IMG/VR virus record: IMGVR_UViG_3300022868_000009
Span: 1-64,000 of that record
Strand: one strand, 5' to 3'
DNA length: 64,000 bases
Shown here: piece after piece, positions 1 through 64,000 of the stretch
Layout: the number at the start of each line of letters is the position of its first letter
Position numbering within the stretch: the first letter of the stretch is position 1
The notes under the pieces: model-generated
The model's database searches: none
Seen by the model: the letters and a program-made list of their open reading frames with translations, nothing else
Told to the model about the DNA's origin: nothing
Program-made: the position numbers and the translations under genes

Positions 1-236
1 AATTCTTCAGGTAATTTAGGTAATTCAGTTAATTGGTTATAATAACAATATAATCTTTTTAATCCTTTAGGTAATTCAGGTAATTTAGTTAATTGGTTAT
101 TACCACAATATAATCCTTCTAACCCTTTAGGTAATTCAGGTAATTTTTTTAAGAAAAAACCATCTAAATCTAATATTTTACCATCATCATAATCTTTAAT
201 TAATTTATTTTCATTGTATGTCTTTAAATACTTCAT
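1..236 (-). CDS. Leucine-rich repeat protein (bacterial 20-aa LRR, IpaH/SspH/YopM-like), partial; runs off the window start
   Basis: Manual translation from ATG at 236: MKYLKTYNENKLIKDYDDGKILDLDGFFLKKLPELPKGLEGLYCGNNQLTKLPELPKGLKRLYCYYNQLTELPKLPEE; paralog of the LRR gene at 20714-21253. Not in the ORF track. Confidence 0.85.
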   Translation of the reverse strand, partial: MKYLKTYNENKLIKDYDDGKILDLDGFFLKKLPELPKGLEGLYCGNNQLTKLPELPKGLKRLYCYYNQLTELPKLPEE

Positions 237-580
237 TAAATTATATTCATTTTACCAGCTTCTAAAAAAGCATTCATATCTAAATCTTCCAATTCAATAA
301 ACTCTTCAAATGAAAATTCATGAAAAATACCATTAAATCTAACTCTACTTTGATGTGATATTTCATCTTTTGTAGTATTAACAATCATCTTTTTAGGATT
401 AAAATTAACATATTTTGATTTTAAATGCTTGTATCCTATAATATCACTTGGCCAAACATAACCGTTATCAAAAAGTCTTTTTTGAACATATCTAGATTCT
501 TCTTCATTATTAACTCTAACAGCAAAAAAACATAAAATATCTGAACCAATTTCTTCTAAATATGTCTTTAAATATTTCAA
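236..580 (-). CDS. Hypothetical protein, MKYLKTY-family with C-terminal EAGKMNII motif
   Basis: 114-aa ORF (TTG start); its stop overlaps the next ATG (TAATG). Confidence 0.75.
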   Translation of the reverse strand: MKYLKTYLEEIGSDILCFFAVRVNNEEESRYVQKRLFDNGYVWPSDIIGYKHLKSKYVNFNPKKMIVNTTKDEISHQSRVRFNGIFHEFSFEEFIELEDLDMNAFLEAGKMNII

Positions 581-674
581 CTTTGTTTAATATTGTATTT
601 TACTTATATCAACTTATATATTTAATTTTCAAACTTAAATTTTTTAAATTCATATAAAAAGAAAAAGAATTAAT

Positions 675-983
675 ATGTCTACTTCAATTCCACATGGATG
701 GTATACAGATTCAACCGGAATATCTATATCAACTGGAACAACATTTACAAGTACTTACACAGATATTTATGAATCACCACCTACAACACTACAACAATTA
801 ATAGATTATTGTAATGATAGAAAATTAACTGAAAAAGATTTAGAATGGTTAGAATATAACGTACCTTTCACTATTAATATATATGAACAATTACAAAAAA
901 TTGAAAATAAATTAGATAAACCTTTTTCTGCGGTAGTTAAGCAAAAATTAAGAAAAATGAAATTGGATAGAGTTAAAGTTTAA
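675..983 (+). CDS. Hypothetical protein (S/T-rich N-terminus, RKMKLDRV C-terminus)
   Basis: 102-aa ORF with A-rich upstream region, opposite strand to its neighbours. Confidence 0.65.
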   Translation: MSTSIPHGWYTDSTGISISTGTTFTSTYTDIYESPPTTLQQLIDYCNDRKLTEKDLEWLEYNVPFTINIYEQLQKIENKLDKPFSAVVKQKLRKMKLDRVKV

Positions 984-988
984 ATATT

Positions 989-1477
989 TCATAATAACCC
1001 CAATTTTTCTCCTTCTATTTTATGTGCGTATTTTATAATAAATTTATCATAACTTAAATATTTCGCCACGTCATATATTAATTTTATAAAATCTTTTGAG
1101 TATATTTGTCCAGTATAATCTGTATAATCATTATAACTATTTATAATATTATTATAATCTGATTGATTAATTTGATTTTTATGTGTTATTAATTTACTTA
1201 ATGAAAAACCATAACCATGTTCAGCTATTCTAGACATAATTTTAATTTGTTCCAATTTTAATCTATCATCTATACTCCATGTAAATGTTTTAACATCACC
1301 AATACTGGTAATTAATTCATAATAATCTTCGAAAAGTTCTTCTTTTAATTCACGATCATGTATGTACTCTATATCTTGTTTTATGTGTTTAAAATGATGA
1401 TCATTTAAATCGTTTAATAAACCACTCAATTTTACAACTTCAGAATTTCTATCTTCATATGTCTTTAAATATTTCAT
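989..1477 (-). CDS. Hypothetical protein, MKYLKTYE / EGEKLGLL family
   Basis: 162-aa ORF carrying both terminal motifs. Confidence 0.8.
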   Translation of the reverse strand: MKYLKTYEDRNSEVVKLSGLLNDLNDHHFKHIKQDIEYIHDRELKEELFEDYYELITSIGDVKTFTWSIDDRLKLEQIKIMSRIAEHGYGFSLSKLITHKNQINQSDYNNIINSYNDYTDYTGQIYSKDFIKLIYDVAKYLSYDKFIIKYAHKIEGEKLGLL

Positions 1478-1761
1478 TACATTAAACCTAATTTACCACC
1501 CTCAACAATTGATTCAATATCACTAATATGTTCTGGGAATTTATAATTAAAATCATAATCATAATAATCTAAATTAATAAAATGAGATATGTTATAACCT
1601 AAAGATTTAACTGTCTCTTGTGCTGTACTTAGACTAAAATCATCTGAATATTGGTAATGTAATTTTCCGTTTATGTACATTGCTGCTTGATTAAAATCAT
1701 ACATAACAACAAAAATCACATCTTTATTCTCTTTATTTTCATATGTCTTTAAATATTTCAT
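1477..1761 (-). CDS. Hypothetical protein, MKYLKTYE / EGGKLGLM family
   Basis: 94-aa ORF carrying both terminal motifs; TAATG coupling to the next gene. Confidence 0.8.
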   Translation of the reverse strand: MKYLKTYENKENKDVIFVVMYDFNQAAMYINGKLHYQYSDDFSLSTAQETVKSLGYNISHFINLDYYDYDFNYKFPEHISDIESIVEGGKLGLM

Positions 1762-1787
1762 TATAATATTTTTAATATTTCACAATG

Positions 1788-3440
1788 TTATATATTAAAA
1801 TTAAATTTTAAATTACCACTATCATATATTCTATATATTTCTCTTTCTATCATTATTTCATGTTCACTCTTATTTGAATCATATCCTTCACTAACCAAAA
1901 TATCTTTTCTAAAATTAAATCTGTATCTTCTAATACCATCTATTACATAGTGATAGTTTGGTTTAGTTTCATCAACAAAATCAAATCCTAATTTATAATA
2001 TAAATTACCCTTACTCCATGATCTATCAGCATAACTTATTATCTCTTTGAATTTATAATTTTTAATAAAATATTTAAATAATTTACTAGCACCACCAACA
2101 ACACTGACATTTAATTTATTGCAAAATCTCAATAACTCATAAATACCATTTTTACTTTTACCACCCAATGGCTTTCTAGTTTTACCAAAAGTCATTAAAC
2201 TTACCAATTCATTTTCATAATATAAACCAACTTTAACAGAAGAACCAACAAATCCTTGAATATGATTTTCTTTTAAAAATTGTCTAGATTCATTAATATT
2301 AACTTCTTTCAATTCACATTTCCTAGCATATATAATATTAGATTTACTTAGCAAGTTTAATATTCTAGATTTTATTATATCTTGTTTATATTTCCAATCA
2401 TCTTCATAAATATGAATAAGTTGTATATTTTTTTCTAGACATTTAATAGTTTTTTGATAATGATAATCATTTGATTTATTTAATTCATTATGCCAATATA
2501 CACCATTAAATTCAAAAGCTAATTTTAATTCTGGTAAATAAATATCTAATTCATAAGGTTTTAAAATTGTTCTATCGGAAATTATAATTTTATTATCATA
2601 GTTTTCTTTAATAAAATCTTGCAATTGTAATTGCATACCAGAAATATTATAACTATTTACTGGATTGCATTTTGTACATAGAATAGTTTCATATTTTATC
2701 CTATTATAAAGTAATACTGAAGATATCTCAAAATCATGCCCTTTTTCACAATTGAAAATATAAATCCCATTCTTTTTTATTTCTTTAATACCAAATTCTT
2801 TATATTTTTCTAATATATTCTTATTTTTAGTAGTTTTTATTTTTTCTTTAACATTTTCTAATTGAGAAGTATGTTCAACACCATATTTTTCCAAATTATT
2901 TTTAATTGTATTTTCTTTAACTTTATCACTTTTAGAAGAAATATCTGTGCCATATTTTTCAAGACATGTTTCTCTACTCTTTCCTCTTATTTCTTCTGAT
3001 TGCATTAAATATTCAACACCGTATTTTTGTTTATTTGTCTTCTTTTGTATTTCTTGTATTTCTTTATTTTTTAAGTGATGTGTTACACCATATTTTTCAA
3101 GACATGTTTCTTTGATCTTTTCTTTAATTTCCTCTAATTGAAAAACATTGTCAACACCATATTTTTTTTGTAATGTATTTTTTGTTTTATGTTGTTTACA
3201 TTTACTACAGTAATAATTTGTTTCTCCATTCGAAGTTATCTTATTATAATCACTATAAACAATATCTTTTTCAATTTTACAATGAAAACATCTAACTTTA
3301 ATTTTTTGCCTAGATTGTAAAGGTAATTCTGAAATAAATATTTCAATTATATCACCAGATTCACAATCATAGCCTAATTCTTTGTACCTACCCACATTTT
3401 TATTTGATAATTTTATTTTAATTTTCCTGTTGACAATCAT
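1788..3440 (-). CDS. Hef-like putative homing endonuclease (Zn-ribbons, EKYGV repeats, DUF559/Vsr-like nuclease domain)
   Basis: CxxC motifs, repeated KYGV units, ELDIYLPELKLAFEFNGVYWH nuclease motif, C-terminal GGASKLFKYF...ISYADR domain; paralog of 8010-9752. Confidence 0.75.
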   Translation of the reverse strand: MIVNRKIKIKLSNKNVGRYKELGYDCESGDIIEIFISELPLQSRQKIKVRCFHCKIEKDIVYSDYNKITSNGETNYYCSKCKQHKTKNTLQKKYGVDNVFQLEEIKEKIKETCLEKYGVTHHLKNKEIQEIQKKTNKQKYGVEYLMQSEEIRGKSRETCLEKYGTDISSKSDKVKENTIKNNLEKYGVEHTSQLENVKEKIKTTKNKNILEKYKEFGIKEIKKNGIYIFNCEKGHDFEISSVLLYNRIKYETILCTKCNPVNSYNISGMQLQLQDFIKENYDNKIIISDRTILKPYELDIYLPELKLAFEFNGVYWHNELNKSNDYHYQKTIKCLEKNIQLIHIYEDDWKYKQDIIKSRILNLLSKSNIIYARKCELKEVNINESRQFLKENHIQGFVGSSVKVGLYYENELVSLMTFGKTRKPLGGKSKNGIYELLRFCNKLNVSVVGGASKLFKYFIKNYKFKEIISYADRSWSKGNLYYKLGFDFVDETKPNYHYVIDGIRRYRFNFRKDILVSEGYDSNKSEHEIMIEREIYRIYDSGNLKFNFNI

Positions 3441-3515
3441 TTTTTTATTTTTATATATTAAATTTTAATGTTAGAAATTGGATTTTTTACATAAAGATGT
3501 TATTAATATATATAC

Positions 3516-3545
3516 AAAAAAAAGAGGAGATAAACTCCTCTTTTT
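3516..3545. terminator. Intrinsic terminator downstream of the major capsid gene
   Basis: aaaaaaaagaggag-ataaa-ctcctctttttt inverted repeat with A/T tracts on both sides. Confidence 0.75.
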
Positions 3546-3565
3546 CTTTGTGGTTAAAGTATTTA

Positions 3566-5329
3566 TTAAATAAGTACTCCATTTGTGTCTGTAACCTGTA
3601 TTTCCATGAATTGTTTCCAAGGAAAAAAGCCTATGTCAGCTATGGCATATCTTGAACGAATTAACATTCTTGGTGCCCAAGTTGCCTCTGAAATTAAACT
3701 AATAGACTGAGCCATTAGATAAGGAATGAAAATCAAACCTGGTTGATCAACTGAATTCTTTCTTCCTAAAAAGACTCTGTTATCGTCCCATCTCATATAA
3801 GGATCTACATAGATAGCTATGTTACCAATATTACCCATTGGGTATAATTGACCATTTGTATTCAATTTACCTGCGTTAACTGGATTGATAGTATAACCTG
3901 CAATATCTTGAATAACTGATGCAACGTTTCCGTTAGTTACTAAATATTGAGCTGGTCCTACTCTACCATCTGTTGCGATAAAGTTTGAAGCATTATTGAT
4001 TTTAGCAATAAGTTTTCTTTGGATTGAATGAGTAGTTTCTCCTCCTGGTGCAGGACCGAATCCTGTAGCACCAATATAAGTGTCTACGTCAAAATCAAAC
4101 TTAGGAGTACCTGTTGAATCAACTGGAGTTGTTGCTGAAGCTCTGTTTTGAGCAGCTAATTCTCTAATCTTAGCAACAATTTGTTTAGAAATTGTTTGTG
4201 TAAGTTCGTTAATTAATACTGACTCAAGTTTCTGAACAATGTCCATACCTGTTGAAGCTTTAATATCTTCAATTTGAGTTCTCTTAAGAGCTGATGTAAT
4301 CTCGATATCACCTACTTGTACTGACTTAGTAAATACGTCAGGACCGATAACACCTGGATATGTGTTTTCATCTACTTCTCTTAACATTGGGTTTTTATCA
4401 TCCCATCCTGCTACGAAACCAGGAATATGATCTTCCATTAATGAAACTAGTTCAATAGATGTTGTACCAGTAAAATCATAATTTGTAGTTGTTAATAATT
4501 CAGCACCTTGTAACAATGTTGTTACTGAATCAGTACTAGAAACATCAAATGTGTTTCTTTTAGCTACAGTTGGATAAGCACCTGAAACAGGAGCACCAAT
4601 TTGTTTAAATGTACGGAACATTGGTTTACCATCTATTCTTGAAAAACCTAAAAATTCTAACCAACCTTGACGACCTTCAGTAACTGTAGGTTCAATCAAA
4701 CTTGTTGTAGCATCGAAAGTTCTGGTTTTATCTGTATCATCATAATATGTGTCAACAGTTGTTGTACCTGATATTGAGAAGAACATTCTTGATGTTAATC
4801 CACCAATTGTTTCAGTTACACTTGCTGTTGCCATATCAGCTGCAAGATCAGCTCTTAACAATGTATGTTGAGCTGCGATGTTAGTGTCTATTTTAAACAC
4901 CAATGGTCTTTCGTCTCTATCAGTACCATCTGCATTATTGTCATATTTAAAATCGACGAATAATAATTCGATACGTGGAGAAGAAGAAGGTTTAACTGCT
5001 AATAGGTCAAGACCAATTGTTTGAGCAGCAATCTTCATTGATACTGGAAGTAAGTTTTGTGCGATATCACCTGATCCATCAACTGATTGTTTCACGCCAC
5101 TGTCAGCACCATTCCATACAGCACCTGGAGTTCCCCATGGTGTTGGAGGAGCAACTGCGCCCATACCATTTAAGTTACCAAGTGTTGAATAAGAAATATT
5201 CTCATTCATTTGGTGCATTTCGGCATATTCTGCCATCCATGTTCTCTTGTCTTCATCTTCTACTCTTAGAGTATCTAGAACAGGAGCCCATTTTTTTAAC
5301 GCTTTTGATTTGTCTACTATAAAATTCAT
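3566..5329 (-). CDS. gp23: Major capsid protein (T4 gp23-like)
   Basis: KKWAPVL N-terminus, AAQTIGLDLLAVKP, FIPY, PRMLIRSRYA C-terminal motif; directly downstream of the protease/scaffold gene. Confidence 0.9.
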   Translation of the reverse strand: MNFIVDKSKALKKWAPVLDTLRVEDEDKRTWMAEYAEMHQMNENISYSTLGNLNGMGAVAPPTPWGTPGAVWNGADSGVKQSVDGSGDIAQNLLPVSMKIAAQTIGLDLLAVKPSSSPRIELLFVDFKYDNNADGTDRDERPLVFKIDTNIAAQHTLLRADLAADMATASVTETIGGLTSRMFFSISGTTTVDTYYDDTDKTRTFDATTSLIEPTVTEGRQGWLEFLGFSRIDGKPMFRTFKQIGAPVSGAYPTVAKRNTFDVSSTDSVTTLLQGAELLTTTNYDFTGTTSIELVSLMEDHIPGFVAGWDDKNPMLREVDENTYPGVIGPDVFTKSVQVGDIEITSALKRTQIEDIKASTGMDIVQKLESVLINELTQTISKQIVAKIRELAAQNRASATTPVDSTGTPKFDFDVDTYIGATGFGPAPGGETTHSIQRKLIAKINNASNFIATDGRVGPAQYLVTNGNVASVIQDIAGYTINPVNAGKLNTNGQLYPMGNIGNIAIYVDPYMRWDDNRVFLGRKNSVDQPGLIFIPYLMAQSISLISEATWAPRMLIRSRYAIADIGFFPWKQFMEIQVTDTNGVLI

Positions 5330-5351
5330 TTTTATAATTCTTTTTTTTTAT

Positions 5352-5359
5352 TATATATT
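5352..5359 (-). promoter_or_regulatory. Putative late promoter AATATATA upstream of the capsid gene
   Basis: The same octamer recurs within about 70 nt upstream of many structural and CTS-bearing genes. Confidence 0.6.
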
Positions 5360-5466
5360 TCCCTTTAAAAGTCTATTTTTTCCATTTTTGACTGTTTTTC
5401 AAGCCTTTTTTATCTGAAACCTTTGTCTTTATGAGGTTATATAAATATTATTTTTTAACGACCTAA

Positions 5467-7902
5467 TTATATATTTTTAAGTCTGTTATAGAATCTGTCT
5501 AATTGATCTTCTGATAATGTCGTATTATCAACTAGTTGGTTCTTTTGTAGAACTTGTTTAGATTCTTTAATTAATGAATAGTTTTCCATTTTTCTACTAT
5601 TCCAAAAAGCTTCCATTTTTGCAGGAGTATCTAAATTAGGATACAATTTAGCAGTTAATAGTATGCTTTTCTTTTGGTCATTTTCTAGACCTTCATATAT
5701 TGGTTGTAAATCACTAGGGATATTTTCTACCAATACATCTTCAAAAGTTTTCTTAACACTTAGAGCATCAGTCATAGCTTTAAGGACTTGATTTTCTGAA
5801 TAATACGTGCTTTCGTTTAATGCAAGTTTTACTTTTTCTCTATCTTCGTCAGTTAAAGAATGATAAGATTTTTTATTTCTCTCTGTTAAGAATTGTAAAA
5901 AATGAGGCTCGCTATTTGCAGCTACTTTACGTTTTTTAGTTTCAGTAATAAGTTTGCCAATTTGAGATTTCAATGAATCTTCATTTTCTAATATTTTATC
6001 ACCAATAATGATGATTTTACTTTCGTGTATTTGTAATTCTTCTTGATTGTCTGTTAATTTTAAAAGTACCATACCATCGTTAGGCATGTAAGCCATAACT
6101 TCACCTGGTCTATCATTAAATGTTGCAGTCATTCCAGGAACAATTTGATCACTAACTACTTCTTGTCCTTGTACACTCACAGGTGCAACACCTATACTAG
6201 TATCAACTACTGGTGGTTGTGCTTGTACATCAATTTGAGTCTGTGCTTGAACTGGTTGTCCAAATTCATCAACTTCAGCTTGAGCTTGAGCATCTTGTTG
6301 AACAAATTCTTGTCCTTGTTGAGCTTGAGCTTGAACATCTTGTACTTGTGCATCAGCGTCTAATTGTATTGGACTTTGAATTGCATCAGTTGTTTGTGCT
6401 TGAGTTTGATTTTGATTTTGAACAAAATCAGTATCAGTATCATTATCATAAAATCTTTCTACATTTTGAACTTTCATATTAGGCATTTGAGCACCTTGAT
6501 TTTCGTTCAGTTCACCACTATTTAAATGTTCAACAGTTTGGTCTAAAGATTCTGCAAGATAATTTTGATATGCTTGAGTATCAGCAACATTTTCTGCAAT
6601 ATATTCACTATAAGCGATATTGTTATCTACATGTTCTGCAATATATTCACTATAAGCGATATTGTTATCTACATGTTCTGCTACATACTCAGTATAAGCG
6701 ATATTGTTATCTACATGTTCTGCAATATATTCTGCATATTCAATATTGTTATCTACATGTTCTGCAATATATTCTGCATAAGCAATATTTTTATCAAGAT
6801 TTTCTGCTACATATTCTGAATAGTCGATAGATTTTTCAATTGATTCAGCTAAATAATCTGAAAATTGAATATTCTTATCAACGTTCTCAGCGATATACTC
6901 AGAAAAGTCGATATTTTTGTCTAATGTTTCAGCGATGTATTCACTGTAATCAATAGTTTTGTCTAATTCTTCAGCAATGTATTCTGAATAGTTGATAGAC
7001 TTTTCTAATTCTTCTGCTAAATAGTCATTGTGTTTAACAAGACCTTCTGTTTTAGCTTTCAATGTTGAGTTTTCATTAACTACATGTTGAATCTGATCAG
7101 CTAAATAATCTAAATAGCCTGTTACAGAAATTTGTTGTTCGTTTAAATTTTCTAGAAGTTCAGCCATTTTCATCATTCTCTCAGGTTCTACTCCACCTTT
7201 GGCATTTTCTTCAAAGAAACGTTGAACTGATTCAATTTGTTCAGTTAAATAATTTGAATACTCAATCATTTGATTTTTTGTTACAAATTCGTTGTTGTTA
7301 TTCATTTCTAAGAAATCATTAAATTTTGACGAATCTGATAAGTCATAAATACGAAAGTTTGAACTTTCATTAAAACCTAAAGACTCGTTGAGTGATTTTA
7401 ATTCCATTTTTGCAGAACTAAAACCTGGATCTGCAACGGCATCATATGTAAAAAGTTTCTTTATAGCCACCGTACCATTACTTTCAGTAATACCAGCCGC
7501 TCTAGAGCTAACAAAAATAGGGCAATTGTCATCGACTAATGCTTTAGCCTCTTTGCCCCAATGTGTATTAAGTAACCTAATTGTACCTTCTACTCTATTC
7601 GCTTGTGGATTATGAAAAATTGATTCCAATGTATGTGAAACTCTTGCAAGTGATGTATCGAACACGTCAGGATGATCGAATTCACCATATATGACACCTA
7701 AGTTTTTTTTACGTTCATTAAGTTCGCCTAAATGCGGTAAAAACTTATCAGAAGTATAAATTCTTTCATTACGATTAACTACATCAAATTCGGTAAAAAT
7801 ACCTCCTAAAATATATTCTTTCTTTTGAGAACTTTGCTCCTGAATGAGTTTTAAACCATCAGTCGAATTTTCAATGATCAAAACCGGTTTGTTTCCATTC
7901 AT
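5467..7902 (-). CDS. gp21: Prohead core protease (gp21-like) fused to a scaffold/core domain
   Basis: N-terminal GEFDHPD and FVSSRAAG catalytic motifs, YDAVADPGFSSA; followed by acidic 14-aa repeats, a Q-rich linker and a helical C-terminus. Confidence 0.9.
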   Translation of the reverse strand: MNGNKPVLIIENSTDGLKLIQEQSSQKKEYILGGIFTEFDVVNRNERIYTSDKFLPHLGELNERKKNLGVIYGEFDHPDVFDTSLARVSHTLESIFHNPQANRVEGTIRLLNTHWGKEAKALVDDNCPIFVSSRAAGITESNGTVAIKKLFTYDAVADPGFSSAKMELKSLNESLGFNESSNFRIYDLSDSSKFNDFLEMNNNNEFVTKNQMIEYSNYLTEQIESVQRFFEENAKGGVEPERMMKMAELLENLNEQQISVTGYLDYLADQIQHVVNENSTLKAKTEGLVKHNDYLAEELEKSINYSEYIAEELDKTIDYSEYIAETLDKNIDFSEYIAENVDKNIQFSDYLAESIEKSIDYSEYVAENLDKNIAYAEYIAEHVDNNIEYAEYIAEHVDNNIAYTEYVAEHVDNNIAYSEYIAEHVDNNIAYSEYIAENVADTQAYQNYLAESLDQTVEHLNSGELNENQGAQMPNMKVQNVERFYDNDTDTDFVQNQNQTQAQTTDAIQSPIQLDADAQVQDVQAQAQQGQEFVQQDAQAQAEVDEFGQPVQAQTQIDVQAQPPVVDTSIGVAPVSVQGQEVVSDQIVPGMTATFNDRPGEVMAYMPNDGMVLLKLTDNQEELQIHESKIIIIGDKILENEDSLKSQIGKLITETKKRKVAANSEPHFLQFLTERNKKSYHSLTDEDREKVKLALNESTYYSENQVLKAMTDALSVKKTFEDVLVENIPSDLQPIYEGLENDQKKSILLTAKLYPNLDTPAKMEAFWNSRKMENYSLIKESKQVLQKNQLVDNTTLSEDQLDRFYNRLKNI
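6541..7032 (-). repeat. About 12 tandem 42-bp (14-aa) repeats, consensus EYIAEHVDNNIAYS
   Basis: Visible directly in protein and DNA (e.g. gcaatatattcactataagcgatattgttatctacatgttct repeated). Confidence 0.9.
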
Positions 7903-7921
7903 AAGATTTTTCTTTTTTTAC

Positions 7922-7929
7922 TATATATT
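7922..7929 (-). promoter_or_regulatory. Putative late promoter AATATATA upstream of the protease-scaffold gene
   Basis: Recurrent octamer about 20 nt upstream of the start codon. Confidence 0.6.
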
Positions 7930-8009
7930 CAATCAAAATAACCTGTTTTTTCCATTTTTGGTGTCATTTATGGTCACATTTTTAAATATATAAATTAAAA
8001 ATATAATTC

Positions 8010-9752
8010 ATGTTTTTGACAAAAAAATTAGCAGTTACAATAAACCCTTCAAATATCAAACATTTTAAAAAATATTTTGATAATATAGAAGTTAAAGATG
8101 AAATCGTTGTCAACATTGATCAATTAAATAAAGGTAGTCAGTTCATAATTAATGTTCAATGTGATCAATGTGGTCTTAAAAAAGAACTCAAATACAAAAA
8201 TTATTTAGGTTATGGTTACATTAATGGTGATTATTTATGTAGATCATGTAAATTAAAGAAAAATAATCAAGAAAAATATGGGGTTGACAACGTTTTTCAG
8301 CTTGAGGAGACAAAAGAAAAATCTAGAAAAACATGCATGAAAAAATATGGTGTTGAATACATTTCCCAATCAAATAAAACAAAAGATAAAATAAAACAAA
8401 TAAGCATAGAAAAATATGGTGTTAATCATTTTACACAAAATGATAATATTAAAAACAAACAAAAGCAAACAAATTTAGAAAAATATGGTGTAGAAAATCC
8501 ATCACAATCCATTGAAATTAAGAAAAAGAAAGAAAATAATTGGTTAATTAAAAATGATGAAGAGAAGGAATCAATTCTTAAAAAAAGAATTAAAACGAAT
8601 CAAATTAAATATAATTCTGATCATATTTTCACAAATGATTTTTTTAAAGAAAGAATAAAACAAACGAATTTAGAAAAATATGGTGTAGAAAACCCATCAT
8701 TAAACAAGAAAGTATCACAAAAAATAATATCTTCTTTAAAAGAAACACTTTTATCTAAACAATTTGAAAACATTGATAATTTAATAAATGTTCAAGGAGA
8801 TATTTTTTTAATTAAATGTGATGCATGTGGTGATGAATTTAAAATATTAAATAGTCTTTTTTATAAAAGAAGAGAATCAAACACATTAATTTGTACAAAT
8901 TGTAACCCTGTGTCTAAAAATGTATCTGGCAAAGAAATACAATTGTTGAATTTTATTAAAGACAATTACAATGGGACAATTATTGAAAACAGCAAAAAAA
9001 TAATATCACCACTAGAATTAGATATTTATCTTCCAGATTTAAATTTAGCATTTGAATTCAATGGTATCTATTGGCATTGTGAATTATACAAAGATAATAA
9101 CTATCATTCAAACAAGACTAAAATGTGCAATAATAAAAATATAAATCTTTTTCACATCTTTGAAGATGATTGGGTTTATAAACAAGATATAGTAAAATCT
9201 ATGATTATTAACAAAATAAATAGAACAACAAATAGAATATATGCACGAAAAACAACATTAAAAATAATAACAAATAATACATTAATTAAAGAATTTTTAA
9301 ATAGTAATCATATACAAGGTTATGTTGGTTCTTTTATTAAACTGGGATTATTTTATAATGATGATATTGTAAGTTTAATGACATTTAAAAATGTTAAAGA
9401 TGGTTATGAATTAAACAGGTTTTGTAATAAATTAAACACAAATGTAATTGGTGGTGCAAGTAAATTATTTAAATATTTTACAAAAAATTACTCATTTGAT
9501 AAGATAATATCATTCTCGAATAATGATTACTCAGAAGGAAATCTATATAAAACACTAAATTTTAGATTAGATAAAAAAATAAAACCGGATTATTCTTACA
9601 TTAAGAATGATAAAAGGGAACATAAATTTAATTTCAGGAAGAAAAAATTATCTCAAAATTTCAACATTTTAAATAAAACAGAACATGAAATATGTTTTGA
9701 AAATAATATTTATAGAATATATGACAGCGGCAAATTAAAATGGGTTTATTAA
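8010..9752 (+). CDS. Hef-like putative homing endonuclease
   Basis: Same architecture as 1788-3440 (EKYGV repeats, ELDIYLPDLNLAFEFNGIYWH, GGASKLFKYF); lies between the portal and protease genes on the opposite strand. Confidence 0.75.
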   Translation: MFLTKKLAVTINPSNIKHFKKYFDNIEVKDEIVVNIDQLNKGSQFIINVQCDQCGLKKELKYKNYLGYGYINGDYLCRSCKLKKNNQEKYGVDNVFQLEETKEKSRKTCMKKYGVEYISQSNKTKDKIKQISIEKYGVNHFTQNDNIKNKQKQTNLEKYGVENPSQSIEIKKKKENNWLIKNDEEKESILKKRIKTNQIKYNSDHIFTNDFFKERIKQTNLEKYGVENPSLNKKVSQKIISSLKETLLSKQFENIDNLINVQGDIFLIKCDACGDEFKILNSLFYKRRESNTLICTNCNPVSKNVSGKEIQLLNFIKDNYNGTIIENSKKIISPLELDIYLPDLNLAFEFNGIYWHCELYKDNNYHSNKTKMCNNKNINLFHIFEDDWVYKQDIVKSMIINKINRTTNRIYARKTTLKIITNNTLIKEFLNSNHIQGYVGSFIKLGLFYNDDIVSLMTFKNVKDGYELNRFCNKLNTNVIGGASKLFKYFTKNYSFDKIISFSNNDYSEGNLYKTLNFRLDKKIKPDYSYIKNDKREHKFNFRKKKLSQNFNILNKTEHEICFENNIYRIYDSGKLKWVY

Positions 9753-9757
9753 TATAA

Positions 9758-9792
9758 ACAAAAAACTTCGATAAAAATCGAAGTTTTTGTTT
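9758..9792. terminator. Bidirectional terminator between the convergent Hef and portal genes
   Basis: acaaaaaacttcga-taaaaa-tcgaagtttttgt. Confidence 0.7.
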
Positions 9793-9797
9793 CTATA

Positions 9798-11513
9798 TTA
9801 GAATTGAGTCTGTACTCCACCTTCATCACCGCCTTGTACTCCGCCTTCTTGTGAACCACCACCTTCACCAAAGTCACTATCGCCTTCACCACCTTCACCA
9901 AAGTCACTGCCTTCATCACCACCTTCTCCACCTGGAGCACCTCCACTATCTGGAGCACCACCGCCTTGACCTGGAGCCATTCCACCACCAGTCATTTTGT
10001 ATTTGTCGTTTTCAGCTATATCTTCATCTGTTAATTTCATAATATTTCTAACAATCCACTCAATATGTAAATAAGGATCGCCTTTTTCATCTTGTAGGTT
10101 ACCACTTAATGTAGCAGCAATATCAGATCTTTTTGCTAAATTATTTAAATATTTCCATTCTTCAAATAAATGATTTTTATTAAAAATAGATTTCAATGAA
10201 TAATGAAATAAATTATCATCTTTTAATTCAGGAAAATCTAAAATTGTTTGTATTTTTAAAGGTTTAATTATAACTTCTTTAAATAATGTTTGTAGTCTTC
10301 TTATATAATTTCCAAATTTAATTTCTTCTCTTGTCATTTCAGCACTATCACTATAAATATTACCTCCACCACTTTCTTCCTCAAATCTACTAAATGGAAT
10401 ATGAGTAGCTCTTTTAAGGTTTTTATAAAACCAATTTAACATAGAATCTTCATTTAAATCAGTACCTTGTGATTGCATTATTTCAATATCTGGTGTTCCT
10501 TCACCTGACTGTGGAAACCAAAAATCTTTACTATGAGGAATATCTGTAGAACCATTTATACTAACAGTACCCATTCTATCATCCCATTGAACATCTTCAT
10601 GGTATTCAGCCATCAATTGATAAACTTGTTGTTCAGCTTGTTGTCTTGTCAAACCTCCAACTGGAATTACAAATTTCTTATACATAGCAGCTTGATTAAT
10701 ATTATATAGTAATCTTGTTTGTTCAACTAATTTTAATTGATTATAAGGTCTAATTAAATTTTCTACATAAGATGTTTCAGCATACTCATTATTATTTGAA
10801 TAAGAAATATAAATTATTTGTGAATCTAATAAAACTCTTCTTTGTTGTGGGTTATCTGGATATTGAATCCATACAACTGTAGATGTTCCAGGATCAGTAG
10901 CAACTATCAAAGTCATTGGATCTAAGGGAACTAAATCAATTATACTTTTTTGTCTATTATCATACACTAATTCAAATGTAATATATCCATCAATTAATAA
11001 AGATTTAAAATATTGCCATGCAGTAATACCATCATTAAACCCAAAATTTATCATTAATTTTTTATAATTTTCTTGATATTTTTGTTTAATTGTATTATCA
11101 AATTCATCTGGTAAATCTTGCATTTTACAAAATTGATTATCATCATTATAAATAACAGCTTCATTTGCTATATCTTCTAAAAATCCTTTAATTTCATCTT
11201 TAATAGAATATTGTCTAAGAATTTTTCTTTTATCTTCATAAGATCTATCTAAATATGCAATATTCTTCCTATTTAATACCTTAGAGATGACCTTTTTTGT
11301 AAAAATATCATACATATTAGTTCCTGATTCAGCATTAGTTTGATTTGGATCTTCATGTATTCCAACTGCTACAGTATTCTTTAATACCATATCACCATAA
11401 TCCATTCCGAATGTACTAAGATTTCTTAATAATCTATTAAAAAATCCTTTGTTTTCAACTGTTCCACCTAGATCAGATGTAGTATTTTTTTGATAAGGGT
11501 TATATGTTGCCAC
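9798..11513 (-). CDS. gp20: Portal vertex protein (T4 gp20-like)
   Basis: YISY, ENLIRPYNQLKLVEQTRLLY, KKFVIPVGGL, KDFWFP...G..TPDIE, WFYKNLKRATHIPFSRF, ITREEIKF-like motif; G/E-rich tail. Confidence 0.9.
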   Translation of the reverse strand: MATYNPYQKNTTSDLGGTVENKGFFNRLLRNLSTFGMDYGDMVLKNTVAVGIHEDPNQTNAESGTNMYDIFTKKVISKVLNRKNIAYLDRSYEDKRKILRQYSIKDEIKGFLEDIANEAVIYNDDNQFCKMQDLPDEFDNTIKQKYQENYKKLMINFGFNDGITAWQYFKSLLIDGYITFELVYDNRQKSIIDLVPLDPMTLIVATDPGTSTVVWIQYPDNPQQRRVLLDSQIIYISYSNNNEYAETSYVENLIRPYNQLKLVEQTRLLYNINQAAMYKKFVIPVGGLTRQQAEQQVYQLMAEYHEDVQWDDRMGTVSINGSTDIPHSKDFWFPQSGEGTPDIEIMQSQGTDLNEDSMLNWFYKNLKRATHIPFSRFEEESGGGNIYSDSAEMTREEIKFGNYIRRLQTLFKEVIIKPLKIQTILDFPELKDDNLFHYSLKSIFNKNHLFEEWKYLNNLAKRSDIAATLSGNLQDEKGDPYLHIEWIVRNIMKLTDEDIAENDKYKMTGGGMAPGQGGGAPDSGGAPGGEGGDEGSDFGEGGEGDSDFGEGGGSQEGGVQGGDEGGVQTQF

Positions 11514-11534
11514 GAATAAAAAGTTATTTTTGAT

Positions 11535-11542
11535 TATATATT
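11535..11542 (-). promoter_or_regulatory. Putative late promoter AATATATA upstream of the portal gene
   Basis: Recurrent octamer; a second copy at 11601-11608 (+) serves the divergent gene. Confidence 0.55.
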
Positions 11543-11668
11543 AAAATAATAAGTCCTCCTTAAAAACATATTTTTTAGAAAAAAATGACTTTAAAACTTC
11601 AATATATAATTTTGAGTTGTACCATAGAATTTTAAAAGGTGCAACATATAAAAAATAAACTTAAAATT

Positions 11669-12955
11669 ATGAATATTAAGCTTGCACTATTTAACTTTAA
11701 AAATGAGTTAACTATCGACCAATTAGATGAAGCAAAAATTGCTCAATTACATCTAGAAAACTACGAAAATCTTAGTGAAAAAGAAATGTTTGAATCATTA
11801 AGAGGGCAGTTAAACGGTTTCACATATGAATCTAAAGTAGTATCATTCTTAGAATCAGTTAAAGATGAAATAGATTCTAAACCACTTATTTATGAATTAA
11901 AAGACCTTTATAAAAAAGTAGAAAGAAAAAATCTAGGTCTTATTTACAGACAACCTCTTGTAACTCTTCTTGAAATTATTAATAGACAAGATGACGAATC
12001 AAGAATGGATGGTGTTTTAAATGAACTTTCAATTTATGATTGGGTTCCTGAAATTAAAGCTTTTTTATTAAATCAAACTAAAAATCCAATGGAACATCAA
12101 AATCTTCAAAGAAATGGTAACGCTTCTAAGATTTACACATTGGTTGAAAAATGTAATGAAGGTAGTCTAGTATTTATTTCTGATAGATGGTTCTTAATTA
12201 ATGAATCAGAAATCAAACAAGTTTTATTAGATGATTATGTACAAGATATTGAAAAAATGAGAGAAGTTAGATTACTAGAACAAGTACTTGATACTGCAGA
12301 AATTCATGGTGATAGAATTGAATTCAAAATTGATGAACAATTATATATTGGAATTTCAACTAAAGATAAAAACATTATCTATATGAATGGTGAAAAACTT
12401 GATAAAGAAACTACATTAGAAAGCATTTTTAATTCACCAATTGTACCTTACTTAAAAAGAAATCAATACGTTCTTTTAGAAACTACTAGAAATAATTTAG
12501 ACAAATTAATGGATCTTGATATTGCAGTTAGAGTTGAAAACCCACTTAATCCATATTTAGAAGCTTACTGTTTCAATTATAAAGATAAAATGTATTTATA
12601 TTCAAGAGATATGAGAACTGGTTCTGCTTTCTTTCAATATGAAAATGCTTCTGAAATTATCAGAGATATTCAAAAAGAACTTGATTACGATTTAACTAAA
12701 TTTTTCGAAAATAAACTTTCAAAAGAACTTAAACATCTAAGAGCTTTAGAAGATAAAGAAAAATCAATTGAAATGAAACTTAAAGAAATTAGTGAATCTG
12801 TTGAATTACTTAAAGATTCTGATGTTTGGGAAGAAGAAGAAATACAACTAGTTTATAAAAACTTCATGACTCAAAAAAATACACTTCTTAAAAATTTCAA
12901 TTTAATTAAAAACGATAAAATTAAAGCTAGAAAATTAGTTATTAATGGACATTAA
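11669..12955 (+). CDS. Hypothetical protein (about 428 aa, coiled-coil C-terminus), possibly head-associated
   Basis: Long ORF divergent from the portal gene; ATG at 11669 preferred over GTG at 11639. Confidence 0.75.
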   Translation: MNIKLALFNFKNELTIDQLDEAKIAQLHLENYENLSEKEMFESLRGQLNGFTYESKVVSFLESVKDEIDSKPLIYELKDLYKKVERKNLGLIYRQPLVTLLEIINRQDDESRMDGVLNELSIYDWVPEIKAFLLNQTKNPMEHQNLQRNGNASKIYTLVEKCNEGSLVFISDRWFLINESEIKQVLLDDYVQDIEKMREVRLLEQVLDTAEIHGDRIEFKIDEQLYIGISTKDKNIIYMNGEKLDKETTLESIFNSPIVPYLKRNQYVLLETTRNNLDKLMDLDIAVRVENPLNPYLEAYCFNYKDKMYLYSRDMRTGSAFFQYENASEIIRDIQKELDYDLTKFFENKLSKELKHLRALEDKEKSIEMKLKEISESVELLKDSDVWEEEEIQLVYKNFMTQKNTLLKNFNLIKNDKIKARKLVINGH

Positions 12956-12960
12956 TAGAA

Positions 12961-13101
12961 ATGATTAAAGAAATAGGAGAAATGAAAGTTGCTAATATGT
13001 TAGCAAGTAAATTTTTAAAAGATTTTAATCCAGTAATTGATGAATATATAGTTCAATATATCGGAGCGGAAACAGAAGGTGAAAAAATGGGATTAATGTA
13101 A
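12961..13101 (+). CDS. 46-aa protein with C-terminal EGEKMGLM motif
   Basis: Manual translation MIKEIGEMKVANMLASKFLKDFNPVIDEYIVQYIGAETEGEKMGLM*; TAATG overlap with the next gene; below the ORF-track cutoff. Confidence 0.6.
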   Translation: MIKEIGEMKVANMLASKFLKDFNPVIDEYIVQYIGAETEGEKMGLM

Positions 13102-13586
13102 TGAAAAATCTAAAAACTTTTGAATCATATATAATAGACAAATATAAAGAACGGGGAGAAAATAGTGAAAAAGAACGTGAAATTCATGGAGAAATACAAA
13201 AACTTCAAAACAAAATCTACATTTTACAAAAAAAAGAAAGTGAATATGTTAGAAAAAATGATAAATCTAATTTTTTTTTAAATGAAGAATATTTTAAATT
13301 AAAAAATATCTTACCATTCGAAGATAATGGTCGATTTTTAATTTTCACATTCGATAAACTTTGTACAATAGAAAATAAATCATACCAAGATTTAAGAATA
13401 AAGAAAAACAACACAAAACGTCTTTCTAATTTTAGTTTAGGTATTTCTTCAAATAAAAGATCTGATACTCATGACCCAAGTACAGTTGTAACAGATTTCA
13501 AAGTTCAAAAACAATACAAAATATTAGATTGGATACATGTAAATTATCCAGAATATTTTCAAGCAAATAAATTAGGACTGTTATGA
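13101..13586 (+). CDS. Hypothetical protein, MKNLKTFE / QANKLGLL family
   Basis: 161-aa ORF carrying both terminal motifs. Confidence 0.8.
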   Translation: MKNLKTFESYIIDKYKERGENSEKEREIHGEIQKLQNKIYILQKKESEYVRKNDKSNFFLNEEYFKLKNILPFEDNGRFLIFTFDKLCTIENKSYQDLRIKKNNTKRLSNFSLGISSNKRSDTHDPSTVVTDFKVQKQYKILDWIHVNYPEYFQANKLGLL

Positions 13587-14086
13587 AATATTTAATAACA
13601 TATAATGAATTAACAGGTTCAGCTAGTTATCCATACGAATTAGTTAAAACAAAAAATATAATCTTAGATGATGATGAAACAGTAACAATGATAACATATA
13701 AATTTAAATCTAAAGGTGGTAATATATATACAAATATCCTTCAATTTAAAGGAGATGATAATCATATGTTTTCTGTAAATTTTCAAGATGAAGATAGTTA
13801 TTTTAAAGAACTTGATAAAGATGGTATTTATGATATTAATTATTTAAATACAAATAAAGGTGATGCTGTCATGATTATTTCTACTGTTTGTAATATTATT
13901 CAAGATTATTATGAAAAACATAAAGATCATCTATATTTATTTGGGTTTACTGTAACAGAACCTAAAAGATTAAATATATATAAATATTATCTTCAAAACA
14001 TGTTTCCTGAATGGAAATTAGAAGAAGAAGAAATTAAAGATAATATTCATCGTTTAACTTGTACTAAAGATATAATTTTCGATTAA
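13583..14086 (+). CDS. Hypothetical protein with MKYLITYNE N-terminus
   Basis: 167-aa ORF; weak similarity by eye to the C-terminal part of 28712-29359. Confidence 0.75.
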   Translation: MKYLITYNELTGSASYPYELVKTKNIILDDDETVTMITYKFKSKGGNIYTNILQFKGDDNHMFSVNFQDEDSYFKELDKDGIYDINYLNTNKGDAVMIISTVCNIIQDYYEKHKDHLYLFGFTVTEPKRLNIYKYYLQNMFPEWKLEEEEIKDNIHRLTCTKDIIFD

Positions 14087-14228
14087 CCAAAATTAAAATT
14101 ATTCATATTTTTAAACTTTTTAAATACTTAATTATAACTAATGTATAATAATATTTACAGGCTTTAAACTTATCTAATGTAATCTACTGAATCATAGGCT
14201 TTTCAACACCAAAAAATAATAATAAAAT

Positions 14229-14606
14229 ATGGCAAATTATTTAGAAGATGTTGATCTTTTATACGAAATTATTTTAAGTAAAGGAAAAGGAGATCTTACC
14301 AAAAAAGCAGAAATATATTTCATGCTTATAGCAGAACGAACAATACTAAAATTTCATAACAGATATAAAAACGAAGATGAAGAAATGGAATGTCTTCAGA
14401 CAGGATTACTTCAAATGTTTTCAAATTGGAGTAATTTCAATGAGAAAAAATTCTCAGTATCACTACCATATATGACAGAAATCTTCAAAAGAGGTGCAGC
14501 AGATGCATATAATACTATACGTAAAAAGAAATCGTATCATGACAGTGCTCCGAAGATGATTAGTATTGACTCTTCTAACGAAGGAAAAGGTTTACATAAT
14601 ATGTAA
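14229..14606 (+). CDS. gp55: Late-transcription sigma factor (T4 gp55-like)
   Basis: YLEDVDLLYEI...LIAE...EMECLQTGLLQMFSNWSNFNEKK...PYMTEIFKR matches the gp55 pattern (YV.N..L / IAE / EMI..G......NFD.EK...F.Y.T.I). Confidence 0.75.
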   Translation: MANYLEDVDLLYEIILSKGKGDLTKKAEIYFMLIAERTILKFHNRYKNEDEEMECLQTGLLQMFSNWSNFNEKKFSVSLPYMTEIFKRGAADAYNTIRKKKSYHDSAPKMISIDSSNEGKGLHNM

Positions 14607-14607
14607 T

Positions 14608-15156
14608 CTATTTAATATAACCTTTTTTAATCATATCATGTATATATTGTGAATGTTGTATATTTTTATTATTGGCATAACCAATAGTCATATGCATCCC
14701 CCAATAAGGTCTATCTAAATCAACTTCTGATCTAATTTCATCAAAAGTTGTTCTTTGTTCTGGAGTAACTCTTAACCACCAATGTTCACCATCAGTTTTT
14801 AAACCTAAATCTAAATAAACATCAACTTTTTTACCATTCCATTTTTTCTTTACCTCTTGCCATTTAGCCTCTTTTTGAACTTCAGTTCCTTTCCCCATAT
14901 CTTTGTAAGAATCATTTATAAAAGTAACATGAGCATTTCTCATTGGTTTATTTAATTCTAAATTATATCTTTTCTTTACAAACCACGAATAATATTCACA
15001 TAATTCACCCTCTAACATTACCATAGCAACTTTCTTCCAAATAGATTGTTGTTTTTGTTTTTCAGTTTTATCAACTGGATCAAACACAATTGTTCCTTGT
15101 ATTTTAATTTGTTCATTCATGTTTTCATTGATATAATCACTAAATAATGTAATCAT
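14608..15156 (-). CDS. 2H phosphoesterase (gp57B/Acb1-like fold)
   Basis: Two HxT motifs (AHVTF and MHMTI) about 80 aa apart. Confidence 0.7.
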   Translation of the reverse strand: MITLFSDYINENMNEQIKIQGTIVFDPVDKTEKQKQQSIWKKVAMVMLEGELCEYYSWFVKKRYNLELNKPMRNAHVTFINDSYKDMGKGTEVQKEAKWQEVKKKWNGKKVDVYLDLGLKTDGEHWWLRVTPEQRTTFDEIRSEVDLDRPYWGMHMTIGYANNKNIQHSQYIHDMIKKGYIK

Positions 15157-15210
15157 TGTTTATTTAATATTATTTTAATTATATATAAATTTTGTGAGTT
15201 GTAGTTTGTT

Positions 15211-15218
15211 AATATATA
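15211..15218 (+). promoter_or_regulatory. Putative late promoter AATATATA upstream of gp4
   Basis: Recurrent octamer about 20 nt upstream of the ATG. Confidence 0.55.
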
Positions 15219-15239
15219 AAATCACAACAAGAAAAAATT

Positions 15240-15764
15240 ATGGCAAAACCTAAATTCAATAAAACAAAGACAAATTATAGTAAAGGTTTATTCATTCCAG
15301 AAAATCCTTTAAAATATGTTGGAAATCCAGATGAAATTCTATATAGAAGTTCTTGGGAATTAAAATTTATGATCTATTGTGATAAAACTCCAAGAATTAA
15401 AAAATGGGCAAGTGAAAATGTTGGTATTCCTTATTATGATGAATTTGGAAAAATACATAGATATTTTCCTGATTTTTATATAGAAATAACATATAGTGAT
15501 GATTTAGAAAGAGAAGAGAGAGTTTTCATAGAAATAAAACCAGATAAAGAAATAATACCGGATTTTATAGATCCAGTAACTGGTCAACTTAAACCAATTA
15601 AAAGAAAAAAAACATTAAAATCAAATGAAACATACGAATATCAATTAAGAACATATGCTAAAAATAGAATGAAATGGGAATCTGCAAAAGAATGGTGTGA
15701 AAAAAGACATATGAAATTTTTTGTTATCGGTGAAAGTAAATTAAAAGAAAGTAAAATATTATAA
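15240..15764 (+). CDS. gp4: Head completion protein (T4 gp4-like, TnsA-type nuclease fold)
   Basis: YRSSWELKFM..CD....I.KWASE...IPY...G..HRYFPDFY, IEIKP, NRMKWESAKEWC. Confidence 0.85.
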   Translation: MAKPKFNKTKTNYSKGLFIPENPLKYVGNPDEILYRSSWELKFMIYCDKTPRIKKWASENVGIPYYDEFGKIHRYFPDFYIEITYSDDLEREERVFIEIKPDKEIIPDFIDPVTGQLKPIKRKKTLKSNETYEYQLRTYAKNRMKWESAKEWCEKRHMKFFVIGESKLKESKIL

Positions 15765-16474
15765 TGGAATTAAAAACTCATATCGCAAATAGAGTTAATA
15801 TGGATGGTGGTTCAGTAGATACGTACATTAAAAACTCAACCAATATTATTTTTGATTTAGTTAAAAATCCAGATAAAGAACTCGCGCTAATGAGTATTAA
15901 AACATTAAAACTCGGTAAATTTTATCTTATTAAATATAATTATAATGGTAATAAAATATGGTGTCCTATATTTACTCTAGAATATAAAGTAAATAAAAAT
16001 AAAAATTTATTATTCGCAATTAATATAGATTATTTACCATACAAATTTAGGATTTTATTTTTTAATATGTTGTTTAAACAATTCTCATTTTATATAGAAG
16101 AAAATGAAAAAATTCAAGATGTAAAGAATGAAAAACGATTCAAAGAAATTAAATTTGAGTATGTATATAAATTACTTGAAAGAGCAGGCGAACATCAATA
16201 TTGTATAACTGCATATGATATATTAAAAATAGATAATTTATATGCTGTATCTACAAACATTGCTCATAGATTTATAGTAATAAATACAAGTCTTGTAAAT
16301 CTTCAAAATATGTATAAAATGCATGATAAAATGGATAATAACAATTATAAGAAAGAAATTCTTAATATAATGAAAGAATACCAAAAATTACTTGAAGATT
16401 ATCAACAAGATTCTAAAGAATATTATCAGAGATTAAGGTCATTTGAAGATAAATTAAAAATAATTAAAAATTAA
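15764..16474 (+). CDS. gp2: DNA end protector protein (T4 gp2-like)
   Basis: LGKFYLIKY...FAINIDYLPYKFR motif; adjacent to gp4 as in T4. Confidence 0.6.
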   Translation: MELKTHIANRVNMDGGSVDTYIKNSTNIIFDLVKNPDKELALMSIKTLKLGKFYLIKYNYNGNKIWCPIFTLEYKVNKNKNLLFAINIDYLPYKFRILFFNMLFKQFSFYIEENEKIQDVKNEKRFKEIKFEYVYKLLERAGEHQYCITAYDILKIDNLYAVSTNIAHRFIVINTSLVNLQNMYKMHDKMDNNNYKKEILNIMKEYQKLLEDYQQDSKEYYQRLRSFEDKLKIIKN

Positions 16475-17376
16475 AAATTATACTTATTCCAAGTTCTTGG
16501 AGATGGATCTCCTGGTTTATACTTAGCAGCTTGACTATCTTTTTCATCAGTACTTAATTTATAAAAATACGTTTTCCAAAATACTTTCTGAATACCAGCT
16601 GAATCAACTTGTCCATAATTTTTAAGATATTTTTTTAATGTATCAAAATAATCTGTTGTAGGTTTCGGAACACCAAATCTATTCCAATCAAATTCATCAT
16701 CATTATCACAAACCTCTAAATCATCAACATTTATTTTAAATATTGGATAATAAGATTTAACATTAATACTAAACTTCATTACTTTTCTAGTATCACTACC
16801 CATATCTATTTCTCTAGGTATTTCAATACTTTGATCATCTGGTAATAATAATACTGCATCAATTTGCAAACCATAATAATCCATTCTAAAAAACATATAA
16901 TTAAATAATGTATCTAAGGTTCTTTGCCATGCCATATAAGCATCTCTTTCACTTGCAACACTAATTTCTATTTGATAATTAAGTTGTATTGGAACTGCTT
17001 TTACTTTTGAAATAATATTCCTAACTTCATCATTTATTTTTGTTTGTTGAGATAAATATTGATTTGGATTTGCAAATTCATTACTTATAGGTGTAGCAGA
17101 ATTAAAAGTCACCACTGCTCTTGGTATTTGATCAGTATTTAATTCAATTCTTTCACCTCTTATATCATCAACCCATGTATCTAAAACGAACCTTTCGTCA
17201 CCTGGTATTGTAAGATAGAAAGGACAAACCACTCGTCTTTTAAGTCCATTACCTTCAGGACCACCTTCAGCAAATCTGTTAATCCAACGTATATTTCTAG
17301 TTAATGTTCTACATAAAGAAACACCAATACCTCTAATCCAAACATCATCAAAATTATAAACATTATCTAATTCCAT
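16471..17376 (-). CDS. gp15: Tail sheath stabilizer / tail completion protein (T4 gp15-like)
   Basis: CPFY, IPRAVV, AVPIQLNYQIEI...DAYMAWQRTLDTLF pattern; AATATATA at 17399-17406. Confidence 0.6.
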   Translation of the reverse strand: MELDNVYNFDDVWIRGIGVSLCRTLTRNIRWINRFAEGGPEGNGLKRRVVCPFYLTIPGDERFVLDTWVDDIRGERIELNTDQIPRAVVTFNSATPISNEFANPNQYLSQQTKINDEVRNIISKVKAVPIQLNYQIEISVASERDAYMAWQRTLDTLFNYMFFRMDYYGLQIDAVLLLPDDQSIEIPREIDMGSDTRKVMKFSINVKSYYPIFKINVDDLEVCDNDDEFDWNRFGVPKPTTDYFDTLKKYLKNYGQVDSAGIQKVFWKTYFYKLSTDEKDSQAAKYKPGDPSPRTWNKYNF

Positions 17377-17561
17377 AAAAAATATTATTTTTCAATATTA
17401 TATATTAAAATCAACATTACTTAATTCAATTTTTATTTTCAAGATAAATTTTGTATATTTAACAAACTTTAAAACTAAAAATTACTATATATGATAGACA
17501 ATAAAAATTTCTTAATGGAAGACGAACCCGATTCGCATAAACAAATAGGAGGTAACGCATA

Positions 17562-18569
17562 ATGACCTACCTCATAATTACAGTATTAATACTATTTTCT
17601 GGACTTTTTTCCGGACTTACCCTTGGATTACTAAAACTCTCTAAATCAGAATTACAAAGAAAAATAAATATTGGTGATAAAAGAGCCAAAAATGTTTACT
17701 CAATTAGAAAAAATGGTAGCCTTTTACTAACAACATTACTACTTGGTAATGTATTAGTAAATTCTATATTATCTGTATTTTTAAGCTCAGTTGGAACTGG
17801 TATAATGGCTGTTATATTATCAACTGTATTAATTACAATTTTTGGAGAAATATTACCACAAGCCACAATATCTAGATACGCTCTTGGATTCGGTTCAAGG
17901 ACAGTTTGGCTCGTAAAATTTTTTATAGGTTTATTTTATATAGTTGCAAAACCAATTTCACTTGGTATTGATTTATTACTTGGTGAAGAAGGAAAACATA
18001 CCTTAAAAAAGAGAGAATTAGCTGAAATAGTAAAAGAACAAGAAGACAATCTTGAAAGCCCTATTGATGAAGATGAAGAAAGGATCATGTTAGGAGCATT
18101 ATCATTCTCAGATAAATGTGCAAAAAATATCATGACACCTAAATCAGTAGTATTCTCTTTAAAAGATGATAAAATATTAGATAAAAAAACACTTTTAAAA
18201 ATTAAAAATAAAGGATTTTCTAGAGTACCAATTTATTCTAATAATAATGACCACGTAACATCAGTATTATACGCTAAAAATTTAATTGATATTGATAATA
18301 ATTCAAAAAAGAAAATTAATGATTTATCTACTAATTCATTACTTAGAGTTGACGAATCAATAAAATTAGACAAACTTTTTAATGTTTTTATTAAAAGAAA
18401 AAAACATATCGCAATAATATATGATGAATATGGTACGTATAGTGGTATTGTAACATTGGAAGATATTGTAGAAGAAATATTGTGTGTTGAAATTGTTGAT
18501 GAACAAGATACAATAGAAAATATGCAAAAACACGCCAAAGATAAAATTGGTGCAGAACTCATTAAATAA
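17562..18569 (+). CDS. CNNM (DUF21) plus CBS-domain membrane protein (CorC/HlyC-like)
   Basis: SGLFSGLTLGLL, LLTTLLLGNVLVN, IFGEILPQ, IMTP, FSRVPIY, DEYG...GIVTLEDIVEEI. Confidence 0.9.
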   Translation: MTYLIITVLILFSGLFSGLTLGLLKLSKSELQRKINIGDKRAKNVYSIRKNGSLLLTTLLLGNVLVNSILSVFLSSVGTGIMAVILSTVLITIFGEILPQATISRYALGFGSRTVWLVKFFIGLFYIVAKPISLGIDLLLGEEGKHTLKKRELAEIVKEQEDNLESPIDEDEERIMLGALSFSDKCAKNIMTPKSVVFSLKDDKILDKKTLLKIKNKGFSRVPIYSNNNDHVTSVLYAKNLIDIDNNSKKKINDLSTNSLLRVDESIKLDKLFNVFIKRKKHIAIIYDEYGTYSGIVTLEDIVEEILCVEIVDEQDTIENMQKHAKDKIGAELIK

Positions 18570-18587
18570 TAAAATATTTTAAAAATG

Positions 18588-18615
18588 AAAAACCCCGTTT
18601 TAAACGGGGTTTTTT
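18588..18615. terminator. Bidirectional terminator
   Basis: aaaaaccccgttt-t-aaacggggttttt between convergent genes. Confidence 0.8.
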
Positions 18616-18616
18616 G

Positions 18617-19012
18617 TTACTTAATTTCAATTAATTTTGGTTTCTTTTCAGGTAATTGTAATTTAGATAATTCAATTTTAAGAATACCATCTTCACATTT
18701 TGCTATTATTTTTTCTTCATCTATTTCATCTGGTATAGTAAATGATCTAACAAATGATTTTTGTGAAAATTCTTTTCTAGTGAATTTTCTATTTTCTAAA
18801 GAATCTTCTACTTTACCTTTTATTGTTAAAATACCATCTTGAATATCAATTTTAATATCTTCTTTTTTAAATCCTGGTAACATAACTTCTATTAAATAAC
18901 CATCTTCTTTTTCTTCAATATTTGTTGAAGCTAATGGATCTCTTTGATATCCACCAATTCCAAAAAATTCTTTTGCAAATTCGTCAAAAGGACTTCTACA
19001 TTGTATTAACAT
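18617..19012 (-). CDS. Hsp20/alpha-crystallin small heat shock protein
   Basis: TNIEEKEDGYLIEVMLPGFKKEDIKI, FVRSFTIP, AKCEDGILKIEL. Confidence 0.9.
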   Translation of the reverse strand: MLIQCRSPFDEFAKEFFGIGGYQRDPLASTNIEEKEDGYLIEVMLPGFKKEDIKIDIQDGILTIKGKVEDSLENRKFTRKEFSQKSFVRSFTIPDEIDEEKIIAKCEDGILKIELSKLQLPEKKPKLIEIK

Positions 19013-19277
19013 AATTTTATAATTTATTTTTGAATGTCTATGACATTATAAATAATTTATATTCAATATCTATACCAAAAAAATATATCGGACATTTTGT
19101 CAGGTTTTTGTAAGGTTTTTGTAAGGTAAATTCTGATAGAAGATGTTAGATTTATTTTCAAGTTTATAAACAAATATTGTAATAAATTCAATAAACGAAA
19201 AGTCTATCTAAATAAAACTAGAGGCACACAACAACCATTCCTGACTAGTCCAGCAGGTATATACGCTACTACAATGT

Positions 19278-19823
19278 TTATCTGAATGTTTTTTTATAAA
19301 CATTTTTAATTGCAGATATTCCATTCTCATTTATTTTACGAGTTCCAATACCAGCAAAATCAGTTGTCAATACAGGAGTTACAGAATACTCAAAAATACC
19401 CTTATCAAAATTAAAATAAAACCACTTATTCTTATTTTGATCAAATACATAAACAGGTTTATTACAATCTATAGCCATCTGAACAGCCCATCCTGTCCCA
19501 CCATTGACTTCACATTTTGTTTTCAAAATACCAATAGCAAAAATACATTCAGAATTTTTAACTTGTAACCAATTACGAGATAACAAATACATATATCTTT
19601 CTGGTTGTCTTTTAAATGTTTTGTTTGCTAAATATACTTTTTCTTTACCTTCTTCGAATTCATCTTCAGTTAATTCATCTTCAGGTTTAGAAGCAGGATT
19701 AGGTGATTGATACCAGTAATGATGACTAATTACTCCATACTCTTCACCCAAAGAACCCCAATATGTGTCAGCACCAATAGCGCCACCACTATGGTTATTG
19801 TATATTAATTTTTCGTTTTTCAT
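19278..19823 (-). CDS. SLOG-superfamily protein
   Basis: HSGGAIGAD, RN..QV, GGTGWAVQMA, KPVYVF, FAGIGTR. Confidence 0.7.
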   Translation of the reverse strand: MKNEKLIYNNHSGGAIGADTYWGSLGEEYGVISHHYWYQSPNPASKPEDELTEDEFEEGKEKVYLANKTFKRQPERYMYLLSRNWLQVKNSECIFAIGILKTKCEVNGGTGWAVQMAIDCNKPVYVFDQNKNKWFYFNFDKGIFEYSVTPVLTTDFAGIGTRKINENGISAIKNVYKKTFR

Positions 19824-20340
19824 CCGTTTTTATCTTTGATTTAGGCATAGATATACTTAAGATACCATTTTCATGTTTTGCAGTAATTTTACTAATCTTA
19901 ACATCCTTATTGATTTTAAATGTTCTTGAAAAAGAACGAGGTTTCAATTCTGATCTTAACCAATCAATTGCACCAAATTTCTTTGATTGTTTAAATTTAC
20001 CATCTTTAACAAATAAATGTGATACATTAATAATATTACTACCTTGTGCATCTTTATCAATGTCAAGTTTTATTTCGTCTTTTGGTGTATATGGTGCAAT
20101 AACATCCATAACATAACCTGTTTCATCACTATAAAAATTAACTAAAGGATATTTAACAGAAATACAACCAGATGTCATTGGTGCGGTATAATCGGTGATT
20201 TCTTCTTTAACATGTTTATTACAACATTCTTTTTCTTTTTCTCTCTTTGATTCTTTCTCTAAATTGTCTTCTAGTTCATTAAACATATCATTGACCCAAT
20301 CAGATACTTTACCAAAGTTTATTTCAAATTCTTTTTTCAT
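19795..20340 (-). CDS. Second Hsp20-family protein
   Basis: VNFYSDETGYVMDVIAP, FSRTFKI, AKHENGILSISMPK. Confidence 0.8.
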   Translation of the reverse strand: MKKEFEINFGKVSDWVNDMFNELEDNLEKESKREKEKECCNKHVKEEITDYTAPMTSGCISVKYPLVNFYSDETGYVMDVIAPYTPKDEIKLDIDKDAQGSNIINVSHLFVKDGKFKQSKKFGAIDWLRSELKPRSFSRTFKINKDVKISKITAKHENGILSISMPKSKIKTDEKRKINIQ

Positions 20341-20393
20341 ATTTTTAAATTTTTAAGTTTAATATATAGTATTAGTAAAAAAATAAAAAGTTT

Positions 20394-20726
20394 ATGATAG
20401 TTTCATTTAATGAATTTCTTAATGAAAATTTTATTTCTGGAAGATTTCTCACCAATATTAATGGCAGAGAAATTGTACTTAAACTTCAAGTAGAATATAT
20501 AAATTTATTAACAAAAGTTTATCTTATAAAAGATAATAAAGTTTATGATAATTTATCTATTAATTTACCTGATTCACGTAAACTTAGAGAAGGTGAATTC
20601 TTTTTAAATCCTGATATTAATTCTAATATTGTAAAAGAATTAACAAAACAAAACTTTATAACAAAACAAAAAACAGAATCGATTGCAGGTGATAAAAAAA
20701 CAACAGCATACAAATTAAATATTTAA
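20394..20726 (+). CDS. Hypothetical protein with CTS-like N-terminus (MIVSFNEFLNE)
   Basis: 110-aa ORF; AATATATA at 20361-20368. Confidence 0.7.
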   Translation: MIVSFNEFLNENFISGRFLTNINGREIVLKLQVEYINLLTKVYLIKDNKVYDNLSINLPDSRKLREGEFFLNPDINSNIVKELTKQNFITKQKTESIAGDKKTTAYKLNI

Positions 20727-21253
20727 AGACATATAGTGAAAATCAATTAATTAATGACCATTTAAGTGATGATGGTAAAACATTAGATTTAACTGGTTTA
20801 AATCTAACTGAATTACCTGAATTACCTAAAGGGTTAAAAACATTATATTGTTATAATAACTATTTAACTGAATTACCTGAATTACCAAAAGGGTTAAAAG
20901 AATTATTTTGTAATAATAACCAATTAACTAAATTACCTGAATTGCCTAAAGGCTTATTAAAATTAGATTGTGAAGATAACAAATTAACTAAATTACCCGA
21001 ATTACCTAAAAATTTAGAAGAGTTATATTGTGAAAATAACCAATTACCTGAATTACCTGAATTACCTAAAGGATTAAAAAGTTTATATTGTAATCATAAC
21101 CAATTAACTAAATTACCTGAATTACCAAAAGGGTTAGAATATTTATTTTGTAATTATAATGAATTACCTTATGATGATTTAGATGGTTATTGGGAATGGT
21201 TTTGGAAAGAAAACCCAGACCTTCATAATGCAAATAAAATGGGATTATATTAA
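20714..21253 (+). CDS. LRR protein (about 8 x 20-aa LPELPKGL repeats) with IKYLKTYSE start and NANKMGLY end
   Basis: The frame of ORF 20942-21253 is open back to 20696; at 20714 ATT AAA TAT TTA AAG ACA TAT gives IKYLKTY, matching the paralog at 1-236; implies a non-ATG start (ATT/ATA) or a mutated ATG. Confidence 0.8.
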   Translation: MKYLKTYSENQLINDHLSDDGKTLDLTGLNLTELPELPKGLKTLYCYNNYLTELPELPKGLKELFCNNNQLTKLPELPKGLLKLDCEDNKLTKLPELPKNLEELYCENNQLPELPELPKGLKSLYCNHNQLTKLPELPKGLEYLFCNYNELPYDDLDGYWEWFWKENPDLHNANKMGLY

Positions 21254-22795
21254 ATGAAATATTTAAAAACATACAAATTATTTGAAAACCCTAACCATAT
21301 TTATAAAAATATTAAAGGAGAATGGATTGATTTATCATTCGAAGATGATGATGCAATTCCATTTTTTTATGATATTGAATTAAATACTATATTTTTAGGT
21401 CAATCAAAAATTGATGGTATATACTATATACACCCCGAATTAATACAAATTGTCAATAAACATAGATCACAAAAAGGGTACGCACCATTAAGCATTTATG
21501 ATACAAATCTATTATACTCTGGTAGAATTTGGAAAGGTAGAAAAGTAATATCTTTTTGGTCATATCCAGATAAAGAAATGTTTGACATTATAATAAATAA
21601 ATTAGAAGATAAATCTTCTGTAAGAATATGGGGTAATGATTGGTTAATTGAAGTAGTTATAGGTGATGATAATATATCAATTAAAAATTTACCTTACAAT
21701 TGGAAAGATAACAACGCAATGGAAAAAGGTATAATTAAAATGGTACCTGTTGATGAATATGATAAAAGTGAAAACTTTGATAGAGAAGATCATATTAAAT
21801 CACCATTAAATAAATCTAAAAAACCGACATACTATAAAACATCTAAACACAAACCAAAAAATATCACTAATATTGAATATAAAGGAATGATGAAAAATAT
21901 ATATCAAGAAAGTATATTATCATTTGGAGAATATATTAAAGAAACTCCTGATTATATTTATAATAGAAATACTGAGTGGGAAATGGAATGGTCTGATGAT
22001 GATGCAAGACCTTTTCAATATTTAACTAATGATCTTTTTTCCGGTGAAAAAAGTGGTGAATTTCATTTAGGTAATTATGGCGACAATCATCCAGATATGT
22101 TTCCTTCAGGTGGATTATATTCAGGTAGAATATGGGATGACCCATCAAAACAAATAATATCATTTTGGGATTATCCACCAAATAAAGAAGAATTCAAAAA
22201 AATTATAGATCAATTAGAAAGAAAAACTGGGCATAAGATTTGGAATAAAGATTGGAAAATAGAAGTTTTAGTCGATAAAAACATTAATAGATGGGATATT
22301 GAAGCCGGTGATGATATGACTTCAGATTTAGAATCAATAATAATACCTGTTGTAGATTATACTGGTAGTGAAGACACTCCTAAAGAATTATTAAATATGC
22401 ATTTAAAAGATAAATCTAAACTCAAAGTTCCAACTGGTTTTGGTTCTAAACATAAACATAAATATCAAACAAATCTTGAACCGATTCGTTATAAAAATAT
22501 GATGAAAAATGTATTTACTGAAAATGTAGACACAAAACCAAAAAGAAAGAAGAAAAAAGTAATATACGAAGCAATTATCAATGATATTAAAGGAAATATT
22601 ATATCATATATAACTAATTTTAAAATGACTAAATTAGAAGAAAAGTGGATGACTTGTAATGTAAAAGGATACAAGAAAAAGAAAGTTGAAGGATACAAAA
22701 CTAAAGTTTGGGTTTATTTTGAAGATAAACTTAAATTAAATACAAAATGTTTTAAAAATGGTAAAATAGAATTACTAGTAATAGATGATAAATAA
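21254..22795 (+). CDS. Hypothetical protein with an internal tandem duplication and MKYLKTY N-terminus
   Basis: Two copies of YSGRIW...ISFW.YP..E.F..II..LE......IW..DW.IEV. Confidence 0.8.
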   Translation: MKYLKTYKLFENPNHIYKNIKGEWIDLSFEDDDAIPFFYDIELNTIFLGQSKIDGIYYIHPELIQIVNKHRSQKGYAPLSIYDTNLLYSGRIWKGRKVISFWSYPDKEMFDIIINKLEDKSSVRIWGNDWLIEVVIGDDNISIKNLPYNWKDNNAMEKGIIKMVPVDEYDKSENFDREDHIKSPLNKSKKPTYYKTSKHKPKNITNIEYKGMMKNIYQESILSFGEYIKETPDYIYNRNTEWEMEWSDDDARPFQYLTNDLFSGEKSGEFHLGNYGDNHPDMFPSGGLYSGRIWDDPSKQIISFWDYPPNKEEFKKIIDQLERKTGHKIWNKDWKIEVLVDKNINRWDIEAGDDMTSDLESIIIPVVDYTGSEDTPKELLNMHLKDKSKLKVPTGFGSKHKHKYQTNLEPIRYKNMMKNVFTENVDTKPKRKKKKVIYEAIINDIKGNIISYITNFKMTKLEEKWMTCNVKGYKKKKVEGYKTKVWVYFEDKLKLNTKCFKNGKIELLVIDDK

Positions 22796-23156
22796 ATACG
22801 AAAAATTCATATATGAACGTTTAGGACAGAATGAAGGTGATATTAATATCGTTGGTATTCATGTTAATGATAAAAATCTAGATGTAATACTTGAAGAAAT
22901 ATCAAATTATTTTAACTTGAAAAGCTTTTTAAATGCTGATTTTGTAAGAAAAAGTGCATCTAGAGAATTGTTTTATGTTAATATATATCCAGTCAATAGT
23001 AATTATAATTACTTTTGGAATAGTATAAATGAATATGATAATATCTTTAATGATTTGGATGAACCTAATACATATAAACTAGAAGATTGGTTTGAAAAAT
23101 ACTTAAATGTTACATTAGAAGAATTTGTAGAAGCTAAAAAATTAGGACTATTATAA
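22785..23156 (+). CDS. Hypothetical protein, CTS-like start / EAKKLGLL end
   Basis: 123-aa ORF. Confidence 0.75.
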   Translation: MINKYEKFIYERLGQNEGDINIVGIHVNDKNLDVILEEISNYFNLKSFLNADFVRKSASRELFYVNIYPVNSNYNYFWNSINEYDNIFNDLDEPNTYKLEDWFEKYLNVTLEEFVEAKKLGLL

Positions 23157-24824
23157 TTATTTAGTATTTAACAAATAAACATTTTCTCCATCATTACACA
23201 CAATGCCTGCATTAGTTACAAATATTTGGCTGTCTTCACTTACTAAATCACATTTGAAATTTGAAATTTCACTAAAATCATCAGGTCTTAATATTAAAAT
23301 TGCATCATCTTCTGGTTTAACTACATAACTTCCTTCTTTATATCCAATATGACTCATATTATTAATTTTATCAGCGTCATATAACATATTCATACCTTTT
23401 ATTTTAAACATATTATATTTAATTTTTTCATCATCTAAATATTGTACAACTCCAATATCACCAATTTGATAAATATCTTTCACTATTTGTGGCATTTTAA
23501 TATGATTTAAAGTATCATTATTATTATAATAGATATAAGAAAAACCACCAATATTTTGAATTAAACCTTCATATTTTCTAAAACTTCTACCATAAACATT
23601 TCTGTTCTCAACTTTAACATTAACTCCATCTTTATTACTTATAACATTATCTAAATATATTCTATACATTAATTCTTTTTCAACTACCACTAAAATATTA
23701 TTATATCTATGAATTGATAATGGTTTATTAAAAGATACATTAAGTACTTTTTTCATTGTAAAATCTTTATTTACATAGAAAAGTTCATTGTTTTTAGAAA
23801 CATAAAAATGCTTATCTGTTGGATAAGTTTCATAAGATGAATCTAATTCACCTAAAGTTTTATGATATCCTTTAGTTGCAACATCAAATATAACAGTTTT
23901 ATCTTTTAAATGTATACACAACTTATTATTACTAGTATTTATATACTTTACAATTCCATTTTCAATTAATTCACTCACAGCTAGTTGATTTGTTTTTTGA
24001 ATTGTTTTAACCTTCTTCTTGATAATTGTCTTTGCGGATGGCTTTAAATCTATGATAAATCTTTCGCCTTCACGAAAAATTCTTTCAAATTGTGATTGTA
24101 AACCTGGATTTTGTATTGGTTCATAACATTTTGGAATTTTCAAATTATTATCATTTAAAAATACAGGTATTTTATAAATCATTCTATCAGCCATTGAAGG
24201 ATAATTTTTATGTATACCTTTAAATGGATGTAAATTAGTTAACATATTAAAAATTAATACAGCTAAAGAAAAATAATCACTTTCTTTATTTATTCTACCA
24301 TGATATAAATAATCTCTAATATCATCTAATAATCTACCAGAATGTGGGTTTCCTGGTGTTTGATATGAATCTACATCAATAAAAGACATAGAACCTTTAT
24401 CATTTATTAATATATTAAATGGATTTAAGTCACCAATTATAATATCTTGTTTATGTATATACTGTACTGCTTCAATTAATTTTTGTGCGATTTTAAATTT
24501 CAAATTATCATCAATATTATTACGCTTACAAAAATTAGAATTATATACAGAAAATAAAGGGAAATGATCATCTGAAACCATACTCATAACATATCCTACA
24601 ATTTTCTTTTTATCATATAATATATTTTCTGGTTTTACGAATAAATTAGATTTGATATCTGATAAACTTCTAAATTTACTTTCTGACATAGGTTCTATAC
24701 CAGGTAAATATAATTTTGCAACTTTATTTCCACTCAATTCGATAATTCTGCCTTCACCACCTCTGGTTATTTCTTTATTATCATCAACATTAAATACATT
24801 TCCTCTGCTATCATATAATTTCAT
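23157..24824 (-). CDS. Ser/Thr protein kinase (YegI/TerY-P-associated type)
   Basis: TRGGEGRI Gly-loop, VAKLY, IGDLNPFNILI catalytic loop, IDVDSY, SDYFSLAVLIF. Confidence 0.85.
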   Translation of the reverse strand: MKLYDSRGNVFNVDDNKEITRGGEGRIIELSGNKVAKLYLPGIEPMSESKFRSLSDIKSNLFVKPENILYDKKKIVGYVMSMVSDDHFPLFSVYNSNFCKRNNIDDNLKFKIAQKLIEAVQYIHKQDIIIGDLNPFNILINDKGSMSFIDVDSYQTPGNPHSGRLLDDIRDYLYHGRINKESDYFSLAVLIFNMLTNLHPFKGIHKNYPSMADRMIYKIPVFLNDNNLKIPKCYEPIQNPGLQSQFERIFREGERFIIDLKPSAKTIIKKKVKTIQKTNQLAVSELIENGIVKYINTSNNKLCIHLKDKTVIFDVATKGYHKTLGELDSSYETYPTDKHFYVSKNNELFYVNKDFTMKKVLNVSFNKPLSIHRYNNILVVVEKELMYRIYLDNVISNKDGVNVKVENRNVYGRSFRKYEGLIQNIGGFSYIYYNNNDTLNHIKMPQIVKDIYQIGDIGVVQYLDDEKIKYNMFKIKGMNMLYDADKINNMSHIGYKEGSYVVKPEDDAILILRPDDFSEISNFKCDLVSEDSQIFVTNAGIVCNDGENVYLLNTK

Positions 24825-24835
24825 ATCAGTAATAT

Positions 24836-25576
24836 TTAAGTTTTGTCAATTATTATTGCCTTTGGTTCTATATTATCTTCAATAAAAATTAATCTTACAA
24901 TAGATAAATCATCATAATGATAATATCCTTTTTTATCAAGTATGTTACAAAGTCTTGGTAACATAGCTTTACTCTTTAATATTTTTTGTTCTCTCAATAA
25001 AGAGTTCATTGGTTCTTCTAATGATATTAATCCTTCATTTTTAAATGTAAATATACCATCACTCATCACTGAAATATCTTCAACATTTTCATGGTTCATT
25101 ATATAAAAAGTATTCCAAACTTTTTCAAATGTTTCATTTAAATGATAGGCTATATAATCAGGTTGGTTATTTTGATCAACTTCATATAATTCATCATTTA
25201 CCATATAAGCACCATCACCTGATATTACTACGAATGACATTCTAGTTGAAAAATCGGTAATTGAAAAAACAATTGTAGATAGAATTTCATCCAAATTTAG
25301 AGTTAAAATATTCTTAATTGCGATTAGAGAGATAAAAAATTTATTTAAGACAATCTTACATATCTCCTCTGGCGACCCCTTAAAAACTAAAGATTCTTCT
25401 ATGACTTTCCTTAATATTTTCTTAAATAAACTTGAAGCAAAATGAGAATCTACTCCTCCAGAACAACCATCAAAAATAGCCATAAATACATAATCATCTA
25501 AAACCATTCGAAAAGTAGAGTCTTCACACTGTTTGTGATCAGACCCTATTCTCAATATTTCTCTTATATAATACAT
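24836..25576 (-). CDS. PP2C-family protein phosphatase (YegK-like)
   Basis: QCEDS, AIFDGCSGG, SGDG, VMSDGI, YDDLSIV motifs; ATG at 25576 preferred to GTG at 25696. Confidence 0.85.
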   Translation of the reverse strand: MYYIREILRIGSDHKQCEDSTFRMVLDDYVFMAIFDGCSGGVDSHFASSLFKKILRKVIEESLVFKGSPEEICKIVLNKFFISLIAIKNILTLNLDEILSTIVFSITDFSTRMSFVVISGDGAYMVNDELYEVDQNNQPDYIAYHLNETFEKVWNTFYIMNHENVEDISVMSDGIFTFKNEGLISLEEPMNSLLREQKILKSKAMLPRLCNILDKKGYYHYDDLSIVRLIFIEDNIEPKAIIIDKT

Positions 25577-25577
25577 T

Positions 25578-25863
25578 TTAATTATTAAATTTTGGTTTAT
25601 ATTTGACAGGTTCAATCTTATATGTGTATTCTTTTTTACCACATATTTTACATTTTCTACTCCATCTATCTTTTTGTTTATCAATATAGTAACCATCGGG
25701 ATGGGGGGTCACTACCATGTCCCTCATAGTGAGTGAACACCCATTTCTGGTAAGTTTCTGAATCATATTTAGTATCTTCGAACTTGTGACTACAATTACT
25801 AATCAATCGTTCTTGTGTTTCAATTTGTTTCTTTAACTCTTTTATTTTGTCTATTGATTTCAT
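25578..25863 (-). pseudogene. Small Zn-ribbon-like gene split by a frameshift in a C6 run
   Basis: ORFs 25681-25863 and 25578-25766 join into one roughly 94-aa protein (CSH...RKCKICGK) if one C is removed from GAC CCC CCA T (G6 at 25703-25708 on +). Confidence 0.55.
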
Positions 25864-25864
25864 A

Positions 25865-26077
25865 TTAATTAATTATTTCATTTTCATCGTTAGGTGTTTC
25901 TAAATATGCGTCTAATACTTTAAAATTAAGCAAACTACTATGAATTTTATTAAACTCTTTCTTTGCATCATCAATGTTTAATGCCCAGAGGTATTTATGA
26001 TTATTTAAAGGTTCCTCTGGTTGATGTGGAGAATATGATTCATACTCAACTTTAAAAACTTTTTGTGTTCTTTTCAT
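25865..26077 (-). CDS. Hypothetical protein
   Basis: 70-aa ORF tightly packed in the operon. Confidence 0.6.
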   Translation of the reverse strand: MKRTQKVFKVEYESYSPHQPEEPLNNHKYLWALNIDDAKKEFNKIHSSLLNFKVLDAYLETPNDENEIIN

Positions 26078-26078
26078 A

Positions 26079-26783
26079 TTAAAAACTTACATTTGTAATA
26101 GCTTTACCACTTGATGTTGTAGAAATTGAAGATGAAATAAAATCAATCATTTTTCTGATTTCTTTTGATGATAGTCCAACATAAGCTAAATGTTGTACTC
26201 CCATGTCTTCTTTTGCTTCTTCATAGTACTGTTTGTTAGTGTCTCCAATACCAAACATAATTGATGTGAAACTAAAGGTATTTTTTTCATTATTTGTGAA
26301 ATCTTGGATTTTCTTTTTAACATCATCACTAGCTCCATATCTTGATGAATTATCCATTCCATCTGTTAAAATGAAAACTAATGTTTTTGTATTAATACCA
26401 CTATCTTCAAGATTTTTTCTATAATCTAAGGCATTATCTAAGGCTTTGTCTACTGCATCATAAAGTGCAGTTCCACCACCTTTAGGAGTGAAATCCATTT
26501 GAGGTACGTTAACAACTGGTTGAAAACCTGTTTTAACTTCTACTCTCTCACAGAATTCTATAGTAGATACAAACAATCTATCTGCAATATGAGATTTTTG
26601 CATTTCTTGTGTGAACTCATTGAATGCAACATTCAATTCATTATTATACCTACTAATTGAGGGTGATACATCAACAACAAACACCGCGTTTATTGTTTCT
26701 TCGACTTGGATTTCTTCAGGGTCAAAATTATTGAATGATACTCCAAAGTCCATTCCGTTTCCTATTGTGCTAATATTTTTCAT
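26079..26783 (-). CDS. vWA domain protein (TerY/YegL-like)
   Basis: MIDAS DVSPS, GGGTALYDAV, VFILTDGMDNSS. Confidence 0.85.
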   Translation of the reverse strand: MKNISTIGNGMDFGVSFNNFDPEEIQVEETINAVFVVDVSPSISRYNNELNVAFNEFTQEMQKSHIADRLFVSTIEFCERVEVKTGFQPVVNVPQMDFTPKGGGTALYDAVDKALDNALDYRKNLEDSGINTKTLVFILTDGMDNSSRYGASDDVKKKIQDFTNNEKNTFSFTSIMFGIGDTNKQYYEEAKEDMGVQHLAYVGLSSKEIRKMIDFISSSISTTSSGKAITNVSF

Positions 26784-26794
26784 AACTTTATTTT

Positions 26795-27586
26795 TTATTT
26801 TTTATTAATGATTTTTATTGTGGAGACTCCAAATCTCATACCGAGTTTTTTAGCGTCTTCAAAAATATTAATTGAATTATCTTCAAATCCTGGTACATCT
26901 GATGTTGTATCTTCCAATAAAATAACTTTCTTCAAAAGATCGGGTGAAATTTCTATCATTTGATTTATTGTACTACATAAACAATGTGATTTTGCTTCAC
27001 CAGAAATATATATATTATCATATTTTTCAAGTGTCTCGATTAAACTTTGGTTAATTTGTGTTTCTGGTCTATTCATTACTGGAATATTTGCTCTAAAAGC
27101 TCCAAAATGTTCAGTCATTGGATAAGTACCTTTAGTAAATACTCCATAAAAGTTACCTTCTTTTGTCCAATCTATTACAGCATCCATAACTGAATTAATA
27201 ATAGCGGCTCCTGATGTACCAATAACACAATGTTCTGGCCATATACAATGTGGAAATTCACCTTGAGATTCTAATTCATGAATGTACTTGATTGCTTCAT
27301 TTGGATAAAATCTTGGTGTCCAAACTCCATCATCTACATCTTTCGATGTAATTAATGTAAAAGGATTAGGGAAGTTACCATCTTTGTCTTGCCAAAATGA
27401 TGGATGACTAATATCAATTGGATGATGACTGTCTTGTGTCATACCAATATAGTCAATTTTTTCTTTATTAGCTTTGATAAACTCAGCTAATCTTTCTGTG
27501 TCTTTGTCTGCACCTGGCACAGATAACGATCCTGTTGGCAAACAGAAATCGTTTTGAGCGTCGATAATTAATAATGCGTTTTTCAT
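26795..27586 (-). CDS. pncA: Nicotinamidase / isochorismatase-family cysteine hydrolase
   Basis: ALLIIDAQNDFC, TQDSHH, WPEHCVIGTSGA, KG, GEAKSHC. Confidence 0.85.
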   Translation of the reverse strand: MKNALLIIDAQNDFCLPTGSLSVPGADKDTERLAEFIKANKEKIDYIGMTQDSHHPIDISHPSFWQDKDGNFPNPFTLITSKDVDDGVWTPRFYPNEAIKYIHELESQGEFPHCIWPEHCVIGTSGAAIINSVMDAVIDWTKEGNFYGVFTKGTYPMTEHFGAFRANIPVMNRPETQINQSLIETLEKYDNIYISGEAKSHCLCSTINQMIEISPDLLKKVILLEDTTSDVPGFEDNSINIFEDAKKLGMRFGVSTIKIINKK

Positions 27587-27730
27587 AATTTTAAAATTTA
27601 TTTTTTTTTGTAATTAATCTTTATTTTATATATTTATAAAAATGTATAAAAGGTACAATTAACAATATGTTGTAAAACATAATTAAAATTTTCATAATTT
27701 TAAAAATAAAATGAAACCACTATAAATAAA

Positions 27731-27760
27731 GAAAACCAATCAAAATTTGATTGGTTTTTT
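27731..27760. terminator. Intrinsic terminator after dam
   Basis: aaaaccaatcaaa-a-tttgattggtttttt. Confidence 0.65.
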
Positions 27761-27787
27761 AATTTTATGTTTTTTAACATATTAAAA

Positions 27788-28702
27788 TTAAAAGTTCATT
27801 ATTAAAACCTCATGTCCACCTTTATCCTTATCTTTCTTTTGGATAGATGTAGAAGCTTTATTAAAAGTTCTTTCTTCCCATCTATATTCATATTTAGGGA
27901 AAAACTTTTGCAAAGGTTCAAAATCATAATAAGATAATATGAATTTACCTTTAATCTTATGTAAGATTTTTGCTAATCGAGCATGACCTGCTTCACCAAA
28001 ATGTTCTAATCCTCTATAATAGTTCTTTTCAGTTGAAAAATATGGGGGATCGAGATAAAATAATGATTCTTCATCATCGTATTTTTCTATAAGATCTTGG
28101 AAATCTAAACATTCAAACTTATTTATTTTATCAAGTTTTTCTAAATTTTCTTCTTTTTGTAATTTACGAAGTAATATTTGCATTTTAGGTTCTGGACATG
28201 GTTTTTCTGGTTTGTAAGAACTAGCTGAATAAGAAAATCCAATTTTTTCATGAGATATACTTGAAAATGCATGTCTTAAAAGAAAAGCATATTTAAATCC
28301 TAATTCAAAATCTGGCATCTGAATTATTATTTCTTTACCAACATTATCAGTGTAAAGTTCTTTTTTAAATGATTGAAATATAGATTTGAATCTATTATAT
28401 TGTTCTTCATAGACATAACTCTCATCATTTTTAATAAAATGTATTAAACCATTAGGTTCATTCATTTCTAATAAATATTCTCTAAATTCTGGAATGGAAC
28501 AACAATGATAGAAATTTGTTAAAAAAGGATTTAAATCATTGTAGATTATTTTATCACAGAAAGAAAAATCGTTTTTGAAGTAAGGCCACATAGCACCTGC
28601 AAAAACTTCAACGTAAGTTTTTGTTTTATCTTTTAATTCTTTGGTAATTTGATCAAATAACCAAAAACTTTGTCTCGATTTTCCCCCGTAGAAGCTTATC
28701 AC
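27788..28702 (-). CDS. dam: DNA adenine methyltransferase (Dam/D12 class)
   Basis: YGGKS, YVEVFAGA, IIYNDLN, FYLDPPY, KFILSY, EVLIMNF. Confidence 0.9.
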   Translation of the reverse strand: MISFYGGKSRQSFWLFDQITKELKDKTKTYVEVFAGAMWPYFKNDFSFCDKIIYNDLNPFLTNFYHCCSIPEFREYLLEMNEPNGLIHFIKNDESYVYEEQYNRFKSIFQSFKKELYTDNVGKEIIIQMPDFELGFKYAFLLRHAFSSISHEKIGFSYSASSYKPEKPCPEPKMQILLRKLQKEENLEKLDKINKFECLDFQDLIEKYDDEESLFYLDPPYFSTEKNYYRGLEHFGEAGHARLAKILHKIKGKFILSYYDFEPLQKFFPKYEYRWEERTFNKASTSIQKKDKDKGGHEVLIMNF

Positions 28703-28711
28703 GTTGTAGTA

Positions 28712-29359
28712 TTATTTTTTCACTTTTTTAAAGTAATAAGATTTCAAACCATTTGTAAATGAGGAAACATCTTCTATTTCTTCATATTCTGGTAATGAAT
28801 CTTTAATTATGTTTCTGTAAAATTTTATTTTTGTTGGATGTTCTGTTTCACCAATTAATAATACAATTTTATTATAATTTAAACTAATGAAACCAATAGA
28901 TTTTTCTATTACATAAATCAATCTTTTAGTTAATTCTATAATTTCATTTTTATCAGTTTCAGTTTCATATTTTTTATGATTAATTAAATCTCTATTTTCT
29001 TTTGTAGTAAAAGACAAATTAAACACATTATCATTTTTAAATTGGTTTTCTTCTTTTACATATATAAAATCAATGATATATTCTTGTCCAGAATCAGTTT
29101 TAAATGGACTATAATAATTTATTTCATTTGTATAATATTTCGATTTTTCTTGTTTAATAGAAAATATTGTTTCTTTAGGTCTTGCAAAAATCTCATTTAA
29201 TATGAATTCATTAAATTTACCAACATATTTCTTTTTTGGATTCATTCTTAATTTTTCATACCCGATAATTTCGATAATTTCTGTACTTGATCGACCTTCT
29301 TTAATCAAAGATCTTAAATAGTCATTGTCTTTTTTAGTCCAATTTTCCGTAAATTCCAT
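28712..29359 (-). CDS. Hypothetical protein
   Basis: 215-aa ORF; internal KFNEFILNE CTS-like segment. Confidence 0.7.
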   Translation of the reverse strand: MEFTENWTKKDNDYLRSLIKEGRSSTEIIEIIGYEKLRMNPKKKYVGKFNEFILNEIFARPKETIFSIKQEKSKYYTNEINYYSPFKTDSGQEYIIDFIYVKEENQFKNDNVFNLSFTTKENRDLINHKKYETETDKNEIIELTKRLIYVIEKSIGFISLNYNKIVLLIGETEHPTKIKFYRNIIKDSLPEYEEIEDVSSFTNGLKSYYFKKVKK

Positions 29360-29426
29360 AATTTAATTATTTTTATATAGTACAAAATTAAAAAATTGTT
29401 GATTTTTTATTGGCAAGAAAAAAGAG

Positions 29427-29789
29427 TTAAACACTCTCTATTTTTTTGAGTTTTAATGTTTCTATTAGATGCTCAATTTTCGGTTTTGGTAAAAAACCAT
29501 TATAAATTTTAACTTCCCCCTTCATATTAATCATAATCAATGTTGGTAAACTTTTAACACCAAACATTTCAACAAGTTCATATTCATTTTCAGCATCTAC
29601 TTTAAAAAAATCAATTTCAGAGTATTTTATTTCCAATTGTTGTAAAACAACTTGAGTAATTTTACAGGGAGCACACCATTCAGCGTAAAAATCAATAATA
29701 CATGGTTTTGAACCTATAAATTTATAATCTTCATTTTTGCTAATTTCCAAAATTTTTTCTTTTAATTCTATTGCCGTTAAGTTTTTCAT
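29427..29789 (-). CDS. trxA: Thioredoxin
   Basis: IIDFYAEWCAPCK, FFKVD, FGVKSLPTLI. Confidence 0.9.
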   Translation of the reverse strand: MKNLTAIELKEKILEISKNEDYKFIGSKPCIIDFYAEWCAPCKITQVVLQQLEIKYSEIDFFKVDAENEYELVEMFGVKSLPTLIMINMKGEVKIYNGFLPKPKIEHLIETLKLKKIESV

Positions 29790-29863
29790 ATACCCTTACA
29801 TTTGTTTTTAGTTATATATCCCTTAAATTATACGAAATAGATAAAGATTGAAGTAAACTTACT

Positions 29864-29906
29864 AAATTCAAAGAACACGTAGAAATTTTACGTGTTCTTT
29901 GAATTT
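29864..29906. terminator. 18-bp perfect inverted repeat closing the secreted-protein block
   Basis: aaattcaaagaacacgta-gaaattt-tacgtgttctttgaattt. Confidence 0.7.
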
Positions 29907-29937
29907 GTTATATTTGGTAACTTTTTCTAAATTATTT

Positions 29938-30327
29938 TTATTTTTTTATTATTCTCATAACACCTGGTAACCTTATATCAGTATTCAAATACCCTCTTTG
30001 ATTTTTATTTTGTGTAAAAAATATTGTAGCATGTGATTTATATGTTATTAATTCACCATCCATGTTTTTAACTGTTAATTCGTCTTTGCCTTTAGCTATA
30101 TAAATTGGAAAATTAGAAAATCCCCATTTTTTAAATTTCCACATACAATCCCAAGCCTTATATTCTTCTTTATTTTTTGTTTTATAAACTATTATTGAAG
30201 CATCAAATGGATCATCAACTTCTAATAATATAATTGTAGCATCACCTGGATCCATCATATTAATTACAGTTTGACTACAACAAACTAAACTTGTTAATAT
30301 TAATATTAATGTTAATATTTTTTTCAT
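29938..30327 (-). CDS. Signal-peptide protein, DUF6150-like (Bacteroidota type)
   Basis: MKKILTLILILTSLVCCSQ signal; DASIIVYK...W.F..WG repeats; family call is from memory. Confidence 0.55.
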   Translation of the reverse strand: MKKILTLILILTSLVCCSQTVINMMDPGDATIILLEVDDPFDASIIVYKTKNKEEYKAWDCMWKFKKWGFSNFPIYIAKGKDELTVKNMDGELITYKSHATIFFTQNKNQRGYLNTDIRLPGVMRIIKK

Positions 30328-30794
30328 CTTATAATAAGTTTCTTTTTATATATTTCGTTCATTGAAGTAGCAATAATAATATATGTACCAGAATTTAATC
30401 TATTCATACAATCACAATCAATTGGTTCTTTTGATTGGAATATTGAATTTAATTCAAAACTACCAGTTATAAATATATTATCATTGTGTATAACTAAACA
30501 CTTCGGATCATCAATATTTGCATCTCCAATTTGATTACACCATATAAACTCTCCATTTTCAGATAACTTTATTAAGGCAATATCCTTATTTCCAAATGAT
30601 GTAAAATTGTTTCCTAATATATTTATTGTGCCATAAAATTCAACAAGAACATATATCGAATTTTCAGAATCAGTGTAAATCGATTCCGATTCAATATTAT
30701 TTGTTCCATTTATTGGTATAGACCATACCCATCTTTGTTGAGAAAAAGATGATATGGATAAGAAAAGTAATAATATGATTAATAAATTTCTCAT
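30324..30794 (-). CDS. Truncated SBBP/beta-propeller secreted protein ending in a T9SS-CTD-like tail
   Basis: Signal peptide; DSENSIYV...FYGT...G.KDI.LIKL...G..IW; ends LNSGTYII...KKKLIIR. Confidence 0.6.
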   Translation of the reverse strand: MRNLLIILLLFLSISSFSQQRWVWSIPINGTNNIESESIYTDSENSIYVLVEFYGTINILGNNFTSFGNKDIALIKLSENGEFIWCNQIGDANIDDPKCLVIHNDNIFITGSFELNSIFQSKEPIDCDCMNRLNSGTYIIIATSMNEIYKKKLIIR

Positions 30795-32122
30795 TCAACT
30801 ATTAATTTAGTTTTATAATAACCATCAATAATAACAATATAAACACCACAAGGTAGTCCATATATTTGATTATCAACAATATTTGCTTTTATGTCTCTAC
30901 CTAATATATCAGTAATTTGAATATTTTGATAAGTACCAGATATATTAATTGATTCATTAGACGAAGCAGGATTAGGATAAAGGTTTAATGAATTATTTTC
31001 ACAATTAACATAAATTGTATTATATGTATTTGTTTTTCCATCATAATCAATTTGTTTTAACCTATAATATCCACCATTAGAATAATCTATATATTTATAG
31101 TTTATAGTTTGGTTACTATTACCATTTCCAGAAACAGTTCCTATTGATGTAAATGATATACCATCAAAACTTTTTTCAATAACAAAATAATCATTGTTAA
31201 TTTCTGATAGTGTTTCCCATTCGATTAAAACGTTATTATTTTTTGTATTACAAATTCCATTAAAAGTTATTAATTCTACAGGTAAAGGCATTATTTCACT
31301 ACCCAAAGTAACTTTTGTCCATGTTAAAGTTGAACCAAATAAATTTTTAGTGATTGGAACATTTGATCCTGTATAATCAATTACTGGTGTCCAATAATCA
31401 GGTCCTCCACCATTCACCCATTGAAACATAATTAATTCAACAGGATTATGTACATTTAATTCTTGAGGATAACAATCATGAAAAGTAACATTTGTTCCTG
31501 CGAATATTGCAGGTGCGTCTATCTGAAAATAACGAAAAACACTGTTATTTCCTGCAAAAGTACCTGTACCAGGTTGAACTAAATGTCCCCGAATAATATT
31601 TACACCTATTCCTGTCAAATTAACTGTTAAACCCAAATTGGAAATATTTCCAACAGGATTATCTCTAATTGCACGAATAGTTCCGGTTCCTAATCCATCA
31701 CTTCCTCCTGCATCTGTTGCTTTAACTCTTCTTGTAGATGCCTCATTGTTAAGTATTCCTGAATAGTTTAAATCAACCAAAGCATCTTTTAAATCAAAAT
31801 CTCCCTGTGTCATTTGTAATATATTGGAAATACTAATATCTCTACCAACATTAACACTAACACCACCTCCTATATTATTTACAGTAACATTATAAAATGC
31901 TGTTGTGTTAGCTCCTAAAATTGATTGATTAACATTACCAATAAAGTGTACTGTGCTGTTTCCAGCTATTACTATACCATTATTAGTCCAATTGCCATTA
32001 CCATCAATTAAAACTTGTACAGTGCTATTCATTACAATTTGCGCACTATTGTTTAATAATCCTTGCGAAAAAAAATTATATGATAATATCAATAATAAGA
32101 CTATAATTTGTATTTTTTTCAT
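30791..32122 (-). CDS. T9SS type A sorting-domain secreted protein
   Basis: Signal peptide; PLPVELITF, WETLSEINNDYFVIEKS.DG, YYRLKQIDYDG, LYPNPAS, ITDILGR, GVYIVII. Confidence 0.85.
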   Translation of the reverse strand: MKKIQIIVLLLILSYNFFSQGLLNNSAQIVMNSTVQVLIDGNGNWTNNGIVIAGNSTVHFIGNVNQSILGANTTAFYNVTVNNIGGGVSVNVGRDISISNILQMTQGDFDLKDALVDLNYSGILNNEASTRRVKATDAGGSDGLGTGTIRAIRDNPVGNISNLGLTVNLTGIGVNIIRGHLVQPGTGTFAGNNSVFRYFQIDAPAIFAGTNVTFHDCYPQELNVHNPVELIMFQWVNGGGPDYWTPVIDYTGSNVPITKNLFGSTLTWTKVTLGSEIMPLPVELITFNGICNTKNNNVLIEWETLSEINNDYFVIEKSFDGISFTSIGTVSGNGNSNQTINYKYIDYSNGGYYRLKQIDYDGKTNTYNTIYVNCENNSLNLYPNPASSNESINISGTYQNIQITDILGRDIKANIVDNQIYGLPCGVYIVIIDGYYKTKLIVE

Positions 32123-33768
32123 TTTCGTATTGGTTTTTTAGTCCCATATTTCCCATTTACAAGTTTATATTTTCCATGATTTGGACCTGCTGGTATTATT
32201 TCTCCAACTCTCACATGGTCTTCTATATTATAATTATATACATCCCAATCTTTTGCCCACCTAAAAATGTCTCTGCGACTAGGTTGATTTTTAGCATTAG
32301 CAGCATCAATATTATATTTTAACCAAGCTGGTCCAGGAGCTTGAACAAATCTTCCTTCACCATAGTTTGTTTTTGGTTTAGCAATAATCTGATAATCAAT
32401 TTCACCACTATTTATGCCTCCATTACGTTCAACAAGATCAAAACCTGTGGCTGATTTGTTAATAACTGCAACACCATTACATTCAAGAATATTAACTTGT
32501 AAAATTACTTTTAATGGATTGTCTGCATCTACAAAAATAATATCTACAAGTATTGGATCAAGTTCTACATGTGATTTGCCATTTACAAGTTGTACTGTTC
32601 CATAATCAACATACCAGTATTCAGGAGATTCAGGACAAGTAAGTGTTATTCTTCCATGATCTTTTGTCGAGATAATTTCACTTACAGCACCAATTCCATA
32701 TATTTTTCTGTTAGTTACTCCGTCATATGCTGTATATGCCCAATATCCGTTTCCTTGTGAATAAGCTCCCGCAGAGTATCCATAACCAGTAGCATAACCG
32801 GCATTTGGATCACTTCCTGCACCAGGACCTGAAGCAGATGTATAAACCCCAATTGCATCTTCATCGCTAGTTGCATATAGCTTAGCTCCTGTAGCACTTG
32901 TATACCATGCAGGTGTAACTCCGCCTGAATATGTGCAATTCCCATGAATTGCTGTATGTATAAATCCACCTTCATTAAGATTTACATTCATTTGCGAGTA
33001 TATTCCAGGCACATCACCATCTAAAACATCATTATCATCGCCATAAAAATATCCAGGAATCCAACAATCAGAATAACCAACAATAGCTGCTATGTTAGCA
33101 TTAAGAGTAGTTTTTCCATATACTGCAATTCTGTTAGGGTCGTTAACTAACCCATGAACAGCGGCACCCCCTACAGTTGAACCTCCAACAGTAATTGACC
33201 CGTTAAATCCTAGATAACCATAAGTTTGATTTCCTGATACATTTGAAAATCCCTGTACTGCACAAGCACCATTAACAGCACTTGTTGTTTCAAAATATCC
33301 TGCAACAGTATTAGTTGAACCAATATATTCAATACCATGTACTTCTCCATCGTCATGAACTTTAATTGCAGTATTATATTCAGGGCGGATATAGTTCATA
33401 CCAGTAGGTCTAATCCAATATTCAACATTTCCTGGAATGTTAGGTAAATTTCCTGAAAACAGCCATTTCCATTTTCCTGAAGCAGTATTCCAATAATAGT
33501 ATCCAGGGATAACATTATTTGGAGCAACTCCAGCCGTAGCAGTATTATAAATAAGTAAAGCATCTGCAGGTGCAGTTATTGGTGATATTGAATTATTTGC
33601 AGTAAGTGTTACACGAGGGATTAAGATCCCTTTGTCTGTTGAACTAATATCTAACATTGCAGATGCATTTGGAGCAACTCCTGTTGAATTTATTGCTACA
33701 TTTTGTGTAAATAACCAAACTGGTAATAAACATAATAATACTATTAAAAAATTTTTTATTTTTTTCAT
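32119..33768 (-). CDS. Bacteroidota-type secreted fibre/adhesin-like protein
   Basis: Signal peptide; NVAIN...PNASAMLDISSTDKGILIPRV.L, LLIYNT, PGYYYWN; C-terminal CPESPE...DYG...L.NG...VELD domain seen in fibre proteins. Confidence 0.75.
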   Translation of the reverse strand: MKKIKNFLIVLLCLLPVWLFTQNVAINSTGVAPNASAMLDISSTDKGILIPRVTLTANNSISPITAPADALLIYNTATAGVAPNNVIPGYYYWNTASGKWKWLFSGNLPNIPGNVEYWIRPTGMNYIRPEYNTAIKVHDDGEVHGIEYIGSTNTVAGYFETTSAVNGACAVQGFSNVSGNQTYGYLGFNGSITVGGSTVGGAAVHGLVNDPNRIAVYGKTTLNANIAAIVGYSDCWIPGYFYGDDNDVLDGDVPGIYSQMNVNLNEGGFIHTAIHGNCTYSGGVTPAWYTSATGAKLYATSDEDAIGVYTSASGPGAGSDPNAGYATGYGYSAGAYSQGNGYWAYTAYDGVTNRKIYGIGAVSEIISTKDHGRITLTCPESPEYWYVDYGTVQLVNGKSHVELDPILVDIIFVDADNPLKVILQVNILECNGVAVINKSATGFDLVERNGGINSGEIDYQIIAKPKTNYGEGRFVQAPGPAWLKYNIDAANAKNQPSRRDIFRWAKDWDVYNYNIEDHVRVGEIIPAGPNHGKYKLVNGKYGTKKPIRK

Positions 33769-33772
33769 ATTT

Positions 33773-33859
33773 TTATTTTACAATTAATTTTATTTTATAA
33801 TATCCATCAATAATAACAATATAAATTCCACTATTTAAACCTTCTATTTGATTATCCAT
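33773..33859 (-). pseudogene. Orphan T9SS-CTD tail remnant (28 aa)
   Basis: MDNQIEGLNSGIYIVIIDGYYKIKLIVK* is near-identical to the end of 30791-32122 (VDNQIYGLPCGVYIVIIDGYYKTKLIVE). Confidence 0.65.
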
Positions 33860-33879
33860 ATTTTGTTTTATAAATTTTT

Positions 33880-34224
33880 TCATTCTTTTTTGTTTTTCAT
33901 TTTTTCTTTAATATACATATCTTTACAATTTTTATAATTTATTATATTATCTATATTAGATTTATAATAACATTTACCATAAAAACGCATTTCAATTTTT
34001 TTAAATAATACATTGTAATCTTTGTGATTTTTTGTTAATTTTACAAAAATTAAATATTCTGCTTCACAGGTTGATATTACTTTACAACCCAAAGATTTTA
34101 CATATATTATAACTTCTTGGAAATCATTATCATCGGATACATATCCAAATAGGCAATGATTTTCTTTTTGACTAAATGCCAAAGTTGAAATCATCATAAA
34201 TAAGTAAATTAGGAATTTTTTCAT
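33880..34224 (-). CDS. Signal-peptide hypothetical protein
   Basis: MKKFLIYLFMMISTLAFSQ. Confidence 0.7.
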   Translation of the reverse strand: MKKFLIYLFMMISTLAFSQKENHCLFGYVSDDNDFQEVIIYVKSLGCKVISTCEAEYLIFVKLTKNHKDYNVLFKKIEMRFYGKCYYKSNIDNIINYKNCKDMYIKEKMKNKKE

Positions 34225-34332
34225 TTTTTATATCATTCTTTTTATTTATAGACGTAAAATTTGATTTAAGGTTGCCTTAAATTTGATCTTTTACCTCATT
34301 ATTTATATATTAAAATTTTAAAAAAAATTATA

Positions 34333-34361
34333 AAAAAAAGTGATGTTTAAATCACTTTTTT
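34333..34361. terminator. Intrinsic terminator downstream of the release factor region
   Basis: aaaaaaaagtgat-gtttaa-atcactttttt. Confidence 0.55.
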
Positions 34362-34553
34362 TATTTTTTCTTTTTGGGAAAGAATTTTTTGATAGGATGA
34401 TTTTTCTTTTTCTGCTCATCATCATACTCCTTTTTAAGTTTCTCTACTATTCTATCAAAATTTTTATCATCCATAATATTTATCCTCTACTTTAGTATAC
34501 TTATAATATATGTTTTTGTTTTAAATTTTTGACTAATCGACCAAAATCTTACA

Positions 34554-35232
34554 TTAATGTAAAAGTTCAATCTTACCCTTAATTATATTTTTATAACTCG
34601 ATTTACTATTAGTAATATGATCAACAATTATACCAGTTTTTAAATTATAAGTCCTTCTTCTATTTGACCTAGATCTTAAACCTATTTGTTCATTTCTACC
34701 ATTAGAATAAGACTCATTATATTCTTTATTAAATTTATCTTGTAATCTTTTCTTTAATTCTTTCCACGCACCAGATTCATTTTTATGTTGATTTCTACCA
34801 TCAACTCTTACTTGAATATTAGTAGGGATATGTTTTAAAATAACACAACTCATAGTTCTATTTCTATGTTGACCGCCCGGTCCAGAACCCATAGTATATA
34901 TTACTTCTACATCATTTTTATCAATATTAACTGAAATATCTTGTTTTTCATCTAAAACTGCAACAGAAACTGTTGATGTGTGCATTCTACCTTTTGATTC
35001 TGTTGGTGGTACACGTTGCCATTTATGATTACCTATTTCATTTGAGAAGAATTCTTTTACACCATCACCGCTAAAGACATAAATCAACTAAACCTTCTCT
35101 TTCATTAAGAGAAATTAGTTTAAATCCCTTTAACTTTAATGTTTTTAAGTAAATGTTTTTCATATCTTGTACTAGAAGTTTAGCATCCTCGCCACCTTCT
35201 TGATCTCTGATTTCTATAATAATTTTTTCCAT
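34554..35232 (-). CDS. prfA: Class I peptide chain release factor, RF1-type (PxT), lacking domain 1; two frames joined by a +1 frameshift at CTT TAG C (35076-35070); about 225 aa
   Basis: Frame 0 from ATG 35232: MEKIIIEIRDQEGGEDAKLLVQDMKNIY...LVDLCL*; +1 frame: SGDG...QRVPPTESKGRMHTS...GSGPGGQHRN...RRRTYN...DH. Together they match RF1 domains 2-4 continuously. Confidence 0.85.
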
Positions 35233-35247
35233 AACTTTGTTTTATTT

Positions 35248-35637
35248 TTATAATTCTGCTTTTTCAAAAAATTTCTGCATAGTTAAATATGCAAAAGAAT
35301 GTGCGTCTAATAAAGTATATTGTTTCCAACAAAAAAGTACAGATAATATAAATAATGCACCACTTATTATTGTAAATAATACAGGTAATTTAATTAGACA
35401 GATTAATGTAAGAATTAACAAAGCTATAGAAATATGCTTGCTATGTTTGAATCGGTAAAAATATTTAATAATGTTTTTAACATTGTGTTTAATTTGTATT
35501 TGTTTTAGTACTTTTAATGGAACTGATTTTTTATCATCCATTGTCATTTTTTGATAACCATCATAAGTTATATGTTCATATTCATTATCTACATGACAAT
35601 CTTTGTTTAATAAATCTTCAATTATAATTTTTTCCAT
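35248..35637 (-). CDS. Hypothetical membrane protein
   Basis: 129-aa ORF with two hydrophobic segments. Confidence 0.65.
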   Translation of the reverse strand: MEKIIIEDLLNKDCHVDNEYEHITYDGYQKMTMDDKKSVPLKVLKQIQIKHNVKNIIKYFYRFKHSKHISIALLILTLICLIKLPVLFTIISGALFILSVLFCWKQYTLLDAHSFAYLTMQKFFEKAEL

Positions 35638-35672
35638 AATATTAATATACGAAAATTCTTCTAAGAAAAAAA

Positions 35673-35921
35673 CTATAAAACTTTATATTTTAAGATATTA
35701 TTTAAACTATTCTTAGGATCTTTTTCTACTACGAATCCGCCTTTCCAATTAGATTTTTCAGCTTGTTTGAATAACTCATCATAAGTACCTTTATCAAGTT
35801 GTAGATGCATTTCTTCTTTTCGTTTAATATGGTCATCTAATTGCTTGAGTAAAATATTCTTTCTTTGTTGAACACCTTCGTTCATTTCGTTAAATTCGTT
35901 AAATTCATCATAACTTTTCAT
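35673..35921 (-). CDS. Hypothetical protein with CTS-like N-terminus (MKSYDEFNE)
   Basis: 82-aa ORF; AATATATA at 35943-35950. Confidence 0.7.
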   Translation of the reverse strand: MKSYDEFNEFNEMNEGVQQRKNILLKQLDDHIKRKEEMHLQLDKGTYDELFKQAEKSNWKGGFVVEKDPKNSLNNILKYKVL

Positions 35922-35981
35922 TATAATAATTATATTTTCTTCTATATATTAAAATACATATTGATAAATTTTATAATTATG

Positions 35982-36054
35982 TAACGCAGATCAGAATCGA
36001 ACTGACAGCCTTTGGGATATGATTCCAATGCTCTACCTATTGAGCTACTGCGTT
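35982..36054 (-). tRNA. tRNA-Met/Ile2 (CAT)
   Basis: Cloverleaf AACGCAG / GCTC-GAGC D stem / TTGGA-ATCATAT-CCCAA / GTCAG TTCGATT CTGAT. Confidence 0.75.
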
Positions 36055-36385
36055 ATTTATTTTTAATTCTATCTAATTTAATCTTTCGATCAATTCTTAT
36101 AATTTTCTTTTTAACTTCTTCATCTTTAAAATTTGGATGTAAATATAAATTACACATAACATGGAAAACATCTGGATTTATATCACCATTTTCATCTAAA
36201 CATGGTTTTAATATATCCATCATTATATATGTTCTAATAGATGTATAATTATTTTGAAATTCATAACGTTTACAAATAAAATCTATATAACTATCAACAT
36301 CAACAGGTATTATTTTATTCTCAAATTCGTCAATTAAAACATCAATTATATATTCATCATTAAAACCATTACTATCATCCGTCAT
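36053..36385 (-). CDS. Hypothetical protein (RKIKLDRI C-terminus)
   Basis: 110-aa ORF. Confidence 0.6.
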   Translation of the reverse strand: MTDDSNGFNDEYIIDVLIDEFENKIIPVDVDSYIDFICKRYEFQNNYTSIRTYIMMDILKPCLDENGDINPDVFHVMCNLYLHPNFKDEEVKKKIIRIDRKIKLDRIKNK

Positions 36386-36567
36386 CCTTTACTCTACTAA
36401 TTTAACTTTTCTTTGATACTGGTATTAAAATTCTACTATTTTCCATATAACTTATATTTCAAATAATATAATATGTTTAAAAATTTTGTATTTAAAAAGA
36501 ACCGTATCAATAATAAATTAATACGGTTTCAGTAGAGGGTAACTAATATAATTGGTAAGATAAAAAA

Positions 36568-36759
36568 CTATTCTTGTTCCTTTTTAGCTTTAAGGTTACC
36601 CTTAGTTTTTCCTTTTACTTCTTTTTCTTTCTTGTCTGGTCTAACTAATTCTTTCCAGATGTTTTTAGGACAATAATTATATCCGTTTGCTAACTTTTCA
36701 TAAACTTCCTTTTCTTTTACTCTAATTGGAAGGTCGTCTCCGAGTCTCATTGTTTTCAT
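36568..36759 (-). CDS. Small basic hypothetical protein
   Basis: 63-aa ORF. Confidence 0.55.
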   Translation of the reverse strand: MKTMRLGDDLPIRVKEKEVYEKLANGYNYCPKNIWKELVRPDKKEKEVKGKTKGNLKAKKEQE

Positions 36760-36767
36760 AAGCTAAT

Positions 36768-37277
36768 TTAATTAATTTTTATAATATTTGATTTTTCTAT
36801 TTTTATTGATTTTTCTATTTTTAATTTTTCTATTGGTTTTTCTTTTTTAATATTATTAAAATCTATAACCTTCAATGTTATAGTATCTGTTTTTTGTTTA
36901 AATGTAAATTCATGCTCACCTTTACCATAATGGTTTATTTTTACAAATAAATTAAAAACTGTATTTTCATTAATTTGTCTAGATTCATTTACTTTAAAAA
37001 TATATTTAATTTGTTTACCATCAAACTCATATTCAGCATAAAAATCTTTGTTTTTAGAATCAAGATAAACTACAGGTTTAATTTCACCATCATATGCAAC
37101 AAATTCATTTATATCTGCAAATGGACCAACAATTGCAAAACCAACAATAAATATAACTATTGATGCAAATACACACCATGCTTTCGTTAAAGATTTTTTA
37201 GAAAATATTGATAATAAAATAAATATCATTAATAATCCAGGACTAATTATCCATGCAAGTGTTAATAGTAAACTCAT
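36768..37277 (-). CDS. Hypothetical membrane protein
   Basis: 169-aa ORF with two N-terminal TM-like helices. Confidence 0.65.
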   Translation of the reverse strand: MSLLLTLAWIISPGLLMIFILLSIFSKKSLTKAWCVFASIVIFIVGFAIVGPFADINEFVAYDGEIKPVVYLDSKNKDFYAEYEFDGKQIKYIFKVNESRQINENTVFNLFVKINHYGKGEHEFTFKQKTDTITLKVIDFNNIKKEKPIEKLKIEKSIKIEKSNIIKIN

Positions 37278-37354
37278 TTTTTATATTTTTTTAATTTGTA
37301 TAAATATACAAAAATTTCAACTTAAAAAAAATTTTCGATTCTAAATTTTAATTG

Positions 37355-37427
37355 TAGGTATAGATGGATTTGAACCACCGACTTCTACTGTATAAGAGTA
37401 GCACTCTGACCCCTGAGTTATATACCC
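37355..37427 (-). tRNA. tRNA-Ile (TAT)
   Basis: GGGTATA / ACTC-GAGT / CTACT-CTTATAC-AGTAG / GGTGG TTCAAAT CCATC; close paralog of tRNA-Ile(GAT) at 39044. Confidence 0.85.
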
Positions 37428-37804
37428 ATGTCTAATCGTTTAAAAATTTTCCTTTCAATTGTTTCTATCATATAATTAGAATAAAAAAACAAATCGTACA
37501 TATTCTTTACCTCTTTTACATTATAATAATCACTATATTCATATATTTGATAAGTGATGCCTGTACCTGTTTTATAGGATGATGTATAACATATATATTC
37601 TTTATTTTTGTATTTTTTATATCTTACACTATGCAACGTGTTTATTATATAACCATTTTTAATATTTTTATAAACACTTTTAACATTTTTAATATTTTTA
37701 AAATCAAACTCATTAAATATACGTTGAAAAGCATGCTTAGGACTTAAAACCTTATTTTTTTCAAAATAATGTTCAAAACCAATTTGATATTTGTTTTTTC
37801 TCAT
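37418..37804 (-). CDS. Hypothetical protein
   Basis: 128-aa ORF; its 3' end overlaps the tRNA 5' end by 10 nt. Confidence 0.5.
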   Translation of the reverse strand: MRKNKYQIGFEHYFEKNKVLSPKHAFQRIFNEFDFKNIKNVKSVYKNIKNGYIINTLHSVRYKKYKNKEYICYTSSYKTGTGITYQIYEYSDYYNVKEVKNMYDLFFYSNYMIETIERKIFKRLDMGI

Positions 37805-37842
37805 ATTATTTTTGTATGTTTACGACAAAGTTTTCAATACTT

Positions 37843-37924
37843 AATATCTGATTCGAACCTACGTTGGGGCGTTTACCTCATCAGATTAACAGTCTGACAC
37901 CTTCGACCACTCGGACACAGATCA
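37843..37924 (-). tRNA. Degenerate tRNA (GTT anticodon, long variable arm, 3' T-stem strand missing)
   Basis: CCGAGTGGTCGAAGG D arm, TCAGA-CTGTTAA-TCTGA, GTAGG TTCGAAT then directly CAGAT with no CCTAC. Confidence 0.55.
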
Positions 37925-37932
37925 ATTTATTA

Positions 37933-38646
37933 TTACACAATTTCCGATTTTATTGCATTTGGTGGAATATTATCATAAGTATAATATGCTTCAGAATCTT
38001 CGTTAAACTTTGGATCTTTATGTAATTTAATATTATTAATCATCACTTTCATATCTATTTCTAGAATAATATATTCTTCCTTAGAATGAAATTCTTTTTC
38101 TTCTAAGTAATTTTTAGATATTTTTTCATTTCCAAATAAATAAATTCTTTCTGGATGTTGTTCAATAACGTTTTTAGTTTTAGGAACTATACCTTGTTTT
38201 TTAATTTTATCTAAATTTTTTTTATTTGTAACATGATATAATTTTTCTGGTACACCAACTTCAGAATCAAATCTTTTATTTAAATAAACTATGAAATCTT
38301 CATCTTTTTTCCAAACATGTGTTGAAATACTTGTTTTTTTACCATCCATATACTGGTTTGAAATATTATAACCTAAATTATTTACCAAAATCAATAAATC
38401 AGAATAAAATTCTTTTAATCTTTCTCCATAAAAATTAAGTTCAATTCTATCTTTAAGAATATATAATTTGACACTACCTTTTACTTTATGTTTTTTAAGC
38501 AAATCGTCGATTTTTTGAACTGATATATCATAATCAATACTTTTAATAAGACCCTCTTTAATTAAATTATAATTGAAAGACTCTAACATTTTATTATTAA
38601 AGTCATGATGATATCCACAAAATTCAAAATATTTTTTCATATTCAT
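37933..38646 (-). CDS. ADP-ribosyltransferase-fold protein (Tpt1/KptA-like H-motif) with CTS-like start
   Basis: KLYHVT...I.KQGI.PK...RIYLF...ILEI....YTYDNIPPNAI; paralog of 54608-55393. Confidence 0.6.
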   Translation of the reverse strand: MNMKKYFEFCGYHHDFNNKMLESFNYNLIKEGLIKSIDYDISVQKIDDLLKKHKVKGSVKLYILKDRIELNFYGERLKEFYSDLLILVNNLGYNISNQYMDGKKTSISTHVWKKDEDFIVYLNKRFDSEVGVPEKLYHVTNKKNLDKIKKQGIVPKTKNVIEQHPERIYLFGNEKISKNYLEEKEFHSKEEYIILEIDMKVMINNIKLHKDPKFNEDSEAYYTYDNIPPNAIKSEIV

Positions 38647-38677
38647 TATATATTAAATTCATTTTTTTGTTTATTTG

Positions 38678-38750
38678 AGGGGAAACTAGGACTCGAACCT
38701 AGGACACCTTGATTAACAATCAAGTACTCTACCAACTGAGTTATATCCCC
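38678..38750 (-). tRNA. tRNA-Asn (GTT)
   Basis: GGGGATA / ACTC-GAGT / CTTGA-TTGTTAA-TCAAG / CTAGG TTCGAGT CCTAG. Confidence 0.85.
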
Positions 38751-38831
38751 TGGTATAGGGCTAAAACCACTACCCTATCTTTGAAAGTTTACAAATCTAC
38801 CTGTGGTTAGGTCATAGAACTGCTCCTACAG

Positions 38832-38903
38832 TAGTCCGTAGGGGAATCGAACCCCTCTCTCTGGGCTGAAAACCCAACGTCCTGCGCAATAGACGAACGG
38901 ACC
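38832..38903 (-). tRNA. tRNA-Glu (TTC)
   Basis: GGTCCGT / TTGGG-TTTTCAG-CCCAG / AGGGG TTCGATT CCCCT. Confidence 0.85.
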
Positions 38904-38915
38904 ATAAATTACATG

Positions 38916-38997
38916 TAGCGGGTCTAGGAGTCGAACCTAGTATCTCGTGGGTTATGAGCCCAGAATGATTTATAATTATCCATTTCACTCCCCCGCA
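38916..38997 (-). tRNA. tRNA-fMet (CAT), initiator-like, enlarged D loop
   Basis: 1:72 T-T mismatch, GGG/CCC at the base of the anticodon stem, CTCATAA loop, CTAGG TTCGACT CCTAG. Confidence 0.75.
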
Positions 38998-39043
38998 ATA
39001 TAATTTCAATCTTTAAAAATTTATCAATATGTCAAAGAACTTG

Positions 39044-39117
39044 TGGGTATAGATGGATTCGAACCATCGACCTCTACCGTATCAGAGTAGCACTCTAACC
39101 AACTGAGCTATACACCC
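39044..39117 (-). tRNA. tRNA-Ile (GAT)
   Basis: GGGTGTA / GCTC-GAGT / CTACT-CTGATAC-GGTAG / GATGG TTCGAAT CCATC. Confidence 0.9.
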
Positions 39118-39118
39118 G

Positions 39119-39836
39119 TTATAATTTCAACCATTTTCTTATTGAATTATCACTAACACCATATTTTTTACCTACCTGTACATAATTACTTTCTTGAATT
39201 TCTTTCAATAAAATTTCTTTATTAGGTCTTTCTACTTTTCTGCTTTTTTCATGATAACATTCTACACATTGTTTTGATTGTCTTCATTTCATTACCACAT
39301 TCACAATAGTATTTTTTCTTTTCTTTTTTTTGATATTTTTGATATTTCTCTTTTTTTAAATCAGATTTATTAGATTTTGTTTTACTTTTACCACAATATG
39401 TGCTTGTCTGGCTATGACAATTTGGACATAATAATCTAAGATTTTCTAATCTATTATCTAAGTTATCACCATTTATATGGTCCAAATGTAAAGATATAGA
39501 TTTTCTTTTCCATTCATTTATTCCACATTCATCACATTTATATTCTAAAATATCTTCTTCAATAAGACGTTTTTTCAAAGAACCATTATTAGTATAAGTT
39601 GAATTTTCAACTAATATTTCATCCAACGAATAAGTTTTTGAAAAATTCTTAAAATTTTCACCTGTATTCCAACCTTGTCCTGTAAAATGTGATTTATCAA
39701 TATTATATAATTTAACATATTTTTTAATTGTTTTATAATTTCCACCTACTGGTCTTATGTCTAATTTTCTACAAACATCAGCAATTGAAAATGATTCTTT
39801 TACTATTTTCTCTAAATTATCTTTTTCATATTTCAT
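39119..39836 (-). pseudogene. HNH homing endonuclease, frameshifted before its C-terminal Zn/HTH domain
   Basis: LHLDHINGDNLDNRLENLRLLCPNCH in ORF 39249-39836; a shifted frame continues SKQCVECYHEKSRKVERP...KYGVSDNSIRKWLKL* to 39119, matching the C-termini of the other two HNH genes. Confidence 0.75.
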
Positions 39837-39931
39837 ATTAATATTTATTTTATATTATATATTAAAACTTAAAAGCTATATTTTTTAATGTAAATATACG
39901 TTTGATATATTTATATTAACTAAAAATAGTG

Positions 39932-40016
39932 TACCTGGAATGGGACTCGAACCCATACGACCATAAAGATCAATAGATTTTAAGTCTATCTCGGCTACCA
40001 ATTACGACACCCAGGC
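39932..40016 (-). tRNA. tRNA-Leu (TAA)
   Basis: GCCTGGG / ATAGA-CTTAAAA-TCTAT / long variable arm / ATGGG TTCGAGT CCCAT. Confidence 0.9.
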
Positions 40017-40235
40017 ATTTGTGTCTTATTTTATCATTATTAACGAATCCTTTTATAATTCATTCTTTCTTTTTTACCTTTTCTTTCTCTAATCAAATCG
40101 TGTTCAATTTCAATAGCGAATTTTAAGTATAACCACATATCTGAATTAGGTCTTTGTTTACTCATACCTAATCTATATTTAATTATTTTATTTCTAGTTT
40201 TTTTATTCATTTCTTTCCTTTCTTATATTTATTTG

Positions 40236-40315
40236 TACCTCTGGAGAGACTCGAACTCTCACACCTTTCGGCACTGGTGCCTAAAACCAGCGTGTCTACA
40301 TTCCACCACAGAGGC
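40236..40315 (-). tRNA. tRNA-Leu (TAG)
   Basis: GCCTCTG / CTGGT-TTTAGGC-ACCAG / GCCGAAAGGT variable arm / GAGAG TTCGAGT CTCTC. Confidence 0.9.
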
Positions 40316-40324
40316 ATATTTAAT

Positions 40325-40354
40325 AAAAAAGCCAGTTCTTTATTTTGAACTGGC
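40325..40354 (-). terminator. Intrinsic terminator of putative attenuator 1
   Basis: GCCAGTTC-AAAATAAA-GAACTGGC-TTTTTT, ending 10 nt upstream of tRNA-Leu(TAG). Confidence 0.75.
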
Positions 40355-40376
40355 TCTATAATTTAACAATAGTATA

Positions 40377-40442
40377 TTAGAGCCAGTCCCAGATTTCCTC
40401 TAGTAATAAATTAATAATCATATTTATATTTATATTCAACAT
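40377..40442 (-). CDS. Putative leader peptide 1 (MLNININMIINLLLEEIWDWL)
   Basis: 21-aa ORF with an A-rich upstream region; its last codons form the 5' strand of a 10-bp antiterminator. Confidence 0.6.
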   Translation of the reverse strand: MLNININMIINLLLEEIWDWL

Positions 40443-40474
40443 TTTTGTACTTTTTATTTTATTTTATTTTTTAG

Positions 40475-40546
40475 AGGCTCCGACTGAATTCGAATCAGTG
40501 TATCTAGTTTTGCAGACTAGTGCCTTAACCACTCGGCCACGGAGCC
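40475..40546 (-). tRNA. tRNA-Cys (GCA)
   Basis: GGCTCCG / CTAGT-CTGCAAA-ACTAG / U73 discriminator. Confidence 0.9.
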
Positions 40547-40557
40547 ATTATTTTTTG

Positions 40558-40652
40558 TGGGAGCCGAGGGACTCGAACCCCCCTACCGCAAAGTCCATTA
40601 CGACAATTTGTTGACGCGGATCGGTTTTACAGACCGATGCCGTTAGACTCCC
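40558..40652 (-). tRNA. Atypical tRNA-Tyr (GTA): no D arm, about 38-nt variable region
   Basis: Acceptor GGGAGTC/GGCTCCC plus A73; 8-nt linker TAACGGCA; TCGGT-CTGTAAA-ACCGA; GGGGG TTCGAGT CCCTC. Confidence 0.65.
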
Positions 40653-40658
40653 AAACTT

Positions 40659-41354
40659 TTACGACTTATTTTTTATTGTATTTTCATAAGTTTTTAACCA
40701 TTTTCTTATAGCATTATCACTAACACCATATTTTCTTCCAGTAGCAGAATAACCTACTCTTTTTATTTCTATTTTTAATTTTTCATAAGAAGGTCTTTCA
40801 ACTTTCCTGTTGTTTTTTGCTGAACATTTCACACACATTTTTGAATTTTTATGTATTTCATTACCACATTCACAATAATTTTTTTCTTTTTTCTTTTTTC
40901 TATTTTTACCAGCATGTGTATCTAATGTTGCATTACAATTAGGACATACAATCCTCAAATTTTCTATTTTATTATCATCATAAACACCATTCTTGTGATC
41001 CAAAATTAAACTCATTTTTTTACCATTCCATATTTCATCTTGTCCACATATTTCACATTTTCTTTCTTTTAAACCTTCATCATATAATCTTTCTTTTAAA
41101 TGTGTTCTACTAAATGTAGAATTTTCAACTAATATTTTTTCTAATGGTGTCTTATTTTTAGTTGATAAATATTTAATTTTATCATAACATTTAGTAAAAT
41201 GTGTTATATCCAAATCATACAACTCAATATATTTTTTCAATGTTTTAGGGTTACCACCAGCATTTCTTATTCCTAATTTTTCTAAACACTCTTTTTGTGT
41301 TTTAGATGTCTTAACTATTTCTTCAAGATTTTCTTTTGTCCATTTTAATTTCAT
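40659..41354 (-). CDS. HNH homing endonuclease with C-terminal Zn-ribbon/HTH
   Basis: LILDHKNGVYDDNKIENLRIVCPNCN, YCECG, KYGVSDNAIRKW. Confidence 0.85.
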   Translation of the reverse strand: MKLKWTKENLEEIVKTSKTQKECLEKLGIRNAGGNPKTLKKYIELYDLDITHFTKCYDKIKYLSTKNKTPLEKILVENSTFSRTHLKERLYDEGLKERKCEICGQDEIWNGKKMSLILDHKNGVYDDNKIENLRIVCPNCNATLDTHAGKNRKKKKEKNYCECGNEIHKNSKMCVKCSAKNNRKVERPSYEKLKIEIKRVGYSATGRKYGVSDNAIRKWLKTYENTIKNKS

Positions 41355-41414
41355 AAAAAAAAGTTTTCTTTTATATATTAAATCTCGAACCTCGTTTTTT
41401 CATTTTTTCATTTG

Positions 41415-41485
41415 TTGTCCCCAAAGGATTTAAACCCTTACCACAACCTTCAAAAGGTTATGTGCTATCATTACACCAGAGGACA
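41415..41485 (-). tRNA. tRNA-Gln (TTG)
   Basis: TGTCCTC / GTGT-GCAC / TAACC-TTTTGAA-GGTTG / AAGGG TTTAAAT CCTTT. Confidence 0.8.
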
Positions 41486-41512
41486 AAATATAATCTAAAA
41501 CTTATTTTCTAG

Positions 41513-41584
41513 CAGTCCATGGGAGATTCGAACTCCAACCTTTGCCGTGAAAAGCTGTAGTGCTACCATTACACCATGGGGCTA
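41513..41584 (-). tRNA. Degenerate tRNA (TTC loop, unpaired anticodon stem)
   Basis: GGTGTAATGGTAGCAC D arm and GGAG TTCGAAT CTCC T arm are present, but the anticodon and acceptor stems are mismatched. Confidence 0.5.
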
Positions 41585-41590
41585 ATTATT

Positions 41591-42286
41591 CTAAATCTTT
41601 TCGTATTGTTTTTTCCATTTCCTAATAGCATTATCACTAACACCATACTTTCTTCCTACACCACAATAACCTAATTCAACTATTTCTTTTATCAATTCTT
41701 TATATGTTGGTCTTTCTATTTTTCTCTGACTCTTAGATACACATTCTCTACATTTAATAGCAGATTTAGTAATCTCATTTCCACATTCACAATAATATTT
41801 CTTTTTCTCCGTAACGTAATTATATTTACTATTTCCAATATTCTTACCACCGTGTGTTTCTAAACCAGCATTACAATTTGGACAAACAATTCTAAGATTT
41901 TCTATTCTATTATCATTATTTACACCGTTTTTATGATCTAATATTAAACTGATTTTTACATCATTCCATTCTTCACCTTGATTACACAACTCACATTTTC
42001 TTTCTTTTAACCCTTCTTTGTATAATCTATCTTTTAAATTAGTTGTATAAGTATACGTCGAATTTTCTACTAATATTTCTTTTGTTTTTATTTTAGTAAA
42101 ATTACCACCATTACTATGAAACTTAAAATGTGTTATATCTAAATTATAAGTTTTAATATATTTTTTAATAGTTTGCCTATTTCCATAATATGGTTTTAAT
42201 CCTAAATTTCTAGCAACATCTGATAAATTACCAGATTCAGAAACTATTTTACTAAAATACTCTTTTTCATATCTATTTGTTTTCAT
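41591..42286 (-). CDS. HNH homing endonuclease with C-terminal Zn-ribbon/HTH
   Basis: LILDHKNGVNNDNRIENLRIVCPNCN, YYCECG, KYGVSDNAIRKW. Confidence 0.85.
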   Translation of the reverse strand: MKTNRYEKEYFSKIVSESGNLSDVARNLGLKPYYGNRQTIKKYIKTYNLDITHFKFHSNGGNFTKIKTKEILVENSTYTYTTNLKDRLYKEGLKERKCELCNQGEEWNDVKISLILDHKNGVNNDNRIENLRIVCPNCNAGLETHGGKNIGNSKYNYVTEKKKYYCECGNEITKSAIKCRECVSKSQRKIERPTYKELIKEIVELGYCGVGRKYGVSDNAIRKWKKQYEKI

Positions 42287-42365
42287 AAGATTTTATTTTT
42301 ATATATTAAAATCTTCGAACCCAAATTCAAATTAACCAACATTTCAATGAACCTTTATTTTCTTG

Positions 42366-42442
42366 CGGTCCCTACGGGATTCGAACCCGTCTGTTTTTCC
42401 TGAGTGACAGTCAGGTGGCCACGCCAAGCAACCCCAGAGACC
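42366..42442 (-). tRNA. tRNA-Asp (GTC)
   Basis: GGTCTCT / CCTGA-CTGTCAC-TCAGG / ACGGG TTCGAAT CCCGT / G73. Confidence 0.9.
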
Positions 42443-42590
42443 TTTCTATTATTTCTCAATTCTCTTTAATTTACTCGCTATTCTACGATTATCTCTTTTT
42501 AAATCTCTTAATTCTCTTGAAAGAAGAGCTTTTAATATTCTTATTTTTATATTTCTTGTTCTCATTTTATTTTCATTTTTTATATTAATC

Positions 42591-42618
42591 AAAAAAACCA
42601 GTCATAATTGACTGGTTT
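42591..42618 (-). terminator. Intrinsic terminator of putative attenuator 2
   Basis: AAACCAGTC-AATTAT-GACTGG-TTTTTTT. Confidence 0.7.
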
Positions 42619-42640
42619 AGCATATCATACGGATATAACC

Positions 42641-42730
42641 TTACCAGTCGAAGATTTGATCCTCCTGTAAATAATTATCAAGACATATAATGTCAAGATT
42701 TTCTATTTGATATGTTAAATTGTTTATCAT
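42641..42730 (-). CDS. Putative leader peptide 2 (MINNLTYQIENLDIICLDNYLQEDQIFDW)
   Basis: 29-aa ORF downstream of AATATATA (42797-42804); its terminal GACTGGT is complementary to the terminator 5' arm. Confidence 0.55.
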   Translation of the reverse strand: MINNLTYQIENLDIICLDNYLQEDQIFDW

Positions 42731-42900
42731 CGAATTTATTTATTTAATTCTTTTATTAATTTAATACTCAAAAGTTTTAAATTTTTATATCATTTTTATA
42801 TATTTAACTCAATAAGTCAAATTTTACCATTTTTGAACTTTTGTTATACAAATATAAGGAAATTTCCGAATAAATTAAAATTTTAGAACAAATTTTAAAA

Positions 42901-43164
42901 TTAAACTAGCCCTCTAATTAATATTTCTATTTCTTCATTATTTGTACAATCATTAATAAAATCTTGAATTAATGGTATATTAGTTATCATTTTTTTATTT
43001 TCAGAATTGTATACATCCCATAAATCATCACTTGTTACTTTTGCCCATTTAAAGAAAAATTTGAGAATTACTTTTAATTCACCAAATGAAACCTTCTCAT
43101 CTATATAATCCATATTGTTAGAATGTGCAAATTCATCAATATAAATCTCAAGTAAATTATTCAT
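42901..43164 (-). CDS. Hypothetical protein
   Basis: 87-aa ORF. Confidence 0.6.
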   Translation of the reverse strand: MNNLLEIYIDEFAHSNNMDYIDEKVSFGELKVILKFFFKWAKVTSDDLWDVYNSENKKMITNIPLIQDFINDCTNNEEIEILIRGLV

Positions 43165-43167
43165 AAT

Positions 43168-43743
43168 TTATTCTTCTTCCTCTTTTACTTCAATTTCAGT
43201 TTGTGTAGATCTCCAAGATTTAAGATAATCTATAGTTTCATCAATAATATTATCCATTTCTTGTTCAGATTCTTCTATAATTTTATTCTTTATTTCAATC
43301 ATTACCAAAAACTGTTTATTTTTCTCATTAATTAAAGAAACTTCTCTTTCTAAATCTTCAATTTTTTTCTCTTTTTGAATATTTATATTTTTTGCATATT
43401 CTTTTTGATGTTCAAGTTCTTCAGTTAATAAATCAATATCAGTACTTAATGAATCAGTTTGAACAATCAACGTTTTATTCTGCACATTTAAAACAGTGTT
43501 CTCAATTTCTGATTTTATTTTAAGATTATTATCAATAAAAACCTTTTTAACCCCTAATTGAGCAGTCAATCTCATTTTAGTATTTTTTATTTCATCTTCC
43601 TGATTTCTAAACAATCCTTTTTTAACATAATCAAATAATTCTCGACCATTTTCTGTTAACATCTTAACAATTAACCTATTCTCGCTTGTTTTGTATACTG
43701 TAAATTTTACTTTCATATTTTTATTTTTTAAGTTTAATATCAT
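43168..43743 (-). CDS. Hypothetical coiled-coil protein
   Basis: 191-aa ORF (start possibly the second Met). Confidence 0.65.
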   Translation of the reverse strand: MILNLKNKNMKVKFTVYKTSENRLIVKMLTENGRELFDYVKKGLFRNQEDEIKNTKMRLTAQLGVKKVFIDNNLKIKSEIENTVLNVQNKTLIVQTDSLSTDIDLLTEELEHQKEYAKNINIQKEKKIEDLEREVSLINEKNKQFLVMIEIKNKIIEESEQEMDNIIDETIDYLKSWRSTQTEIEVKEEEE

Positions 43744-43942
43744 ATTTATTCATTAATTCGCTGGCATATTCTGAAATATCTAATGTATCAGAATTAAGAA
43801 ATTCATCTACAATTTCTGTAACTATATCAATATATGGTTTCTTTTTTTGTATATCATCTTTCTTTGCAGCTTTTTCCATAATTTCTTTTTCAATTACTCT
43901 ATATTCTTTACTAACTCGGTGTTCTTTATCTTTAAATGGCAT
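43721..43942 (-). CDS. Hypothetical protein
   Basis: 73-aa ORF. Confidence 0.55.
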   Translation of the reverse strand: MPFKDKEHRVSKEYRVIEKEIMEKAAKKDDIQKKKPYIDIVTEIVDEFLNSDTLDISEYASELMNKYDIKLKK

Positions 43943-43961
43943 AATTTTATATTTTATAAGT

Positions 43962-44588
43962 TTATAATTCTTTAATTCTTTTTACATAATCAAACCAGAA
44001 TAAATAGTTTTTAACAAACTCTAAACTAGATTCATCATAATTGTTTTTAAATATTTTATATTTTATTTTATCTAAAAATAAGATTTCCTTAATTTTACTA
44101 ATAGACATTTGATTAGAAACTCTATTATCAAAATCTTCCTCGATCATATTTCTATTCTTGATTACAAGTTCTTTTCTCTTTTTATAATTTGCATCAATAA
44201 TTATAATTTCATCGAACATCTTATGAAGACCACCTTTCATCATGGTTGCGCTTTCAGATATAAATAAATCTTTTTTCAATGTGTATTCTGCGGTGTATCT
44301 TCTGTAATAAAACTTACGTATTAAAAAAGGTTTTAATAAACTTTCAAGTTGATTCAATTTTTGTTTATCATTGAATATAATACTTGATAACTTTTGTTTG
44401 TTTATTTCATCATCATTGTAAATATCTTTACCAAATATTTCAATAACGTGTTTTTTTACAGATTTATCATAATATAAAGCCTTTGCTTCATCATCAAAAT
44501 AGAAAACTTCTACATTTTCTATTTCAAATAACTCACAAATATGAGATTTACCGGAACCTATACCACCGGTTATACCAACTGTTTTCAT
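43962..44588 (-). CDS. coaE: Dephospho-CoA kinase
   Basis: MKTVGITGGIGSGKS, YFDDEAK, INKQKLSSIIFND, R...QM; ATG at 44588. Confidence 0.85.
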   Translation of the reverse strand: MKTVGITGGIGSGKSHICELFEIENVEVFYFDDEAKALYYDKSVKKHVIEIFGKDIYNDDEINKQKLSSIIFNDKQKLNQLESLLKPFLIRKFYYRRYTAEYTLKKDLFISESATMMKGGLHKMFDEIIIIDANYKKRKELVIKNRNMIEEDFDNRVSNQMSISKIKEILFLDKIKYKIFKNNYDESSLEFVKNYLFWFDYVKRIKEL

Positions 44589-44589
44589 A

Positions 44590-45627
44590 TTAAGGTAAAA
44601 ATTGATCTGAAAAATCACCATACTTCTTAATGGCTCTTATATCTGTTGAACTTATATATTCATACTCCTTGTCACAAGGAATATAAATTACTTTTAATTG
44701 TGGATACATCTTAGTCATATAAAACATCAATTTATTTTCTGCTTCTAAATCATATCCGTTTCTTAATCCTCTAATTAATGTTATATCACCTGTTTGTGAT
44801 TTTAAGAAATCAGTTAATAATCCATCATAATTTGTTACTTCTCTATACTTTAAAGTATATTTAAGATTATTTAATTCTTTATCAAACTGTTCTAAATTAA
44901 CATTTTTAGAATCATTTTTTCCTTTAGCCACAATAACTTTATCAAAGATTTTTTCTCCTTTTTCTAATATATTTAAATGACCTTTATGAAAAGGATTAAA
45001 TGAACCTCCATATACAGCAATTTTAGGTACTCTATTTTTGATAACTTCTATCAAAGAAGGTATATTATTAGATATAGCTAGACCACCAAGTTCTATATTA
45101 TTAGAAAGAAACTCTATTCTTTTCTCTTTATAAATTGAATAATTTGCAAATTGATATTCTTTCATTATCAATTTTTCTATTCTAATCATCTCTGCCAAAT
45201 TAGTTCTTAATGAAGATGTATCAATATTTGAAAATAATTCTTCTAATTTTGTTTCTGGTTTCATTGTTTCTGTAGCTCTAATTAAAGCAAAAACTTTATC
45301 TTTAAATATAGACATTTCTAATATTGATTTATTCCATATAGAATCTAAATAATTTAAAGATGATTCTTCCATTGAGAGACCATTATCTTTATTTTTACCA
45401 TCAACTAAATTCCAAGGTCTATAATCCCAGTCATGGAATATAGCCGCAATAGTCAAAATATCAAAATCTTTTTCATCTAATTCAAGTTCTTCAATTTTTA
45501 ATAACATTGGTTCCAGGTGATTTTCTAAATTATGGTAAAATCTCCATGGTTGAGTCCAAACTTCAATGACAGTTTTAGTATTTATTTCAATACCATATTT
45601 TTTAAATAATTTATCTACTGATATCAT
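44590..45627 (-). CDS. coaD: HD-domain protein fused to phosphopantetheine adenylyltransferase
   Basis: N-terminal RFYHNLENH...AAIFHD; C-terminal AVYGGSFNPFHKGH, LIRGLRNGYD..E, YISSTDIR. Confidence 0.85.
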   Translation of the reverse strand: MISVDKLFKKYGIEINTKTVIEVWTQPWRFYHNLENHLEPMLLKIEELELDEKDFDILTIAAIFHDWDYRPWNLVDGKNKDNGLSMEESSLNYLDSIWNKSILEMSIFKDKVFALIRATETMKPETKLEELFSNIDTSSLRTNLAEMIRIEKLIMKEYQFANYSIYKEKRIEFLSNNIELGGLAISNNIPSLIEVIKNRVPKIAVYGGSFNPFHKGHLNILEKGEKIFDKVIVAKGKNDSKNVNLEQFDKELNNLKYTLKYREVTNYDGLLTDFLKSQTGDITLIRGLRNGYDLEAENKLMFYMTKMYPQLKVIYIPCDKEYEYISSTDIRAIKKYGDFSDQFLP

Positions 45628-45965
45628 TTTTCTATGTAATTAAGTTTTTTTTCTTTGGGTTCTAATATATCTTCTGTAAATTGAAGTTCCTTTTCTGAAA
45701 AATATTCAGATTCTGTACTATTTGTAATAGTATCACCAGTATATAAATAATTATATACCTGTTTATCAACCATAAATATTCTAATAGTAGTTGGTGTTTT
45801 AATTGTTACTTGATATACTAATGAATCTTTTGAAATATCATGATAATTATATTCATAATCTATAATAACACCAGCTGGTAATTCATCTATACAAACTTTT
45901 CTAATATCTCTTACACATGACATTAATAAAAAGACTGATAATATTAATATTATATATTTTTTCAT
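45624..45965 (-). CDS. Putative lipoprotein
   Basis: MKKYIILILSVFLLMSC lipobox-type signal. Confidence 0.65.
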   Translation of the reverse strand: MKKYIILILSVFLLMSCVRDIRKVCIDELPAGVIIDYEYNYHDISKDSLVYQVTIKTPTTIRIFMVDKQVYNYLYTGDTITNSTESEYFSEKELQFTEDILEPKEKKLNYIEK

Positions 45966-46195
45966 AATTCTAATTTTTGTTTACGTGTTAATTGTTTAAT
46001 CCTGTATTCTTCTTTAGCCGCTTCTGATTTTGTTTCAAACTCCCAAAACTTATAGATTTTTACTGGTAATTTAGAACCTCTTAATAATTTTGATCCCTTA
46101 CCATTATTATGTGTTTCAATTCTTTTCTCTAAATTATTGGTAATTCCACAATATAAACTATCATCTGAGCAAGTAAGTAAATAAGTAAACCACAT
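45962..46195 (-). CDS. Small GIY-YIG nuclease (UPF0213/YhbQ-like)
   Basis: FTYLLTCSDDSLYCGITNNLEKRIETHNNGKG, EAAKEEYRIKQL. Confidence 0.85.
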   Translation of the reverse strand: MWFTYLLTCSDDSLYCGITNNLEKRIETHNNGKGSKLLRGSKLPVKIYKFWEFETKSEAAKEEYRIKQLTRKQKLEL

Positions 46196-46386
46196 TAATT
46201 TACTTCTATTTCATCACCAGTTATTGTAATTGTACAAGGAATTCCTAATCCTCTTACACCTTTTTCAACTTCTGCTTCATATTTTTCACCATTATATTCA
46301 AATTCTACAATATAACCAGACCAAATTCCAGAATACGTTCCATCAGGAACTTCTGTTTCTACTTTTACCATTTTTTTAATTTTCAT
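46195..46386 (-). CDS. Hypothetical protein
   Basis: 63-aa ORF coupled to its neighbour. Confidence 0.55.
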   Translation of the reverse strand: MKIKKMVKVETEVPDGTYSGIWSGYIVEFEYNGEKYEAEVEKGVRGLGIPCTITITGDEIEVN

Positions 46387-46520
46387 ATTTAAGTTCTTTT
46401 ATATATTCTTCTGTATTTTTAACTAATCTCTGATAAAATGTACTTTCAGGATTCTTTTCTAATTCTAATTTATATCTTTTTAAAGATTTTTCATAAATCT
46501 TAATCATCATACTATTGTTT

Positions 46521-47771
46521 CTATTTTTCATTTAAAAAATCTTCATATTGTTTAAGATATTCATCTGCATTTGGTGAAACCTCTAAGATATCAACTATCT
46601 GCGGGATAATTTCCCCTTTTTTCGCAATTGATACTCTAGCACCAGGAAATACTTTATTTTTAATTATATATCCAAGATTATGTAGACTAGCTCTTGAAAC
46701 AATAGTACCATCTAACTCAACTGGTTTTAACATTGCAACACCTGTAAATTCTCCGTCTTTTCCTAAAGTCCAATCAATATCTAATATAACTGTTTCGGTA
46801 TTGTTTGGTGGAAATTTAATTGCTACCATACTTTTAGGATGGTGTGATGTAACACCCATTTTATTTCTTAAAGATTCGGGATATTTTAAAACTATGCCAT
46901 CTAACCAAAATGGACATCTTTTTCTATATTTTTTAAACTCTTTATAGATTTTATCAAAATCATCAATTGATTTAAGCGTCATTATAAATGGTTTATATTT
47001 ATTATTAAATCCATTTTCTTCTAAAATATTCATAGTTTCAATAACTGGATAATTTCCATCATCTGTCACAGCTACCATATCATAAGCTACAAATGTTAAA
47101 TCTTGTATTTGCTTTAAACTATATTCTTCACCACTAATCAAACCACCAATATAATTTCTTGGATTTGATATACAACCTTCTTCTGATTCATCATATTTTT
47201 CAACCCATAAATCTTCTTCAATAACTAACTCACCCCTAATCTGATATTTATGTTCTTTTAAAGATATTTCAGCAGGTACGATATGTCTTACTTTTTCGGT
47301 TCTATCTTTACCATTCTTAGTATCATTGCCTCTAGTTAATGCTTGAACAAACTTACCATTTTCATAAATCAATTCAAAACCATTACCATCATATTTTCCA
47401 CTACATTCTATATATTCTGCCTTTCTTCTAGACAAGAATAAATTTAAAGTATGTAAAGGATAATTATTTTCATCTTCTACTTGTATTTTCTCTAATGATA
47501 ACATTGATGTTGGGTGTGGATATTTAGCTTCATCTTTTTCGTCAATATCAATAATATTAGCAGGTTCTAATCCTAATTTTTTAATTTGTTTAATACTAGG
47601 AAAATCAACTAATTTAGTTACTTCCAAAATTAAACTATGTTTTGTATCTTTAAGTTTTTGTTCAAATTTATCAAATTGTGCATCATTAATGGTAGGTTTA
47701 AATAAAATATAATATTCATACTTATATCTTAAATATTGTTCACACATTTGTTTAATTGTCTTTAAATCCAT
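46521..47771 (-). CDS. ligA: NAD+-dependent DNA ligase (adenylation plus OB domains only)
   Basis: YY...P.I.DAQFD (Ia), MLSLEK, KYDG, TRG, RGE, NPRN, DGIV, AIKF, RASLHN, GEIIPQI; ends at 416 aa without Zn/HhH/BRCT. Confidence 0.85.
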   Translation of the reverse strand: MDLKTIKQMCEQYLRYKYEYYILFKPTINDAQFDKFEQKLKDTKHSLILEVTKLVDFPSIKQIKKLGLEPANIIDIDEKDEAKYPHPTSMLSLEKIQVEDENNYPLHTLNLFLSRRKAEYIECSGKYDGNGFELIYENGKFVQALTRGNDTKNGKDRTEKVRHIVPAEISLKEHKYQIRGELVIEEDLWVEKYDESEEGCISNPRNYIGGLISGEEYSLKQIQDLTFVAYDMVAVTDDGNYPVIETMNILEENGFNNKYKPFIMTLKSIDDFDKIYKEFKKYRKRCPFWLDGIVLKYPESLRNKMGVTSHHPKSMVAIKFPPNNTETVILDIDWTLGKDGEFTGVAMLKPVELDGTIVSRASLHNLGYIIKNKVFPGARVSIAKKGEIIPQIVDILEVSPNADEYLKQYEDFLNEK

Positions 47772-47938
47772 CTAATATTTCTTTTAGTACTTTAATATTT
47801 TTAATTTCTTTATCATAAAGGTCAACACTAAGTCTTCTCATTAATGGTAACAATTCTTCTTTTTCCTTTATAATTCTTGATATTTTTTCTTTATAATCCA
47901 TAATATAATCATTTTATTCAAAAATAAAAAATTACAAG

Positions 47939-48565
47939 TTAATTTAATTCTTGAATATTTGTTTTTTGTTCATTGAACAATTCATCACCTTTTTTTATCT
48001 TTACATCTTTTATAAAAGAATTTTTTCTTATTTTTGCCGCATTAACTCTATAATCCATAAGTACTTTTGTTATTTTTTCATCTACTTCTTTTGATGTTTG
48101 TTTTTCAGTATTATAATTATAAACTGGCCCATCAGCCCATAATCTATAATATTTCTCTGTTTCACTTATTTCTATAATATGTCCCTTGTTAATATTAGTA
48201 ATCTCAATAAAACTAATTTTTGGATAATCTAATAATTTTTTAGAAACTAATTTAGTTTTAGTATTTTCAATAATTTCAACAATGCCATCATCAATATTTA
48301 TTGATTCATGTGACATTTCATGCCTATAAATCAAGCTATTTAATCTATCAATAGAACGTTCAGAATCCATAAATAATGACTCACCGCCTGGATACTCACA
48401 CCATTTATTAACTGTGCCATAATATTGATCTCCATTTTCTAATATTACTAAATAATAATTTTCACATTCTGTTTGTTTAATCAATTCTATTCTTGAATTA
48501 TCTGTATTCATACAACTTACAAATAGAAATAAAAGTGATGTTAAAATTAATAGTATTCTTTTCAT
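47939..48565 (-). CDS. Putative lipoprotein, paralog family A
   Basis: FVSC lipobox; YLVILENGDQY...WCEYPGG. Confidence 0.7.
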   Translation of the reverse strand: MKRILLILTSLLFLFVSCMNTDNSRIELIKQTECENYYLVILENGDQYYGTVNKWCEYPGGESLFMDSERSIDRLNSLIYRHEMSHESINIDDGIVEIIENTKTKLVSKKLLDYPKISFIEITNINKGHIIEISETEKYYRLWADGPVYNYNTEKQTSKEVDEKITKVLMDYRVNAAKIRKNSFIKDVKIKKGDELFNEQKTNIQELN

Positions 48566-48570
48566 ATTTA

Positions 48571-48816
48571 TTATTTTTTTAAATTTTCTATTTCTGTATT
48601 TTTTATTAAATCGTTTAAATTATTAGTAAGACTTGGACTAACATAATCACCATCAGGATAAGTACACCAAATACATGTATCATCACTAAAATATTGATCT
48701 CCATTTTCTAGAGTAACAAAATATTTACCATCATATATTTTAATATCTGCATTATTTGTTGTTCCACAACTTATCATTAAAAACAAAAATGATAAAATTA
48801 ATAATATTCTTTTCAT
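48571..48816 (-). CDS. Putative lipoprotein, paralog family A
   Basis: MISC lipobox; YFVTLENGDQY...WCTYPDG. Confidence 0.7.
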   Translation of the reverse strand: MKRILLILSFLFLMISCGTTNNADIKIYDGKYFVTLENGDQYFSDDTCIWCTYPDGDYVSPSLTNNLNDLIKNTEIENLKK

Positions 48817-48820
48817 GTTT

Positions 48821-49198
48821 TTAATTTAATGGGTTGATATTACTTTTAATTTCTCTTTCTTCTAAATCCTTTTCTCTTTTATTGAGTTCCTTCTCTTTAT
48901 TTTCTAGATTTTTTAATTTTTCTAATTGAGGCTCAATTTCATTTTTCATTTCATAACCCCTAATCAAAGTATTAATCTCTCCTCTGTTTATAGAACCACA
49001 ATTACAAACAGAAACCATATCACCACTTGGGTAATAATACCAATCATCAACATTACCAGTAATTTCAATTTCTTCTGAAGGTAGTGTAATAAAATATTTA
49101 TCGTTTTCTAATTTTTGTATTTCTGCATCATCTAAATTAGATGAGCAACCGGTAAGCATTAATACTAATAGTATTAAGGGGTAAAATAATTTTTTCAT
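48821..49198 (-). CDS. Putative lipoprotein, paralog family A (diverged)
   Basis: LTGC lipobox; YFITLP...WYYYPSG. Confidence 0.65.
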   Translation of the reverse strand: MKKLFYPLILLVLMLTGCSSNLDDAEIQKLENDKYFITLPSEEIEITGNVDDWYYYPSGDMVSVCNCGSINRGEINTLIRGYEMKNEIEPQLEKLKNLENKEKELNKREKDLEEREIKSNINPLN

Positions 49199-49262
49199 AC
49201 ATTTCTTTTTAAATTAATATTGTAGATAATATATGAAAATTTATTTAAATAAAAAATAATTT

Positions 49263-49475
49263 TTAGAGTTTGTTTAATCGTTCAATAACACGATTTTCAA
49301 TATCAGGTATCACCAATCTTTCTAAGGTTTTTAATATCTCTTTATCAATTTCTTCAGTAACAGATTCAGAGAATTGTGTTTCCCATTCATTAACAGCATC
49401 ACTACCATAAATTTCTGATAAATCTTGTGCGGTTTCTCTTCCCCAAATAGCTCTTGCGCCTCTCTTTTTTCTCAT
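49263..49475 (-). CDS. 70-aa protein resembling an isolated segment of gp23-type capsid proteins
   Basis: ARAIWGRETAQDLSEIYGSDAVNEWETQFSESVTEEIDKEIL resembles gp23 LKA.W..ELAQDL.A.H..DAE.EL...LS..I..EIDREI. Confidence 0.55.
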   Translation of the reverse strand: MRKKRGARAIWGRETAQDLSEIYGSDAVNEWETQFSESVTEEIDKEILKTLERLVIPDIENRVIERLNKL

Positions 49476-50173
49476 CTTAATAAATTTGATAACATATAAA
49501 ATTGTGGTGCTAACATTTCTTCGGCTTTTTCTTTACCAACAAAACCTGCCCAATCAACTTCTTCTGCTTGTAGATTTTCTTTTGGTATAGTCAAAACACT
49601 AAAATAATTCTTAAATTCTTGTGAATCTAAATATATAACAGTATAATAATAAGTTTTAAATTTACTATTTTTAAATACACCACAAGTTTTAAATTCTTTT
49701 TCTTTTACTTTTTCTAGTGGATAACCAACACCTATTTCTTCTGCAACTTCTCGAATTGCAGCTTGTGGTTTTGTTTCACCTTCTTCTAAATGACCTTTTG
49801 GATAAGAACATGTTTTTTCCCAATTCAAATTAACATCATGTACTAATAACATTTTATTATTATAAATAAACACAATTCCTGCTGAAAATGATTCATTTAA
49901 TTTCTTAAATTGATATTGAAATTCACTTTTAGTAATCTTAAATAAACCATCTGTTTCATCAAAACCACCAAACTCATCCATTTTCTGGACCATCATGTTA
50001 TCAACACCAGGTATCATAGGATCCGTATTCATCATTTCACGAACCTTAAAATTACCTAATTCTTTACCATCTCTCCAAATTCTGATATAATTATCAACAT
50101 TAAGTTGTTCAAATGATATAAATTCATTAATTTCTTCAACATTTTCTTTTAAAAATTTATAGTAATTTTTCAT
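49472..50173 (-). CDS. NUDIX hydrolase with CTS-like N-terminus
   Basis: Nudix box PKGHLEEGETKPQAAIREVAEEIG. Confidence 0.85.
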   Translation of the reverse strand: MKNYYKFLKENVEEINEFISFEQLNVDNYIRIWRDGKELGNFKVREMMNTDPMIPGVDNMMVQKMDEFGGFDETDGLFKITKSEFQYQFKKLNESFSAGIVFIYNNKMLLVHDVNLNWEKTCSYPKGHLEEGETKPQAAIREVAEEIGVGYPLEKVKEKEFKTCGVFKNSKFKTYYYTVIYLDSQEFKNYFSVLTIPKENLQAEEVDWAGFVGKEKAEEMLAPQFYMLSNLLR

Positions 50174-50520
50174 ATTCCTAAATCAATATCGTGTTTTTCT
50201 GGGTTATATGGTTCTACATAATAGTCAAGCCAATTTTCCATTTCTTCATACCTTATTTCTTCAGCTTCTCCTGCGTCTACTTCATCTTCCTCCATTATAT
50301 TATCCACATCTCTCAATCCATACATACCTTCATAATTTTCATATTCTTCTATTGCTAATTGATATGATAATTTTTCAGCATCATCTTTACTTATATCTTT
50401 TTCTAATCTTAATGGTATAGCACCACCAAAACCGCCACTTAAACCAGCAAAAAGTACCCAATCACCATTTCCTGACAAATGAATATTATTTCCTTCAAAC
50501 ATTTTAAATTTTGTTTTCAT
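50170..50520 (-). CDS. Acidic hypothetical protein with CTS-like start (MKTKFKMFE)
   Basis: 116-aa ORF. Confidence 0.65.
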   Translation of the reverse strand: MKTKFKMFEGNNIHLSGNGDWVLFAGLSGGFGGAIPLRLEKDISKDDAEKLSYQLAIEEYENYEGMYGLRDVDNIMEEDEVDAGEAEEIRYEEMENWLDYYVEPYNPEKHDIDLGI

Positions 50521-51086
50521 TTTTTTACAACTGCTATTTTTAGTATTTTTTCATTTCTCACATATTCATAATGATCAAAATGACCATCTTCATAAATATC
50601 TACTGGTGCTGCTTTATTCCAATCACTAAATAAACCTAAAAAATAATTATAAATAAATGCTACCCATTCACCACAGATAAATTTCTTACCTGATTTACTT
50701 TTACTTCTACCAATCCATATTTCTTTACCAAATAATTTTTTCCAAATATATCTTACTGGTTGATAAAATAATAAATTAATAAATTCGTAAGGCGTGTGGC
50801 CTGTATATTCTAAAACAAAATTAATGATATCACTTTTCATTTTATCATCAATATTTTTCTTAGGTTTCAAAATCATTAACCCTTTATCTGATTCTATATA
50901 ATCTTCAAATTTTGTTAATGCTATTCCATGTTTATCTGCTTCAATGACATATAATATACCATTTAACCATAAAAAAAATGCTGAATGGTTAAATTCACAA
51001 TCTTCGAACCATTGTATCGCCTCTGGTAAAATACCTTTAGAACTAACTAATAAATTATCACCTGTTTCAATTTGAATATTTCCCAT
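50517..51086 (-). CDS. Permuted papain-like amidase (YiiX/YaeF, C92-like)
   Basis: GDNLL, FNHSA (His) before ICGEWV (Cys), PY. Confidence 0.7.
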   Translation of the reverse strand: MGNIQIETGDNLLVSSKGILPEAIQWFEDCEFNHSAFFLWLNGILYVIEADKHGIALTKFEDYIESDKGLMILKPKKNIDDKMKSDIINFVLEYTGHTPYEFINLLFYQPVRYIWKKLFGKEIWIGRSKSKSGKKFICGEWVAFIYNYFLGLFSDWNKAAPVDIYEDGHFDHYEYVRNEKILKIAVVKK

Positions 51087-51115
51087 ATTTAATTTTTTAT
51101 TTTATATATTAATTT

Positions 51116-52291
51116 TCAATTTTGACTTTGAAATCCAATTCTTTTCTTTTCTTGTATACTAATAATCTGATTATGACCTTCATAAATCTCTGATAAAGTT
51201 GTTGGATTATCAAAAGTTTTTCCATTATCTAAATGTTTACATAACTTATTAGCTTGTTTAGGTTTCAAAGCTTTAAATTCATAATTAACTTTTAATCTAC
51301 CAGCTCTTAATAAAGCAGGATCTATCTCTTTATTAGATGTATTAAATGTTGAAATTATTTGAACCTCCAAATGATCATTTAATAAACCATCTGTCATATT
51401 TAATATATTTGCAATAGCTTGTGTTCTTTGCATAAATGTATTAGATATAATATTCTCCGAATCTTCTAATATTAAAATAGATTTCTTAAATTTAGAAATA
51501 AAAGACATGAAACCTGGTTCTGCTATACTTTCCATCATATAAGGTGGAACATAAATTACAGTTTTTTCTTCTGAAAGGTCTGCAATTAGTTTACGAACAT
51601 ATGAAGTTTTACCAACCCCAGGCTGGCCGTGTAATAAAAACAATCCAAATTTATCATTTTTTAATGAATCAACAATTTTCTTATCTATTTCGATGAAATC
51701 CTTACCATAATTTAATTCAAGATTAAAATCCATTTCTTTGATATATGAACCTAGTAATTGATACCCATTATCACCAACTCCAATCGTAAAAAATTGATTC
51801 TTTTTACGTGGAATATACATACATTTTTCAATATCTTTCAACATTTCATCTTCAATCCATTTTGAAGTTATAATATCTGGATCATAATATATCATTAAAT
51901 GTTGAACTTTATCAGTTTTATCTTCACTGGTTGCAAAATCATGATAATCATCATCATCTAAATTCCTAAACTCATCAAAAAATGTAAAGTAAAACATCAA
52001 ATCACCTCTATTATTTAAAATTTTAACATAATACTTATAATCTTTAAAAGATCTATTCTTTTCATCAATAGATACTTCTGTGTTTCTCATAATAACATCA
52101 CCTTCCATGTTTTTAGTAATTTGCCATTTTTCTTCAAGATATTGCCACCAAAGATCAGAATGTATTTCTTGATTAACATAATATTTACCGACATATTTGT
52201 TAAATTGTAGACACATAAGATTAAAGTCAACTTCAATTTGTGCCATTGAGTATAAGGTATTTTCACCAAATTTAATGTCAAATGTATTCAT
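51116..52291 (-). CDS. AAA-family ATPase
   Basis: LLHGQPGVGKT, ILILEDSE, ILNMTDGLL, DPALLRAGRL. Confidence 0.85.
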   Translation of the reverse strand: MNTFDIKFGENTLYSMAQIEVDFNLMCLQFNKYVGKYYVNQEIHSDLWWQYLEEKWQITKNMEGDVIMRNTEVSIDEKNRSFKDYKYYVKILNNRGDLMFYFTFFDEFRNLDDDDYHDFATSEDKTDKVQHLMIYYDPDIITSKWIEDEMLKDIEKCMYIPRKKNQFFTIGVGDNGYQLLGSYIKEMDFNLELNYGKDFIEIDKKIVDSLKNDKFGLFLLHGQPGVGKTSYVRKLIADLSEEKTVIYVPPYMMESIAEPGFMSFISKFKKSILILEDSENIISNTFMQRTQAIANILNMTDGLLNDHLEVQIISTFNTSNKEIDPALLRAGRLKVNYEFKALKPKQANKLCKHLDNGKTFDNPTTLSEIYEGHNQIISIQEKKRIGFQSQN

Positions 52292-52376
52292 TTCTTAATA
52301 TTTAATTTTGTAATTTGATTTTAAATTATACATTATTTTAATGGAAAAGTTATATTTTTATTTAAGGTTGGGAAGA

Positions 52377-53423
52377 TTACATTATTCCTAATTTCTGTGC
52401 GTTATATATTGATTGTATATTATTAATTATGTTGTTTAATTCTTTATCATCTAAATTTTTAATTTTATTAGAAAAATCTCTAGAAGCAAACCATTTATAA
52501 CATTTGCTTTTTGGTTTTGCAAATTCCACTAAATATTTAAGTCTAGAATAACTTTTCATTTTATATTGCCATAAAATATCATCAAAATGTTCTTTTAGTA
52601 TATCAACATTATCTTTATAAACAACATTAACCCAAAAGAAATCTTCTGGTAATTTAGATTCATTATCCCAATATCTATCAATTTCAAATTCTAAATCATT
52701 CTGGAGTTGTTGGTAATCTTTTTTAGATTCATATTCTTGCGATTGATATTCAATATCATATGTATAAGGTAAATTATTACCAACTAATCTAAAAAAATCA
52801 CCTATACTATTAATATCTTTATCTTTTATATATTTTAAAAGTGCATCATATTCTACTGTGACACTTACACCATTTTGATATTTACCTGTATAAATAAAAT
52901 CATAATAAAATGGTTGTTCATTTGAGATTTCTTTCTCAATTAATATGGATAATGCTTTTTCTTTCACAATAGATAGTGAATATTTAAACGAATCTTTAAT
53001 TTCTTCAAGGTCAAAATTTTCAAAGAAAACTGCAAATTCTCCCTCATCAACATTATTATTTACATAATCAATCTTATTATCAAGATATTTTGCGAAATTT
53101 AAAACTTTTTGTATTTGTTGTGTAGTCATATAATGATGAATATAATTTACCTCATCATCATCAATATAAAATTCATAACCATATGAATTTGCAAATCTTA
53201 ACCATTCAATAACACCTCTTTCAATTTCCAATAAATCTTCAAAATCATCTATTTTAATATCAAATGATAATTCATCTTTTTCAACTTCTAAATAACCGTG
53301 ATTTTCTTGAATATCTAAATAATTTGAGATTTCTTCTGGTTTCTCTTCACCAGACATAATTTTCTCAACTACTTCTTTTAGGATAGAATTTTTAATATCT
53401 TCAAAATATTTAATATATTTCAT
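52377..53423 (-). CDS. Hypothetical acidic protein, MKYIKYFE / NAQKLGIM family
   Basis: 348-aa ORF with both terminal motifs; AATATATA at 53429-53436. Confidence 0.8.
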   Translation of the reverse strand: MKYIKYFEDIKNSILKEVVEKIMSGEEKPEEISNYLDIQENHGYLEVEKDELSFDIKIDDFEDLLEIERGVIEWLRFANSYGYEFYIDDDEVNYIHHYMTTQQIQKVLNFAKYLDNKIDYVNNNVDEGEFAVFFENFDLEEIKDSFKYSLSIVKEKALSILIEKEISNEQPFYYDFIYTGKYQNGVSVTVEYDALLKYIKDKDINSIGDFFRLVGNNLPYTYDIEYQSQEYESKKDYQQLQNDLEFEIDRYWDNESKLPEDFFWVNVVYKDNVDILKEHFDDILWQYKMKSYSRLKYLVEFAKPKSKCYKWFASRDFSNKIKNLDDKELNNIINNIQSIYNAQKLGIM

Positions 53424-53434
53424 CTAATTATATA

Positions 53435-53680
53435 TTAATATTTAATTTTAAAATATAAAATTGTAGATTGTATTAAGATTGCAAATGAATTTGCTATTAT
53501 AAGTGGTAAATCTACGATACATATACCATAAATCAACCATAATAAAATACCAATAACAAACATCAAAACCATTGTTAATGATAAATCATCACTCTTTTTT
53601 GTTTTTATAAGTTTAATTAATTGAGGCAACCCTGCTAAGGTTGTTAAAATTGCTGCTAAAATACCAATTATCATAACCAT
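53435..53680 (-). CDS. SemiSWEET (PQ-loop) sugar transporter
   Basis: GILAAILTTLAGLPQLIK...DLSLTM...G..LWLIYG...LPLIIAN; three TM helices. Confidence 0.85.
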   Translation of the reverse strand: MVMIIGILAAILTTLAGLPQLIKLIKTKKSDDLSLTMVLMFVIGILLWLIYGICIVDLPLIIANSFAILIQSTILYFKIKY

Positions 53681-53681
53681 A

Positions 53682-54611
53682 TTAAATACCTAGATTTTTA
53701 TATATCTCATATGTTGTTTTAATTCCTTCGTCTAATTCTATTTTATATTTCCAACCAATTTCATTTATTTTAGAAACATCTAATATTTTTCTCATTGTTC
53801 CGTTTGGTTTTGTAATATCCCATGTTATATTACCTTTGAATCCAATAACTTTTGATATTTTCTCAGCTAGTTCTTTAATTGTAATATCAGAGCCTGTGCC
53901 AATATTAAGTATTTCATTTTTTTCATAATTATTCATTAAAAATACTAATGATTCTGCTAAGTCTTGTACATGTAAAAATTCTCTTTTAGGTGTTCCATCA
54001 CCCCACAAATTAACATCAGTATTATTTACCTTAGCTTCATGTATTTTTCTTATCATAGCTGCAAAAACATGACTCTTTTCTAAATCATAATTATCAGCAT
54101 CACTACCATATAAATTTGTTGGCATCACTGCAATATATTTTGTTCCATATTGATTATTATAATTCTCTATCATTTTCAGACCGGAAATCTTTGCAACTGC
54201 ATATGGCTCATTTGTTTGTTCTAATTTAGATGTCAATAAATATTCTTCTTTAATAGGTTGTGGACAATTCTTAGGGTATACGCAACTTGAAGCTAAAAAC
54301 AACACCTTTTTAACATCATTTAAATATGAATTATGTATGATATTATTTTGAATCATCATATTTTCATATAAAAATTCTGCTCTTCTTACATTATTATCAT
54401 ATATACCTCCTACTTTTGCAGCACACATAAATACATATTCTGGTTTTTGTTCTTCAAAAAAGATTTTAGTATCATTTTGATTAATTAAATTTAACTCTTT
54501 ACTTGTTCTAGTTATTAAATTAGTATAACCTTGATCTTGTAATGTTTTTAAAACTGAAGAGCCAACTAATCCTGTGTGACCAGCTACATATATTTTATCA
54601 TTTTTATTCAT
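53682..54611 (-). CDS. fcl: GDP-L-fucose synthase
   Basis: AGHTGLVGS, CAAKVGGI, SSCVYPK, EPYAVAK, PTNLYG, WGDGTPKREFLHV. Confidence 0.95.
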   Translation of the reverse strand: MNKNDKIYVAGHTGLVGSSVLKTLQDQGYTNLITRTSKELNLINQNDTKIFFEEQKPEYVFMCAAKVGGIYDNNVRRAEFLYENMMIQNNIIHNSYLNDVKKVLFLASSCVYPKNCPQPIKEEYLLTSKLEQTNEPYAVAKISGLKMIENYNNQYGTKYIAVMPTNLYGSDADNYDLEKSHVFAAMIRKIHEAKVNNTDVNLWGDGTPKREFLHVQDLAESLVFLMNNYEKNEILNIGTGSDITIKELAEKISKVIGFKGNITWDITKPNGTMRKILDVSKINEIGWKYKIELDEGIKTTYEIYKNLGI

Positions 54612-55393
54612 AAATCTTCTTTTACAATTTTTATCTTTTTAGGTGATAGAGAATCATATGTAAAAAAACCAGATAATTCCATTGAATCTACATCAGTGTG
54701 TAATATATTTTTGTTTTTATCTAATTCTATCTCATATAAATCATATTTAAGTTCAATATTTTTATCTAAAAGATCATTTAATTTTAATGATTTTAAAATA
54801 TTTACATAATTGTCTATTTCTGTAAAAACATATATTCTTTCTCGATGATTTATTTTTCTTGAAAATGATTTAGGATATAAACCATTTCTTTTTATTGAGT
54901 TTCTATTTTTTACTGGTGATAAATGATAAACAATATCTGGAATATCAACATCATTTTTATATAAAGAATCATCATATTTAGCATCAAACAAAATAACAAT
55001 TTCTTTATTATTTTTCTTTATTTCAACATCAAAATTATTTATTATTACTTGTTTAACTTTTTGTTTCTTTTTATTGTCGGTTTCTTCTACTAACTTTGTA
55101 GTGAAAAAATTCAACGTATTTTGTTTATTATTTTCTCTTAATATTTTAAAATTAATTGGATAATAACCTAGATTTTCATTATATTTAAAAAACAACTCAT
55201 ACATATCTTCATCCAAAAATGATAAAGGATTATTAATAGTAATCTCATATCTAAATTTATCAAGTATATTTAATTCAATATCAAAACCAATTCCTCTTAA
55301 ATTGATTTCTAGTGATGAATATATATTGTATATGTTATGTGTCGTTATTAAACCTTCTTTTATCAAAGATAAAAATTGTTCATATGTTTTCAT
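54608..55393 (-). CDS. ADP-ribosyltransferase-fold protein with MKTYEQF CTS-like start
   Basis: VYHLSP..N..SI..NGLYPK...RIYVF...YEI...YDSLSPKKI; paralog of 37933-38646. Confidence 0.6.
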   Translation of the reverse strand: MKTYEQFLSLIKEGLITTHNIYNIYSSLEINLRGIGFDIELNILDKFRYEITINNPLSFLDEDMYELFFKYNENLGYYPINFKILRENNKQNTLNFFTTKLVEETDNKKKQKVKQVIINNFDVEIKKNNKEIVILFDAKYDDSLYKNDVDIPDIVYHLSPVKNRNSIKRNGLYPKSFSRKINHRERIYVFTEIDNYVNILKSLKLNDLLDKNIELKYDLYEIELDKNKNILHTDVDSMELSGFFTYDSLSPKKIKIVKEDL

Positions 55394-55396
55394 CTA

Positions 55397-56419
55397 TTAA
55401 TATTTTTTTAAATCATGTTCCATCATTATTTTAACCAATTCTTTAAATTTAACGGTTGGTTCCCAATCTAATTCTTCTATAGCTTTTGAATAATCACCTC
55501 TTAACAATTCTACTTCAGCAGGTCTGTAATATTTTGGATCTATACCAATTACTTTTCTATTTGTGTTTTTATCAATAGCATATTCATTTTCATTTTCTCC
55601 AAACCATTCTAATTCAATATCTGTATATTTTATTGATTCATCTATAAATTCTCTAATAGAATGTGTTTCATTGGTTGCTAAAACAAAATCGTCTGCTTTA
55701 GTATGTTCAAACATTTTTATTATTCCATCTGCGTAATCTGGACAATATCCCCAATCTCTTTTAGCATTAAGATTTCCTAATGTTAATACTTCAAATTCCT
55801 CGCCATTTTTTAGCGCACTATCAATTTTAGATAAAGCTATTGTTATTTTTTTTGTAACAAATGTTTCACCCCTTCTTGGTGATTCCATATTAAAACATAT
55901 CACATTACAAGCAAACATGTCATATGCATTTCTATATAATTTAGTCATATGATATCCATATAATTTAGCAACTGAATATGGTGACTGGCAATTCATAGGT
56001 GTTTCTTCATTTTGGGGTTGTTCTACAACTTTTCCAAATAATTCAGATGTTGACATTTGTATTATTTTACAATTTGGTACATGTTTTCTAGCTGCTTCTA
56101 AAACAGATAAAGTTCCAAGTGCATCAACTTGACTTGTATACATTGGTATCTCAAATGATACATGAACATGTGATTGCGCCGCCGCATTTAAAATATAATC
56201 TGGTTTGACTTTATGAACTATACTATCTATTGAAAGATGATCAGTTAAATCTCCATAATAGAGATTTAATTCATTAAAAATATGATCTATTCTTTTGGTA
56301 TTAAAACTTGAACTTTTTCTTATTATACCATGAACTTCATAGTCTAATTTTAGAAATTTTTCTGCTAAGTATGAACCCAATTGACCAGTCACACCGGTTA
56401 AGAGTATTTTCTTTTTCAT
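55397..56419 (-). CDS. gmd: GDP-mannose 4,6-dehydratase
   Basis: LLTGVTGQLGSYL, AAQSHV.VSF, STSELFG, SPYSVAK, FNMESPRRGETFVTKKI, LGNL.AKRDWG. Confidence 0.95.
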   Translation of the reverse strand: MKKKILLTGVTGQLGSYLAEKFLKLDYEVHGIIRKSSSFNTKRIDHIFNELNLYYGDLTDHLSIDSIVHKVKPDYILNAAAQSHVHVSFEIPMYTSQVDALGTLSVLEAARKHVPNCKIIQMSTSELFGKVVEQPQNEETPMNCQSPYSVAKLYGYHMTKLYRNAYDMFACNVICFNMESPRRGETFVTKKITIALSKIDSALKNGEEFEVLTLGNLNAKRDWGYCPDYADGIIKMFEHTKADDFVLATNETHSIREFIDESIKYTDIELEWFGENENEYAIDKNTNRKVIGIDPKYYRPAEVELLRGDYSKAIEELDWEPTVKFKELVKIMMEHDLKKY

Positions 56420-56438
56420 TTTTTCTTTTCTTTTCTTT

Positions 56439-57308
56439 TTATATCTCAATTTGAGATTTTTTCCATTTATATAAATATTCTTGTTGTATTTTTACATCTT
56501 GCGAAATCCATTTCAAAAATTTTATACTATCAGCTTTATAGAATCTAATTCTATTTCTTGTTGTTACATTTGTTCTAAACCCGAGTTTTTTGAATTTTTC
56601 AACCATTATAATTAAATCATCTTTTGTAAAACTATCTGTACATAAATAAACCACATCCCTACTAATATAACCATCACAAACATACCACCAATAGGATGAT
56701 ATCGATGTTAGTATATAATCTTTTGGTATTATTTTTTCACCATTTGGATACCATCGTTCATATTCAAAATATAAATTTCTATATGAATTACTTTTTGTGA
56801 AAAAATGTAAAGAATCACAATTCGTTTTTTTATTCTTTGTTAAATATTTCCAAGGTTCTAAAAAAGACATAGATGGTAAATCTTCAATAATTCTTTCTAA
56901 TGTCTGTAAATATTTAAATCCTAATGTAAATCTTGCTGATATAGTTGATTGTGATAATGAACCATCAGAAATCATAATACCATCAAATATTTCTTTTTCT
57001 TTGTCTGTAAAAGAAACATATTTATATCTACTTTCATCCCACTTAGAAGATTCTGACATCTGTTTTTTTGATTCATTTGTATGTGATTTACCATAAAAAG
57101 GATTATTTTCTCCGGAATTTTTAATAGACATTTTATTTTTCCACTCTTCTGTGTGTTTTTTGCCTTTATTATTCAGACCGTTTTGTGTCTTAGCACATTT
57201 ACCACCACAAAAACGTTTTTTTGATTCTCTTTTAAGATTTAAATTGACTTTAAATTCCTTTTCACAATATTCACATTTTTTTATTACAATGTTTTTTATT
57301 TTTGACAT
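56439..57308 (-). CDS. LAGLIDADG homing endonuclease with NUMOD3 repeats
   Basis: KGKKHTEEWK and FYGKSHTNESK NUMOD3; IFDGIMISDGSL and WWYVCDG LAGLIDADG-like helices. Confidence 0.8.
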   Translation of the reverse strand: MSKIKNIVIKKCEYCEKEFKVNLNLKRESKKRFCGGKCAKTQNGLNNKGKKHTEEWKNKMSIKNSGENNPFYGKSHTNESKKQMSESSKWDESRYKYVSFTDKEKEIFDGIMISDGSLSQSTISARFTLGFKYLQTLERIIEDLPSMSFLEPWKYLTKNKKTNCDSLHFFTKSNSYRNLYFEYERWYPNGEKIIPKDYILTSISSYWWYVCDGYISRDVVYLCTDSFTKDDLIIMVEKFKKLGFRTNVTTRNRIRFYKADSIKFLKWISQDVKIQQEYLYKWKKSQIEI

Positions 57309-57371
57309 ATTATTATATATAAAATTATCAACCCAATGATGCCAATTATTAATGATTTTTTAAATATTTTT

Positions 57372-58214
57372 TTAAATGTTTTCATTTATTATTTCTATTA
57401 TCTGTTGGGCTCTATTAAAATATGTATGATTTTCTTTTACATATTTATATCCTTCTTCAGATATTTTCTTTCTTATTTCTTCATTTTCGATATAGTAAGT
57501 AATTTTATCAAATAAATCTTCCTTGGAAGTATAAATGTCGAGATGTTTACCTATATCAAAAAGGTTTTCAAGATTTTCAGTTTTATTTGTCAATAAGAAA
57601 GTATTGCAACCTAGTGTTTCAAATGTTCTATAATTTAAATCATCTGACATATTACGGTTGAAATGTATTTTATAAGAGTTTATAGCATTGACCATATCAT
57701 CACCAATAACAAAGATATCATTTTTGATATTTGGTATAGAATCAATCCAATCTTTTCTGTTGACATAATTACCACAGAAACCAACATTGTGTATTTTTTC
57801 AATTTCTGGTTTATAATCTATAAGATCAGAAGGATATGCATTTGGTAGATAATAACATTTTTGTTTTTTGAAAAATCTTGAATGTGATTCAATTGCGTTT
57901 AAAACCACCTCAAAATTATTATTAGAACAAATTAAAGCATGTTGTTGAGGTACGACATGTGAATCAATAGACCAAAATAATTTTAGACCTTTGAAATCTT
58001 TCATGTTTGGTAACCAACCACTATTATAATTTTCTATACATAATAATGCATCACAATCTTCTGATATTTCTTCAAAAGGTATATTTGAATAATTTAAACC
58101 CCAAACAACTGAATCTATATTTAGTTTATCGAAAGCTCTTTTAAAGTTTAGAGATTCTCTAAATTTCCTGTTTTTTTCGTGTCGTCCTTGTTCTTGTATT
58201 ATTAATATTTTCAT
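57372..58214 (-). CDS. Glycosyltransferase (GT-B, CgeB/Glyco_trans_1_2-like)
   Basis: VGFCGN, KIHFN, NYRTFETLGCNTFLLT, GYKYVKENHTY.NR. Confidence 0.8.
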   Translation of the reverse strand: MKILIIQEQGRHEKNRKFRESLNFKRAFDKLNIDSVVWGLNYSNIPFEEISEDCDALLCIENYNSGWLPNMKDFKGLKLFWSIDSHVVPQQHALICSNNNFEVVLNAIESHSRFFKKQKCYYLPNAYPSDLIDYKPEIEKIHNVGFCGNYVNRKDWIDSIPNIKNDIFVIGDDMVNAINSYKIHFNRNMSDDLNYRTFETLGCNTFLLTNKTENLENLFDIGKHLDIYTSKEDLFDKITYYIENEEIRKKISEEGYKYVKENHTYFNRAQQIIEIINENI

Positions 58215-58225
58215 ATTACTTCAGT

Positions 58226-59014
58226 TTATTTTAATATCCAATTATGTTTAGATTTTGATACATTTTTCGTTCTTATTGTATAAAGGTACAATTTATTATC
58301 TAAATTTAATGAATCTGCTAAAGATTTAAAAGATGAATCCATACAATGTACTTCTTTAGCATTTTCAATTATATAACAATAATCAAGTATATTATCTGTT
58401 AAACCTAATTCAGGTTTTATTATTTTTAAATCTGTATCTATATTTATTTTTAAACCTCTACTTACATCATCATGTAAAAAACAATAATTATTTTCTTCAA
58501 TATTGAAGTGTTTGAATAATTCTTTTTCTTTTGAAATATCTCTATTTATTTTAAATTTTGACCATCTATAATCAAATGGAATATTTAAAGAATCATAGAA
58601 ATTCACGTCAAAATCCATACTTGAATCGTTAATATTTGTTACTCTAATTACTTCTTTGTTTGTTGGACCAATAAATGGACAATATGCATTAATAAAACCT
58701 TTTTTGTGTATATATTTATCAGCGTTAGGTGTTTCATTATACCATTTATAAAAATTGGAATTTTCTTCAGTAAAATAACCTTCAAATTTTATTGGTTCAT
58801 CAACAGATACTTGTTTTATTGATGTTTTTGCATCTTTACCCCAACACCAAATAATTAAATTGAGATTTTTAATATCTTTAAACATACTTTTCACTGATAT
58901 TTCATTATTTTTAGCTACTATCAAATTTATATAATTGTATTCTTCACATAAATTTCTTATTAGACCATTACATATTATCATGTCTCCTAATCCTTGATGT
59001 ACCATTAAATCCAT
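58226..59014 (-). CDS. Putative glycosyltransferase-like protein
   Basis: HQGLGDMIICNG start, IIENAKEVHCMDSSF; context. Confidence 0.5.
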   Translation of the reverse strand: MDLMVHQGLGDMIICNGLIRNLCEEYNYINLIVAKNNEISVKSMFKDIKNLNLIIWCWGKDAKTSIKQVSVDEPIKFEGYFTEENSNFYKWYNETPNADKYIHKKGFINAYCPFIGPTNKEVIRVTNINDSSMDFDVNFYDSLNIPFDYRWSKFKINRDISKEKELFKHFNIEENNYCFLHDDVSRGLKINIDTDLKIIKPELGLTDNILDYCYIIENAKEVHCMDSSFKSLADSLNLDNKLYLYTIRTKNVSKSKHNWILK

Positions 59015-59028
59015 TTGTTTCCTTATTT

Positions 59029-59448
59029 TTAATATTCTATTATTGAATCGCTACACACACCTAGAATATTTCCTAGGTTTTGTTTTTCTGGCATTACACA
59101 AATCGAACTTGTTGTCAATTCTTTACCAGGAAATGTCCATAATATATTTTTACTTGTTAATGTAATATCATCTTCTTGATGAAAAAAACAATGTATATTT
59201 TCTTCAAGTAACATTTGATATAAAGTTTGTATATCCTTAGCATGACACCAAAATTTTTCATTTTTAAGAAATTCAACATTAATAATATATTGTGGTTCAT
59301 CATGACCTAAATAATAAACATCATCAATAAACCATACATCTATTTCAACATCATATCCTAATTCTAATGCTTCTTTTATATAATCTGGTGAATTTTCTCT
59401 TTCTGGTATTCTACCATTTAAATTACCTCTATGTGATATTAATTTCAT
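59029..59448 (-). CDS. GDPD/PLC-like phosphodiesterase
   Basis: ISHRGN, EN, DVEIDVW, LGHD, WCHAK. Confidence 0.75.
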   Translation of the reverse strand: MKLISHRGNLNGRIPERENSPDYIKEALELGYDVEIDVWFIDDVYYLGHDEPQYIINVEFLKNEKFWCHAKDIQTLYQMLLEENIHCFFHQEDDITLTSKNILWTFPGKELTTSSICVMPEKQNLGNILGVCSDSIIEY

Positions 59449-59765
59449 TTTAAATATTTATCGTTTTTAGAACTTGGTGTTTTCACACAACAAGTTACAA
59501 CATCTGTAAGACACTCAAAATCGGTGTATTCACCTGGTTCTATTACTATTATATCATCATCAGTGTATTTTTTACCATTCATTATAACAGTACCAGTAAT
59601 TATTATTGTATATTCTGTTGATATTTTGTGTACATGTGATTCTTCATAATCAGCTTTTTTATACCGCTTTATAGCAACTTCAAAATCATCAGTATTATCT
59701 AAAGTTGGTTCAAAGTTTCCAATAAACCAACCTTTGAAGAAATTATTTAAATTAGATTTTATCAT
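59445..59765 (-). CDS. Cupin-fold protein
   Basis: GWFIGNF, HVHK..TEY, IEPGE. Confidence 0.7.
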   Translation of the reverse strand: MIKSNLNNFFKGWFIGNFEPTLDNTDDFEVAIKRYKKADYEESHVHKISTEYTIIITGTVIMNGKKYTDDDIIVIEPGEYTDFECLTDVVTCCVKTPSSKNDKYLK

Positions 59766-60669
59766 ATAACTCTTCTATTATTTTTTGTTTATCTTGTCCT
59801 ATTGTATTATAAGCCATATGAATACAAAAACCATTTTTAATAAATACCATATTTAAGTTGTATCTATCTTTATAGATATTTAATGGCACTTCATCAAAAG
59901 GATCTCTAAACAATGATGCATCTTCAATAATCTTTTTCCACACATTAGTTTTAATAAAATAAAAACTATTACAAAAATATGGTCTTTTAACTATTTCCAA
60001 ATCATATTCTTGTTTACTGAAAAATTTATCTTTATTATTAATTATTATTTCTGCAAGTTTAATCTGTCCTTCATAAGATATTCTTATAGGATGAACACCT
60101 TTATAATAGTGTTTTAATTTAGAAACCATATCATAATATGTGTCTGGTGACCATTCATCCTCATATCTTAATGAATTTAATTCTGTATAATTTGCTCCCC
60201 ACATGTTTGGAATATGTGTATTTTTAAATAAATCATAGAAATAATTTTTTTCTTCACTCGAGCAAAAATCTCTAATAAACATTTCAACACTTGGTATACC
60301 ATTTGATATTAATGGTGCAACAAATAAATTATTTTCGTCTTGCAAAATATCTATATTTTCTATAATATAATCCCACAAATATTCATTTATCATAATATCA
60401 TCATCCATAGAACATGAGTATTCACAATCAGATGTTATGAATTTTTTTATTTTACTCATATAATCACCAGATTTCGTATATACTATTTCTGTGTTTATTC
60501 CATCAGATATAAAGTCTGATTTTAATTGTTGCCAAATATCTACATCATTAGAATAGTTAATTAGTAATTTTATTTTATCTTTATTTTTTATCTTTTTTAA
60601 GAAAGATAAAGATTTTTTAGAAAATTCTAATCTACTACTACTATGTGCTAAATAATTAATTTGTATCAT
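59752..60669 (-). CDS. Putative GT-A glycosyltransferase
   Basis: MDDDI DxD-like motif; context. Confidence 0.55.
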   Translation of the reverse strand: MIQINYLAHSSSRLEFSKKSLSFLKKIKNKDKIKLLINYSNDVDIWQQLKSDFISDGINTEIVYTKSGDYMSKIKKFITSDCEYSCSMDDDIMINEYLWDYIIENIDILQDENNLFVAPLISNGIPSVEMFIRDFCSSEEKNYFYDLFKNTHIPNMWGANYTELNSLRYEDEWSPDTYYDMVSKLKHYYKGVHPIRISYEGQIKLAEIIINNKDKFFSKQEYDLEIVKRPYFCNSFYFIKTNVWKKIIEDASLFRDPFDEVPLNIYKDRYNLNMVFIKNGFCIHMAYNTIGQDKQKIIEELYDKI

Positions 60670-61348
60670 TTTTTTTTGTTTTTTTTGATAAATTTATTAT
60701 TTGGTATGGTTCTATAAAAATATTTTCTATCACATCATAACCACAATATTCGAACATTTTCTTCACTGTATGTTCTGTGAATGTGTGATGGTGCATAACT
60801 CGGGTATCAATATTATTTAAACATAATTCTTTCCAATTTGGATTATTTCTCCAAGGATGGTTTTTATTATTTAAATTATCATAAAAATGGTTATCATCTT
60901 TTTCATCCACAGAATTCATGAAATCCTCTATCAAATGATCAATGGTTGTTTCTTCCCTATCCTTATCAAAACAATACCTATAATCTGGAATAATACAAAA
61001 AATATAACCATCATCGTTCAATAGATTACTCCATTTTTTAATGACCTTTATAGGATTTGCAATGTGTTCTATTACATGAGAAGTTAATATAAAATCATAT
61101 TTTTTTTCTATTTTATCAACATTAACACAGTCGATATTGTATTGCGTACCCACTTTATTATTATAAATAAATTTATTGTTTAAATTTTTTTGAAATACAT
61201 TATTATCAAAAATATTACCACCATCCAAAGTAACATAATCGTAAAAACTTTTACCATTAACTTTGAGTAATCTATCATTAAATAAATCACTCGGACCACC
61301 AAATTCTATGCCAAATTTTCCATCCAATTCTTCAACAACTACTTTCAT
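60656..61348 (-). CDS. Class I SAM-dependent methyltransferase
   Basis: GIEFGG, YDFILTSHVIEHIANP, IIPD. Confidence 0.8.
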   Translation of the reverse strand: MKVVVEELDGKFGIEFGGPSDLFNDRLLKVNGKSFYDYVTLDGGNIFDNNVFQKNLNNKFIYNNKVGTQYNIDCVNVDKIEKKYDFILTSHVIEHIANPIKVIKKWSNLLNDDGYIFCIIPDYRYCFDKDREETTIDHLIEDFMNSVDEKDDNHFYDNLNNKNHPWRNNPNWKELCLNNIDTRVMHHHTFTEHTVKKMFEYCGYDVIENIFIEPYQIINLSKKTKKNDTN

Positions 61349-62183
61349 ATATAAATATTTTATTTTTTAATTCAATCACATTTGAATTTTTCTTTGCGAT
61401 AGATAGACTAGGGTAGTATATTAAATTATTAAATGATTCAATATCTATACAAACATTTTGTTCATTTATGTGTTTATATGGCGACACAATAACATCATTA
61501 AAACCAGAATCATATAATGATCTGAAAAAATCATATTCATCTGAAACATATTTACCATTTGGCGATAATTTAGGAAAATATTTTTTTTCTAAAAGTTGAG
61601 TAATATGGTTCTTTTCAGATGCATCAAAACCTAAACTTAATTTGTTTCCAATTTGAATACCGAAATAACCCGTTTCTGTTAGTTGATCACCAATCTTCAT
61701 TTCACCATCATGGTCATTTTTAAATATCCAATCATTTTTTCTTAAGCACTCCGACTTCGCCCACCAAAAAGGTGCCCTCAGGTGAGATTCATGTGGATAT
61801 CCTTTACCACCATTAAATATCTGACTTGCACCAAATCCCAATTTATCATTAGAATACATCACACTTATTATATTATCTAACCAATTATCTCGCTTTAAAT
61901 ATACATCATCCGACAAAAAAATAAAAAAATCATATAATCTTTCATATTTAGAATAAAAATATCTATATGCTCCAAAAGCTCTATATTCTACATCTTTACC
62001 ATTTATAATCTTATTTTCTAAAATAACTTTACCATTTTTGTTTATGATATCAGGTATCAAGCCTCTACCATCTCTATGTACAATTATTAAATCATGTGAA
62101 ATATCCACATCCAATTCACTATACGTTTTATATAAAACCGTTTCGAATGAATCACCTACTAACATTATTATTGCTATTTTCAT
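61332..62183 (-). CDS. Putative GT-A glycosyltransferase
   Basis: FIFLSDDV motif; ATG at 62183 overlaps the upstream stop (ATGA). Confidence 0.55.
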   Translation of the reverse strand: MKIAIIMLVGDSFETVLYKTYSELDVDISHDLIIVHRDGRGLIPDIINKNGKVILENKIINGKDVEYRAFGAYRYFYSKYERLYDFFIFLSDDVYLKRDNWLDNIISVMYSNDKLGFGASQIFNGGKGYPHESHLRAPFWWAKSECLRKNDWIFKNDHDGEMKIGDQLTETGYFGIQIGNKLSLGFDASEKNHITQLLEKKYFPKLSPNGKYVSDEYDFFRSLYDSGFNDVIVSPYKHINEQNVCIDIESFNNLIYYPSLSIAKKNSNVIELKNKIFIYESSC

Positions 62184-63532
62184 CTTTTTAAAAAAACATT
62201 TAAATCTTCTGGTGTGCCTAATCCCCACATTTTTTCAATATTAAATATTTTTATTTTTTTATTTTCTTTTATATATTCATTATAGACGGGTGCAACATAA
62301 AACTCTCCATTTACTCTTATATCTTTTTGTATCATTTGTTCAGCATATTTCACATAATCTGAACCTTTAGACCAATAATATATTCCAACTGTTGCAATAT
62401 CTGATATTGGTTTCTTTTCGGCAACCTCTATAACATTCTCATTTTCGTCCAATTTAGCAAAACTCCACTTTGGATGAGTTGATTTAAACGTCAACATACC
62501 ACCATCAGCCTTAGTTTCTACCATCTTATAATAAAAATCGATTGGATTCCATTCTACAAATTGATCAGAATTAGCAATCAATAATGGTTTATCATTATTA
62601 ATAAATTCTTTTGCCAATAATGTTGTGCAAGCAGCACCTTCAGTAAGACTATCAACTTGAACTATATTACATTTTGGTGTAATCAAATTCAATAAATATG
62701 TTAAATTATATTTTTCATAATGTTCTTTCTGAACTACATAAGTATAATTAGCATCAAAACCTAGATTATCTACAACTACCTGAATCATTGGTTTTCCATT
62801 AACTTCTATTAATGGTTTTGGAAATGTGTAACCTGCCTGTTGGAATCTACTTCCTGCACCAGCCATTGGTATTAAGACATTCAAATCTTTCATTTCAATT
62901 TTTTCTTCTTCTTTATTCATATTTATTTTATTATTCAATTTTTCTAATGTTAAATCTTGTGGATTTTTAACAATTAGTAAATTTGCACCACTATTTCTAG
63001 CTGATTCAATGCCTCTTGGACTATCTTCCACAATAAGTGTCTCTCTAGGATTAATTCCTGCATGAGCCATACACCTCAAATATATTTCAGCATTTGGCTT
63101 TGGAATATTAACATCTTCGTTAGATAAATAATAATCAACATATTCTATTAAACCAGTTTTATATAACAACAATTTAACTGTTTCTCTTATTGCATTCGAT
63201 GCACAATATATTTTATAATCTTTTTCTTTTAAAGTTTTTAATAAATTTACTAATCTTTCATCTCTTTTAATATTACTACGAATTAATTCAAAAGTTAATT
63301 TTTGTTTTTCATCATAGATTTCTTTATGTAATTCTGATGGTAAACCTTTTTCATCTGTAAGCATTTTCAATTTTCTACCAGTCGGCAAACCATCATATCT
63401 ATTATAATGTTCATCTAATGTGATAATATATTTTTCTTGACTTATTTTTTTAATTGCATCGTTTAATGAGTCATAATGTAAATCTTTAGTTTCAACTAAT
63501 ACACCATCTAAATCAAATATTATCAATTTCAT
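62180..63532 (-). CDS. HAD phosphatase fused to an NTP-sugar nucleotidyltransferase-like domain
   Basis: IIFDLDGVL, CASN, KP..EIY, IVEDS; then LIPMAGAGSRF...PKPLI, GAACT, LLIANSDQ, GLGTPEDL. Confidence 0.85.
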   Translation of the reverse strand: MKLIIFDLDGVLVETKDLHYDSLNDAIKKISQEKYIITLDEHYNRYDGLPTGRKLKMLTDEKGLPSELHKEIYDEKQKLTFELIRSNIKRDERLVNLLKTLKEKDYKIYCASNAIRETVKLLLYKTGLIEYVDYYLSNEDVNIPKPNAEIYLRCMAHAGINPRETLIVEDSPRGIESARNSGANLLIVKNPQDLTLEKLNNKINMNKEEEKIEMKDLNVLIPMAGAGSRFQQAGYTFPKPLIEVNGKPMIQVVVDNLGFDANYTYVVQKEHYEKYNLTYLLNLITPKCNIVQVDSLTEGAACTTLLAKEFINNDKPLLIANSDQFVEWNPIDFYYKMVETKADGGMLTFKSTHPKWSFAKLDENENVIEVAEKKPISDIATVGIYYWSKGSDYVKYAEQMIQKDIRVNGEFYVAPVYNEYIKENKKIKIFNIEKMWGLGTPEDLNVFLKR

Positions 63533-64000
63533 TCCATTTTATATTATTTTTTTTAAAAAAATCAAATAATTTTTCTTCACCATTTAAATTTTCTATTTGA
63601 TCCAATGATATAGTATTTAATATTAAATTTTCTTTTTCACTCGAAAAAGTAAAAATCTTATCCTTTTGTTTTAATAATTTAACTGTCGAAAATTTATTCA
63701 TACTAAATTCATTATTTTTTTTAACTCTATAAGACCATTCTACATCTTCACCTTCACCCCAACAAAGATTATCGTTTAATAGATATTTAAACATCATTTC
63801 TTTTTTAGCAACCCAATAAGATCCAGAAAAATACATCAATTTACTTAAATGTTCCATCTCATATGGTATTAACAAACCACTAACTAAATTTTCACAATCA
63901 TAAGACCATAATGTCCAATCCCTGTATCTAGAACCATCTAAATTTTGTATCTTATTCATACAAAATGAAAAATAATCACCGTATTCTAAAAAACCTTCAT
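63513..64000 (-). CDS. Putative glycosyltransferase, partial (likely starts beyond the window end)
   Basis: RYRDW, SGSYWVAKK, WGEGEDVEWS; context. Confidence 0.5.
   Translation of the reverse strand, partial: EGFLEYGDYFSFCMNKIQNLDGSRYRDWTLWSYDCENLVSGLLIPYEMEHLSKLMYFSGSYWVAKKEMMFKYLLNDNLCWGEGEDVEWSYRVKKNNEFSMNKFSTVKLLKQKDKIFTFSSEKENLILNTISLDQIENLNGEEKLFDFFKKNNIKWNEIDNI

What the first reader, a model, noticed from the sequence alone, without database searches (positions are those of the whole stretch)
40316..40442. Leader-peptide attenuator directly upstream of the two tRNA-Leu genes
Seen (minus strand): a 21-aa ORF MLNININMIINLLLEEIWDWL with consecutive TTA TTA CTA codons. Its end (ACTGGCTCTA, 40387-40378) pairs over 10 bp with TAGAGCCAGT (40358-40349), which overlaps the 5' arm of a terminator GCCAGTTC/GAACTGGC-T6 ending 10 nt before tRNA-Leu(TAG); tRNA-Leu(TAA) follows. 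The two hairpins are mutually exclusive. Established: this is the trp/leu/his attenuator geometry, where a ribosome reaching the stop masks the antiterminator strand and one stalled about 4-6 codons earlier frees it. Inference: the control codons are the ones read by the downstream tRNAs, so the phage may transcribe its Leu tRNAs on demand, for example after host tRNA depletion or anticodon-nuclease defence. I know of no described translational attenuation of phage tRNA genes.
Basis: partly seen in the sequence, partly recalled or inferred. Interest (0 to 1): 0.87.

Follow-up and report, generated by a model that had tools for sequence, protein, structure and literature searches.

The report
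Codon-sensing attenuator gating phage tRNA genes
A giant phage places short "test" reading frames, built almost only from codons read by its own tRNAs, in front of stop-or-go RNA hairpins, so it probably makes its tRNA genes only when ribosomes run short of those tRNAs; I found no earlier description of such control of tRNA genes.

Summary
The 21-codon ORF (40442-40377, minus strand) ends inside a 12-bp hairpin strand. That strand competes with the 5' arm of an 11-bp, T6 terminator ending 9 nt before tRNA-Leu(TAG).

The attenuator reading is supported and is broader than proposed.
- All 15 codons lying where a stalled ribosome would leave the antiterminator free are read by the seven downstream tRNAs (Leu-TAG, Leu-TAA, Ile-GAT, Glu, Asn, Ile-TAT, Met). 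All seven tRNAs are represented (P about 1e-7).
- A second, homologous copy (42730-42591) heads the array. Its leader adds Asp, Gln, Tyr and Cys codons, matching the tRNAs that lie between the two copies.
- A metagenome scan found the same element in 11 further distinct low-GC contigs. Ten of them show a phage tRNA array directly downstream.
- Across this family, leader codons track each element's own downstream tRNAs (permutation p about 0.001).
- The pairing core is read in all three frames, the stop codon stays next to it, and both helices covary.
- Two sequence-unrelated analogues exist in other phages.

No experiment exists. I found no prior description. This is a new variant of leader-peptide attenuation, applied to tRNA supply.

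The parts
42849..42856 (-). Candidate promoter element TATATTTG (Bacteroidota-type TAnnTTTG), 126 nt upstream of the leader-2 ATG
   Evidence: The same motif lies 85-184 nt upstream of 9 further elements in relatives and upstream of both L046 leaders. The motif alone is not enriched in the window, so this is suggestive only.
42641..42730 (-). Leader ORF 2 (29 codons plus TAA) at the head of the tRNA array. Its sensor codons are 42727-42656.
   Evidence: 23 of 24 sensor residues have a tRNA downstream, 21 of 24 by strict wobble. It contains Asp x3, Gln x3, Tyr x2 and Cys x1, which leader 1 lacks in its sensor part.
42643..42649 (-). Copy 2 element 1, GACTGGT (antiterminator 5' strand). It overlaps the last two codons and the first base of the stop.
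42591..42618 (-). Copy 2 element 2, element 3 and T-tract: terminator AAACCAGTCA / TGACTGGTTT followed by a run of T. ACCAGTC (42616-42610) also pairs with element 1.
   Evidence: Terminator -12.9 kcal/mol. Antiterminator with its inner hairpin -16.2 kcal/mol.
42365..42565 (-). 38-codon ORF (42565-42449) and tRNA-Asp(GTC) (42442-42365), the first genes after attenuator 2
40474..40652 (-). tRNA-Tyr-like (40652-40558, anticodon GTA) and tRNA-Cys(GCA) (40546-40474), immediately upstream of leader 1. tRNA-Gln(TTG) lies at 41485-41414.
   Evidence: The Tyr-like RNA scores 29.5 bits against a threshold of 29, and ARAGORN does not call it.
40377..40442 (-). Leader ORF 1 (21 codons plus TAA). Sensor codons are 40439-40395. 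The tail codons ATC TGG GAC TGG CTC are masked when the ribosome is near the stop.
   Evidence: 15 of 15 sensor codons are read by the 7 downstream tRNAs.
40389..40403 (-). Small 5-bp hairpin CTAGA-ggaaa-TCTGG directly 5' of element 1. A counterpart lies in copy 2 (42664-42650). Its role is unknown; it may be a pause hairpin.
   Evidence: The GAGGA..ATCT motif is shared by the two copies.
40378..40389 (-). Copy 1 element 1, GGACTGGCTCTA (antiterminator 5' strand). It contains the stop codon.
40347..40358 (-). Copy 1 element 2, TAGAGCCAGTTC. It is shared by the antiterminator (3' strand) and the terminator (5' arm).
40325..40338 (-). Copy 1 element 3, GAACTGGC, followed by T6 (terminator 3' arm and U-tract)
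35981..40315 (-). Genes gated by attenuator 1: tRNA-Leu(TAG) 40315-40235, 56-aa ORF 40210-40040, tRNA-Leu(TAA) 40016-39931, HNH gene 39836-39249, tRNA-Ile(GAT) 39117-39043, tRNA-Glu 38903-38831, tRNA-Asn 38750-38677, tRNA-Ile(TAT) 37427-37354, tRNA-Met 36054-35981, with ORFs between them
   Evidence: I found no promoter-like element between the terminator and the two Leu tRNAs. Whether distal genes have their own promoters is unknown.

Best explanation
This is a ribosome-mediated (leader-peptide) transcription attenuator that gates the phage's own tRNA genes. It is one of two in series in the array.

Inferred mechanism:
1. RNA polymerase coming from the array promoter, probably near 42856, transcribes a short ORF.
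2. If the ribosome translates the ORF without delay, it reaches the last five or six codons or the stop. There it covers element 1 (40389-40378).
3. Element 2 (40358-40347) is then free to pair with element 3. The terminator forms and transcription ends at the T-tract, 9 nt before tRNA-Leu(TAG).
4. If the ribosome stalls anywhere in the sensor part (codons 2-16), element 1 stays free. It pairs with element 2 as soon as element 2 emerges, the terminator cannot form, and the tRNA genes are transcribed.

The sensor codons are exactly those read by the seven downstream tRNAs. The circuit would therefore be a negative feedback on tRNA supply: shortage of any of these charged tRNAs opens the gate, and sufficiency closes it.

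Copy 2 at the head of the array does the same for the full set of eleven tRNAs. There is no upstream protector hairpin, so the absence of translation is predicted to give read-through.

Shown by sequence: the anatomy, its conservation, the covariation and the codon-tRNA match. Inferred: translation of the ORF, termination at the T-tract, and the stalling response.
For: Anatomy and energetics:
- Searches give the helices and their energies.
- On the nascent transcript the antiterminator is the minimum-energy fold in 16 of 18 family members.
- It is blocked only when a modelled ribosome has its A site in the last 5-8 codons.
- On the full transcript the terminator state is lower in energy in 17 of 18 elements, so this is a kinetic switch, as in classical attenuators.

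Codon match in the window:
- Leader 1: 15 of 15 sensor codons decoded, 7 of 7 tRNAs represented, P = 9e-8 against long-ORF codon usage and 5e-7 against small-ORF usage.
- The two leaders rank 2nd and 3rd of 512 small ORFs for content of phage-tRNA amino acids.
- Leader 2 adds Asp, Gln, Tyr and Cys codons for the tRNAs lying between the copies.

Family:
- 18 elements in all: two in the window and 16 in 12 fetched loci, which represent 11 distinct contigs (L047 and L070 carry the same sequence). All are low-GC. Ten of the 11 contigs show a tRNA array directly downstream. In L100 too little sequence is held to tell.
- Leaders match their own downstream tRNAs: exact permutation p = 0.0007-0.0015 for 8 elements, and about 3.5e-5 to 1.3e-4 for 10.
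- Examples: NNNNDCNDMD precedes Asn, Asn, Cys, Met, Asp. YYYECEEE precedes Tyr, Glu. QQLQQLL precedes Leu, Leu, Gln, Gln.
- Array amino acids make up 89% of sensor residues against 41% of the ribosome-masked tails (Fisher p = 4e-16).
- An ORF ending next to element 1 is kept in 12 of 13 elements, against 3-15% of shuffles.
- Element 1 is read as D-W, L-T-G or R-L-x, so it is conserved as RNA, not as peptide.
- Covariation: antiterminator, 4 pairs with changes on both sides, 1 of 500 shuffles reach the score. Terminator, 5 pairs, 0 of 500. A three-way change GATTGG / CCAATC / GATTGG occurs in L102.

Translation context:
- Phage genes lack Shine-Dalgarno sequences (5 of 69). The A-rich leader upstream regions look like those of real genes.

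Convergence:
- L027-L031: a 37-codon leader with 17 different amino acids covers 15 of the 16 amino acids of the array (joint P about 2e-4).
- LR745206.1 (L046): 24 of the first 25 leader residues are T, M, N, L, V, I or R, ahead of an array of exactly Asn, Arg, Leu, Val, Ile, Thr and Met tRNAs.
Against: - There are no expression, ribosome-profiling or 3'-end data. The phage is uncultured and its host unknown.
- Tight transcription-translation coupling in the presumed Bacteroidota-like host is assumed, not shown.
- There is no protector or pause hairpin of the trp 1:2 type. How polymerase and ribosome are synchronised is unexplained.
- In three elements (L123 at 7079, the L027-L031 family, L046 at 2479) the stop lies 13-27 nt beyond element 1. 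A ribosome waiting at the stop would mask it only partly or not at all.
- Some sensor codons have no phage tRNA in the fetched DNA: ACA in leader 2, and the MTTTMT starts in relatives.
- The pairing core GACTGG / CCAGT was fixed by my search pattern, so covariation could only be seen at flanking positions and in members found by the generic scan.
- Family members are related, so the permutation p-values overstate independence.
- The rest of the 344-kb genome was not scanned for tRNAs.
Confidence: 0.78

Rival explanations
1. It is a plain intrinsic terminator (or transcription-unit insulator) inside the array. The upstream ORF and the complementary strand are fortuitous in AT-rich DNA.
For: Short ORFs are common in 26% GC DNA: 512 ATG ORFs of 12-40 codons in the window. 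Rfam recognises only the terminator part (Thr_leader 28.5 bits against a threshold of 55).
Against: - The three-element pattern is far above chance.
- The ORF, the stop position and element 1 are conserved across 18 elements.
- Element 1:2 covaries.
- The codon content is specific to the downstream tRNAs.
- A constitutive terminator 9 nt before tRNA-Leu(TAG), with no promoter after it, would silence that tRNA.
Confidence: 0.04
2. The small ORFs encode functional micro-proteins, and the hairpins simply terminate their genes.
For: The two window peptides share a tail (EEIWDW / EDQIFDW) with an in-frame 3-nt indel and a two-base W-to-F change.
Against: - Across the family the peptides are not alignable.
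- The conserved nucleotides GACTGG are translated in all three frames.
- Tails vary freely while composition, not sequence, is conserved.
- No protein-family match is possible at this size.
Confidence: 0.04
3. It is a translation-independent RNA switch: the alternative hairpins are set by a protein, a small RNA or an uncharged tRNA (T-box-like), or they mark an RNA-processing site.
For: The alternative helices are real and covary. The spacer between elements 1 and 2 often holds its own hairpin. Relatives have a conserved 64-75 aa protein right after head elements, which could be a regulator.
Against: - This does not explain conservation of the ORF, the position of its stop, or why codons for the downstream tRNAs fill only the part of the ORF where a stalled ribosome would free element 1.
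- There is no T-box or other riboswitch hit in Rfam.
Confidence: 0.07
4. It is an attenuator, but one that senses general translation capacity (ribosome availability, host shut-off, amino-acid starvation) rather than the supply of the specific tRNAs encoded downstream.
For: The three-element design gives read-through whenever the ribosome lags, for any reason. Leaders carry a few non-cognate codons.
Against: The specific match of each leader to its own downstream tRNAs, including different leaders within one genome (window copies 1 and 2; L123 at 7079 versus 10179), is not needed for a general sensor.
Confidence: 0.1

Closest known systems
Leader-peptide attenuators of amino-acid biosynthesis operons (trpL, hisL, leuL, thrL, ilvL, pheL); named from established knowledge, with the mechanism as summarised in PMC3082878 and PMC1183508
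   Same: - A short translated leader with regulatory codons.
- An intrinsic terminator whose 5' arm can pair instead with an upstream strand.
- A stop codon placed so that a terminating ribosome masks that strand.
- Multi-amino-acid sensing, as in the thr (Thr, Ile) and ilv (Leu, Val, Ile) leaders.
   Different: - The regulated genes are tRNAs, not enzymes, so the sensed molecule is the product itself.
- Three RNA elements instead of four: there is no 1:2 protector or pause hairpin, so no translation should mean read-through.
- Nearly the whole leader is sensor, sampling 5 to 15 different amino acids.
- It is carried by a phage, with two copies in series within one array.
- There is no sequence similarity (Thr_leader 28.5 bits against 55).
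pheM attenuator of the phenylalanyl-tRNA synthetase operon pheST of E. coli (from established knowledge; not tested here)
   Same: Leader-peptide attenuation applied to a component of the decoding machinery for the same amino acid whose codons fill the leader.
   Different: It controls a synthetase, senses a single amino acid, is a cellular gene and has the four-segment architecture.
T-box riboswitches (from established knowledge)
   Same: The functional aim is the same: transcription read-through of translation-related genes when a given tRNA is insufficiently charged, through competing terminator and antiterminator helices.
   Different: The T-box binds the tRNA directly through a specifier codon and needs no ribosome. 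Here an ORF is conserved and there is no T-box match in Rfam.
tRNA arrays of cultured phages T5 and crAss001
   Same: Clusters of tRNA genes interspersed with small ORFs and HNH homing endonuclease genes.
   Different: My scanner found no terminator with an upstream competing strand in either array. No such control is annotated there.

Membership tests
Ribosome-mediated (leader-peptide) transcription attenuators | A short ORF with a start codon in a context fit for initiation, upstream of the regulated genes | tested here: met
   21- and 29-codon ATG ORFs. The A-rich upstream regions resemble those of the phage's real genes, which lack Shine-Dalgarno sequences. An ORF is kept in 12 of 13 relatives against 3-15% of shuffles.
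Ribosome-mediated (leader-peptide) transcription attenuators | Regulatory codons in the leader are cognate to what the regulated genes supply | tested here: met
   15 of 15 codons and 7 of 7 tRNAs for leader 1. Family permutation p about 0.001. Sensor 89% against tail 41%.
Ribosome-mediated (leader-peptide) transcription attenuators | An intrinsic terminator lies between the leader and the regulated genes | tested here: met
   11-bp stem plus T6 ending 9 nt before tRNA-Leu(TAG). 10-bp stem plus T-run in copy 2. The helix covaries. Function as a terminator was not tested.
Ribosome-mediated (leader-peptide) transcription attenuators | An antiterminator helix is mutually exclusive with the terminator | tested here: met
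   12-bp helix sharing 40357-40347 with the terminator. It is the minimum-energy fold of the nascent RNA in 16 of 18 elements. Covariation reached by 1 of 500 shuffles.
Ribosome-mediated (leader-peptide) transcription attenuators | The leader stop is placed so that a ribosome finishing the ORF masks the antiterminator 5' strand | tested here: met
   The stop lies inside element 1 in copy 1 and directly after the GACTGG core in copy 2. It is 0-10 nt after the core in 17 of 18 elements. Ribosome-mask modelling agrees. Exceptions are listed under evidence against.
Ribosome-mediated (leader-peptide) transcription attenuators | An upstream protector or pause hairpin (segment 1:2 of trp) sequesters the antiterminator strand when the leader is not translated | tested here: not met
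   Only a 5-6 bp hairpin lies 5' of element 1, and it does not compete with element 1. The element is of a three-segment type.
Ribosome-mediated (leader-peptide) transcription attenuators | Read-through responds to translation of the leader and to supply of the cognate charged tRNA | not testable with these tools
   This needs reporters, Term-seq or ribosome profiling.
Rfam RF00506 Thr_leader (best Rfam match) | Score at or above the family's gathering threshold | tested here: not met
   28.5 bits against 55. The alignment is carried by the terminator.
T-box riboswitch | Specifier loop and conserved T-box sequence recognisable by the Rfam model | tested here: not met
   No T-box hit, even at E-value 1 to 10, in 35000-44000 and 40200-40700, nor at gathering threshold over the window.

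The most novel reading that the evidence does not exclude
Phages with tRNA arrays have repeatedly evolved 'codon-sampler' leader peptides. These measure, codon by codon, whether the infected cell can decode the phage's preferred codons, and they switch on exactly the matching block of phage tRNA genes. Arrays are subdivided by serial attenuators into separately tuned blocks. If so, phage tRNA supply is demand-driven and homeostatic rather than constitutive. Such leaders could also act as built-in alarms for host defences that cut or deplete tRNAs.
Probability: 0.6. Interest if true: 0.92.

Novelty: new variant of a known kind. Interest (0 to 1): 0.88.

Why it matters
Phage tRNA genes are usually discussed as a fixed supplement for codon-usage mismatch, or as spares against tRNA-cleaving defences. 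How they are regulated is essentially unknown.

A leader-peptide attenuator whose sensed quantity is the decoding capacity supplied by the very genes it controls would be a new logic: product feedback on tRNA. I found no report of such control of tRNA genes in cells or viruses.

It gives a directly testable model for when and why huge phages express their tRNAs. It explains the small ORFs and terminators scattered in some arrays. It also offers a rule (leader codons predict downstream tRNAs) that can be used to annotate arrays and to find further cases. Apparent convergence in three unrelated sequence families argues that the design is selected.

Tried and rejected
- Rfam: only tRNAs plus a sub-threshold Thr_leader hit driven by the terminator.
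- INPHARED phages by blastn: only tRNA matches. The two best (cyanophage C48C1, huge phage LR745206.1) are not relatives, though the latter turned out to hold an analogous element.
- IMG/VR via neighbouring proteins: only the source contig, IMGVR_UViG_3300022868_000009. The window is its first 64 kb.
- Homologues of the 237-aa Tpt1-like gene. Identical copies in ENA and Logan contigs show no variation. The 42-47% identical homologues sit in non-tRNA contexts.
- HNH homologues led to unrelated tRNA arrays. L026, L032 and L033 show nothing similar.
- High-GC pattern hits in IMG/VR and metagenomes are chance matches.
- No family member in 185,579 bacterial and archaeal genomes.
- T5 and crAss001 arrays: no such element.
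- I recalled a possible precedent upstream of E. coli pheU and pheV. The sequences show only a promoter directly before each tRNA, so I dropped it.
- Arrest-peptide idea for the shared EEIWDW tail: rejected, because tails are not conserved in the family and element 1 is read in three frames.
- Pfam and PHROGs on the small ORFs next to the elements: nothing.
- The TAnnTTTG promoter motif is not enriched in the window as a whole, so I use it only as a positional hint.

Full report
**1. What is there**

The window is the first 64 kb of a 344,634-bp, 25.7% GC phage contig, IMGVR_UViG_3300022868_000009.

On the minus strand, 42.9-35.9 kb holds a tRNA array. In order it contains:
- Asp, Gln, an odd Tyr-like RNA, and Cys
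- Leu(TAG), Leu(TAA), Ile(GAT), Glu, Asn
- a degenerate Asn-like RNA
- Ile(TAT) and Met

Three paralogous HNH endonuclease genes and small ORFs lie between the tRNAs.

The reported ORF, the 10-bp complementarity and the terminator are all at the stated coordinates. Two refinements:
- The antiterminator is 12 bp (-17.3 kcal/mol) and the terminator stem 11 bp (-16.4 kcal/mol). They share 40357-40347.
- tRNA-Cys ends 31 nt upstream of the ATG, so this element lies inside the array.

**2. A second copy**

The region 42730-42591 has the same architecture:
- a 29-codon ORF ending GAC TGG TAA
- GACTGGT pairing with ACCAGTC
- ACCAGTC also forming the 5' arm of a 10-bp terminator followed by a T-run

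The two copies are alignable over about 90 nt. They differ by coordinated changes in all three strands: ACTGG[C/T], [G/A]CCAGT, ACTGG[C/T].

These are the only two copies in the 344-kb contig. This terminator core occurs nowhere else in the window on that strand with the same sequence.

Copy 2 follows a TATATTTG motif of the kind used as a promoter element in Bacteroidota (from my own knowledge). It precedes a 38-codon ORF and tRNA-Asp, so it heads the array.

**3. Translation context**

Only 5 of 69 long ORFs have a Shine-Dalgarno-like sequence. Real genes start after A/T-rich runs like those before both leaders. The lack of a Shine-Dalgarno sequence is therefore not an argument against translation.

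This feature, a Por_Secre_tail domain nearby and the promoter motif suggest a Bacteroidota-like host. That is an inference.

**4. Codon content**

I modelled a ribosome as masking 15 nt upstream to 11 nt downstream of the first base of the A-site codon. Under this model the antiterminator can form on the nascent RNA when the A site is at codons 2-16 of leader 1. It is blocked for the last five codons and the stop.

| Leader | Sensor codons | Decoded by downstream tRNAs | Probability |
|---|---|---|---|
| 1 | 15 | 15, with all 7 tRNAs represented | 9e-8 vs long-ORF usage; 5e-7 vs small-ORF usage |
| 2 | 24 | 21 by strict wobble, 23 by amino acid | about 2e-4 |

Nine sensor codons of leader 2 are for Asp, Gln, Tyr or Cys, the tRNAs located between copy 2 and copy 1. 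Leader 1 has none of these in its sensor part.

Among 512 small ORFs of the window, the two leaders rank 2nd and 3rd for content of phage-tRNA amino acids.

**5. Relatives**

One metagenome scan with the three-element pattern returned 77 loci. The high-GC ones are chance matches.

The low-GC ones (23-33% GC) form a family:
- 12 fetched loci representing 11 distinct contigs (L047 and L070 carry the same sequence)
- 16 elements in those loci, some found by a generic scanner, making 18 with the two window copies
- a tRNA array directly downstream in 10 of the 11 contigs; L100 holds too little sequence to tell
- arrays drawn from the same restricted set: Met, Tyr, Leu, Asn, Glu, Asp, Cys, Ile, Gln

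Leaders follow their own arrays:

| Leader fragment | Downstream tRNAs |
|---|---|
| MRYMNNNNDCNDMD | Asn, Asn, Cys, Met, Asp, Asp |
| MTTTMTYYYECEEE | Tyr, Glu, (His), Cys or Tyr, Glu, Glu |
| MNNMNATYEYYYEEN | Tyr, Glu, Tyr |
| MTARSTYQQLQQLLSLQ | Leu, Leu, Gln, Gln |

The last two lie in the same contig.

Statistics:
- Permuting leaders against arrays gives exact p = 0.0007-0.0015 for 8 non-redundant elements.
- Array amino acids make up 89% of sensor residues and 41% of masked-tail residues (p = 4e-16). A stalling-ribosome model predicts exactly this.
- An ATG ORF of at least 15 codons ending 0-13 nt after element 1 is present in 12 of 13 elements, against 3-15% of shuffles.
- GACTGG is translated as D-W, L-T-G or R-L-x, so it is conserved as RNA. 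The stop follows it by 0-10 nt in 17 of 18 elements.
- Both helices covary. One member has GATTGG / CCAATC / GATTGG.
- A further, more divergent member (GGAAYTGG / CCAGTTCC) lies after tRNA-Met in L088, L090 and L115.

No member occurs in 185,579 bacterial and archaeal genomes.

**6. Independent analogues**

The generic scanner also found the same design with unrelated sequence in two other phage lineages.

L027-L031 (36.8% GC):
- a 37-codon leader holds 17 different amino acids
- it sits about 110 nt before an array of 16 tRNAs
- 27 of 28 sensor residues are in the array set, and 15 of 16 array amino acids are covered
- joint P is about 2e-4

The published 634-kb huge phage LR745206.1 (L046):
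- a leader behind a TATATTTG motif has 24 of its first 25 residues from T, M, N, L, V, I, R
- it precedes an array of Asn, Arg, Leu, Val, Ile, Thr and Met tRNAs only

T5 and crAss001 lack such elements.

**7. Mechanism and limits**

The best explanation is leader-peptide transcription attenuation acting as product feedback on tRNA supply. It has three RNA elements and no protector hairpin. Any stall in the sensor part, or no translation at all, should give read-through. Fast translation to the stop should give termination.

Full-length folds prefer the terminator state, so the switch must be kinetic, as in trp.

Unexplained points:
- how polymerase and ribosome are synchronised (a conserved 5-6 bp hairpin just 5' of element 1 may be a pause signal)
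- the few elements whose stop lies 13-27 nt beyond element 1
- non-cognate ACA codons at the start of some leaders
- the role of the conserved 64-75 aa protein that follows head elements in relatives

Nothing here is experimental.

**8. Comparison and novelty**

It works like the trp, his, leu, thr and pheM class and meets five of the six sequence-level defining features that I tested. It lacks the fourth RNA segment, and it regulates tRNA genes rather than enzymes. It is not a member of any Rfam family.

Eight full-text searches found no description of leader-peptide control of tRNA genes in phages or cells. The library misses most subscription journals.

A remembered possible precedent at E. 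coli pheU and pheV was checked on the sequence and is not there.

Verdict: a new variant of a known kind, of high interest, resting on strong comparative evidence but no experiment.

Noticed in passing
window 40558-40652 (-): tRNA-like RNA with anticodon GTA (Tyr), a roughly 35-nt variable-region insertion and a shortened D arm. It scores 29.5 bits on the Rfam tRNA model (threshold 29) and 27.1 on tRNA-Sec, and ARAGORN does not call it. Relatives carry ordinary 82-85 nt tRNA-Tyr genes.
   Followed up: partly
window 34554-35087 (-): 177-aa ORF with an RF-1 domain (79 bits) and the end of a PCRF domain: a truncated class-I release-factor-like protein next to the tRNA array. It could affect ribosome dwell time at stop codons, or stop-codon use. 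Not studied.
   Followed up: partly
window 37354-37427 (-): tRNA-Ile with the rare anticodon TAT, reading ATA directly. It is present together with tRNA-Ile(GAT) and a CAT tRNA. ATA is used in both leaders.
   Followed up: no
window 39249-39836, 40659-41354, 41591-42286 (-), and fragment 39119-39208: Three paralogous HNH homing-endonuclease genes (48-57% identical to the first of them), plus a C-terminal remnant, are interspersed with the tRNAs. Distant homologues also sit inside tRNA arrays of unrelated phages.
   Followed up: partly
window 37933-38646 (-): 237-aa ORF inside the array with a weak, sub-threshold match to RNA 2'-phosphotransferase Tpt1/KptA (20 bits against 26). Homologues at 42-47% identity occur in other phage contigs outside tRNA arrays.
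   Followed up: partly
window 37848-37924 (-): Degenerate tRNA-like sequence with a GTT (Asn) anticodon loop, 25.5 bits, below threshold.
   Followed up: no
L088 (array-strand orientation 5984-6058) and L065 2649-2725: ARAGORN reports tRNAs with four-base anticodons (TAAA and GTCT) inside the arrays of relatives. They may be frameshift-type or degenerate tRNAs.
   Followed up: no
L088 6847-7065 (-), L047 746-940, L115 509-733, and others: In relatives the head attenuator's T-tract runs straight into the ATG of a conserved, lysine- and glutamate-rich 64-75 aa protein that precedes the first tRNA. It has no Pfam or PHROGs match. The window has a 38-codon ORF in the equivalent place.
   Followed up: partly
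L028 777-950 (same in L027, L029-L031); L046 2413-2660 and 5140-5262: Sequence-unrelated leader, antiterminator and terminator elements lie upstream of tRNA arrays in two other phage lineages. The second L046 element precedes a protein gene rather than a tRNA.
   Followed up: partly
window-wide; for example 42296-42305, 29370-29379, 3448-3457 (-): The phage's genes almost never have a Shine-Dalgarno sequence (5 of 69). Several, including the HNH genes, are preceded by TATATAAAA-like motifs 10-25 nt before the ATG, possibly a phage promoter or initiation signal. The exact 10-mer is only marginally enriched.
   Followed up: partly
L123 10179-10308 and 10466-10598: Two nearly identical attenuators (leaders MNNMNATYEYYYEENRNRLVI and ...LVT) lie in tandem, about 290 nt apart, before the same Tyr, Glu, Tyr block.
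   Followed up: no

Follow-up and report, generated by a model that had tools for sequence, protein, structure and literature searches.

A conserved family of phage tRNA-Tyr-like genes in which half of the D arm lies within the variable arm

An RNA gene of 95 nt in a phage genome raises the question of what has become of a tRNA whose D arm is replaced by only 8 nt. The gene lies in a window of 64,000 nucleotides, positions 1 to 64,000 of the IMG/VR record IMGVR_UViG_3300022868_000009. A preliminary description of the locus, made from the sequence alone, pointed out a tRNA-Tyr-like RNA with intact acceptor, anticodon and T arms and a variable region of roughly 38 nt, argued against random decay, and proposed a D-armless tRNA of novel architecture or a tRNA mimic or decoy. 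The comparison with relatives described below reveals a conserved family of phage RNAs, so far unannotated, in which the D 5' strand and the D loop have been moved into the loop of the variable arm.

A tRNA-Tyr-like RNA in a phage tRNA array

The window is the first 64 kb of a viral contig of 344,634 bp with 25% G+C that is estimated to be about 48% complete. It encodes a major head protein, a prohead protease and a portal protein and thus belongs to a large tailed phage. ARAGORN finds 35 tRNA genes in the contig, ten of which form a minus-strand array interleaved with HNH endonuclease-like ORFs; the RNA under study lies in this array (Table 1). Two tRNA(CUA) genes are present in the contig, but reading through TAG or TGA adds little ORF length, which gives no support for stop-codon recoding, and genetic code 11 was used throughout. 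No phage-encoded TyrRS was found in the incomplete contig with the PF00579 profile. A canonical class II tRNA-Tyr is encoded elsewhere in the contig.

What was observed at the locus in the preliminary description is correct, including coordinates and strand. The RNA consists of a 7-bp acceptor stem with one G.U pair, the 8-nt connector UAACGGCA, a 5-bp anticodon stem with a CUGUAAA loop, 38 nt between the anticodon stem and the T stem, a GGGGG/CCCUC T stem with a UUCGAGU loop, the acceptor 3' strand and A73. No local hairpin can form between the acceptor and anticodon stems, so that the D arm of the canonical cloverleaf, a hairpin between positions 9 and 26, is lacking at its usual place. The Rfam tRNA model (RF00005) aligns the RNA end to end at 29.5 bits against a gathering score of 29 (E 2.7e-4 in a 401-nt search), with the D arm deleted (5 nt instead of 15) and 35 nt inserted in the variable region. 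The RNA is not listed in the gathering scan of the whole window, it is missed by ARAGORN, and its copy in Bacteroides phage crAss001 is neither annotated nor reported by an RF00005 scan at E <= 0.01, so that recognition by score and by tRNA finders is left undecided. A Plastid-ycf2 match in the Rfam search falls on the antisense strand of the neighboring tRNA-Cys, far below threshold, and is spurious. ARAGORN reports no tmRNA in the window.

Table 1 Features of the RNA and of its surroundings; window coordinates unless stated otherwise. RNA position i corresponds to window coordinate 40653 - i
Feature	Coordinates	Strand	RNA nt	Observations
Whole rewired tRNA-Tyr(GUA) gene	40558-40652	-	1-95	Rfam tRNA match over model positions 1-71
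Acceptor stem 5' strand	40646-40652	-	1-7	Pairs with RNA 88-94; all 7 pairs show changes on both sides; 98.2% of cells paired
U8-A9-A10 connector	40643-40645	-	8-10	Invariant in 40/40 aligned sequences; proposed equivalents of U8 and A21 (or A21/A22)
CGGC, equivalent of the D-stem 3' strand (positions 22-25)	40639-40642	-	11-14	Pairs with RNA 49-52; pair sets CGGC/GUCG, CGGC/GCCG, CGUC/GGCG, CAUC/GAUG, CAGC/GCUG, CACC/GGUG, CACU/GGUG, CGAA/UUCG, CAAC/GUUG
Anticodon arm, 5-bp stem and CUGUAAA loop	40621-40637	-	16-32	Anticodon GUA at 40628-40630; all 5 pairs compensatory; loop identical in all 46 members
Variable-arm stem 5' strand CCGC	40616-40619	-	34-37	Pairs with RNA 64-67; 100% paired, 2 pairs compensatory; CUGC/GCAG, CCGC/GCGG, CUGG/CCAG, CUCC/GGAG, CCAC/GUGG, CUCA/UGAG, CCCC/GGGG
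Linker L1, variable stem to relocated D 5' strand	40605-40615	-	38-48	Contains conserved C-A-A-A-U; AAAU in 46/46, preceding C in 42/46; length 7-11 nt; role unknown
GUCG, relocated equivalent of the D-stem 5' strand (positions 10-13)	40601-40604	-	49-52	Pairs with RNA 11-14
D-loop-like strand UAAUGGACUUU	40590-40600	-	53-63	U53-A54 proposed as U13/A14, G57-G58 as G18-G19; U and A in 46/46, first G in 46/46, second G in 43/46
Variable-arm stem 3' strand GCGG	40586-40589	-	64-67	Pairs with RNA 34-37
Conserved U-A-R	40583-40585	-	68-70	Precedes the T arm
T arm	40566-40582	-	71-87	100% paired, 4 of 5 pairs compensatory; loop UUCRANU in 46/46
Acceptor stem 3' strand and discriminator A73	40558-40565	-	88-95	A73 (40558) in 45/46 members; no CCA encoded
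Canonical tRNA-Cys	40474-40546	-		11 nt downstream of the RNA
HNH homing-endonuclease-like ORF	40659-41354	-		Stop codon 6 nt upstream of the RNA; weak Pfam HNH matches; similar to annotated phage HNH endonuclease genes; probably incidental
Array of ten tRNA genes	35981-42442	-		Interleaved with HNH endonuclease-like ORFs
ORF in the array	37933-38646			Weak, sub-threshold match to the Tpt1/KptA RNA 2'-phosphotransferase family
Canonical class II tRNA-Tyr	316635-316719 (contig)
Rewired class-I-sized tRNA, anticodon UCG	165749-165828 (contig)	-		Fills a 96-nt gap between tRNA-Thr and tRNA-Pro; outside the window
Copy in crAss001	4141-4235 (crAss001 record)			Fills an unannotated 170-nt gap between tRNA-Lys and tRNA-Phe; no adjacent HNH gene

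Conservation and covariation of the relocated D stem

Pattern scans of IMG/VR viral contigs, each of which left different parts of the RNA free, revealed the same architecture in more than 80 contigs of 4 to 640 kb and yielded 46 distinct sequences. Some of the invariant positions were fixed in individual search patterns, so that divergent members may have been missed, although each position was left free in at least one other search. All members carry the GUA anticodon, also those found with patterns that did not fix it; no Tyr-type member with another anticodon was found, the one hit being an AT-rich false positive. A scan of one genome for each of 185,579 prokaryote species returned only two true copies, identical in sequence, on MAG contigs that carry tRNA arrays. 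The family is therefore in effect restricted to phages. In every locus the gene lies inside a co-oriented tRNA array at tRNA-like spacing. In 10 loci a canonical tRNA-Tyr is nearby, and in one of them (L028) the canonical copy shares its acceptor stem, and a near-identical T arm, with the rewired copy.

Among cultured phages, a blastn search found the RNA in crAss001 and its relatives, with no annotation under the match. Neither the 25 annotated tRNAs of crAss001 nor an RF00005 scan of its whole genome include a tRNA-Tyr, and the rewired RNA is the only tRNA-like gene with a GUA anticodon in an otherwise nearly complete tRNA set. RNA-seq contigs of two studies cover the crAss001 copy collinearly, without joints or base differences. 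These assembled contigs show neither ends, strand nor levels of the RNA, DNA carry-over is not excluded, and sequencing runs holding the window's own sequence were not looked for. Large protein searches and a metagenome scan were not included, since the question concerns an RNA and the viral and genome scans gave enough.

To determine the structure, 40 distinct sequences collected without any requirement for D pairing were aligned with MAFFT without reference to a structure (mean column identity 77%), and pairs were counted for five helices that include a pseudoknot. Seven further sequences had been selected with D pairing required and were not used in these statistics. Standard pairs were formed in 98.7% of the cells, in contrast to 70.7% in shuffles and at most 52% when the partners were slid by 1-3 columns, and 21 of 25 pairs showed changes on both sides. 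With compensatory changes in every helix, the architecture shared by the 46 homologues is far more than chance. The long-range helix between nt 11-14 of the connector and nt 49-52 in the loop of the variable arm was 100% paired in 40 of 40 sequences, with nine different complementary pair sets and compensatory changes in 3 of its 4 pairs. Mutual information ranked these columns with the classical helices and revealed no further tertiary pair; no counterpart of the 15-48 Levitt pair covaried. The minimum free energy structure (-35.6 kcal/mol, z = -2.1) instead extends the anticodon hairpin with CGG/CCG (nt 11-13 with 34-36) and pairs the variable region differently, but this alternative shows no compensatory change and breaks in 5-7 sequences, whenever either side varies. 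Of the two pairings in the variable region that were proposed beforehand, CCGC/GCGG is supported by covariation. GTC/GAC can form in this one sequence but is not conserved, as most relatives have UUU in place of GUC and the G of GAC is the conserved second G of the D-loop-like GG.

The origin of the pieces is indicated by canonical relatives. In a canonical phage tRNA-Tyr (L068), UAA-CGGC-A is the end of the D loop including A21, the D 3' strand and A26. In canonical tRNA-Tyr genes of the same arrays, the D 5' strand is followed by U-A-G-U-G-G, which carries A14, R15, G18 and G19. The rewired RNA has exactly these two modules in swapped order. The acceptor 5' strand is followed by U8-A-A, the D 3' strand, the A26 equivalent, the anticodon arm, the 44 equivalent, the variable stem 5' strand, an 11-nt linker with the conserved CAAAU, the D 5' strand, U-A-N-U-G-G, 2-6 nt, the variable stem 3' strand, U-A-R, the T arm, the acceptor 3' strand and A73. 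The equivalents of positions 26 and 44 are A.C, A-U, G.U or U-A. The acceptor stem, the anticodon arm with its 7-nt loop, U33 and a purine at 37, the 4-bp variable-arm stem and the T arm are standard. The D arm is thus not absent; its 5' half has been transplanted into the variable-arm loop, which is enlarged to about 25 nt. The D stem encloses the anticodon arm, giving one long D-plus-anticodon helix, and crosses the 4-bp variable stem to form a pseudoknot.

In the course of checking for members without D pairing, the same rewiring was encountered in class-I-sized RNAs of 77-82 nt in phage tRNA arrays. Their order is acceptor stem, a 7-9-nt connector that starts UA(N)C, anticodon arm, 3-5 nt, a strand complementary to the connector, U-A-..-G-G, a conserved GUUGAAAAY connector and T arm. 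A scan for the latter connector found it in at least 118 contigs, from which 48 distinct sequences with the anticodons GAU, UAU, UCU, UCG and ACG were parsed. With one fixed pairing register, 90% of the D positions pair, in contrast to 63% in shuffles (maximum 73% in 1000), and the pair sets include CGA/UCG, CAG/CUG, CGG/CCG, CGU/ACG, CCG/CGG and CAU/AUG. One such gene lies in the phage studied here (Table 1). These RNAs have no variable stem and their fold is nested, without a pseudoknot. The Tyr RNA is the class II version of a more general phage design.

Function of the rewired RNA and alternative explanations

The interpretation offered by the preliminary description is supported in part. 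Its view that the RNA is not decayed but represents a non-canonical tRNA-Tyr architecture holds. A normal D arm in the relatives, which would have betrayed a recent deletion, had been named as evidence against it, but all relatives share the 8-nt connector and the large variable region. The designation D-armless is not supported, and the comparison with the tRNA-like domain of tmRNA does not hold, because the RNA has a full anticodon arm and no tmRNA is called.

More likely than not, the RNA is a working tyrosine tRNA with a rewired core. U8, A14 and A21 form one base triple in tRNA and G18-G19 dock on the T loop, so that joining U8 almost directly to A21 is spatially reasonable. Since the nucleotides of the classical tertiary core are kept (U8, A14, A21, G18, G19 and the T-loop UUCRA; the G19 equivalent in 43 of 46 members), the RNA should still fold into an L shape, although no three-dimensional model was built and in two members only 2 nt separate the GG from the variable stem, which constrains the geometry. 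In this view, the RNA would be transcribed with the tRNA array, trimmed by RNase P and 3' processing, provided with CCA by the host, charged by the host TyrRS, which could read A73, the GUA anticodon and the long variable stem, and used to read UAY codons. The synthetase, EF-Tu and ribosome of E. coli accept a tRNA that lacks the D arm (PMC11551756). The bacterial TyrRS identity includes G1-C72 with A73. The window copy has both, but the 1-72 pair is G-C in 35, C-G in 10 and U-A in 1 of 46 members, which does not settle whether the family conforms to this identity. The sequence comparison thus demonstrates the conservation, the covarying structure, the array context, the restriction to phages and the status of the RNA as sole tRNA-Tyr of crAss001, and the RNA contigs add weak evidence of expression, whereas processing, charging and decoding are inferred; no direct evidence exists for processing, CCA addition, aminoacylation or ribosomal use. 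The phage studied here does not need the rewired copy simply to supply Tyr decoding, since it also has the canonical tRNA-Tyr.

The selective reason for the rewiring is a matter of speculation; escape from tRNA-targeting host defenses is plausible but untested. Septu and Retron-Eco7 PtuAB cut tRNA-Tyr in the variable loop, and phage tRNA-Tyr with a distinct variable loop resists or neutralizes them (PMC13096335, PMC12673091, PMC11555353), so that rewiring may remove or hide the features that host anti-phage nucleases use on tRNA. As tRNAs with Ile- and Arg-type anticodons are rewired too, a Tyr-specific nuclease cannot be the whole reason, and a more general escape from structure-reading tRNA nucleases is more likely. 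Another possibility is escape, at the DNA level, from homing endonucleases that recognize the conserved D-arm gene sequence.

Among the alternatives, a decoy or sponge survives best but is unlikely. In this scenario the RNA folds as described but is not used in translation; it titrates a host nuclease directed against tRNA-Tyr, or another tRNA-binding factor, and so protects host or canonical phage tRNA-Tyr. [quoted passage not shown] Arguing against this possibility, a decoy has no need for an invariant anticodon loop and an intact acceptor stem in 46 of 46 members and A73 in 45 of 46; in addition, crAss001 has no other tRNA-Tyr, and the rewiring is shared by tRNAs with Ile- and Arg-type anticodons. 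A mimic or decoy is therefore not excluded but is less likely than a decoding tRNA.

A truly D-armless tRNA or mimic, with an unpaired connector as in mitochondrial tRNA-Ser(AGY) and a variable region that forms only its own hairpin, is very improbable. The lack of a local hairpin and the Rfam alignment speak for it, but it is contradicted by the covariation of nt 11-14 with nt 49-52 and by the conserved D-loop signature next to that strand. It is also very unlikely that the RNA is a precursor that is cut and re-joined to a canonical tRNA-Tyr, as with permuted or split tRNA genes. Permuted genes occur in a red alga (PMC3978253), and the Tpt1/KptA family, weakly matched by an ORF in the array, is linked to tRNA splicing. 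However, the segment order itself implies three cuts and three ligations instead of one circularization, the rearranged RNA already satisfies all pairings, and the RNA contigs of crAss001 show no joints, although contigs drop rare forms and leave the presence of such processed forms undecided. A decaying tRNA-Tyr pseudogene, damaged by a deletion in the D arm and an insertion in the variable arm that are perhaps linked to the adjacent HNH endonuclease gene, and suggested by the failure of ARAGORN, the borderline Rfam score, the adjacent HNH ORF and the canonical tRNA-Tyr elsewhere, is contradicted by the same architecture in more than 80 contigs with compensatory changes in all five helices and by the absence of an adjacent HNH gene from most copies; the one circumstance that would have revived it, homologues that are recent copies of a single sequence, does not apply.

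Relation to other tRNAs and significance

The closest known RNAs are canonical bacterial or phage class II tRNA-Tyr, including the anti-defense tRNA-Tyr of T5-like phages. They share the GUA anticodon in a CUGUAAA loop, A73, a stem in the variable arm, a standard T arm and location in phage tRNA arrays, with clear homology of every segment and with D-strand and D-loop motifs identical in canonical neighbors, and phage tRNA-Tyr with altered variable loops are known counter-defense tools (PMC11555353, PMC12673091). They differ in the position of the D 5' strand and D loop and hence in the D stem and the pseudoknot. Mitochondrial tRNAs that lack the D arm, such as metazoan tRNA-Ser(AGY) (PMC4013460), likewise have no local D hairpin and a short connector after the acceptor stem. 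Some models of these tRNAs extend the anticodon helix with connector pairs, and here too the helix stacked on the anticodon stem is built from the 5' connector and nucleotides 3' of the anticodon arm. In the phage RNA, however, the pairing partner and a complete D-loop signature are retained, nothing has been lost, the RNA is longer and not shorter than a normal tRNA, and it occurs in phages of bacteria that use standard translation factors.

Circularly permuted and split tRNA genes (Cyanidioschyzon, Nanoarchaeum; PMC3978253) also differ from the canonical segment order, but their rearrangement is repaired by RNA processing at bulge-helix-bulge motifs and the mature tRNA is canonical. The phage gene shows an internal transposition, and the mature RNA probably keeps the new topology. 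Pseudoknotted tRNA mimics, such as the 3' tRNA-like structures of plant viruses and the tRNA-like domain of tmRNA, reach a tRNA-shaped fold with non-canonical strand connectivity, yet they place the pseudoknot in the acceptor arm or lack an anticodon arm and are parts of larger RNAs, whereas the phage RNA is a free-standing gene in a tRNA array. The rewired class-I-sized phage tRNAs share the transposition to the 3' side of the anticodon arm and the UA(N)C start of the connector but use a different 3' connector. Rfam 15 has no dedicated family, and full-text literature searches, which covered few subscription journals and are no proof of novelty, found no description of this architecture. What is new relative to known tRNAs is the strand topology.

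According to a farther-reaching reading, which is possible but tentative, phages of bacteria carry a whole class of functional tRNAs with a new topology, comprising Tyr and tRNAs with Ile- and Arg-type anticodons, that are charged and used by the ordinary bacterial translation machinery and evolved because the new wiring makes them resistant to structure-reading anti-phage tRNA nucleases. The cloverleaf is among the most conserved RNA designs, and all known bacterial tRNAs are stated to adopt it (PMC11551756). A conserved natural tRNA family that keeps the tertiary-core nucleotides but changes the strand connectivity would show that the L shape can be reached by another wiring, and it would offer a natural test case, present in a cultured phage-host pair, of what TyrRS, RNase P, EF-Tu, modification enzymes and the ribosome really require of a tRNA. 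The finding also links to phage-host conflict, in which phage tRNAs act as counter-defense against tRNA-cleaving immune systems. As the genes are missed by ARAGORN and sit at the threshold of Rfam, phage tRNA counts would need revising, with the "missing" tRNA-Tyr of crAss001 as an example.

Rewired and other non-canonical tRNA-like sequences

A second, larger group of rewired tRNAs of class-I size, with the anticodons GAU, UAU, UCU, UCG and ACG, was identified at the viral loci L013, L022, L026, L029, L136, L140 and L317-L432. In this group the D 5' strand and the D loop lie 3' of the anticodon arm and are followed by a conserved GUUGAAAAY connector. The scan hit more than 118 viral contigs. 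One copy, with the anticodon UCG, lies in the phage studied here, outside the window, in a gap between tRNA-Thr and tRNA-Pro.

Two further gaps between tRNA genes of the same phage were found to contain tRNA-like features. The 139-nt gap between tRNA-Glu and tRNA-Ile holds a tRNA-like sequence with a CUCAUAA anticodon loop (CAU), a good T arm, an imperfect acceptor stem and about 26 nt in the D region, which is called neither by ARAGORN nor by Rfam. A gap of about 120 nt between tRNA-Lys and tRNA-Ser, outside the window, has a perfect 7-bp acceptor stem and a T arm that enclose about 85 nt. This stretch begins with AACAAAUAG, the motif of the linker in the Tyr family. The gap sequence may be another non-canonical or intron-bearing tRNA. 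In Bacteroides phage crAss001 (loci L234, L224, L237), an unannotated 144-nt match to the tRNA model displays normal acceptor, D and T arms and an insertion of about 70 nt at the anticodon region. A second, 91-nt sequence is a 'tRNA-OTHER' annotated as a pseudogene.

Locations of the features (G000:C1, contig of the phage studied here)
Feature	Sequence	Position	Strand
Rewired class-I-sized tRNA (UCG)	G000:C1	165749-165828	-
tRNA-Glu/tRNA-Ile gap holding a tRNA-like sequence (CAU)	window	38904-39042	-
tRNA-Lys/tRNA-Ser gap with acceptor stem and T arm	G000:C1	115303-115424	+
tRNA gene, CUA anticodon	G000:C1	112614-112688	+
tRNA gene, CUA anticodon	G000:C1	140629-140701	+
ORF with weak Tpt1/KptA match	window	37933-38646	-
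Small HNH-like ORF	window	39249-39836	-
Small HNH-like ORF	window	40659-41354	-
Small HNH-like ORF	window	41591-42286	-
Homing-endonuclease-type ORF	window	1788-3440	-
Homing-endonuclease-type ORF	window	8010-9752	+
ORFs beyond the tRNA array	window	43962-45627 and 46521-47771	-
Unannotated match to the tRNA model, crAss001	NC_049977.1	96453-96596	-
'tRNA-OTHER', crAss001	NC_049977.1	101478-101568	-

CUA anticodons, and ORFs in and around the tRNA array

Two tRNA genes outside the window carry a CUA anticodon of the amber-suppressor type and are labeled 'Pyl' by ARAGORN. Reading TAG through adds little ORF length anywhere in the contig, so there is no clear sign of recoding. A 237-aa ORF inside the tRNA array has a weak, sub-threshold Pfam match to the RNA 2'-phosphotransferase Tpt1/KptA family (E 7e-4, 20 bits against a cut-off of 26) and no PHROG match. 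Just beyond the array lie ORFs for a dephospho-CoA kinase-like protein, a cytidylyltransferase-like protein and an NAD-dependent DNA ligase.

Homing-endonuclease-type ORFs and multiple tRNA-Tyr genes

Homing-endonuclease-type ORFs are frequent. Three small HNH-like ORFs are interleaved with the tRNA genes, and two ORFs of about 550-580 aa flank the head-protein, protease and portal genes. In a recent paper, a homing endonuclease next to phage tRNA genes was linked with the amplification of tRNA-Tyr to escape Septu (PMC13096335). Among the viral loci with rewired tRNA-Tyr, L073 carries two different rewired tRNA-Tyr genes in one array. In locus L028, the rewired copy is flanked by two canonical tRNA-Tyr genes, one of which shares its acceptor stem and has a near-identical T arm, which suggests local duplication or gene conversion.

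Follow-up and report, generated by a model that had tools for sequence, protein, structure and literature searches.

Leader-peptide transcription attenuators control amino-acid operons in bacteria (trpL, hisL, pheL, leuL, thrL and ilvL, with the Trp, His, Leu and Thr leaders curated in Rfam). They combine a short ORF rich in regulatory codons, a Rho-independent terminator and a mutually exclusive antiterminator whose upstream strand is covered by a ribosome that reaches the end of the ORF. Leaders sampling more than one amino acid are known, such as thrL (Thr and Ile) and ilvL (Ile, Leu and Val), and in trp and his attenuation ribosome stalling depends on charged tRNA rather than on tRNA alone. 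The same logic operates on a gene of the translation apparatus in Escherichia coli, where the pheM leader controls the pheST operon encoding phenylalanyl-tRNA synthetase, whose output raises charging or decoding capacity for the codon that is sensed. In contrast, T-box riboswitches, typical of Firmicutes, bind uncharged tRNA directly through a specifier codon and the T-box sequence, without a ribosome, and control genes of the translation and aminoacylation apparatus through terminator/antiterminator competition. Large phages (T4, T5, crAss-like and jumbo phages) carry arrays of tRNA genes interspersed with homing endonuclease genes. Why phages carry these genes, and when they use them, is still debated, the main proposals being codon-usage compensation, replacement of degraded host tRNAs and escape from anticodon nucleases.

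In this study we examined two short ORFs that precede tRNA genes in a huge phage from salt-lake metagenomes, using the first 64 kb (hereafter the window) of the 344,634-bp virus record IMGVR_UViG_3300022868_000009, estimated to be about 48% complete. An initial annotation of the window, made from sequence alone, had proposed that the two ORFs belong to a repeated family of regulatory cassettes combining a leader, an antiterminator and a terminator. Our analyses support leader-peptide attenuation applied to phage tRNA arrays, in which each leader is spelled almost entirely with codons read by the tRNAs encoded downstream, so that the phage probably makes its own tRNAs only when ribosomes run short of them.

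Results

Organization of two leader units in the window

Everything that the initial annotation described at this locus is present, on the minus strand. In the first unit (unit A), a leader ORF of 29 codons plus TAA lies at 42730..42641 and encodes the peptide originally read, including its four Asp codons. The sequence GACTGGT at 42649..42643 (codons 28-29 plus the first base of the stop) is an exact copy of the 3' arm of the terminator and is consequently complementary to ACCAGTC at 42616..42610, in its 5' arm. The intrinsic terminator hairpin occupies 42618..42595, with the 5' arm at 42618..42609, the loop at 42608..42605, the 3' arm at 42604..42595 and a T-run ending at 42591, whereas the antiterminator stem encloses an inner hairpin at 42640..42619. 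A small basic ORF of 38 codons (42565..42449), without any Pfam family, separates the terminator from tRNA-Asp(GTC) at 42442..42365, the first gene of the array; relatives carry a different small gene of about 60 codons at the same place.

Between the two units (41485..40474) lie tRNA-Gln(TTG) at 41485..41414, an HNH endonuclease gene at 41354..40659, a tRNA-Tyr-like element at 40652..40559, which has a Tyr (GTA) anticodon loop but is not called by ARAGORN, and tRNA-Cys(GCA) at 40546..40474. In the second unit (unit B), the leader ORF ends at 40377 and comprises 21 codons from the ATG at 40442, or 14 from the ATG at 40421, plus TAA. Its antiterminator strand ACTGGCTCTA (40387..40378), which includes GACTGG, forms a perfect 10-bp match with TAGAGCCAGT (40358..40349). 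Intrinsic terminator B (40357..40322; hairpin 40357..40328 plus T-run) is followed directly by an array at 40315..35981 with tRNA-Leu(TAG), Leu(TAA), Ile(GAT), Glu(TTC), Asn(GTT), Ile(TAT) and Met(CAT), with protein genes, HNH endonuclease genes among those of the array as a whole, interspersed.

The box AATATATA at 42804..42797, singled out in the initial annotation, cannot be told apart from the A/T-rich background, as a scan for sigma-70-type promoters found no more sites than in shuffled sequence (105 against 95.5 +/- 8.2), and its role as a promoter is not supported. A better candidate is TATATTTG at 42856..42849, a -7 box of the Bacteroidota type (TAnnTTTG) followed by TATAAC. The same combination, there with a -33 TTG, sits about 50 nt upstream of the homologous-type leaders in two IMG/VR relatives (L070 and L072), although promoter function is only inferred.

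Folding of the alternative structures

The occurrence of these structures is more than chance. GACTGG occurs only 10 times on both strands of the window, and a simple terminator scan found 6 sites in 34-46 kb against 1.6 expected, both units being among them. Folded alone, the whole antiterminator of unit A (42652..42605) has -16.2 kcal/mol (z = -4.1, 0 of 200 shuffles folding as well) and its terminator -12.9 kcal/mol (z = -5.5). In unit B the 10-bp match lies within a 12-pair antiterminator stem of -18.7 kcal/mol (z = -5.1), against -16.4 kcal/mol (z = -6.0) for the terminator. The antiterminator is therefore the more stable fold when its upstream strand is free, which answers a folding criterion that had been set beforehand as a possible refutation. 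The duplex between the ORF end and the 5' arm of the terminator reaches -13.5 kcal/mol in unit A, against -4.1 +/- 2.3 for 500 random windows of the genome, and in both units none of the 500 was as strong; the mean over 19 units, including those described below, was z = -3.1.

To assess how these folds depend on the ribosome, each nascent leader was folded up to the terminator loop while masking the bases a ribosome would cover, from the 5' end to 13 nt past the first base of the A-site codon. In all five units of this genome (see below) the 5' arm of the terminator is held in an antiterminator (-15.6 to -18.7 kcal/mol) while the modelled ribosome is on early and middle codons. The last positions at which it survives are codons <=23-24 in unit A, <=7-8 of the short form of unit B, <=23-24 in the Pro..Ala unit, <=15-17 in the His/Trp/Phe unit and <=14 in the Lys/Ser unit. 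It is lost once the ribosome reaches the last codons or the stop, when only the terminator can form. In unit A the antiterminator arm stays free with the A-site on codons 2-24 (42727..42659; only partly at codon 24). The cognate codons of the units lie inside this sensing window. Units A and B and the Lys/Ser unit are two-hairpin switches, open when untranslated, while the other two units also have a 1:2-type hairpin that sequesters the antiterminator strand in untranslated RNA and closes them. The naked full-length RNA nevertheless folds with the terminator in its minimum-energy structure, and the switch would therefore depend on kinetics and on transcription-translation coupling in an unidentified host.

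Leader codons match the tRNAs encoded downstream

The initial annotation described both leaders as I/N-rich, and that of unit A as having four Asp codons, but missed that the codons mirror the whole set of tRNAs encoded downstream, which is what explains the element. Unit B, read from the upstream ATG, consists only of L, N, I, M and E before its W-D-W-L end, and its sensing codons 2-15 are 14/14 cognate by strict wobble to the Leu, Leu, Ile, Glu, Asn, Ile and Met tRNAs behind it. Unit A has those residues plus D, Q, C and Y, and Asp, Gln and Cys tRNAs plus the Tyr-like element lie between A and B. Of its 23 sensing residues, 20 (18 by strict wobble) are read by tRNAs of the downstream array, against 10 and 6 in the other two frames. 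Three codons (Thr, Tyr, Tyr) have no confidently called tRNA in the array, Tyr being covered only if the Tyr-like element works.

Three more units of the same layout were found in this genome outside the window, at 166121..165953 (-), with leader core AVVVRTGTPTRPVAGT before tRNA Pro, Thr, Gly, Arg, Val, Val and Ala; at 113451..113594 (+), with core FKHNSSSFHKWFS before His, Trp, Phe, Lys, Lys, Ser and Ser; and at 115020..115142 (+), with core SKSKKNS before Lys, Lys, Ser and Ser. In a cross-table of leaders against arrays the clear enrichments lie on the diagonal (P = 9e-5, 2.5e-3, 6e-5 and 1e-4, plus 0.075 for the weakest unit), whereas the two nominal off-diagonal values (P about 0.03) are nested cases, where the later array lies downstream of the earlier leader. 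The enrichment in the Lys/Ser unit is modest (P = 0.013-0.075). The genome has 35 tRNA genes in several arrays, and about a third of them (the 313-322 kb set and both tRNA(CTA) genes) have no such unit. A short ORF at about 316500, before Glu, Tyr, Pro, Phe and Arg tRNAs, contains E, Y, R and F but has no terminator and was not counted. Similarly, an exact-repeat screen of 84 terminator-like hairpins in the genome returned, apart from units A and B, a single hairpin (300858..300822) with a G/C-containing 7-nt match, which was discarded because it lacks an ORF and a tRNA context.

Units in related phages and control lineages

Related and control records were screened with a pipeline blind to composition, which takes tRNAs called by ARAGORN, a folded terminator within 320 nt upstream, and any ATG ORF of 8-70 codons ending no more than 75 nt before that terminator, followed by the ribosome-mask folds. 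Units were found in five related huge-phage records. LR756504 (636 kb) has units before Thr/Asn/Arg/Ile/Met, Arg/Ile/Met, Glu/Ala/Ile/Val/Gly, His/Phe, Asp/Tyr/Gln, Tyr/Gln/Lys, Lys (with a LysRS-like gene) and Leu/Ser/Cys arrays, each leader core being made of just those residues. Seven more units were identified in LR745206 (635 kb) and further units in three IMG/VR contigs reached through the phage release-factor gene. Examples across these records are core TTIIRNMNNNINRT before Thr, Asn, Thr, Arg, Arg, Ile and Met; LSLCLSLSL before Leu, Ser and Cys; QQIQQQQ before three Gln tRNAs; and KKKK before Lys tRNAs plus the LysRS-like gene. In contrast, only weak, non-cognate candidates and no cognate-enriched unit were found in LR756511 (60 tRNAs) and in a crAss-like Bacteroides phage (23 tRNAs), no cognate-enriched unit in another IMG/VR contig (G007, 40 tRNAs) or in two Bacteroidota MAGs (30 tRNA loci), and no convincing unit in two Firmicutes phages with big arrays, Enterococcus phage Bop and Bacillus phage Thrax1, where the only candidate was weak and uninformative. 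Some relatives (LR756511 and the one IMG/VR contig) thus also have no such unit.

Over all 33 structural candidates, obvious false ones included, 333 of 526 sensing-window residues are cognate to a downstream tRNA, against 129.8 expected, and 100,000 random re-pairings of leaders and arrays gave a mean of 125.7 (sd 17.1) and a maximum of 206. Twenty-three candidates have a binomial P < 0.01, although some units are homologous between records and hence not all are independent. The match is specific to the reading frame: in 19 good units the ORF frame holds 206 cognate residues, against 68 and 55 in the other frames, which are full of stops, and the ORF frame is best in 19 of 19. Of the 206, 179 are cognate by strict wobble; an extended-wobble count was set aside because it wrongly extends U34 into split codon boxes. 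Codon choice follows the anticodons present, with AGA and CGC used where both Arg(TCT) and Arg(ACG) follow, and TTA, CTA, AGT, TCG and TGT where Leu(TAA), Leu(TAG), Ser(GCT), Ser(TGA) and Cys(GCA) follow. The idea that codon order in the leader mirrors gene order in the array held only loosely for one unit and was dropped.

These results bear on the possibility that the units are ordinary terminators or insulators between transcription units, with short ORFs and upstream complementarity arising by chance in A/T-rich DNA. A/T-rich genomes are indeed full of short ORFs, and expression remains inferred, but the permutation, frame, shuffle and co-variation tests all reject chance. Furthermore, a terminator placed directly in front of tRNA genes with no promoter after it (6-41 nt gaps in four of the five units in this genome) would silence them if it were constitutive. 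We consider this explanation very unlikely.

Conservation of homologous leaders

Three contigs share a leader whose first 19 codons differ only by synonymous changes, including a Ser TCG/AGT switch that needs three base changes, while the untranslated flank and the 3' part of the unit diverge freely. In one of them the terminator has been replaced and the in-ORF strand has changed to match it (GGTCAAGGT with ..CCTTGACC against GTCGGGT with ACCCGAC). This evidence comes from other units, since unit A has no close homologue: the neighbouring 191-aa protein has no relatives in IMG/VR, and a pattern scan for the ORF end plus terminator gave one chance hit inside a gene of an unrelated phage. Contigs from four salt-lake or marine DNA runs showed unit A unchanged apart from two single-base insertions upstream (42786 and 42792), with no informative co-variation.

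Conservation of codons 1-19 at the amino-acid level could also suggest that the ORFs encode functional micro-proteins and that the RNA structures only end their mRNAs. However, the peptides share no sequence between units, their composition follows the downstream tRNAs and their C-terminal parts drift with the RNA arms, making this the least likely of the alternatives considered.

The C-terminal motif and the release factor

For the I-[FW]-D-W ending shared by units A and B, the initial annotation had offered three readings, namely an arrest motif, a by-product of the RNA switch, or a sensor of termination speed that might be linked to the phage release factor. A by-product of RNA pairing fits best. 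The motif is shared only by units A and B, which also share the CCAGT/ACTGG RNA core, whereas the other three units in this genome and all units in relatives end in unrelated peptides; in homologous units the peptide at this position changes together with the terminator arm; and the non-cognate F-D-W (unit A) and W-D-W (unit B) residues are encoded by or beside the antiterminator strand itself. Neither an arrest motif nor a termination-speed sensor tied to the release factor is supported, and nothing in the data needs the latter. In favour of the latter, the stop codon of both window units lies in or next to the antiterminator arm, where a waiting ribosome would favour termination, and a release factor gene of RF1 type (35232..34554; Pfam RF-1 and PCRF, motif P-P-T) lies about 0.75 kb beyond the last tRNA gene of the array. 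That gene is split over two frames and lacks the N-terminal part, nothing connects it to the units beyond proximity, most leaders end in TAA, and a sensor of release-factor activity would not explain the match between leaders and tRNAs, so that we regard the link as very doubtful. Despite the two tRNA(CTA) genes, the 344 kb show no sign of stop-codon reassignment, as reading TAG as sense raises open-frame coverage only from 0.72 to 0.735, like the TGA control at 0.738.

Phage context and putative host

The phage has a G+C content of about 25%, occurs in many salt-lake metagenome DNA runs, and has as distant relatives 'uncultured phage' genomes of about 635 kb. No leader has a Shine-Dalgarno sequence (the region upstream of leader A is A/T-rich), TAnnTTTG boxes lie upstream of leaders, and a window protein has a 47%-identical full-length homologue in a Bacteroidales MAG. 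Together these point to a Bacteroidota host, which is an inference.

Discussion

The observation made in the initial annotation was thus confirmed in full, whereas its interpretation was only partly supported, in that the layout of the unit, its membership of a repeated family and the by-product reading of the peptide end held, but the arrest motif, the release-factor link and the promoter box did not. We propose, with good though not complete confidence, that units A and B are leader-peptide transcription attenuators placed in front of a phage tRNA array, belonging to a set of at least five in this huge phage, with more in related phages. In this view, transcription, probably by the host RNA polymerase from a Bacteroidota-type promoter, enters a short ORF whose first 12-24 codons are almost all read by the tRNAs encoded downstream. 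If these codons are decoded quickly, the ribosome would reach the last codons or the TAA stop and cover the segment (GACTGGT in unit A) that would otherwise pair with the 5' arm of the terminator, whose hairpin then forms, and transcription would stop before the tRNA genes. If decoding is slow because matching aminoacyl-tRNAs are scarce, the lagging ribosome would leave this segment free to pair with the 5' arm as soon as it is made, and the polymerase would read on into the tRNA genes. The result would be a negative feedback in which phage tRNAs are made when decoding capacity for their own codons is short.

The anatomy of the units, the two mutually exclusive folds and their dependence on the stretch covered by a ribosome, the frame-specific match between leader codons and downstream tRNAs, and the coding-type conservation and co-variation of the arms in homologous units were all shown here in silico. 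In contrast, translation of the ORFs, read-through responding to charged-tRNA supply, the direction and dynamic range of regulation, the promoter, the use of host polymerase and the physiological signal are inferred, no RNA run being listed for this phage. The trigger itself is a matter of speculation and might be a codon-usage mismatch, loss of host tRNA during infection or tRNA-cleaving host defences, for which the Lys-only unit with its LysRS-like gene is suggestive.

The same structures might instead report general translation speed or amino-acid starvation, as in classical attenuation, the array being switched on whenever translation slows. Since ribosomes sense charged tRNA, amino-acid starvation would also open the switch, and extra tRNA would not help then; moreover, every leader begins with generic Ile/Asn/Lys/Thr codons and several sample 5-8 amino acids at once. 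However, codon sets are tailored array by array, cross-pairings do not match, leaders of a single amino acid precede single-species arrays (Gln only, Lys only), and codon choice follows the anticodons present, so that this alternative appears unlikely, albeit less so than the others.

A broader possibility, which we consider probable, is that a lineage of huge phages, probably infecting Bacteroidota, runs a modular decoding-supply regulon. Each tRNA sub-array, sometimes with an aminoacyl-tRNA synthetase gene, would sit behind its own leader, whose codons list exactly the tRNAs behind it, and the phage would measure codon by codon where host decoding capacity falls short and top up only that. 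This would be the first case of leader-peptide attenuation controlling tRNA genes, and the first regulatory logic described for phage tRNA arrays. The units suggest that at least one phage lineage does not express its tRNAs blindly but switches them on by demand, through a sensor written in plain sequence, which offers a direct experimental handle on the conditions that open each switch. They would extend leader-peptide attenuation to RNA genes of the translation apparatus and to viruses. In addition, they offer an annotation rule, since leader composition predicts the content of the array behind it and can flag tRNA-like genes missed by standard finders, such as the Tyr-like element, and they provide compact natural parts for codon-specific sensors in Bacteroidota.

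The arrays described here resemble the tRNA gene clusters of other large phages in being interspersed with homing endonuclease genes, but in the phages sampled from outside this lineage (crAss-like, Enterococcus and Bacillus) no convincing or cognate-enriched leader/terminator unit was found. Full-text literature searches likewise found no report of leader-peptide attenuation of tRNA genes or of phage tRNA arrays, although subscription journals were not covered and a precedent cannot be excluded. With T-box riboswitches the units share terminator/antiterminator competition reporting the state of a specific tRNA and targets in the translation apparatus, but they are ORF- and frame-dependent, and the Rfam model gave no T-box match at E <= 1 in 34-44 kb of the window. 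Nor do they belong to a curated leader family at the sequence level: unit B weakly resembles Thr_leader (RF00506) over its full length, the only match to known riboswitch or leader families, but below threshold, with 28.5 bits (E = 0.048) against a gathering score of 55, unit A has no hit at E <= 1, and the remaining units C, D and E have none at E <= 0.1.

In mechanism, the units work like attenuators of the trpL, hisL, thrL and ilvL type. They have a short ORF with start and stop codons, regulatory codons related to the function of the downstream genes, a Rho-independent terminator between leader and genes, and an antiterminator whose formation depends, in silico, on ribosome position; the units at 166121 and 113451 even have the 1:2-type hairpin. 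They differ in that the element is viral, that the genes under proposed control are tRNA genes, in one relative together with a LysRS-like gene, rather than biosynthetic enzymes, and that one leader samples up to 7-8 amino acids, matching the content of its array. In logic they are closest to T-boxes and to pheM-pheST, in which leader-peptide attenuation also acts on the translation apparatus, but pheM senses one amino acid and controls a synthetase in a cellular genome, whereas here whole tRNA arrays would be controlled.

tRNA-like elements and other genes within the array

A tRNA-Tyr-like element was identified at window positions 40559-40652 on the minus strand, with an acceptor stem, a T arm and a CTGTAAA anticodon loop (GTA) like that of the tRNA-Tyr genes of LR756504, but with no D arm and a variable region of about 38 nt. 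The element was not called by ARAGORN, and the Rfam tRNA-Sec model gave a score of 27 bits, below threshold. Leader A, the short ORF preceding the array, contains two Tyr codons, which would fit if this RNA works. A second tRNA-like remnant was found at 37848-37924 (minus strand; Rfam tRNA 25.5 bits, below the 29-bit threshold), in which a class-II-like D region and a GTT-like anticodon loop are present although the acceptor and T stems do not close, and which is probably a decayed tRNA gene.

The small basic ORF at 42449-42565 (minus strand), located behind terminator A, the terminator that follows leader A, starts with ATGAGAACAA (M-R-T), the same start as many leaders in the relatives. It has no terminator of its own and no match to the next tRNA, and might represent either a decayed leader or a small protein, while relatives carry an unrelated gene of about 60 codons at this position. 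Three paralogous HNH homing-endonuclease genes (39249-39836, 40659-41354 and 41591-42286, all on the minus strand) lie between the tRNA genes. Metagenome contigs show joints that skip about 0.9-1.16 kb between 40730 and 42145, as expected if these insertions vary or recombine in the population. A 237-aa ORF inside the array (37933-38646, minus strand) gave a weak, sub-threshold hit to the RNA 2'-phosphotransferase (Tpt1/KptA) family (E = 7e-4), and may be an RNA-repair function among the tRNA genes.

Release factor and tRNA(CTA) genes

A phage release-factor gene of RF1 type (QRVPPTES, GGQ; Pfam RF-1 and PCRF) is found at window positions 34554-35232 on the minus strand, where it is split over two overlapping frames and lacks the N-terminal domain. 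Its homologues in IMG/VR relatives (49-60% identity) lie next to tRNA(CTA) genes. Two tRNAs with anticodon CTA also occur in the 344-kb record examined here, at genome positions 112614 and 140629. Reading TAG as sense hardly changed open-frame coverage across the whole record (0.72 to 0.735, like the TGA control), and no reassignment is visible in this part of the genome.

Outside the window, open-frame coverage is very low (about 0.2) at genome positions 300000-340000, a region holding a second, partly redundant tRNA set (Lys, Glu, Tyr, Pro, Phe, Arg, Gln, Met, Leu) without leader units.

Similarity to known RNA and protein families

Also outside the window, the plus strand at genome positions 112548-113016 (1549-2017 of the extracted locus L105) gave a full-length match to GOLLD RNA (RF02032: 93.9 bits, E = 4e-24), which is nevertheless below the gathering score of 150. 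An amber-suppressor-type tRNA(CTA) is embedded in this match, which lies just upstream of the His/Trp/Phe leader unit. In LR756504.1 (positions 7049-8185 of locus L002, taken from that record), a lysine-tRNA ligase-like gene (NCBIfam E = 4e-107) lies inside the Lys tRNA array, behind the K-K-K-K leader, and is shorter than cellular LysRS.
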